DNA from: Candidatus Zixiibacteriota bacterium
Lineage (GTDB): Bacteria > Zixibacteria > MSB-5A5 > GN15 > FEB-12
Reading direction: 5' to 3'
Assembly (NCBI GenBank): GCA_041742355.1
Contig: JBGSIV010000150.1
Span: 1 to 29,012, forward strand
Length of the DNA: 29,012 bases
Position 1 is the stretch's first letter. Each line of letters opens with the position of its first letter. Below the pieces are notes generated by a model, which worked only from the letters and a program-made list of their open reading frames with translations, did not search any database and had not been told where the DNA came from. Below, one piece after another: positions 1 to 29,012 of the stretch. A program made the position numbers and the translations under genes.

Positions 1-908
1 TAAATATTGTGCCAGTTGAACGTGGTCTCGGCCGGAACCGGATAGCTCAGTACCGGGCGAAATCCGAAGCCGTGAATAGAACTGGTGTCCGGAGCAAAGT
101 GTCTGTTAAATGCGTCACCGTCTCCATCCCAGGCCACAACGAGACTCTGATCGCGGAACGCCCCGATCTGATCGTCCCGCCAATCCGGGCTGGCCCCTGA
201 GCCGAACGGATACGGGCTGATTTCCGGATCGAGCACGACTGACAAGAACACGTCTTCGATCGGCTCGCCGGCGACATTAGTCACGGTATAGTCCAACAGC
301 AGGATATTCCCAAAGACGTTATGATCCCAGGTGTATTCCCGTTTGAGAATCGAGATGCCGAGCGGAACGTGATCTCCGTGGAATGGATCGGTGTCCCATG
401 GCCAGTATCGGGGGAAGTCTTCGCGCGTAAATGTGTCGGCAACCTCGACTCGGCAGCCGGTGCCCGGACCTAGAACTTCGGGCAATAGTACAACGCCTGT
501 GTATGGTGCCTCGGTGCTGAAAAACTCATTCGCTTCGTAATACCCGCTTCGGCCAGTGGAGACGAGCGTGTCGCCTGCCCGTATGCCGCCAACCCACATC
601 GCTTCTGCGCCCAGGAGGCGAAGCGGATTGTGCGGTTCGAAGTTGAATACTGGCACGCTGCCGAAAATGTTCGAGGGCGTGCCGGAATAAGAAAGGTAGG
701 GAGCCCGGACGCCTGCCTCAATCTTCGCCGTCTTCAGCGGCATCTGACTGGTCGGCCAGTTGCTCACCCACCGGGCTGTGTAAGGAGAGTGCCCGAAGAA
801 CCCTAGGTGAACCCCACCCCGCTCTGGGCTTTGGCCGACTTCCGGCGCCTCGGCCGGGGCCGACCCGGCCACCACACAAGCCGCTACAACAGCCAGAATA
901 CGCTTCAT
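1..908 (-). CDS. Secreted protein, 5' part only (runs off left edge; absent from ORF track)
   Basis: Manual translation from ATG at 908 (GGGGAG RBS at about 912-917) is stop-free to base 1: MKRILAVVAACVVAGSAPA-EAPEV (signal peptide) ... MWVGGIRAGDTLVSTG ... HVPLGISILKREYTWD ... ILLLDYTVTNVAGEPIEDVFL ... AWDGDGD. The motifs resemble secreted CTD-bearing proteins of Zixibacteria-like genomes (recalled, not searched). Confidence 0.85.
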   Translation of the reverse strand, partial: MKRILAVVAACVVAGSAPAEAPEVGQSPERGGVHLGFFGHSPYTARWVSNWPTSQMPLKTAKIEAGVRAPYLSYSGTPSNIFGSVPVFNFEPHNPLRLLGAEAMWVGGIRAGDTLVSTGRSGYYEANEFFSTEAPYTGVVLLPEVLGPGTGCRVEVADTFTREDFPRYWPWDTDPFHGDHVPLGISILKREYTWDHNVFGNILLLDYTVTNVAGEPIEDVFLSVVLDPEISPYPFGSGASPDWRDDQIGAFRDQSLVVAWDGDGDAFNRHFAPDTSSIHGFGFRPVLSYPVPAETTFNWHNI

Positions 909-941
909 TCGCTCCCCTGAATGGTCGGTTGCTCTGCTGGC

Positions 942-970
942 AATATACCTCTGAAGGATGCTTTTGCCAA
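942..970 (-). promoter_or_regulatory. Sigma70-like promoter for the left-edge gene
   Basis: Minus strand TTGGCA (970-965), 17-nt spacer, TATATT (947-942), 33 nt upstream of ATG 908. Confidence 0.6.
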
Positions 971-1200
971 GGGCTGGCAGGACCAGCGTGAATAGTAAGA
1001 GCCTAATGGGAGTAGGACTGTCCCGTTTCACACTTTTTCGCCCCAGTAGGCAAAGTTGCGCACAATGTAACACCGCCGGTTCATACTTGTGGGCCGAAGA
1101 ACTGGGCCATGGTTCGATAACTCCCGTAAGGCCAATGCGCAGACAGCATTATGAACTCGGCCCGATTCTTGCGACTGCAGTTCTCCGGATAGAAATCGCC

Positions 1201-1228
1201 TTGACAATCGCAGGTCGGAAAGTATATT
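1201..1228 (+). promoter_or_regulatory. Sigma70-like promoter for the giant secreted protein
   Basis: Perfect TTGACA (1201-1206), 16-nt spacer, TATATT (1223-1228). Confidence 0.7.
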
Positions 1229-1390
1229 GGAATGGTTAACGCAAGTCGCGCATTTACTACTACAGCGCAACGGTTTAACACATCCACAGTTCTTGGTGGA
1301 CAAAGAGGCGCTAAAGACTGCGTCAACAGGGATGGTCTGTCCCTGTTTTCGTGTGAAATACGGCACTGCATCGGGTTCTCAACCAATCCT

Positions 1391-1440
1391 GTAGGTCGCT
1401 GGCGGATTCCGCCGAAGTACCGCCAGCCTTACCGGGAGGA
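1391..1440 (+). promoter_or_regulatory. Leader hairpin directly followed by RBS
   Basis: GTAGG(TC)GCTGGCGG pairs with CCGCCAGCCTTAC (1391-1432); GGAGGA at 1435-1440 precedes ATG 1444. Confidence 0.55.
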
Positions 1441-1443
1441 AAG

Positions 1444-4400
1444 ATGAAACACTCAGGGTTCGCTCAGCTTCTTCTTACGCTGATTCTCTCTCTCACCTTT
1501 AGCGCCGTGGCCGCCGAGACGCCCCCTGTGCCGATCGACACGGTGGACGTGTGCGCCGGTGACAAGCTCTATGACACACTGGTAGTGAGCTTGACTGATC
1601 CGGCCGACACCAACGTGGCGATGGCGCTGGTCAACAGCCCGGGCACACTCACATGGGCTGTGGTGGGCGACAAGATTAACGGCTACTACGAGTACACGCC
1701 CGCTCAGGACACGATCTTCCAGATCGAATACCGGGTGCAGTTCTCGGAGACCGAGTCAGCCAACTACTTCCGGAAGTATGTGGTCCGTTACGACGAGGCC
1801 CCGACCATCGAAGACCAGTTCCGGTCGTTCAAGGTCTGCTGGCCGGGACCGCATTACCTGAAAGTCTACGCCTCCGATCCGGAGAGCAGGCCTTTGAGTT
1901 TCGCCATTCTTTCGGGCCCGGGGTCGATTGCCTCCGACGGCGTGATCACCTACACGCCCGACACGGCCGGCGTGTACACATTTTCGGTCGAAGTATCCGA
2001 CCTGTGCAGCAGCGACACGGCGATGATCTATGATACCGTCGTGTTCAACAGCTCGCCGGTGATCGTCCTCCCCGATAGCGTCTTCTCCCTGTGTGCACCA
2101 AGCGAAATCTGTTTTGACTTCTTCTTTTCCGATCGCGACGGGGATCAGGTGTGGTTCGAGCAGGTCGGCGGGCCGGGCTCGACATCCGTAATCAATGATT
2201 CTACCGGCCGGACCTGTTTCACGCCGGCCAACCTCGACAGTGCCTGGTACACATTCTACTATAGCTATCTCGACAACTGCGAAGGCGTCGACAAAGCCCT
2301 GGCCAACCCGGACTGGATGTACGACAGCCTCCGCGTCCTCGTGATCGTCAACGAGCCGCCGGTCATCAGCTGTCCCGAAGCACAGGAGTTCTTCTCCTGC
2401 GTGACCGACACCTTCTGCTTCAATGTCGAAGCCGTCGACCCCGAGATGGGGCCGGTCCAGTTTAACGTCCTTTCCGGCAATGCCTGGATGGATCAGGCCG
2501 GGAAGGTCTGCTTCGAAGGCAGCCAGTCGTCGCAGTTCACCGTCGTAATCGAGGCGGTGGACGAGTGCGGCGCAACCGATACATGCAGCGTGCCGGTGAC
2601 GGTGAACGGCAACCGCCCTCCGTATGTCCAGACGGCGGCCGACTTCGCCCTGACCCTCTGCGTACCTGAGACCATCTGCTTCTCGGCGACCGCCGATGAT
2701 CCTGACTTCGATCTGGCCAGCGTCACCGTCAATCTGGGTACTTGGGACGACGCGACCGACCGGGTCTGTTTCGTGCCCGAAGGTCCGGGCGTCTATGAAA
2801 TAATCGTAACCGCGACCGACTCGTGCGGGATCTCCGATGCCGACACGACGGTTGTCACGGTCAGCATGCCCGACAAACCGATGGTCGATCTCGGCGCCGA
2901 TTTCGACGCCCCGCTGTGCGGCGCGTTCGAAGTCTGCGTCAACGCTGACATCGTGGCCGACACCATCATCTCGTACATTCTGCCACAGGAGAATATCTAC
3001 AGCTTTGATCCCCAGACCGGGAAGATCTGCTTCACGCCCGACACCGCTGGCGTCTACACGGTGATCTTCGGGGTGCTCGGGGAATGCGGCTTCGAGGATA
3101 GAGACACGGTCAACGTGACCGTCAGCTTCCCGCCGTCGCCGTTTGTCAACCTCGGTGTCGATCAGAATCAGGCGCTTTGTGAGCCGGAGGAGATTTGCGT
3201 CGACGTCCAGACAGTCGCCGCCTGGAAGTCACTCACGAGCAACTTCGGCAACTACAACAGCGAAACCGGCCAGTTCTGCTTCTGGGCCGATACGGCCGGA
3301 ACGTACCGCTTGATCGCGACCGTGGTCGATTCGTGCGACCTCACTGCTTCGGACACCATTCTGGTGACAATCGAAATGAACACGCTTCCGGTGATCGCCC
3401 TGGGGTATGATCAGCATATCCCGCTCTGCGAACCGGACTCGATCTGTATTCCGTTTGAAACGCTGATCGACCAGGAGTCCGAAGCCCTCCAGCTCGTCTC
3501 CAATTTCGGCAGCATCGATCCGACCGGCGCAGTGTGTTTCCTGGCCGATACCGCCGGCACCTACGAGATCATCGTAACCGCGACCGACGATTGCGGCGCG
3601 GCCGATTCAGATACTATAATGGTGACGGTCGAACTGGCCGGCCCGAGCAGCCTTGACCTCGGCGACGATTTCACCGCCAACCTCTGCGCTCCCGAAGAGA
3701 TTTGCATTGATGTCGCCTGGATGGCCGATGAGCCGGTGTTCCAGCTTCCCGAATTCGGGTACTTCGACTCGCGTACCGGCAAGTTCTGCTTCACGCCCGC
3801 CGAAGCCGGCACCTACACGGTCATTTTCGGCATGACCGATATCTGCCAGCGGTTCCTTGCCGATACGGTCGAAGTAACCGTTACCCTGGCATCCGTGCCG
3901 TTTGTCACGCTCGACGACGACATGAATATTAAGCAGTGCGTACCCGAGCCAATCTGTGTCGATGTCTCGACCATCGCCAACTACGTCTCGCTGACGCCGT
4001 CGCTTGGGACCTATGACCCATCAACCGGTCAGGTTTGCTTCACGCCCAGTGAGGCCGGCTCGTACCTCCTGATCGTGTCGGTGGTCGATTCCTGCGGGGC
4101 CTCGGTGGCCGACACCTGCAGTATCACCGTCGACTTCGGAAACGCCCCGGTCATTGCTTCCCTGCCGGATACGACCATGTACCTGTGTTATGCGCAGTGG
4201 GTCTGCCTGCCGCTCTCCGTCACCGACAGCGACAACGACATCGCCACCGTTACCGTGAACCGCGGTATGGTGACCGACGACGGCCGGGTGTGCTTCGTGC
4301 CTTATACCGGCGGCGTCTTTAGTATCATCGTCACCGCGACCGACAGCTGCGGCAACCAGGATGTGGACACCTGCGAGGTGACGGTCAAGACCGATGAAGA

Positions 4401-7400
4401 CGTCCAGATCGAGTGCCCGACCGATACGACCGTCTTCACCTGCAATCTCGTCGACACGTTCTGCTTCGCCGTGCCGGGGATTCCGGAAGGGGCGACGGTG
4501 ACGGTCAGCGGCATCAATACGACGTGGAACCCGGAGACGCAGTCGGTCTGCTTCTGGTCACAGTGCTCGAACCAGAACCGGATCCGCATGACTATCACCA
4601 CGGCCTGCTCCGTTTACGACTGCGATTTCACGGTGACGGTGTTGTGCAACGCCGCGCCGGTGGTCTTCCTGCCGAAGGACACCACGGTGGGCACCTGTGG
4701 TCCGACCAGCATGTGTTTCCCGGTCGGTATCAGTGATGCCAACCGAAACCTCATGACGGTGAACGTGACCGGCGGCGTGTACAACCCGCGCACCGGCCGC
4801 GTCTGTGTCGATCTGGGTTACTCCGGGACGCAGGAAGTCATCGTGACCGCGATCGACTCCTGCGGCCTCTCGGCCACCGACCGCATGAACATCATGATCA
4901 GGCCGAATACGCCGCCCGATGTGACCGTTGACGCTCCTGATTCGACGTACACCCAGTGCATGCCGACCCAGATCTGCCTGCCGGTCACGATATCCGATAT
5001 CGACGGACAGCAGGTGACAGTCACGTACGTCACGCCCGGCTTCACGTACAGCAGCCAGGGGTCGTTGATCTGCTTCACGCCGGATACGACCGGTCGCTAC
5101 TGCGGGAAGATCGTCGTTACCGATGAATGCGGCGTGCCCGACACGGCCGGGTTCTGCGTGAACGTTGAAACCGGCAGCTACGTCAGCATCCAGTGCCCGA
5201 CCGAGGGTGCGTTCGAATACGATCTCTGTGCGCCGGCCAGCATCTGTATCCCAATGGTCGTCACCGGCCCTGACTTCCAGGTCACGACCACCTACGGCCA
5301 GTGGACCAACAACCAGCTCTGCTTCAACGCAGATTCAGCCGGCACCTACAATATCCAGGTGATCGGAGCTTCCGAATGCAATGCAGACACCTGCTTCGTC
5401 ACGGTCAACGTGCGGATTGCTCCGCCGGTTTCGATTACCTGCCCCGGCGATACGACTCTCTTCAACTGCGCTCCGGATACCCTCTGCCTGCCGTACAGCG
5501 CCTCCGCTTCGGTTAGCAATATGGCCGTGATCGGCGACGCGTACCTGGGTGAAGGAACGGTTTGCGTCCCGATGCCATCCGGCAGCGGCTCCAAAACCAT
5601 CACCCTGATCGGCACGGGCGAGTGCGGCGCCGACACGTGCAGCTTCACGGTCACCTACGCCACCAATCGCCCGCCATCAATCGTGCTGACCACACCGAAC
5701 GCGGTCACGACCTGCACCACGGCCGACGTGTGCGTCAAGTACACGGCAACCGACCCGGACAACAACATTGTCTCGATTGTTGCGGGCGCCGGAGTGGTCG
5801 GAGCCGACTCGATCTGCTTCTCCGGCTTGGCTATCGGTACGCACGAGATCATTGCGACCGTGACCGATGCCTGCGGTGCCACGGCCAAAGACACGGTCCT
5901 CATCCGCGTCCTGCCTGGCGTAAGCGCGACCATCATCTGCCCGACGGTCCTTCCGGTCGACACCATCTGTGCGCCGGATACTATCTGCGTGACGGCGCCG
6001 GTGAGCCCGGCCAACGCGATAGTGACGATCTCGCCCGTGGGATACTACAATACCGCGACCGGGCAGGCCTGTATCCCGGTGAGCGCGACCGGCACGATCA
6101 AGGTCAAGGTGATAGCGACCGCGCCCTGCGGCAACGACACCTGTGATTTCGATATCAACGTGGTTCGGGCGGAAGCTCCGACAGTCACTGTCCGTGCCAC
6201 CATGGATACGCTGCTCTGCCTGACCGGTCCGAAGACGATCAAGTACCCGGTGACTATCACCGGCACCCGGGTCAACGTGACGGTGAGCAGCCCGGCGACG
6301 TACAGCAACGGCGAGGTCTCGCTCACGGTCAGCCAGCCGGGAACCTACCCGATTACCGTGACCGCAACCGGTTTCTGCGGGACAGCCAGCAAGACCACGA
6401 CGATAACGGTCCGCAAGGACCAGGCCCCGGTTGTGACGGTTCCGGCTACCCAGACCTTCGAGCGGTGCCCCGGTGACACCGAAGTGATTTGTATCGACGG
6501 GATTTCCGCGACCGACGCTGAATCGACCCCGGCTCTTTCCATGGTCTGCGGCGTGGGCGAATTCACCCATCTCGGCTCGGCCAGCGGCGGCATCTGCTTC
6601 GTGCCGGATACCATGGGCCTGTACGCCTTCTGCTTCGAAGCCTCGGATGGCTGCAACATGGCCCTCGACACGATGTATGTCGAGATTATCGAAAAGGAAG
6701 ACTGCGACGTGTGCGTGCGGCTCAGCATCGAGAGCGGCGGGTGTACTCCCGTCGGCGTGAACAAGCAGGTCGAGCTCATGATCGAGACCAACACTCCGGT
6801 CGGCGGCTTCGACGTCCTGCTTTCGTTCGACAAATCGGTGCTGACGTTCAACTGGGTAACACCCGGAGCCGCGATCGACGGCTGGGAATACTTCACCTAC
6901 CGGCTCGATGACGTGACCTGCGGTACCTCGTGCCCGTCGCGCTACCTGCGCATGGTCGGTATTGCCGACATGAACAACGGCGCCGCGCACCCGCCCCAGT
7001 CGGCCCTGTCGCCGAACGGTGTGTTCGCCACGATCGAGTTCTACGTCGCCAACGACCAGAACCTCGGTGACCAGTTCCTCCCGATCAAATTCTACTGGTT
7101 CGATTGTGGTGACAACAGCTTCTCCGACCCGACCGGGGTCAACCAGTACATCGATATCCGGATCTTCAACCACGAGGGTCTCTACCTGTGGGATGAGTAC
7201 GACGAGATCAACTTCCGGGAAGCCAATCGCCCCGCCGGCCTCGGCGCGAAGGATCAATGCATCCAGGAAGTGCCCGGCAAGCCGGCCGCCCAGCGCTGCA
7301 TCGAGTTCTACAACGGCGGCATCTGGGTCTGCCACCCCGATTCTCTCGATGATCGCGGCGACGTCAATCTCAACGGCGTAGCCTACGAAATCGGCGATGC

Positions 7401-8208
7401 GGTCGTCTTCTCGAACTACTTCATCTACGGCTTCTCGGCCTTCACCGTCAGCATCCCCGGCCAGACCGCGGCCACCGACGTGAATGCGGATGGCTTAACG
7501 CTGACAGTGGCCGACTTGGTCTACCTGATCCGGGTCATTATCGGCGATGCCGTCGCTCTGCCGCGCCTGAACCCGTACCAGGGCGAGATCGCCGTCGATG
7601 CGATTCGCGAGGACGGGTCGGTGGCGATCGTTTCGAACGCCCCCGGTGAAATTGGCGGCGCCTACCTCGTCTACCGGCTCGATGAGGGCATGACCGTGCA
7701 TAACGTAGCCCCAGGCGTCGGTGCCGAGGGCATGGACCTGATGTGGCGGGTGGTAGACAACCAGCTGCGCGTCCTGATCTTCGACATTGGCCAGAACGCG
7801 GTTGCCCCGGGCGAACAGGAACTGCTGAAGATCGATCTCTCCGGCTCCGGTGAATTGCTCCGGGTGAAATCCGAGGTGGTCGACTACCAGGGCGCTCCGT
7901 ACCGCATCGCGGCCGGCAAGGGGACCTTACCGACCACGTGCACCCTGGACCAGAACTATCCCAACCCGTTCAATCCGACTACGACGATCGGGTTCTCTTT
8001 GCCGCAGGCGGCCGACTGGATGCTGGAGATCTACAACGTCAACGGCAACCTGGTCTGCAGCTTCACCGGTGCGGCCGACGCGGGCAGCGTGTCGGTCACG
8101 TGGGATGGTACGGCGACCGACGGCAGCCGGGTGGCCTCGGGTGTGTACCTGTACCGCCTTGAAGCCGGCGAGTTCACCGATACGAAGAAGATGATTCTGC
8201 TCAAGTAA
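1444..8208 (+). CDS. Giant secreted protein: Cys-rich Ig/cadherin-like repeats, cohesin-like, dockerin-like and T9SS/FlgD-type C-terminal domains
   Basis: 2254 aa; signal peptide ending AVA-A; about 19 repeats of about 85 aa; cohesin-like segment (GGFDVLLSFDKSVLTF...WEYFTYR); duplicated dockerin loops (GDVNLNG...IGDAV and TDVNADG...VADLVYL); C-terminal LDQNYPNPFNPTTTI...WDG...VASGVYLYRL...KKMILLK. Confidence 0.92.
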   Translation: MKHSGFAQLLLTLILSLTFSAVAAETPPVPIDTVDVCAGDKLYDTLVVSLTDPADTNVAMALVNSPGTLTWAVVGDKINGYYEYTPAQDTIFQIEYRVQFSETESANYFRKYVVRYDEAPTIEDQFRSFKVCWPGPHYLKVYASDPESRPLSFAILSGPGSIASDGVITYTPDTAGVYTFSVEVSDLCSSDTAMIYDTVVFNSSPVIVLPDSVFSLCAPSEICFDFFFSDRDGDQVWFEQVGGPGSTSVINDSTGRTCFTPANLDSAWYTFYYSYLDNCEGVDKALANPDWMYDSLRVLVIVNEPPVISCPEAQEFFSCVTDTFCFNVEAVDPEMGPVQFNVLSGNAWMDQAGKVCFEGSQSSQFTVVIEAVDECGATDTCSVPVTVNGNRPPYVQTAADFALTLCVPETICFSATADDPDFDLASVTVNLGTWDDATDRVCFVPEGPGVYEIIVTATDSCGISDADTTVVTVSMPDKPMVDLGADFDAPLCGAFEVCVNADIVADTIISYILPQENIYSFDPQTGKICFTPDTAGVYTVIFGVLGECGFEDRDTVNVTVSFPPSPFVNLGVDQNQALCEPEEICVDVQTVAAWKSLTSNFGNYNSETGQFCFWADTAGTYRLIATVVDSCDLTASDTILVTIEMNTLPVIALGYDQHIPLCEPDSICIPFETLIDQESEALQLVSNFGSIDPTGAVCFLADTAGTYEIIVTATDDCGAADSDTIMVTVELAGPSSLDLGDDFTANLCAPEEICIDVAWMADEPVFQLPEFGYFDSRTGKFCFTPAEAGTYTVIFGMTDICQRFLADTVEVTVTLASVPFVTLDDDMNIKQCVPEPICVDVSTIANYVSLTPSLGTYDPSTGQVCFTPSEAGSYLLIVSVVDSCGASVADTCSITVDFGNAPVIASLPDTTMYLCYAQWVCLPLSVTDSDNDIATVTVNRGMVTDDGRVCFVPYTGGVFSIIVTATDSCGNQDVDTCEVTVKTDEDVQIECPTDTTVFTCNLVDTFCFAVPGIPEGATVTVSGINTTWNPETQSVCFWSQCSNQNRIRMTITTACSVYDCDFTVTVLCNAAPVVFLPKDTTVGTCGPTSMCFPVGISDANRNLMTVNVTGGVYNPRTGRVCVDLGYSGTQEVIVTAIDSCGLSATDRMNIMIRPNTPPDVTVDAPDSTYTQCMPTQICLPVTISDIDGQQVTVTYVTPGFTYSSQGSLICFTPDTTGRYCGKIVVTDECGVPDTAGFCVNVETGSYVSIQCPTEGAFEYDLCAPASICIPMVVTGPDFQVTTTYGQWTNNQLCFNADSAGTYNIQVIGASECNADTCFVTVNVRIAPPVSITCPGDTTLFNCAPDTLCLPYSASASVSNMAVIGDAYLGEGTVCVPMPSGSGSKTITLIGTGECGADTCSFTVTYATNRPPSIVLTTPNAVTTCTTADVCVKYTATDPDNNIVSIVAGAGVVGADSICFSGLAIGTHEIIATVTDACGATAKDTVLIRVLPGVSATIICPTVLPVDTICAPDTICVTAPVSPANAIVTISPVGYYNTATGQACIPVSATGTIKVKVIATAPCGNDTCDFDINVVRAEAPTVTVRATMDTLLCLTGPKTIKYPVTITGTRVNVTVSSPATYSNGEVSLTVSQPGTYPITVTATGFCGTASKTTTITVRKDQAPVVTVPATQTFERCPGDTEVICIDGISATDAESTPALSMVCGVGEFTHLGSASGGICFVPDTMGLYAFCFEASDGCNMALDTMYVEIIEKEDCDVCVRLSIESGGCTPVGVNKQVELMIETNTPVGGFDVLLSFDKSVLTFNWVTPGAAIDGWEYFTYRLDDVTCGTSCPSRYLRMVGIADMNNGAAHPPQSALSPNGVFATIEFYVANDQNLGDQFLPIKFYWFDCGDNSFSDPTGVNQYIDIRIFNHEGLYLWDEYDEINFREANRPAGLGAKDQCIQEVPGKPAAQRCIEFYNGGIWVCHPDSLDDRGDVNLNGVAYEIGDAVVFSNYFIYGFSAFTVSIPGQTAATDVNADGLTLTVADLVYLIRVIIGDAVALPRLNPYQGEIAVDAIREDGSVAIVSNAPGEIGGAYLVYRLDEGMTVHNVAPGVGAEGMDLMWRVVDNQLRVLIFDIGQNAVAPGEQELLKIDLSGSGELLRVKSEVVDYQGAPYRIAAGKGTLPTTCTLDQNYPNPFNPTTTIGFSLPQAADWMLEIYNVNGNLVCSFTGAADAGSVSVTWDGTATDGSRVASGVYLYRLEAGEFTDTKKMILLK
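1795..6702 (+). repeat. About 19 tandem protein-level repeats (about 85 aa each), diverged at DNA level
   Basis: Recurring pattern [N/P]xxP-x(n)-C-x5-C-...-(D-x-D)-...-G-x-x-C-F-x-P-x-x-x-G-x-Y-...-D-x-C-G-...-D-T-x-x-V-x-V, aligned by eye. Confidence 0.85.
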
Positions 8209-8240
8209 GAGACGAACCCCTCTCTTATCTTTCCTCTGAT

Positions 8241-8280
8241 GCGCCCGCCGAGTAGTGCCCTCGGCGGGCGCTTTACTGTT
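8241..8280 (+). terminator. Intrinsic terminator between convergent genes
   Basis: 12-bp perfect stem GCGCCCGCCGAG / CTCGGCGGGCGC, 7-nt loop, then TTTACTGTT; 32 nt after stop 8208. Confidence 0.8.
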
Positions 8281-8302
8281 ACGCCGGGAGCTGAGAGAGG
8301 CG

Positions 8303-8773
8303 CTACTTGTGGTAGTCGGTGCCGTGGAGGATTGAAAATCCGCGATAGAGCTGTTCCAGCAGGACGAGGCGGACGAGTTGGTGCGAAAATGTCAGAGGGG
8401 AGAGGGAGAGGACAAGGCCGGCGCGGCGCAGGACCGATTCGTCAAGGCCGTACGGGCCGCCGATCACAAACGTCACCGCGCCGCCGGAGCTAATCTGCCA
8501 CTGCTCGAGCAGCCGGGCAAACTGCCCGCTGTCGGTTTGTTTGCCGGAGTCGGCCAAGGCCACGATGAACCCGTTACCAGCTTTCGCCAGCAGCCGCACC
8601 GCTTCGTCACGTTTGATCTCGTCGGGGGATTTGCCGGCGCTGTCGCGCGGGGAAGCGACTACCTCCCAACCGATGCGACACCACCGGCCCAGGAGCTTCT
8701 CGTAGTGAGCCGCCCCGTCGGTGACCCAGCGGTCCTTGTCCTTGCCGATGGCAAGAATCGTTACTCTAAGCAC
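8303..8773 (-). CDS. rlmH: 23S rRNA (pseudouridine1915-N3)-methyltransferase
   Basis: 156 aa SPOUT protein with FVIGGPYG, LSLSPLTFSHQLVRLVLLEQLYRGFSI and terminal YHK; GTG start overlaps the yjbQ end. Confidence 0.95.
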   Translation of the reverse strand: MLRVTILAIGKDKDRWVTDGAAHYEKLLGRWCRIGWEVVASPRDSAGKSPDEIKRDEAVRLLAKAGNGFIVALADSGKQTDSGQFARLLEQWQISSGGAVTFVIGGPYGLDESVLRRAGLVLSLSPLTFSHQLVRLVLLEQLYRGFSILHGTDYHK

Positions 8774-9164
8774 CGGGTAAAATAGTCACGACCAGCCGCC
8801 GCTGACGGGGGCCGTCGAACTCGCAGAAGTAGATCCCCTGCCAGACGCCAAGGACGAGATCGCCGTCCGCAATCGGAATGAACTCCGACGCCCCGACCAG
8901 TGAGCTCTTCACATGGGCATCGGAATTCCCTTCGGCATGGCGGTAGTCGTCGGACTGGGGAATATCCTTGTTCAGTTTATAGAGAATGTCGCGGGGGACA
9001 TTCGGATCCGTGTTCTCATTAATAGTGACAGCCGCGCTCGTGTGGGGGACGAAACATACCACCGCACCAGATTGCACGCCGCTCTCCCGGACAACGCGCC
9101 GCACTGCGTCGGTGACGTCGATCATCTGTTCGCGGGCAGTGGTCCTGACCGTCAGTTCACTCAT
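8766..9164 (-). CDS. yjbQ: YjbQ/UPF0047 family protein (secondary thiamine-phosphate synthase-like)
   Basis: HTSAAVTINENTDP, HAEGNSDAHVKSSL, LGVWQGIYFCEFDGPR. Start moved to ATG 9164 (MSELTV), overlapping the ftsY stop. Confidence 0.92.
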   Translation of the reverse strand: MSELTVRTTAREQMIDVTDAVRRVVRESGVQSGAVVCFVPHTSAAVTINENTDPNVPRDILYKLNKDIPQSDDYRHAEGNSDAHVKSSLVGASEFIPIADGDLVLGVWQGIYFCEFDGPRQRRLVVTILPGA

Positions 9165-10083
9165 TGGAGAACAGCGCCTCCGCGTACTGCTTCGGATCGA
9201 AGCGCTGGATATCGTCGATCCCCTCGCCCAGCCCGATGAAATCGACTGGCACATTGAGTTCTTCGGCGACCGCGATCATCACGCCCCCCTTGGCTGTGCC
9301 GTCGAGCTTGGTGATAATGAGACCGTCGCAGCCGACCGCTTCGGTGAAGATCTTCACCTGCGAGATGGCGTTCTGACCGGTGGATCCGTCGAGAATGAGC
9401 CGGGTGTAGATCTTTGCCTCCGGCACCGCCTTGGCGATCACCCGGTGGATTTTCTTCAGCTCTTCCATCAGGTTGGACTTGGTGTGCAGGCGCCCGGCTG
9501 TGTCCACCAGGAGCAGGTCCATCCCGCGGGCATGCGCCGCTTTGGCGGCATCAAAGGCCACCGACGCCGGATCCGAATGCTCCTGCGGGCGAACGATGCT
9601 GACATTGCTGCGTTGCGCCCAGATGGCGATCTGGTCGATCGCCGCCGCCCGAAACGTGTCACAGGCGGCAATGCTGACCTTGAGCCCCTCTTTCGAAAAC
9701 CACGTGGCCAGTTTGCCGATCGTCGTGGTCTTGCCGACGCCATTGACCCCCACAATCAGCCAGACGACCGGCCGGGGGTCATCGGGGTGGAGCAGCGGGC
9801 GGTCGTTGCGGGCGAGGATTGCGGCAATCTCCTCTTTGAGCAGGGCGATCACAGCCTCGCCTTCGGTCAGACCGCGCTGCCGGGCTTTCTCTTTGATGCT
9901 CTCGATGAGGTGGGTTGTGGCCTGGACGCCAACATCGGCTTCGATGAGAATCTGCTCGATTTCCTCCAGCAGCTCGTCGTCAAGCTTGCGGCGCATCACC
10001 ACCTGGGTGATTTGCCCGATGATCCGGTCCTTAGTTTTGGTGAGCGAATTCTTGAGCTTCTCGAACGATCCGAAAAATCCCAT
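9157..10083 (-). CDS. ftsY: SRP receptor FtsY (NG domain only)
   Basis: LIEADVG, GVNGVGKTTTIGKLA, DTFRAAA, DTAGRLHTK, TKLDGTAKGG, GLGE. Confidence 0.97.
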   Translation of the reverse strand: MGFFGSFEKLKNSLTKTKDRIIGQITQVVMRRKLDDELLEEIEQILIEADVGVQATTHLIESIKEKARQRGLTEGEAVIALLKEEIAAILARNDRPLLHPDDPRPVVWLIVGVNGVGKTTTIGKLATWFSKEGLKVSIAACDTFRAAAIDQIAIWAQRSNVSIVRPQEHSDPASVAFDAAKAAHARGMDLLLVDTAGRLHTKSNLMEELKKIHRVIAKAVPEAKIYTRLILDGSTGQNAISQVKIFTEAVGCDGLIITKLDGTAKGGVMIAVAEELNVPVDFIGLGEGIDDIQRFDPKQYAEALFSNE

Positions 10084-10089
10084 GTTCCC

Positions 10090-13000
10090 TTAGCTTTCGA
10101 TTTCAGATTCAGGCTTGGAAACAACCGGTGACTGCAGACGCTCCTGGATGGCCGACGGCAAGTTGTAATCTTTCGCCTCTTCGGATTCGGGTTCGTCCGG
10201 AGCCGCCTCGATTCCCACCGGTGCGGGATCCCTGGCGATAACGATCGGGGCCGCCTCGGTCCGCTCGCCGGTCTCGATCGGCTGCGTCGTGTCGGTCGTC
10301 ACACGCCCCTGATCGTCCTCGGTGAAGCGCACCGCGACCAGCTGCGAGATGCCCGGCTGGCCCATCGTTACGCCGTAGAGGTTGTTGGCCGCCTCCATGG
10401 TGATCTTGTTGTGCGTGATGTTGATGAACTGCGTCTGGTTCGAGAAGGTATCGATAATGCGCAGGAATCGACGGCAATTGGCGTCGTCGAGCGGAGCGTC
10501 GATTTCATCGAGGATGCAGAACGGCGACGGCTTCACCATGTAGAGAGAGAAGAGCAGCGAGATCGCCGTCAGGGCGCGCTCGCCGCCGGACATCATGGTG
10601 ATCGACAGGAGCTTCTTGCCTCGCGGGCGGGCGATAATGTCGATATCAGTCTCGAGCGGATCGTCGGGATCGACCATGCGGATATCGGCTTCGCCGCCGG
10701 AGAACAGCTCGACAAAGAGCTTGCGGAAATTCTGCTGGACCTGGGCAAAGGTGTCGCAGAAGAGCTGCTTGGCCGTCTGATTGATCTTGTTCAGGGTCGA
10801 CTGCAGATCATTGCGCGCTCCGGTCAGGTCGTTAAGCTGGTCGCCGAGGAATTTCTCGCGCTCCTCGGCAGTCTTATACTCCTCAAGCGCGAGGAGGTTG
10901 ACCGCGCCGAACGTCTTGATCTGCTCTTTACGGTCCGCAAGGAGCTTCACCGCCGCCTGGTCCTCGACCGACTCGTCAGGTTTGGGCGCTTCGATTTCGC
11001 CGATGTCGACACTGTACTCCTCGCGGGCGCGTTCGCTGATCGCGCGGATCTCGGACTCGAGGGTATTGAGCCGCATCTCGGTGTCATGCCGGCGGTTCGA
11101 AAGCGCCTCGCGCGCGGCGCGAATCTCCTTGAGCTGCTTTTCCCGGCCCGACAGCTGCTCCATCAACTCGGCCTGCGACGACCGCAACTCGGTCTGCTGC
11201 TGCGCCACCTGCGCCCGCTCCTCGAACGTCTGGCGCAGGCGCTCCTCGAGGTCGGCGATACGCTGGCCGCCGGTTTCGATATCCTGGCGGGCCTGTTCAT
11301 TCTCGCGAGTCTTGTCTTCAATCGTCCGCGCAATCTCATGCTGCAACTCGCCGACATGGGTCAGCCGGCTCTCTGTCTGCTCAATACGGCTGCGCGCCTC
11401 GACCAGCGCCACCTGCAAGCGGGAGACCCGCTCCGCGGCGGCTGACGACGCCCGCTCAAGGTCTGCCAGGCGCTCGCTCGCGGCCGACATCTCGCTGACG
11501 AGACTCTCCTTCTGCCCGGCGAGCTTGCTGTAGTCCAGGCCGAGGCCGTACTGGCGGTGGCGAATACGCTCGAGCTTGTCGATCGTCTGCCGTCGCTCAC
11601 GATCGAGCCGGGCGAGTTCATTCGTCACCGTCCGCTGCTGGAACTCCCGCTCGGCAATTTCGGCCCGACAGGCGGCGACCGCTTCGCCGAGATCCTCGAT
11701 CCGGTTGGAAAGGGCGCCCGATTCGGCGCGCGCGGCGGCAATCTGCGCCGTCACTTCGTTCTTGTGTCGCTGCGCATCGGCGTACTTCGCCTGCAAATTG
11801 TCGATCTCAGCCTGCTGCTCGGCCACCTTCTCCTTGCGGCGGAAGAGCGGAAACTTGTCGTCCGAGCCGCCCGCGATCACGTTCTTTCCGTACACGCGGC
11901 CGTCCGTCGAGACTGCCTGAAAACCGTAGGGGAGACGTTCGAGAATCGGGTCGGGGTTGCCGCCCGCCTTGAATATCGCCGTGCGCGACAACACCGCTTC
12001 CATGAGCGGCCGTAAGTTGTCGTCCGTCGAAACGAAATTGTCAAGCCAACCGACAAAATGCGGAACGTGGGAGAAGTCCGGACGCTTGGTCACCGGATTG
12101 ATCATACCCGTCTCGGGAACCAGAATCCCGATGCGTCCGCGACTCTCGGCCCGCAGGTATTCGATAATCTCTTCGGCCGTACGGCGGTGGTCGCAGATGA
12201 GGAAGCCCGACCAGTCTCCGAGGGCCGCCTCGGTGGCGATTTCGAGACCCTCGCTCGGAACAAAAGTGTCGGCCACCGTACCCATCACGCCCGGCCAGCG
12301 GCCCGGATCCTCCAGAACCGCAACAACACCCGACTCGTAGCCCTCGAACTGCAGGATCATGTCCTCGAGGAGGTGCTTGCGGGCCTGGCAGGCCTCGATT
12401 GACGCCGTCAGGCCGGCCATCTCCTCCGCCAGTTCGCCGTTGGAGTCAATGAGAGTCTCGAGACGGGCGGTGAGATCGACCAGCGTCTGCTCGGCCTGAC
12501 TCTTCGCCGCCGTGGCATCGGTAAGCTTCTGATTGTGGTCCAGCAGTTCGCGTTCCACAGTCTGCTGGCGAAAGCGGTGTTCGTCGATCTGCTTCTGGAA
12601 GTGCTCGGCCTGCGCCGCCAGATCCCGCTCCTGTTCGCGCAGGCTGTCCTCTTCGGCTTTGCCGGAGGAGAGCCGCCCCTCCAGCTCGATCAGGCTGCGG
12701 TTTTCGTTCTCGCGCGCGGAGCGGGCCGCTATGAGACGACGATCCGCTTCGGCCTGTTCTGTCTCCGCCTGGGCCAGCTGCCCGGTTACCGTGTCAAGTT
12801 CGAGCCGCTGCTTCTCGATCAGCGTGGCTGCTTCGGTTTGCTGCTCCGTGAGCGTGCGGGCTCGTTCGCGCAGCGCGAACATGTCCTGCTCGTTGCGCTC
12901 CACCGTCAGCCGGGCGCCGGACCGCTTCTCGGTGAGGACCGATATCTCCTTCTCCAGCGAGTGGGCGCGCTCGGTGACCTCATACACGGCGTTGCCGATC

Positions 13001-13854
13001 TCCGTAAGGCGCCGCTCAACCGAGATCTGGCCGCTGCGCTCTTCTTCGAGAGTCGCCGAGAAACGATCCACCGCGGTTTCCTTCTCGGTCATCTCATCGG
13101 CCAGCGTTGCCAGGCTCGCCAGCAACTCGCGCTTCTCGGTGTCGACCGTGCGTACGCGCCGTGAATTGAGGTACAGCTCCCAGGCCTTGATCTCGTCGAG
13201 AATCTCCTGGTACCGCTCCGCCTTTTTGTACTGGCGCTTGAGCGATCGGACCTGGGTCTGCACTTCGGCGAAAATATCTTTCAGACGCAGCAGGTCGTGT
13301 TCCGTCGCTTCGAGCTTCCTCAAGGCGATCCGCTTGCGCTGTTTATACTTGGTGATCCCCGCCGCTTCCTCGAAGAGGAACCGCCGCTCCTCGGCCTTGT
13401 CCGAAATGACGGCATCGATCATATCCTGCTGGATAACCGAGTAGGAGTGAGCCCCGACACCGGTGCCGTAGAACAGCTCCTGGATATCCTTCAGGCGGCA
13501 CGGAACTCTGTTGAGCAGGTACTCGGACTCGCCGCTCCGGAACAGCCGTCGGGTGACCTGGACCTCATGGTACTCGACCGGGAGCACGCCGCGATCGTTG
13601 ATGAGCGTGAGGGAGACCTCGGCCATCCCCATCGGCTTGGCCTCGGCCGTGCCGTTGAAGATGACTTCCTCCATCTTGCTGCCGCGCAGGAGCGATGTCT
13701 TCTGCTCCCCGAGCACCCAGCGCAGAGCGTCGAGAATATTCGTCTTCCCGCACCCGTTGGGTCCGACGACGGCCGTTATTCCGTGGGAAAAGTGAACAGT
13801 GGTCTTATTGGCAAAGGACTTAAAACCGAGAATATCAAGTTTCTTCAGATACAC
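10090..13854 (-). CDS. smc: Chromosome segregation protein SMC
   Basis: YLKKLDILGFKSFA, Walker A GPNGCGKTN, coiled coils and hinge, signature MSGGE, Walker B FCILDEIDAPLD. GTG 13854 has a GGAGG RBS, so the start is moved from 13884. Confidence 0.97.
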   Translation of the reverse strand: MYLKKLDILGFKSFANKTTVHFSHGITAVVGPNGCGKTNILDALRWVLGEQKTSLLRGSKMEEVIFNGTAEAKPMGMAEVSLTLINDRGVLPVEYHEVQVTRRLFRSGESEYLLNRVPCRLKDIQELFYGTGVGAHSYSVIQQDMIDAVISDKAEERRFLFEEAAGITKYKQRKRIALRKLEATEHDLLRLKDIFAEVQTQVRSLKRQYKKAERYQEILDEIKAWELYLNSRRVRTVDTEKRELLASLATLADEMTEKETAVDRFSATLEEERSGQISVERRLTEIGNAVYEVTERAHSLEKEISVLTEKRSGARLTVERNEQDMFALRERARTLTEQQTEAATLIEKQRLELDTVTGQLAQAETEQAEADRRLIAARSARENENRSLIELEGRLSSGKAEEDSLREQERDLAAQAEHFQKQIDEHRFRQQTVERELLDHNQKLTDATAAKSQAEQTLVDLTARLETLIDSNGELAEEMAGLTASIEACQARKHLLEDMILQFEGYESGVVAVLEDPGRWPGVMGTVADTFVPSEGLEIATEAALGDWSGFLICDHRRTAEEIIEYLRAESRGRIGILVPETGMINPVTKRPDFSHVPHFVGWLDNFVSTDDNLRPLMEAVLSRTAIFKAGGNPDPILERLPYGFQAVSTDGRVYGKNVIAGGSDDKFPLFRRKEKVAEQQAEIDNLQAKYADAQRHKNEVTAQIAAARAESGALSNRIEDLGEAVAACRAEIAEREFQQRTVTNELARLDRERRQTIDKLERIRHRQYGLGLDYSKLAGQKESLVSEMSAASERLADLERASSAAAERVSRLQVALVEARSRIEQTESRLTHVGELQHEIARTIEDKTRENEQARQDIETGGQRIADLEERLRQTFEERAQVAQQQTELRSSQAELMEQLSGREKQLKEIRAAREALSNRRHDTEMRLNTLESEIRAISERAREEYSVDIGEIEAPKPDESVEDQAAVKLLADRKEQIKTFGAVNLLALEEYKTAEEREKFLGDQLNDLTGARNDLQSTLNKINQTAKQLFCDTFAQVQQNFRKLFVELFSGGEADIRMVDPDDPLETDIDIIARPRGKKLLSITMMSGGERALTAISLLFSLYMVKPSPFCILDEIDAPLDDANCRRFLRIIDTFSNQTQFINITHNKITMEAANNLYGVTMGQPGISQLVAVRFTEDDQGRVTTDTTQPIETGERTEAAPIVIARDPAPVGIEAAPDEPESEEAKDYNLPSAIQERLQSPVVSKPESEIES

Positions 13855-14497
13855 CGTTCCTCCGATCCGCAAAGGCGTCGTCAAGCGCGACCGCCTGTTC
13901 CCCGTGACCCTCCGGAGACTCCGGCGATTCCTGCTCCTCCTGCATCTGGCCGTCTCTGAGGTGCCTCAAGGTCTCAATCAGCGAGCGATAGATGTTGCGC
14001 TCATCCCGCAGATACTTCGTCTTGATCTCAAGATTATAATACGGCCGTCCAAGATGGTTCCCGCGCCCGATCCGCACCGCCTCAGGAAGTGACAGCAGAA
14101 TGCTGGATGTGAAATCGGATGCGACGAGATTCAGATCCATGACGACCTCGAACTTGTAGTCCCGCAGGAACTGAATGTAGCTCTTGCCGGCCAGACCGGC
14201 CCAGGTGAGCTGGTCGGCCGAGGGCGTCAGGATATTAAACCCCTTGCGCGGGAAAATGTCCGCGATCTGCAGCCCCGGCATCGACAGCAGCGTGACAGTC
14301 GCCGGTTTGAACAGATCCCGGATCTCGGGCAGGAACTGCTTGATCGTGGTCAATTCCCGGAGCTCACCCGGAAGACAGATGAGGATCTTCCGGGTATTCA
14401 ACAACACATCGGGATACTGAAACGTCGGCGACGGCATCTGCTTGCGCAGGCGGTTCAGCTGCGTCCGGGCGACGAACTTTTTCAATCCGGCCATCAT
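13835..14497 (-). CDS. Hypothetical protein resembling one Rossmann half of GT9/heptosyltransferase-like proteins
   Basis: 220 aa; RKILICLP...VTLL...KFEVVMDL...AVRIG pattern; overlaps both neighbours, suggesting translational coupling. Confidence 0.55.
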   Translation of the reverse strand: MMAGLKKFVARTQLNRLRKQMPSPTFQYPDVLLNTRKILICLPGELRELTTIKQFLPEIRDLFKPATVTLLSMPGLQIADIFPRKGFNILTPSADQLTWAGLAGKSYIQFLRDYKFEVVMDLNLVASDFTSSILLSLPEAVRIGRGNHLGRPYYNLEIKTKYLRDERNIYRSLIETLRHLRDGQMQEEQESPESPEGHGEQAVALDDAFADRRNGVSEET

Positions 14498-15408
14498 GGC
14501 GTTTGTGTCGAATCTCCTGTTGTCTCCGCCGGCATCTCCGTTTGCGGGGCCGGGTTAAAGAGGGAGTCGATATTGGCCTGGTTGATCTCGACCTTCGAGA
14601 TCCGTCCGGTCTCCGGCGAGACCACATCAATCAGACGGCCGTTCAGCTCGATATCCACCACCCGCGGCACCGCCACCGACATGAGTACGCGATACTGCGC
14701 GGAAACCTGGTAGGTCCGTCCCGGGACCAGGTTCTGGAACAACGCGGTGTCGCCGTCGGTCAGTATGGTCGCCCAGCTCTCGCCGCGCAGACTCAACTTC
14801 AGGCGAAGCGAATCGCTCGGCCGGTAGTTCGGGACCGCCCAATCGTACCCGCCGTAACGCGCCTCGTTCTGCTGGGCAACGGCCTCACCGCTGGAAAGCG
14901 TGCGCCCCAGCCTGGTCCCCGGCAGGAACGTCGAGATCGCAAAGTACCCGCCGACCATCAGGACCACCGCTGCCGCGGCGGAACCGAACATAACACCGCG
15001 CGACCGCTTCTTCACCGGAGGAGCAGCATCCTCTTCAACCGCGGCTTCCGGGATCTCGGGTTCTGGCTCCGGTCGGCGCGATTTACCTTTCGCCGGAACC
15101 TTGGCCGCCGGCTTCTCCTGAGGCGTTTCCTTCCGGGGCTTTTTCACTTCCACCGGAGGTTGTTCGCCGAACTCCTCACGGATCGCTTCGGTCGTTGCAG
15201 TATAATCAATGCCGACGGATTCGGCATATGTTTTAGCGAACAAATTGAAGTAGATCGGCGTCGGCAATGCATCCACATTGCCCGCCTCAATCGCACGAAG
15301 ACTTGACTCAGGGATCCGCAGGGCTTCGGCGATCTCGTCGAGCCGTTTGCCGCGGCGTTCCCGCTCAAGTCTCAGCAATTCTCCGAATTTTGATTCTAAC
15401 TCACCCAT
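14494..15408 (-). CDS. rodZ: RodZ-like protein (HTH, linker, TM, periplasmic DUF4115-like domain)
   Basis: FGELLRLERERRGKRLDEIAEALRI...LRAIEAG...FAKTYAESVGID; Pro/Glu/Lys linker; TM segment; ESWATILTDG...IELNG. Start at ATG 15408, 10 nt after the maf stop. Confidence 0.8.
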   Translation of the reverse strand: MGELESKFGELLRLERERRGKRLDEIAEALRIPESSLRAIEAGNVDALPTPIYFNLFAKTYAESVGIDYTATTEAIREEFGEQPPVEVKKPRKETPQEKPAAKVPAKGKSRRPEPEPEIPEAAVEEDAAPPVKKRSRGVMFGSAAAAVVLMVGGYFAISTFLPGTRLGRTLSSGEAVAQQNEARYGGYDWAVPNYRPSDSLRLKLSLRGESWATILTDGDTALFQNLVPGRTYQVSAQYRVLMSVAVPRVVDIELNGRLIDVVSPETGRISKVEINQANIDSLFNPAPQTEMPAETTGDSTQTP

Positions 15409-15418
15409 GCGCAGTATG

Positions 15419-16033
15419 TTACAGACTTCCAAGCTTGCCGTTGATTTCTCCGGCGAGCCGCTCGAGGAGCGTCCGGGGGAGACCGATGACAGTATCCAGA
15501 TTACCCTCGATCCTGTCAACTAAAAAGGCTCCCATTCCCTGGATCCCATAGGCTCCCGCTTTGTCCATTGGCTCGCCACTTGCGATGTACACACGGATCT
15601 GTGACGCCGTCACCGTGTTGAAGTAGACGTCCGTTGTCTCGTAGTCCGAAGCCAATATCTCCTTTTCCGTTGCCCATACTACGGCCGTGCACACCACATG
15701 GCGGTGTCCCGACAGCGCCGTCAGGATCGCCAGGGCATCATCCTCGTCCACCGGCTTTTCCAGAACCCGGTCCCCCAGCACCACGATCGTATCGCAGGTG
15801 AGGGTGATCTGGTCGCGCTCCAGCCGGGACATGATCCAGCGGGCCTTGTCGGCCGCCAACCGCAACGCGTAGTGAAACGGTGGCTCGCCCGGCTCTCGGC
15901 ACTCCTCGACCGTCGGAATAATCTGATCGAAACGGATCCCCGTTTCCCCGAGGAGCGTGACCCGCCGCGGTGACCGCGATCCGAGCACCACCCGGCGCCG
16001 TTTGGCCAGCCGCTTAAGGTTGGGATACGCCAT
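15419..16033 (-). CDS. maf: Maf/YhdE-type nucleoside triphosphate pyrophosphatase
   Basis: VLGSRSPRR, LAADKA, CDTIVV, LEKP, LSGHRH, EPMDKAGAYGIQG, VIGLP. Start at ATG 16033 inferred, overlapping the dtd end. Confidence 0.93.
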   Translation of the reverse strand: MAYPNLKRLAKRRRVVLGSRSPRRVTLLGETGIRFDQIIPTVEECREPGEPPFHYALRLAADKARWIMSRLERDQITLTCDTIVVLGDRVLEKPVDEDDALAILTALSGHRHVVCTAVVWATEKEILASDYETTDVYFNTVTASQIRVYIASGEPMDKAGAYGIQGMGAFLVDRIEGNLDTVIGLPRTLLERLAGEINGKLGSL

Positions 16034-16466
16034 GTTCAAGAATGAATGTGACCGGTCCGTGATTGGTGAATACGACATCCATGTGCGCTCCGAATACCCC
16101 GCTTGCAACGGTGAGACCCGAGTGCTGTATCTCTTCTACAAACGTGTCGTACAATTTCTCTGCCTGATCGGGCGCCATCGCCCCGTTGAATGACGGCCGC
16201 CGCCCCTTGCGGGTGTCGGCGTAGAGCGTGAACTGCGACACGATCATGATCTCCGCACGGATCTCGAGCGCCGAGCGGTTCATCTTGCCCCCCTCGTCCT
16301 CGAAAATGCGCAGGTTCAGGATCTTGTCGGCCAGCCAGACGCAGGAAGCCGCGGTATCGCCCTCGACTGTGCCGAACAACAGGAGCAGGCCGGGGCCAAC
16401 CGCCGAATGCTGCTTGCCGTCGATCCGAACCTCGCACCCGGTCGTCCGCTGCAAAACAACTTTCAC
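16014..16466 (-). CDS. dtd: D-aminoacyl-tRNA deacylase
   Basis: KVVLQR, LRIFED, SQFTL, KGRRPSF, GVFGAHM, NHGPVT; GTG 16466 with GGAGG RBS. Confidence 0.96.
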   Translation of the reverse strand: MKVVLQRTTGCEVRIDGKQHSAVGPGLLLLFGTVEGDTAASCVWLADKILNLRIFEDEGGKMNRSALEIRAEIMIVSQFTLYADTRKGRRPSFNGAMAPDQAEKLYDTFVEEIQHSGLTVASGVFGAHMDVVFTNHGPVTFILEHGVSQP

Positions 16467-16491
16467 CTCGATTCCTCCATCTAACCGCCTG

Positions 16492-16519
16492 AATATACAC
16501 ACCTTGGGCGAAAAGACAA
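16492..16519 (-). promoter_or_regulatory. Promoter of the dtd...rlmH operon
   Basis: Minus strand TTGTCT, 16-nt spacer ending TGTG, TATATT. Confidence 0.6.
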
Positions 16520-16585
16520 CCGGAATCCCTTGCCTCGCATGCGAATCTGCTTGCTCCTGACCGATCATGACTGTTCTTTCATGGT

Positions 16586-19500
16586 ATGGGGATACCCACA
16601 GCTCTCGGCATCGACATCGGTTCAGTCTCCGTCAAAGTTGTCCTGGTGGAAAACGGAGCGGTAGTCCGATCGTCGTACGAACGATTCCGCGGCGGCCCAT
16701 TTGAGACGCTGCAGCGGCTCCTGAATGAGGAGTACAAAGGTCTTGACAGTCAGCCGATCGCCCTCGGTCTGACGGGCATCGGCGGCAAAACCGCCCAGTC
16801 CATCCTGCGCGGCAAATTCTACGGCGAAATCGCGGCCATCGCCGCCGGCAATTTCCACCTCCTGCCGCACGTCCGCACCGTGATCGAAATGGGGGGAGAG
16901 GATTCCAAGCTACTCATTCTCGACGGCGTGCGGCGAACGGTCGACGATTTCGCCATGAACGCCCAGTGCGCCGCCGGGACCGGGTCGTTTCTCGACCAGC
17001 AGGCCGCCCGCCTGCGCATTTCCATCGAAGATGAATTCGGACAACTCGCCCTGAAATCGGTTCGCCCCCCCCGGATTGCCGGGCGGTGCTCGGTCTTTGC
17101 CAAATCCGACATGATCCACCTGCAGCAGGTGGCGACACCCGATTACGACATCGTGGCCGGACTCTGCTTCGCTGTCGCCCGCAACTTCAAGAGCTCGATC
17201 GCCCGGGGGAAACGGTTCGACCCGCCGGTCGCATTCGAAGGGGGCGTAGCCGCCAATCCCGGCATGATCCGGGCCTTCACCGAAATTTTGGAGCTGCCTC
17301 CCAGGGCGCTCATTATTCCCGATCATCACAAAGTCATGGGCGCACTCGGCGCTGCCCTCCTGGCGGCCGCCGATCACGAAGCCGCCTGCGACTTTCAGGC
17401 GGACCGCATTGCCGCCTACCTTGAGTACCGGGAAGTCACTGAGTCGAGCCGTCCCGCCCTTGTTTTCGGCGCCCCTGAAAGCAAATTCTACGATGTCACG
17501 CGTGCCGCTCGACCGACCGATATCGATGGCCTCGAAGTGTACCTCGGAATCGACGTCGGCTCGTTGTCCACCAATGTCGTCCTGATTGACCGGGACCATC
17601 GGGTAATCGCCCGCCGCTACCTAATGACCGAAGGACGGCCGATCGAAGCGGTCCGCCGTGGAATTGAGGAAGTCGGCGCCGAAGTCGGGAATCGGGTTAT
17701 CGTCAAGGCGGTTGGCACCACCGGGTCGGGGCGATACCTGATCGGGGATTTTGTCGGGGCCGACGTCGTCCGCAACGAGATTACCGCCCAGGCGACTGCC
17801 GCAGTTAATATCGACCCGACCGTCGACACGATTTTCGAGATCGGCGGGCAGGACTCCAAGTATATCGCGATCGATGATCGCGCGGTCATCGACTTTGAGA
17901 TGAATAAGGCCTGTGCGGCCGGCACGGGGTCGTTCCTGCAGGAGCAGGCGGAGAAGCTGGATATCAATATCGAGGCCGAGTTCGGCGAACGGGCGCTCTG
18001 CGCGAAATGCCCTGTCGGCTGCGGCGAACGCTGCACCGTCTTCATGGAATCCGACCTTGTCGCCCACCAGCGCACCGGTGTTCCCAAAGACGATCTCCTG
18101 GCCGGCCTCGCTTATTCCATCGCCTCCAACTACCTGACCAAAGTCGTCGGGGATCGGCGCATCGGGAAGAACATCTTCTTCCAGGGCGGCGTGGCCTGGA
18201 ACCAGGCGGTCGTGGCCGCCTTCGAGAGCCTTGTCGGCCAGACGATTACCGTCCCGCCGCATCACGATGTCACCGGGGCGATCGGCGCGGCCATCCTCGC
18301 GGCGGAACGACTCGACGAGCCCGGTTTCCGCACCGGTTTCAAAGGTTTCGACCTGCACAAGCGGCGCTACGACATCGATTCGTTCGCCTGCGAAGACTGC
18401 TCCAATCAGTGCGAGATTCACAAAGTGGCCATCGAGGGGGAAGAACCGCTCTACTATGGTGCGCGGTGCGAAAAGTACGATCTCGAGCGGCACGACCGCG
18501 CCGAACTCCCCCCCGATCACTTCACCGCACGGCAGAAGTTCCTGTTCAAGCGCTGGATCGATATCCCCCAGGCAAAAGCATCGCGTGGACGAATCGGACT
18601 GCCGCTCGTGCTGCACTTCTACGAGTACTACCCCTTCTGGCGGGCCTTCTTCGAAAGCGCGGGGTTCACCGTTGTCCGCTCAGGTGCGACCACGGCCGCT
18701 ATTACCAGCCAGGCGCTCGAGCTGTTCAGCGCCGAAACGTGCTTCCCGATCAAGCTGGTCTACGGCCATGTCCAGACCCTGCTCAACCGCAAAGTCGACT
18801 ACATTTTCCTCCCCTCGCTGATCAAAGTGGCCGGCCCCGAGGAAACCGACAGCGAAGGGGCCTTCATCTGCCCCTACGTGCAGAGTGTCGGATCACAGAT
18901 CCAGGGGCGGTTCGATTTCGCCGCCGAGGGTGTGCGCTTCGTCAGTACCCCCGTATCGCTCAGCGATTCCATCGACGCCCTCCGACAGAAACTCAAGGCG
19001 TTGGCAAAGGAGTTCGGGCTGTCCGATCGCGAGTTCAATGCGGCTCTCGACCAGGGCCTCAAGGCGTACCGCAGTTATCGGGAGGCCGTGCGCGAGGCCG
19101 GACGTACGGCGCTGGCGGAGCTCGGCGACGACGAAAAGGTGCTCGTGGTGGTGAGCCGGCCGTACAACGGGTTCGACCGCCGCCTCTCGCTGGAGCTGCC
19201 CGAAAAAATCCGCAACCTCGGCTTCAAGGCCATCCCCCTGGATTACCTCCCGTTGGAGGATGAAGGAACCGAGTTCCCGTACATGTACTGGAGCTACGGC
19301 CGGAAAATCATGCAGGCGGCCGACTACATCCGCCGCCAACCGAACCTGTTCGCCGTGTACATCTCTTCTTTCGGGTGCGGTCCAGATTCGTTCATCACGC
19401 ACTTTTTCCGCAAGCAGATGATCGGCAAGCCGCACCTGCAACTCGAACTCGATGAGCACTCGGCCGACGCTGGCATGATCACCCGCTGCGAGGCCTTCGT

Positions 19501-20788
19501 CGACTCGCTGCGCTTCTACAAATTCATGCCGCCGGTTACCAGCTTCAGCGTTGCGCAGGATGAGTTCCGACCGTTCGAGAAGACAATCTATATCCCAAAC
19601 ATGTGCGACCATGCCTACGCCTTGCGGGCCGCGTTCGCCCGTTATGGATTGACCGCCGAGGTCCTCGATGAACCGGATGAGCTGACGCTCGAGTACGGCA
19701 AGAAGTTCACCTCGGGCAAAGAGTGTTTCCCCTGTGTCATCACGACCGGGGATCTGATCAAGAAGATCCGCACCGAAAACTTTGACCGCAAGCGGGCGGT
19801 CTTCTTCATGCCAGGGGCGACCGGCCCCTGCCGGTTCGGCCTGTACTCGCCGTTTCACCGGATGATCCTCGATGACCTCGGTTACTCCGATGTCCCGATA
19901 TTCTCGCCCAACTCCTCCGACGGCTACGATCGGGGCTTCGGCCTGGGCGGCACCGACTTCCGCCAGGTAACCTGGAAGGCGTTCGTTTTTGTCGATGGCA
20001 TCCAGAAGCTCCTCCTGCGGACCCGCCCCTATGAGCGGGACAAGGGAGAGGCCGAAAAGCTGTACTTCCGCTACCTCGCCCGCATGGACCACGCGGTCGC
20101 GCACCATGAGTCGCTGGAGGAACTGGCCGCGCAGGCGGGCCGGGATTTCAGCGCACTCCGTTCGGAGGCTCCCGATCTGCCGCTCGTCGGAGTGGTCGGT
20201 GAGATCTACCTCCGGAACAACCGGTTCTCGAACAACCACCTGGTGCAGAAGCTCGAGCAGCAGGGCCTGGAGGTGCGTATCGCCACCTTCTCCGAGTGGC
20301 CGCTGTACACGTCCTACACCTTCCGGCGTGATTCCTGGCTCCGACGGGACTGGGGCAATACGCTCCGGAGCAACCTGCAGATCTTCTCCCAGGAGCACAT
20401 GGAGCACAAACTGCTCGATGCTTTCCGGCGGACCTTTGATTTCCCCGAAGACCTGCCGGTCAACAGGGTCATGAAACTCGCGAGCACCTATATATCCGTG
20501 GATATCAAGGGGGAGGCAATCCTGTCCATCGGCAAGTCGATCGAACTCGTTCAGGCAGGGGCCTCGGGAGTCGTCAACGCCATGCCGTTCAACTGCATGC
20601 CCGGCACAATCGTATCCTCACTCTCGAGGAAGATCTCAGAGGACCTCGGCCGCGTCCCCTGGCTCAATATCAGCTATGAAGGCCTCCGCGATTCGGGGGA
20701 GGAGACCCGCCTCGAGGCTTTTGCCGAACAGGTCCGGGCGTTCGCCCGAAGCGCCCCGGACACAAGCGAACCGGTCCGGGACAGGTGA
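16586..20788 (+). CDS. Fused acyl-CoA dehydratase activase/reductase (two ASKHA activase domains and two DUF2229-type Fe-S domains), PlsA-PlsR/Ger-like
   Basis: Two copies of GIDxGS...E[MI]GG[EQ]DSK...MNxxCAAGTGSFL...RC[ST]VFxxSD; CEDCSNQC...C linker; ETCFP, ICPY, FGCGPD; KECFPC, GPCRFG, PFNCMPG. Confidence 0.88.
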   Translation: MGIPTALGIDIGSVSVKVVLVENGAVVRSSYERFRGGPFETLQRLLNEEYKGLDSQPIALGLTGIGGKTAQSILRGKFYGEIAAIAAGNFHLLPHVRTVIEMGGEDSKLLILDGVRRTVDDFAMNAQCAAGTGSFLDQQAARLRISIEDEFGQLALKSVRPPRIAGRCSVFAKSDMIHLQQVATPDYDIVAGLCFAVARNFKSSIARGKRFDPPVAFEGGVAANPGMIRAFTEILELPPRALIIPDHHKVMGALGAALLAAADHEAACDFQADRIAAYLEYREVTESSRPALVFGAPESKFYDVTRAARPTDIDGLEVYLGIDVGSLSTNVVLIDRDHRVIARRYLMTEGRPIEAVRRGIEEVGAEVGNRVIVKAVGTTGSGRYLIGDFVGADVVRNEITAQATAAVNIDPTVDTIFEIGGQDSKYIAIDDRAVIDFEMNKACAAGTGSFLQEQAEKLDINIEAEFGERALCAKCPVGCGERCTVFMESDLVAHQRTGVPKDDLLAGLAYSIASNYLTKVVGDRRIGKNIFFQGGVAWNQAVVAAFESLVGQTITVPPHHDVTGAIGAAILAAERLDEPGFRTGFKGFDLHKRRYDIDSFACEDCSNQCEIHKVAIEGEEPLYYGARCEKYDLERHDRAELPPDHFTARQKFLFKRWIDIPQAKASRGRIGLPLVLHFYEYYPFWRAFFESAGFTVVRSGATTAAITSQALELFSAETCFPIKLVYGHVQTLLNRKVDYIFLPSLIKVAGPEETDSEGAFICPYVQSVGSQIQGRFDFAAEGVRFVSTPVSLSDSIDALRQKLKALAKEFGLSDREFNAALDQGLKAYRSYREAVREAGRTALAELGDDEKVLVVVSRPYNGFDRRLSLELPEKIRNLGFKAIPLDYLPLEDEGTEFPYMYWSYGRKIMQAADYIRRQPNLFAVYISSFGCGPDSFITHFFRKQMIGKPHLQLELDEHSADAGMITRCEAFVDSLRFYKFMPPVTSFSVAQDEFRPFEKTIYIPNMCDHAYALRAAFARYGLTAEVLDEPDELTLEYGKKFTSGKECFPCVITTGDLIKKIRTENFDRKRAVFFMPGATGPCRFGLYSPFHRMILDDLGYSDVPIFSPNSSDGYDRGFGLGGTDFRQVTWKAFVFVDGIQKLLLRTRPYERDKGEAEKLYFRYLARMDHAVAHHESLEELAAQAGRDFSALRSEAPDLPLVGVVGEIYLRNNRFSNNHLVQKLEQQGLEVRIATFSEWPLYTSYTFRRDSWLRRDWGNTLRSNLQIFSQEHMEHKLLDAFRRTFDFPEDLPVNRVMKLASTYISVDIKGEAILSIGKSIELVQAGASGVVNAMPFNCMPGTIVSSLSRKISEDLGRVPWLNISYEGLRDSGEETRLEAFAEQVRAFARSAPDTSEPVRDR

Positions 20789-20945
20789 CACCCACGAACC
20801 CGATTTCCCCACATTTCACTTGGCCGGATGGGTCCGATCTCCTATCATTGTAGTCCACGGAAGGATCCTGTCGCGGAACCGACCAGGCAAAGCCGTGTTA
20901 CATGAGAGACTATTTTGAACTTCTACAATACGGAGGATATACATC

Positions 20946-21272
20946 ATGACCAAGCCGATTACGGTGACGGATGATTCATTCGAGCGCGAAGTGATCCAGT
21001 CCGACAAGCCGGTCATCGTCGACTTCTGGGCCACCTGGTGTGGGCCGTGCAAAATGATCGCCCCGATCCTCGAGGAAATGGCCAACGAGTACTCCGACCG
21101 GGTCAAGATCGCCAAGATTGACGTGGACTCCAACAACCAGGTCGCCGCGAAATTCGGCATCATGTCGATTCCATCGCTCCTGTTCTTCAAGAACGGCGAG
21201 GAGGTTGACCGCGTGGTCGGTGCGGTGCCTAAGTCGCAGCTGTCCCAGCGGCTGGACAAGGTTTTGGCGTAA
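20946..21272 (+). CDS. trxA: Thioredoxin
   Basis: 108 aa; VDFWATWCGPCKMIAP and SIP cis-Pro; GGAGGA RBS at 20932-20937. Confidence 0.97.
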   Translation: MTKPITVTDDSFEREVIQSDKPVIVDFWATWCGPCKMIAPILEEMANEYSDRVKIAKIDVDSNNQVAAKFGIMSIPSLLFFKNGEEVDRVVGAVPKSQLSQRLDKVLA

Positions 21273-21294
21273 CCAGGGAGCCCCCGAGTAACCC

Positions 21295-21323
21295 AACGCC
21301 GGCAGCACGCTGCCGGCGTTTTT
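21295..21323 (+). terminator. Intrinsic terminator after trxA
   Basis: AACGCCGGCAG-CACG-CTGCCGGCGTT followed by TTT. Confidence 0.85.
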
Positions 21324-21444
21324 GCGTGGAGCGCAGACCGGACACCGATGGAACTTTTGTTCCGACCGGCCGATTTAAGGTGAGAGAGCAATATGTGGCG
21401 GACTGGACAATGTTCTTGATTTTCCCGGAGGTTGCCGTTTAGAT

Positions 21445-21663
21445 ATGGATTGGTATGACATCGTGTTTCTGGCAGCGTTTCTGGTTATCTGGCTGGTACT
21501 CATCACCAGGGTCCTGCCCAAGTACGGCGGCGGCTGAATGGCCGGTCGCTGTGATATAAATCTTCCGGGCGAAGATAAGAAGAAAGAAGATCTGCAGGGT
21601 TCAACCGAGCGGCGGGAAATCGAGAATAAACCGACCGATCGGTCGGATACGGATATCACGTGA
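21445..21663 (+). CDS. Candidate small single-TM selenoprotein (72 aa, UGA at codon 31, U-x4-C motif); 30-aa membrane peptide if UGA is a stop
   Basis: ATG 21445 is the first ATG after an in-frame TAA at 21376; GGAGG at 21427-21431. Reads MDWYDIVFLAAFLVIWLVLITRVLPKYGGG, TGA (21535-21537), MAGRCDINLPGEDKKKEDLQGSTERREIENKPTDRSDTDIT, TGA (21661-21663). It fills the otherwise empty trxA-rhomboid gap. Confidence 0.7.
21560..21576 (+). promoter_or_regulatory. Putative bacterial SECIS-like hairpin
   Basis: ATCTTC-CGGGC-GAAGAT: perfect 6-bp stem, G-rich loop with G at position 2, loop starting 29 nt 3' of the UGA. Confidence 0.45.
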
Positions 21664-21692
21664 GGCGGTCCCAGTACCGATACTGATTATTG

Positions 21693-22517
21693 ATGAGGTA
21701 CAACCAGACTTATGACCAGCCGCGCGGCGGCATGAGCTTCGGCCCTGGGGGCCTTTCCCCCTGGATCAAGTGGATGCTCATTGCCAATGGCGGTATGTTC
21801 GTCGCGCAGTTGCTCTACCCGACCATCACGGGCTACCTGGGCCTGGCGCCGGGCCGCTTCTTTTCCGATTTCCCCAATTGGCTCTATACGCCGTTCACTT
21901 ACATGTTCCTCCACGGCGGCTTCCTCCACCTGGCGTTCAACATGTTTGCCCTGTGGATGTTCGGCACCGAAATCGAGTTCACCTGGGGAACGAAACCGTT
22001 CCGCCTCTTCTATCTCCTCGCCGGCTTGTCCGGTGGGTTGCTTACGCTTATAGTCAATCCGGGGGACGCTACGATTACCGTCGGCGCGTCAGCCGCCATT
22101 TACGGCGTGCTCGTCTCCTACTGGTTCATGTTCCCCAATCGCATGCTCTACATATACTTCCTCATCCCGGTCAAGGTCAAGTACGCCATCCCCGGCATGA
22201 TGATCCTGGTATTCCTAACCGGCGGCGCCACCATCGCCCACATGGCCCACCTCGGCGGCGCCCTCTTCGCCGTCCTCTATATGAAGTTCGACTGGCAATG
22301 GCTGCGCTTCGGTCGGACAATAAAAAACTTGCGTTATCGCCGGAAAGAAGCCAAGCTTCAGAAGAACCGGGAACGAGCTGAAGACATCATGAAGCGGGTC
22401 GATGCCATCCTCGACCGCATCAATGAAGTCGGCATCGACAACCTGACACCGGCGGAGCGAAAGTTTCTGGAGGAGGCATCGTCCAAGCTTTCCAGCAAAT
22501 CCGGGGAAGACAGTTAG
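21693..22517 (+). CDS. Rhomboid intramembrane serine protease with C-terminal DUF6576-like helical domain
   Basis: FTYMFLHGGFLHLAFNM, catalytic GAS (VGASAAIYG) and AHMAHLGGA; tail VDAILDRINEVGIDNLTPAERKFL. Start ATG 21693 or TTG 21690. Confidence 0.93.
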   Translation: MRYNQTYDQPRGGMSFGPGGLSPWIKWMLIANGGMFVAQLLYPTITGYLGLAPGRFFSDFPNWLYTPFTYMFLHGGFLHLAFNMFALWMFGTEIEFTWGTKPFRLFYLLAGLSGGLLTLIVNPGDATITVGASAAIYGVLVSYWFMFPNRMLYIYFLIPVKVKYAIPGMMILVFLTGGATIAHMAHLGGALFAVLYMKFDWQWLRFGRTIKNLRYRRKEAKLQKNRERAEDIMKRVDAILDRINEVGIDNLTPAERKFLEEASSKLSSKSGEDS

Positions 22518-22522
22518 AAACC

Positions 22523-23725
22523 ATGCGCAGAAAGATACTCCTCGCCGAACAATCCGAAGCCACCCGACGGGTCGCCGACACTATCCTCCGCCAGCAGGGA
22601 TTTGAAGTTGTCGCGGTCGCCGACGGCGCTGCGGCGGTCGATTTTATCTCCAACGGCCGCCCCGACCTCGTTCTGGTCGGCTGCGAGCTGTCCTACCGCG
22701 ATCAGCCGGTCTACCAGCTGGCTCAGCAGATGATCACCGGCGACGACCGCCCCATCCTCGTTTTCACCAATATCGGCAAAACCATCGACGGAGTGCCGCC
22801 GGAACTGACCATCCCCCGCCCTTTTGACCCCCGCGACTTCCTAGAGAAGGTCACCGCCGCAATCGGGCGGCATGTCGGCGCCAGGCCCGCCGCCGACATC
22901 GACACCCCCCTCGGATCGGTCGACGATGACCTGCTCGATGCCGCGCTGGGGTTGGGCACCACCGGGTCCATCCGCGTCACCGAGTCGGAGGTCATGAACG
23001 GCACCCGCAAGCTTCGGACGCCGTCATCCGGACACGACGACGACCTGGATCGCACCGGGCGGATCGAGTCGATTGTCATCGCCGACGATCAGACCGATAT
23101 CCGCCTTCCCGACACAACGAAAGTCAAGCGCCCCGCCGCCGAGGCACCCGATACAGGCAATCTGGATATCCTCGGCGACCAGTACGGTCTCTCGGATCCG
23201 GCGGCCTTCCGCCAGCAGCAGAGTGCAGAGGACCTGACCCACGACTACCACTGGTTTGTCAGCGAGATGCAGAAAGAAGCCGACCATTCGCCGACCGGAC
23301 CTGCCCAGTCGGGTCGGGCCGCGGCAGGAAACTCACCCGACGAACTCGTGTTCACGGAACCGTCTTCCACGCTCGAACCCTTCAATCCGAAAGGGCACAT
23401 CGATCCTCCAGCACAGAAGAAGGACACCGGCGGGGTGGAGAAATTCATTGATGAGTTCAAACGGGAGGTCGAGAAGTTCCATGCCGATGAACCGGAGAGC
23501 CTGACCGTGCACGAAGAACCGCCCAAACCGGCCGACAACGCGAAGTGGGAAGAGATGGTCGAGAGCATCACGCCGGAGCGGGTGACCCTGTTCACCCGGC
23601 AACTGGCCTCCGAACTGGCCGAACGGATCGCCGAAAAAATAGTCGACAAGCTCGACTCCGACAAGCTGGCCGGCCTGATCAAAGCCGAGATCTTGGCCCA
23701 GCTGCGGACCAAAAAGAATCTCTGA
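22523..23725 (+). CDS. Atypical (pseudo-)receiver protein with acidic disordered linker and helical C-terminus
   Basis: KILLAEQS...GFEVVAVADG...RPDLVLVG...RPFD; the phospho-acceptor Asp position holds Gly; 5 nt after the rhomboid stop. Confidence 0.75.
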   Translation: MRRKILLAEQSEATRRVADTILRQQGFEVVAVADGAAAVDFISNGRPDLVLVGCELSYRDQPVYQLAQQMITGDDRPILVFTNIGKTIDGVPPELTIPRPFDPRDFLEKVTAAIGRHVGARPAADIDTPLGSVDDDLLDAALGLGTTGSIRVTESEVMNGTRKLRTPSSGHDDDLDRTGRIESIVIADDQTDIRLPDTTKVKRPAAEAPDTGNLDILGDQYGLSDPAAFRQQQSAEDLTHDYHWFVSEMQKEADHSPTGPAQSGRAAAGNSPDELVFTEPSSTLEPFNPKGHIDPPAQKKDTGGVEKFIDEFKREVEKFHADEPESLTVHEEPPKPADNAKWEEMVESITPERVTLFTRQLASELAERIAEKIVDKLDSDKLAGLIKAEILAQLRTKKNL

Positions 23726-23807
23726 TCGTACAAAGCTATGTGCCGGCGTCCGGCGAAATTGGACGTCACCGATCAACCGAATTCTCAGCCAGGGGAAGGC
23801 CACCGCC

Positions 23808-25772
23808 ATGATGGGACCATTCCAGCGCCACTTGTTCACGCTCATGCTGCTCTGTGCGTTTGCATTTTCCTTCGCTACCACTTTCGCCCAATCTGGTCAG
23901 TTCGACCTCGGCGACGCCGGTTTCGATGAAGTCGACATCGCTGTCACCGCCTCACTCGCGTCCGCTGTTGTCGCGCCGGGGCAGTCCTATCCCGCAACGG
24001 TGGTGATCGACATCGCCCACCCCTGGCACATCAACTCCGCCCAGCCCCGCGATGCCTTCCTGATCCCCTGCAAAGTCGAATTTGATGCGGCCCCGGGCCT
24101 CATCCCGCGTGACCCCCAGTACCCGCTGGGGGAGAAGCTCTTCCTTGCCGTCGATACGATGGTCGTTTACAGCGGAAAAACCGTCATCCCGTTTACTCTG
24201 GCGGTCAAACCCGATGCGACGCCCGGCCAGGTCACCCTGCCCATCAAAGTTACCTACCAGCCCTGCAACAGCACCGAATGCCGCGCGCCGAAAACCGTCA
24301 CAGTACAGCTGTCTTTCACAATCGGCGGGGCGGATGTCATGGCGGGGGCTCAGCCGCTTGACCAGAGCACGCAACCTGCCGCCACGACCGGTGACAACCC
24401 CCCGGCCGTTCCCGCCGTCAGCACCACCATCGAACCGGTCGCCGGCCAAACCGCCACCCCCACCCTCGCGACCGAAGATGAGAGCGACCTCGCCCGGTTG
24501 ATCCGGGAGCACGGATTCTGGGGATATTTCCTCGCGCTCGGCCTGGCCTTCGTCACCGGCCTGCTGCTGTCGTTCTCGCCCTGCACCTATCCTATGGTCC
24601 CGATTACCGTCAGCATCTTCGCCGGCCGTCAGCGCTCGATCGGCAAGGGCTTTTCCCTGTCGCTGGTGTACGTCGTTTCGATGGCCGTGGTCTACGGTCT
24701 GATGGGGCTCATCGTCTCACTCGTCGGGGGCGTCTTCGGCGCCTGGCTGGCCAGCCCCCCGGTCGTGATCGCGATCGTCATCATCTTCGTCGTGTTCGCG
24801 CTCTCCATGTTTGGCCTCTACGAACTCCAGGTCCCGATGTCCCTGCGCAGCAAACTCGGCCGGGGCGCGCAGGGGGGAGGCGTCTTCAGCGTGGTCCTGC
24901 TCGGAATTGTCGCCGCGCTCGTAGTCTCACCGTGCGTCGGCCCGTTCGTCGCCGGGATCCTCATCTATGTCGCGGCCAGCGGCTCACCGGCCATCGGCTT
25001 TCTCGTCCTGTTCATCTTCGCCCTGGGACTGGGGACGCTCTACGTCCTGATCGGGACATTCTCCTCCGCAATCAACAAACTCCCCGGTTCGGGCGAGTGG
25101 ATGGAGTCGGTCAAAAAATTCTTCGGATTCGTGCTCCTGCTCATGGCGCTGTACTTCGTCCGGACCCTGATCGAACCCTGGCTGGCCGCCCTCTTGACCG
25201 GCCTGCTCCTCGTCGCTTTCGGCGTCTTCGGCGGCGGGCTCGACCGCCTCACCCCGCGCTCCGCGTTCTTCCCGCGCCTCAAGAAGTTCCTCGGGGTCTT
25301 GGCCCTCATTATCGGGATTTACCTCCTCGCCGGTGTGCTCTTCACCCAGGGGCTCATCCTCCCGGCCGCCGCGCAGTGGTTCCCCTCCATCGGCGGATCG
25401 ACAGCGCCGGCTAAACACCTGATCTCCTGGGAAACCGAACTCGAACAGGGGCTCGCCCGCGCGCAACGGGAAGGGAAGCCGGTCGTTATCGACACCTGGG
25501 CCACCTGGTGCGCCAATTGCCGGGTGCTGGAGAAAGAAACGTTCGGCAATCCCGAGGTCGCGGCGAAAATCTCCGAGCGGTTCGTCCCGATCAAAGTCCA
25601 GCTCGAAAACGCCGACACGGAAATCACGCGCGGCTTCATGACCCGCTTTGGCATGAGCCACTATTCCCTCCCGACCACGCTCCTGCTCGATTCGCGTGGA
25701 GACGTCACCCGCGTCCTGCGCGGCGTCATCGAGCCGTCCAAAATGATCGACGAACTGAACCGGGTTTCGTAG
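23808..25772 (+). CDS. dsbD: Thiol:disulfide interchange protein DsbD (alpha, beta and gamma domains)
   Basis: Signal peptide; alpha domain WHINS...YQPCNSTEC; TM domain SPCTYPMVP, VSPCVGP, GEWMESVK; thioredoxin-like domain WATWCANC. Confidence 0.9.
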   Translation: MMGPFQRHLFTLMLLCAFAFSFATTFAQSGQFDLGDAGFDEVDIAVTASLASAVVAPGQSYPATVVIDIAHPWHINSAQPRDAFLIPCKVEFDAAPGLIPRDPQYPLGEKLFLAVDTMVVYSGKTVIPFTLAVKPDATPGQVTLPIKVTYQPCNSTECRAPKTVTVQLSFTIGGADVMAGAQPLDQSTQPAATTGDNPPAVPAVSTTIEPVAGQTATPTLATEDESDLARLIREHGFWGYFLALGLAFVTGLLLSFSPCTYPMVPITVSIFAGRQRSIGKGFSLSLVYVVSMAVVYGLMGLIVSLVGGVFGAWLASPPVVIAIVIIFVVFALSMFGLYELQVPMSLRSKLGRGAQGGGVFSVVLLGIVAALVVSPCVGPFVAGILIYVAASGSPAIGFLVLFIFALGLGTLYVLIGTFSSAINKLPGSGEWMESVKKFFGFVLLLMALYFVRTLIEPWLAALLTGLLLVAFGVFGGGLDRLTPRSAFFPRLKKFLGVLALIIGIYLLAGVLFTQGLILPAAAQWFPSIGGSTAPAKHLISWETELEQGLARAQREGKPVVIDTWATWCANCRVLEKETFGNPEVAAKISERFVPIKVQLENADTEITRGFMTRFGMSHYSLPTTLLLDSRGDVTRVLRGVIEPSKMIDELNRVS

Positions 25773-25899
25773 CGCTGCCGCGTTGTCGCGCAGTACATAA
25801 TCCCTCAATCTCCCCAAACCTGATCGTCCGCCTGTCAAGGATTTCTTTCCGCCGTCTTCTTCGCGCGGATTTTTCCGGCAAATTATCCGGCGAGTAACC

Positions 25900-25929
25900 T
25901 TGACGCCGCCGAATCCGGGCATATATATT
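25900..25929 (+). promoter_or_regulatory. Sigma70-like promoter
   Basis: TTGACG (25900-25905) and TATATT (25924-25929) with 18-nt spacer, or TATATA with 16-nt spacer. Confidence 0.55.
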
Positions 25930-25965
25930 CCTGCGTGTACTGGAACTCCAAGTCTTAAGGGATAT

Positions 25966-26709
25966 ATGTCGCGCACTAAGAAAAACGACTCGGTCATTGC
26001 GATCTGCATACAGGAGCCGACCGAAGACGGTTCATCCATGGAGTTCGGCGCCATCCAGGGCGATTCCGTGCGGTTTCTGCACCAGGCGTTTATCACCGAC
26101 ACCATTACCCACGCCCTCGATGCCGACGCTGATGTCTGGCTGTTCTACGCCGACATCCCCGAACGCGAGCGGCTGGTGGGGATTATTACCGAGTATCTGA
26201 AAAAGAAAACCACCGGCAAGCGGGCAACCGCGCTGAAAAACAATTTCAAGTCGATCAAGCTCCCGGACGAACGCTGGGGCCTGCGCATCGAACAAGTCTT
26301 CAAGGACGCCTTCGCCGGCGAATACAATCATGTCCTGGTGATCGGCAGCCGCACGCCGACTGTGAAGACCGACCAGATGAACCGCGCCCTGCGCATGCTG
26401 CGCGAGTCGGACGCCGTGTTCGGCCCGACCCCCGAGGGCCGCTACTACGTGATCGGCATGTCCGGCGAGTATCGCGTCAAGCTCTCCGAGTACGACTGGA
26501 AATCGCCGTCGATCTACCACGATGTCTCCGAGGCCTTCACCGCCCAGGGCTTGCGCTGGGCCGAGCTCGAAATCTGGTACTGCGTGGAAGACGCCGATCA
26601 GCTCGAACTGATGGTTCGGGACATCAACCAGTTCCGCTTCGAAGGCGACGAATCCACCGCCCGCGAAACCGAACTGGTCATCGAACGCCTGCTCTCGCGG
26701 ATGGAGTAG
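25966..26709 (+). CDS. DUF2064 / TIGR04282 (CofC-like) family protein, degenerate
   Basis: AFITDT, WGLRIEQVF, VLVIGSRTP, DAVFGPTPEGRYYVIGM, WYCVE. Start moved to ATG 25966 (AAGGGA RBS) because the track's TTG start is the -35 box. Confidence 0.75.
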   Translation: MSRTKKNDSVIAICIQEPTEDGSSMEFGAIQGDSVRFLHQAFITDTITHALDADADVWLFYADIPERERLVGIITEYLKKKTTGKRATALKNNFKSIKLPDERWGLRIEQVFKDAFAGEYNHVLVIGSRTPTVKTDQMNRALRMLRESDAVFGPTPEGRYYVIGMSGEYRVKLSEYDWKSPSIYHDVSEAFTAQGLRWAELEIWYCVEDADQLELMVRDINQFRFEGDESTARETELVIERLLSRME

Positions 26710-26712
26710 CCC

Positions 26713-27447
26713 GTGCAGCGTCAACTGCAGCGCCTCAGCTGGCTTCGTATCCGAGACCTCGTCCCGTCGCAGATCGACACGGTCATTCTGCCGGTCGGCA
26801 CGGTCGAGGCCCACGGCTCCGCCTGCCTCGGCACCGATAACTTCATTCCCGAAGACATCGCCCTCGGCATCGCCGATCGCCTCAACGCGCTCGTTGCACC
26901 CATCGTCAACTACGGCATCACCAAATCTCTCCTGCGGTACAATGGCGGCGCCACCATCAAGCCGGAGACCTTCGCTGCGTACGTCCGCGATATCTTCGAC
27001 TCACTGGCCGATACCGGCTTCCGGAATGTTATCCTGATGAACGGCCACGGCGGCAACAACGCCGCCCTCAAGGATATCGCCTACGCGTTCCATGCCGAGC
27101 GGCGCGCCAATATCGCCGTGATCCACTGGTGGCAGCTCTGCGCTGAGATGACCACAGCGTTCTTCCAGCACGCCGGCGGCCACGCCGGAACCGACGAAAA
27201 CGCATACGTGATGGCGCTCGATCCGGATCTCGTCGACCGCGAACGCTACGACCCCGACCTCGCCTATACCCTCAACGCTGGCGCCGATGTCTATCCGGTG
27301 CCGGGATCGATCCTGCTGTACAAACAGGGGGAGGGGTACCCGGAATTCGATACCACGAAGGCGTCGGAGTACCGTGAGAAAGTTATTGCTGCGGTGGGTG
27401 AATTCGCCGAGATGGTCCTCGGGCGCTGGCGAAAATTCGGGCTCTAA
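26713..27447 (+). CDS. Creatininase family amidohydrolase
   Basis: ILPVGTVEAHG...GTD, NGHGGN, HAGTDE; 3 nt after the upstream stop. Confidence 0.9.
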   Translation: MQRQLQRLSWLRIRDLVPSQIDTVILPVGTVEAHGSACLGTDNFIPEDIALGIADRLNALVAPIVNYGITKSLLRYNGGATIKPETFAAYVRDIFDSLADTGFRNVILMNGHGGNNAALKDIAYAFHAERRANIAVIHWWQLCAEMTTAFFQHAGGHAGTDENAYVMALDPDLVDRERYDPDLAYTLNAGADVYPVPGSILLYKQGEGYPEFDTTKASEYREKVIAAVGEFAEMVLGRWRKFGL

Positions 27448-27474
27448 AGAAACGGCCCGGTCGTCACCGGGCCG
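27445..27474 (-). terminator. Terminator between convergent genes
   Basis: 9-bp stem CGGCCCGGT / ACCGGGCCG (27453-27474); on the minus strand followed by TTTCTTT. Confidence 0.7.
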
Positions 27475-27500
27475 CTTCAACCATCAACCGCTATCGGAAC

Positions 27501-28358
27501 TCAAAAACTGTCGATATACGTGATCCGTACCTCGCGCCCAAACGTGTCGTACTCCCGCCGGTTCACCAGCAGATCCTTCAGAATGAACTCCAGCTCGAGC
27601 TGATCGGTGAAGAGCCACTTGATTCCGATACTCAGGTAGCCCCGCCCCTTGCCCGCGAACAACGCCAGCGTCGTGTCGGGCGGCGCACTGCGGTCGTCAT
27701 TGAGCGCGGCATCCCATTCCGCCGTCAGGGCGAGATTGTACTGAAAGGTGGCGTCGAACCCCGCGAAGAAATTCAGGTCGTTCTCGTCATCCACTTCATT
27801 CTCCAGCGAGTAATTCGCGCCGAAATGCCCACCCGCGGTCCAGTTGTAGAAGTAGAAGCCGCGGCTGACCACACCGTAGAAGCCGCGCGATTTGAACGTG
27901 TAGCGCTTGATGTCCTCGTTGTACGGCCCCGTCCCCTGCGAGGCGTAGCCGAGCGTGACGGCCGGAAAATACTCCAGCTCATCGATAATGCGGAACTTCA
28001 GGTTGATCCCGATACCGGAGTTCCATTCGGGCGTGTCGTTCGAAATGATATGCGTGCCGCCAAACGACAGGCCGAGAAGGAACCGGTTCGACAGCCCGAT
28101 ATCGATATACCCGAGCGCCCCACCTTGCGGGCCGAGCCGCACAATGGCCGTCCAATAACCGCGGGGGAGAGTGCCGGCGGTGGGAATATCGATCAGGTTG
28201 CGGGGAGGAATCTCCCAGAAACTGCTCTGGCCGCCGCCCGAAGGACGGGCATTGTCGCGCCGGGGATCGTTGCGCTTCTTCTGCGCTGCTTCGGAGAGCG
28301 GTGCAACGGCCAGCAGAAGCGCTGCTATGGCAAAGAGGATCGTTACAAGTCGTCGCAT
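27501..28358 (-). CDS. YjbH-like outer-membrane beta-barrel protein
   Basis: Signal peptide MRRLVTILFAIAALLLAVAPLSEA; LIDIPTAGTLPRG motif; alternating beta strands; terminal Phe (ITYIDSF); GAGG RBS before ATG 28358. Confidence 0.75.
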   Translation of the reverse strand: MRRLVTILFAIAALLLAVAPLSEAAQKKRNDPRRDNARPSGGGQSSFWEIPPRNLIDIPTAGTLPRGYWTAIVRLGPQGGALGYIDIGLSNRFLLGLSFGGTHIISNDTPEWNSGIGINLKFRIIDELEYFPAVTLGYASQGTGPYNEDIKRYTFKSRGFYGVVSRGFYFYNWTAGGHFGANYSLENEVDDENDLNFFAGFDATFQYNLALTAEWDAALNDDRSAPPDTTLALFAGKGRGYLSIGIKWLFTDQLELEFILKDLLVNRREYDTFGREVRITYIDSF

Positions 28359-28470
28359 GTGATGCCTCAACCGGGTGTAAAGTACACACGTTCGTGAGGC
28401 ACAATAGACGTCGGCGCCAAATCAAATCAACAAAAACATCCGTGCCGCCATGCTCACGCGGCACAGCCGC

Positions 28471-29012
28471 TTACGCCAACCCCACCTTCCGACGGAAATG
28501 CTCCCGAAAATGCCGGCTTACCGGCCCGAGCGGCAGTCTGTGCGTTCCCTCGCTGTTCCGAATCACCCCTATGGGAAGTACCAGTTTGGTCGAACTTGAA
28601 AGGAAAACCTCGTCCGACCTGAGCACTTCCGGCAGCTTGGCATCTTTCTCCCGCAATTCGTACCCGAGCTTCTTCGCCTCGCGGAAAACCACCCGGCGCG
28701 TCGTGCCATCGAGGCACCCCGAAGTCAATGGCGGCGTGTAGATCACCCCGCGTTTTACCCAGAAAATGTTCGCCGACGTCACCTCGGCCACTTGCCCCCG
28801 GTTATTGAGCAGTAACGCATCGTCGTACCCCCGGTCATGCGCCTGCTTGAGCGACGCCGCGTGGATCGTATACGACAACGTTTTGATCCGACGGAACTCC
28901 GAGAGTTCATCCAGGCGAAACGGCGTCACAAGCACCCGGAACGGCTTGTCCGGTATAACATGCTCCCCGGCATTGAGAATGATCTGCGGCTTCCCCTGTG
29001 TCCCAAACCATT
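28471..29012 (-). CDS. PLP-dependent aminotransferase class IV (IlvE/PabC/D-amino-acid transaminase family), 3' part only
   Basis: RIKTLSY, GYDDALLLN, EVTSANIF, GCLDGTTR, DEVFLSSS; the frame stays open to the right edge (WFGTQGKPQIILNAG...). Confidence 0.9.
   Translation of the reverse strand, partial: WFGTQGKPQIILNAGEHVIPDKPFRVLVTPFRLDELSEFRRIKTLSYTIHAASLKQAHDRGYDDALLLNNRGQVAEVTSANIFWVKRGVIYTPPLTSGCLDGTTRRVVFREAKKLGYELREKDAKLPEVLRSDEVFLSSSTKLVLPIGVIRNSEGTHRLPLGPVSRHFREHFRRKVGLA

Follow-up and report, generated by a model that had tools for sequence, protein, structure and literature searches.

A small gene interrupted by an in-frame TGA

The window (the whole 29,012-nucleotide stretch of DNA analyzed, contig JBGSIV010000150.1 of a Candidatus Zixiibacteriota genome) contains a small gene located between a thioredoxin gene, trxA, and a rhomboid protease gene. 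The features of this region, with the main evidence for each in parentheses, are the following.

20946..21272, + strand: trxA (thioredoxin), upstream of the small gene (TIGR01068, above cut-off)
21296..21323, + strand: terminator-like hairpin and T run, between trxA and the small gene (fold z -3.1)
21445..21663, + strand: gene for a predicted 72-aa single-pass membrane selenoprotein (30 codons, UGA/Sec, 41 codons and stop)
21460..21516, + strand: predicted transmembrane signal-anchor, residues 6-24 (hydropathy, charge, AlphaFold2, invariant columns)
21535..21537, + strand: in-frame TGA, predicted U31 (codon conservation, Cys homologs)
21550..21552, + strand: TGT codon of Cys36, the sole Cys, five residues past U31 in a U-x4-C arrangement (protein-level selection)
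21560..21576, + strand: putative bacterial SECIS-type hairpin ATCTTC-CGGGC-GAAGAT (covariation, contrast between TGA and Cys genes)
21693..22517, + strand: rhomboid protease, downstream (PF01694; weak DUF6576 match below cut-off)
23808..25772, + strand: DsbD-like membrane electron transporter, three genes downstream (PF02683)

A sequence-only reading of the window had proposed that an open reading frame is split into 30 and 41 codons by a TGA, that it encodes an acidic N-terminus and a hydrophobic anchor followed by R and K, and that it ends shortly before the rhomboid gene. Translation of the + strand confirmed the split, and the frame is closed by another TGA, 29 nt before the rhomboid ATG (21693). 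The anchor is strongly hydrophobic (Kyte-Doolittle 19-mer mean of 2.76 for residues 6-24), and the charge pattern holds across 29 aligned homologs, with a net charge of -1 to -2 ahead of the helix and of +1 to +3 beyond it. W16 within the helix, then P25 and G28, are invariant in this alignment. AlphaFold2, given 29 homolog sequences, predicts a single helix at residues 3-27 (pLDDT ~90 at residues 1-20) and a remainder without structure. By the positive-inside rule the anchor is predicted to have its N-terminus outside and its C-terminus inside, and U31 and C36 would thus lie just inside the membrane. The tail that follows the U31-x4-C36 segment appears to be charged and disordered, and it is poorly conserved. 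The TGA immediately follows GGG in this gene, and the only Cys comes five residues later, as had also been read from the letters.

An opposite-strand ORF (21375-21659) was rejected as a true gene; the conserved residues and the codon are on the + strand. Two RNA runs gave small word shares and left the gene uncovered, and their contigs belong to other organisms. At the other end of the window, positions 1444-8208 encode a 2,254-aa protein that carries Ig/PKD-like repeats and ends in a T9SS-type/FlgD sorting domain.

The in-frame TGA is conserved across three phyla

An initial search with the window protein, at E<=1, hit 50 of 61 related genomes, and 29 of the matched sequences from the window's own phylum were used to build a profile. 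The profile matched 140 of 251 genomes of this phylum, once per genome, with at least one TGA inside 139 of the matches. Where codons were read, the site is TGA in 60 of 61 loci of the phylum and TGG in the remaining one. The TGG locus (L030; G034:C32:6562-6708, - strand) is a decayed copy that has lost its start and has a 1-nt frameshift near the 5' end; its hairpin is kept, trxA is no longer adjacent, and selA and selB are still in the genome. Two single-protein matches in genome contigs were both false and served only as the entry to two other phyla. Among Planctomycetota, entered through a Pirellulaceae record, 23 of 251 genomes match and all 23 loci have TGA. Among Myxococcota, 40 of 201 genomes match; the 25 loci read have TGA in 24 cases and TGC in one (L184). 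None of the 109 genome loci read (107 TGA, one TGG, one TGC) has TAA or TAG at this position; either codon would have spoken against the sequence-only reading.

A search of 1.84 billion representative proteins with the profile returned 200 matches. In the best 150 of these, the residue at the site is Cys in 82, the sequence ends there in 41, and W is found in 18; the rest have G (2), S (2), R (2) or A (1), or are without the motif (2). TGC or TGT codons were confirmed in the DNA of 80 metagenome loci, which were fetched by a Cys-containing pattern and are therefore uninformative on the Sec:Cys frequency. Genomes sampled without such a pattern yielded a single Cys form in 109 loci read, whereas the protein databases contain mostly Cys forms. 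Alignment of the Sec-set profile with the Cys-set profile gave 99.4% probability (E 1e-21). The predicted alignment of Cys with the UGA is thus seen in 82 of the best 150 protein hits and at the DNA level in the 80 loci and L184.

Sequence 3' of the UGA is conserved, a point that the sequence-only reading had named as support, and the hairpin described below covaries. In each of 40 loci the frame after the UGA stays open for 21 codons or more, while the other two frames are open for fewer than 20 codons in 13 and 33 of the 40, a comparison biased by the fact that these loci came from a profile spanning the tail. Gene-caller records for the family are products of 30-32 aa. On a tree of the ~38-residue core there are six Sec/Cys changes, compared with 49 when labels are shuffled; the core is too short and too sampling-biased for the order of these events to be derived from it.

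The codon pattern across the homologs, together with the machinery and the hairpin described below, indicates that UGA31 of the 72-aa gene is almost certainly decoded as Sec.

The database protein P0003 is almost identical to the product of locus L029 but has Arg at the Sec position, and represents either a TGA-to-CGA variant or a sequencing error. P0177, a cluster member expected to reveal W forms as products of TGA decoded as Trp, proved to be another fragment and is uninformative on this point. A tblastn search of plasmids found no match, and the ESM Atlas gave one unnamed cluster at 0.88, which we treat as a lead.

Selenocysteine machinery and genetic code

The sequence-only reading had proposed a check of the genome for Sec machinery, and selA, selB, selC and selD are all there. 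The sole tRNA with a TCA anticodon was called as tRNA-Sec (selC) and is encoded on the same contig (C4) as selA, which matched above cut-off. The selD match is also above cut-off and has its own in-frame TGA. selB is found as two pieces at contig ends (C4 and C18) that continue one another, each below cut-off alone. TGA is the commonest stop codon (576 of 1,273 ORFs of at least 400 aa) and so serves as an ordinary stop elsewhere in the genome, from which it follows that the genetic code is not reassigned. A second SelD-domain match above cut-off (G000:C106:2-631) is without TGA and belongs to a 694-codon open frame, possibly a SelD fusion.

Among genomes with at least 85% completeness, selA was detected in 22 of the 23 Planctomycetota carriers of the small gene compared with 188 of 251 Planctomycetota overall, and the exception has selB. 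In the window's phylum, selA was detected in 132 of 140 carriers compared with 102 of 111 non-carriers. This co-occurrence is weak evidence for a link because selA is common. Sec use looks very common in both phyla, given these 188 Planctomycetota genomes and the 234 of 251 genomes of the window's phylum that encode selA.

A SECIS-type hairpin accompanies TGA and is lost with Cys codons

The putative SECIS element has a 6 bp stem and the loop CGGGC, with G at loop position 2, and the loop lies 28 nt after the UGA. In the accessible part of a 2026 review (PMC13188914), the bSECIS model is described as a small apical loop with G in its first two positions and a spacing of 16-37 nt, and the 28-nt geometry of the candidate hairpin fits it.

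Across 29 aligned genes, 80% of cells are paired in the stem and 17 double-sided changes are found; neither value was reached in any of 500 shuffles. Sliding the partner along lowers the pairing to 35-67%, and one slide ties the covariation score. RNAalifold reported no consensus structure among the aligned genes, and the window hairpin on its own is not unusually stable (fold z -0.63), so the support for the hairpin is comparative. The SECIS-like hairpin noticed in the sequence-only reading is present, covaries and tracks TGA, but is not exceptional when folded alone.

We scored hairpins by a rule of our own, not by bSECISearch: a Watson-Crick stem of at least 4 bp and a 5-nt loop with G second, located 15-35 nt past the codon. 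The rule was derived from the set of 37 non-redundant TGA genes of the window's phylum, 29 of which have such a hairpin. Out of sample, it was detected in 16 of 23 Planctomycetota, 14 of 22 Myxococcota and 8 of 19 distant own-phylum TGA genes, compared with an expectation of 0.4-1.7 in shuffles of TGA genes. Cys genes are at chance level (3 of 62, compared with 2.7 in shuffles). Of all 126,604 TGA trinucleotides in the genome, 3.5% are followed by such a hairpin at 4 bp and 0.3% at 6 bp. The selD gene of the same genome has a hairpin of this form, with 6 bp. Rfam gave no match to a SECIS family, just two chance matches far under the gathering score.

In the window's phylum an LPxE motif is conserved after the UGA. 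As it coincides with the hairpin and is lost in Cys forms, it is probably imposed by the SECIS RNA.

The second cysteine is dispensable in Sec forms

The family motif is W-x8-P-x2-G-[IV]-x-T-(U/C)-x4-C, and Cys forms read T-C-MSGxC. The GGG that precedes the TGA was rejected as a family motif, as it is not conserved and is a local variant of G-[IV]-x-T. U-x4-C is unlike the standard thioredoxin-type spacing.

An MxxxC pattern downstream of the UGA had been expected to be conserved, and this held in part: Cys is at +5 in 30 of 37 own-phylum Sec forms (the non-redundant Sec genes) and in 20 of 23 from Planctomycetota, and is missing there in the rest. A second Cys is absent altogether within 10 residues in 7 of the 37, in 2 of the 23, in 5 of 19 distant own-phylum Sec forms and in 6 of 22 from Myxococcota. 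All 82 Cys forms have a second Cys within 8 residues (77 at +5), although the profile favors such sequences; some have additional Cys (CC, CxC).

Where Cys36 is present, it appears to be under protein-level selection, given that both TGT and TGC are used for it (19 and 14, respectively, in 40 loci). It is likely to be a resolving cysteine. This distribution of the second Cys fits a nucleophilic Sec whose resolving Cys is optional more readily than it fits a metal site with two ligands.

Gene neighborhood

The sequence-only reading named trxA and dsbD as neighbors. trxA is directly upstream, but the dsbD-like gene is three genes off, beyond the rhomboid and a receiver-domain gene. In genomes of the same order, trxA is upstream in 38 of 41 loci and the rhomboid is downstream in 41 of 41; in some families a CoA-binding gene intervenes between trxA and the small gene. 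Of 20 more distant loci of the phylum, 13 retain trxA and 7 the rhomboid. Overall, trxA is upstream in four families of the phylum, one of which has the order trxA, CoA-binding gene, small selenoprotein gene and, directly downstream, an OsmC-family gene. In two other families neither trxA nor the rhomboid adjoins (trxA in 0 of 7). No rhomboid was seen beside the gene in loci of other phyla. Of 20 extended regions, 17 contain a DsbD match (9) or a weak DsbD/CcdA-type match (8). A rhomboid or DsbD as an obligatory partner was rejected.

In the window, positions 21693-27447 are a conserved run of rhomboid, receiver-domain, DsbD or shorter DsbD/CcdA-like, DUF2064 glycosyltransferase-like and creatininase-like genes. 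DUF2064/TIGR04282-like glycosyltransferase and creatininase-like genes are found in all 20 extended regions; the DUF2064-like match in the window is below cut-off.

Several neighbors recur in other lineages. In 62 Cys loci we detected zf-HC2 anti-sigma factors (22), thioredoxin or CcdA-thioredoxin (16), cytochrome bd-I/cbb3 (13), RND efflux (8), metallo-beta-lactamase (MBL)-rhodanese or rhodanese (6), DUF302 (5), SQR-like flavoproteins (3), TauE (2), CoA-disulfide-reductase-like/rhodanese proteins (2) and BshB1 (2). Further neighbors elsewhere include YeeE, ECF sigma/zf-HC2 anti-sigma pairs and a persulfide-dioxygenase-like MBL/rhodanese fusion. Families of this thiol/sulfur-redox kind are known to handle sulfide and persulfide. 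A thiol/sulfur-redox gene lies within 1.7 kb in 25 of 62 Cys loci and in 6 of 23 Planctomycetota loci. In Myxococcota, where 36 of 63 ORFs were scanned, ~4 of 25 loci have such a neighbor; all of these are raw counts without a background rate, from crude ORF calls on many short loci and from kin that are not independent. One Myxococcota locus repeats the ECF/zf-HC2 and rhodanese arrangement. Many Myxococcota copies stand alone, and the downstream genes elsewhere vary or sit on the opposite strand.

Seven loci (L084, L101, L105, L136, L147, L149 and L150) have a recurring cluster around the small gene that comprises a zf-HC2 anti-sigma factor, a cytochrome bd subunit I-like/cbb3-type cytochrome c fusion and a ~380-aa membrane protein without NCBIfam match. 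In P0066, a Cys homolog runs into a thioredoxin domain (208 aa); this single sequence is either a natural fusion or a missed stop. Just upstream of one Myxococcota copy, the short ORF L203:1659-1850 (- strand) looks similar, on inspection by eye, to the C-terminal portion of a HesB-like selenoprotein and has no Pfam match at 1e-5.

Proposed function and alternative explanations

Given the trxA synteny and the sulfur-detoxification neighbors in other phyla, we propose that the protein carries a Sec/Cys redox site, tethered to the membrane and facing the cytoplasm, that thioredoxin recycles, and give this mechanism as a whole a probability of roughly 0.5. SelB, directed by the hairpin, almost certainly inserts Sec at UGA31. 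The first ~27 residues would anchor the protein with its N-terminus outside, presenting U31-x4-C36 at the cytoplasmic face of the inner membrane. There, the selenolate would attack an oxidant or sulfane sulfur at the membrane surface (a peroxide, a poly- or persulfide, or the disulfide of a partner), Cys36 would resolve the adduct, giving an intramolecular selenylsulfide that TrxA of the cytoplasm would reduce again. Sec would be the essential nucleophile, and the resolving Cys may be expendable where Sec is present. The substrate class is probably connected to peroxide or sulfane-sulfur stress. Thioredoxin as the recycling partner is favored because trxA is the steadiest neighbor, but a terminator-like hairpin parts it from the gene in the window, two families of the phylum have no adjoining trxA, and thiol/sulfur-redox neighbors are confined to the 25 of 62, 6 of 23 and ~4 of 25 loci noted above.

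Alternatively, the selenoprotein could use U-x4-C at the membrane to bind soft metals or metalloids (Cu, Ag, Hg, As) and pass them to exporters, which is unlikely in our assessment. RND efflux genes near 8 of the 62 Cys loci and 2 of the 23 Planctomycetota loci, an ArsP-type permease near one locus, the extra Cys of some Cys forms (CC, CxC) and the DUF2064/TIGR04282-like glycosyltransferase downstream in all 20 extended regions would agree with metal handling, but about one-fifth of Sec forms are without the second ligand, no recurring MerR/CsoR/CopA/MerA-type module was found among the scanned neighbors, and the commonest enzyme neighbors are thioredoxin-type genes. In another explanation, which we also consider unlikely, the protein is switched by redox state and adapts or regulates a partner in the membrane. 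In the window's order this partner would be the rhomboid; in Planctomycete-type loci it would be an anti-sigma factor or a cytochrome bd-like complex. Toward the rhomboid it might act as a substrate, an inhibitor or a quality-control cofactor, by analogy with SELENOS and derlins; in the accessible part of PMC13524514, derlins are the rhomboid-family partners of SELENOS. A role of this kind could explain why W16, P25 and G28 are invariant, beyond the needs of a plain anchor, and it is consistent with the rhomboid that follows in 41 of 41 loci and with the zf-HC2 anti-sigma (22 of 62) and cytochrome bd-I/cbb3 (13 of 62) genes adjoining Cys loci. Against it, no rhomboid adjoins in 13 of the 20 more distant own-phylum loci or in any locus seen in other phyla, partners vary with lineage, and many Myxococcota copies are solitary.

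Two further explanations concern the UGA itself. The gene could be a selenium-sensing leader peptide, in which read-through of the UGA governs how the next gene is translated, with the protein product of little importance. It is the first gene past the terminator-like hairpin, its end is close to the rhomboid start (29 nt) and its tail is weakly conserved; this explanation is nonetheless highly improbable, as Cys-codon homologs without the hairpin retain the protein motif, downstream genes differ between loci or are encoded on the other strand, and Cys36 is encoded by both codons. Barely credible is a true stop, with a 30-aa membrane peptide and a hairpin of other purpose, or a UGA reassigned to Trp or Gly. 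The recorded products of 30-32 aa would agree with termination, but TAA and TAG are absent from the 109 loci, and the hairpin goes with TGA and vanishes with Cys codons. W in 18 and G in two of the best 150 database matches, together with the real TGG of the decayed copy, might point to reassignment, but TGA is the commonest stop of long ORFs, the only TCA-anticodon tRNA is tRNA-Sec, and the W and G forms are probably alternative-code gene calls.

Comparison with known families and selenoproteins

The window protein has no Pfam or NCBIfam match, and a search of PDB sequences gave nothing below E 0.25. Against NCBIfam, 29 Sec members gave only weak, unrelated matches (best E 0.039). None of 66 database members is in NCBIfam, and Pfam gave two single, unrelated matches to them. 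YgaP-like TM (PF11127), DUF302, YeeE and TauE small membrane proteins adjoin homologs in several lineages, and the window protein matches none of these Pfam families.

With bSECIS selenoproteins, as described in the accessible part of PMC13188914, the gene shares an in-frame UGA, a small-loop hairpin (28 nt), SelA/B/C/D and Cys homologs. It differs from typical bacterial selenoproteins in being without a thioredoxin fold, a CxxU/UxxC motif or an HMM family, and in comprising a single predicted helix and a disordered tail. The modeled single helix and the x4 spacing likewise set it apart from the thioredoxin-fold selenoproteins with UxxC or CxxU. Table 1 of PMC13188914 (119 families) has no entry with this family or motif, and literature searches on the motif or on selenocysteine in Zixibacteria gave no relevant listing.

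The likeness to eukaryotic SELENOS is an analogy of working only, with no similarity in sequence expected: according to the accessible part of PMC13524514, it likewise combines an anchor, a disordered Sec segment, a selenylsulfide with a resolving Cys and a rhomboid-family partner. Its Sec-Cys spacing is 14 residues compared with 5 here, the Sec of the window protein would be next to the membrane, and the rhomboid linkage is confined to one order. SELENOK is presumably a second eukaryotic analogue of such a small membrane selenoprotein. Both SELENOS and SELENOK have Sec near the C-terminus and a eukaryotic 3'-UTR SECIS, unlike the window protein, in which Sec is residue 31 of 72 and the hairpin is in the coding region. 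A more speculative reading, based on the synteny in one order, is a bacterial counterpart that arose by convergence, an anchored, disordered Sec adaptor that would work with the rhomboid and TrxA to reduce and remove oxidized or mis-disulfide-bonded membrane proteins. We consider this very unlikely; if true, it would amount to a redox-coupled, ERAD-like quality control in bacteria.

The family itself is not new. One paper's supplement (deep-Sep) already includes it among predicted selenoproteins, with a placeholder for a name. This label points to Geobacter-type organisms and is absent from the accessible portions of that paper's main text and Table S1, as well as from PMC13188914. The supplement entries seen and the window gene share a short hydrophobic N-terminus, LP-x2-G-[IV]-x-T-U-x4-C and a charged tail, with a core of ~50-60 aa. 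Six entries, compared by eye with our alignments, have a TM helix and LP-x2-G-x2-T-U-x4-C in a protein of ~50-70 aa, and one is identical to the profile hit P0127 at 29 of 41 residues (also by eye). The window form differs from these entries by GGG in place of G-[IV]-x-T, by two codons inserted ahead of the hairpin and by its longer tail. We found no analysis of function, distribution, SECIS or neighborhood for the placeholder family in the literature. If our interpretation is right, it confirms a very small selenoprotein family whose members gene callers either truncate to 30-32 residues or overlook. One copy occurs in more than half of the genomes sampled from the window's phylum, and the family is also found in ~9-20% of sampled Planctomycetota and Myxococcota. 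A 72-residue, one-helix U-x4-C protein is easily synthesized and assayed, which makes a role of Sec at the membrane surface directly testable. Beyond the earlier prediction, the present analysis shows how widely the family is distributed, how Sec and Cys genes differ in the SECIS hairpin, that Sec forms can dispense with the second Cys, and which neighbors recur.
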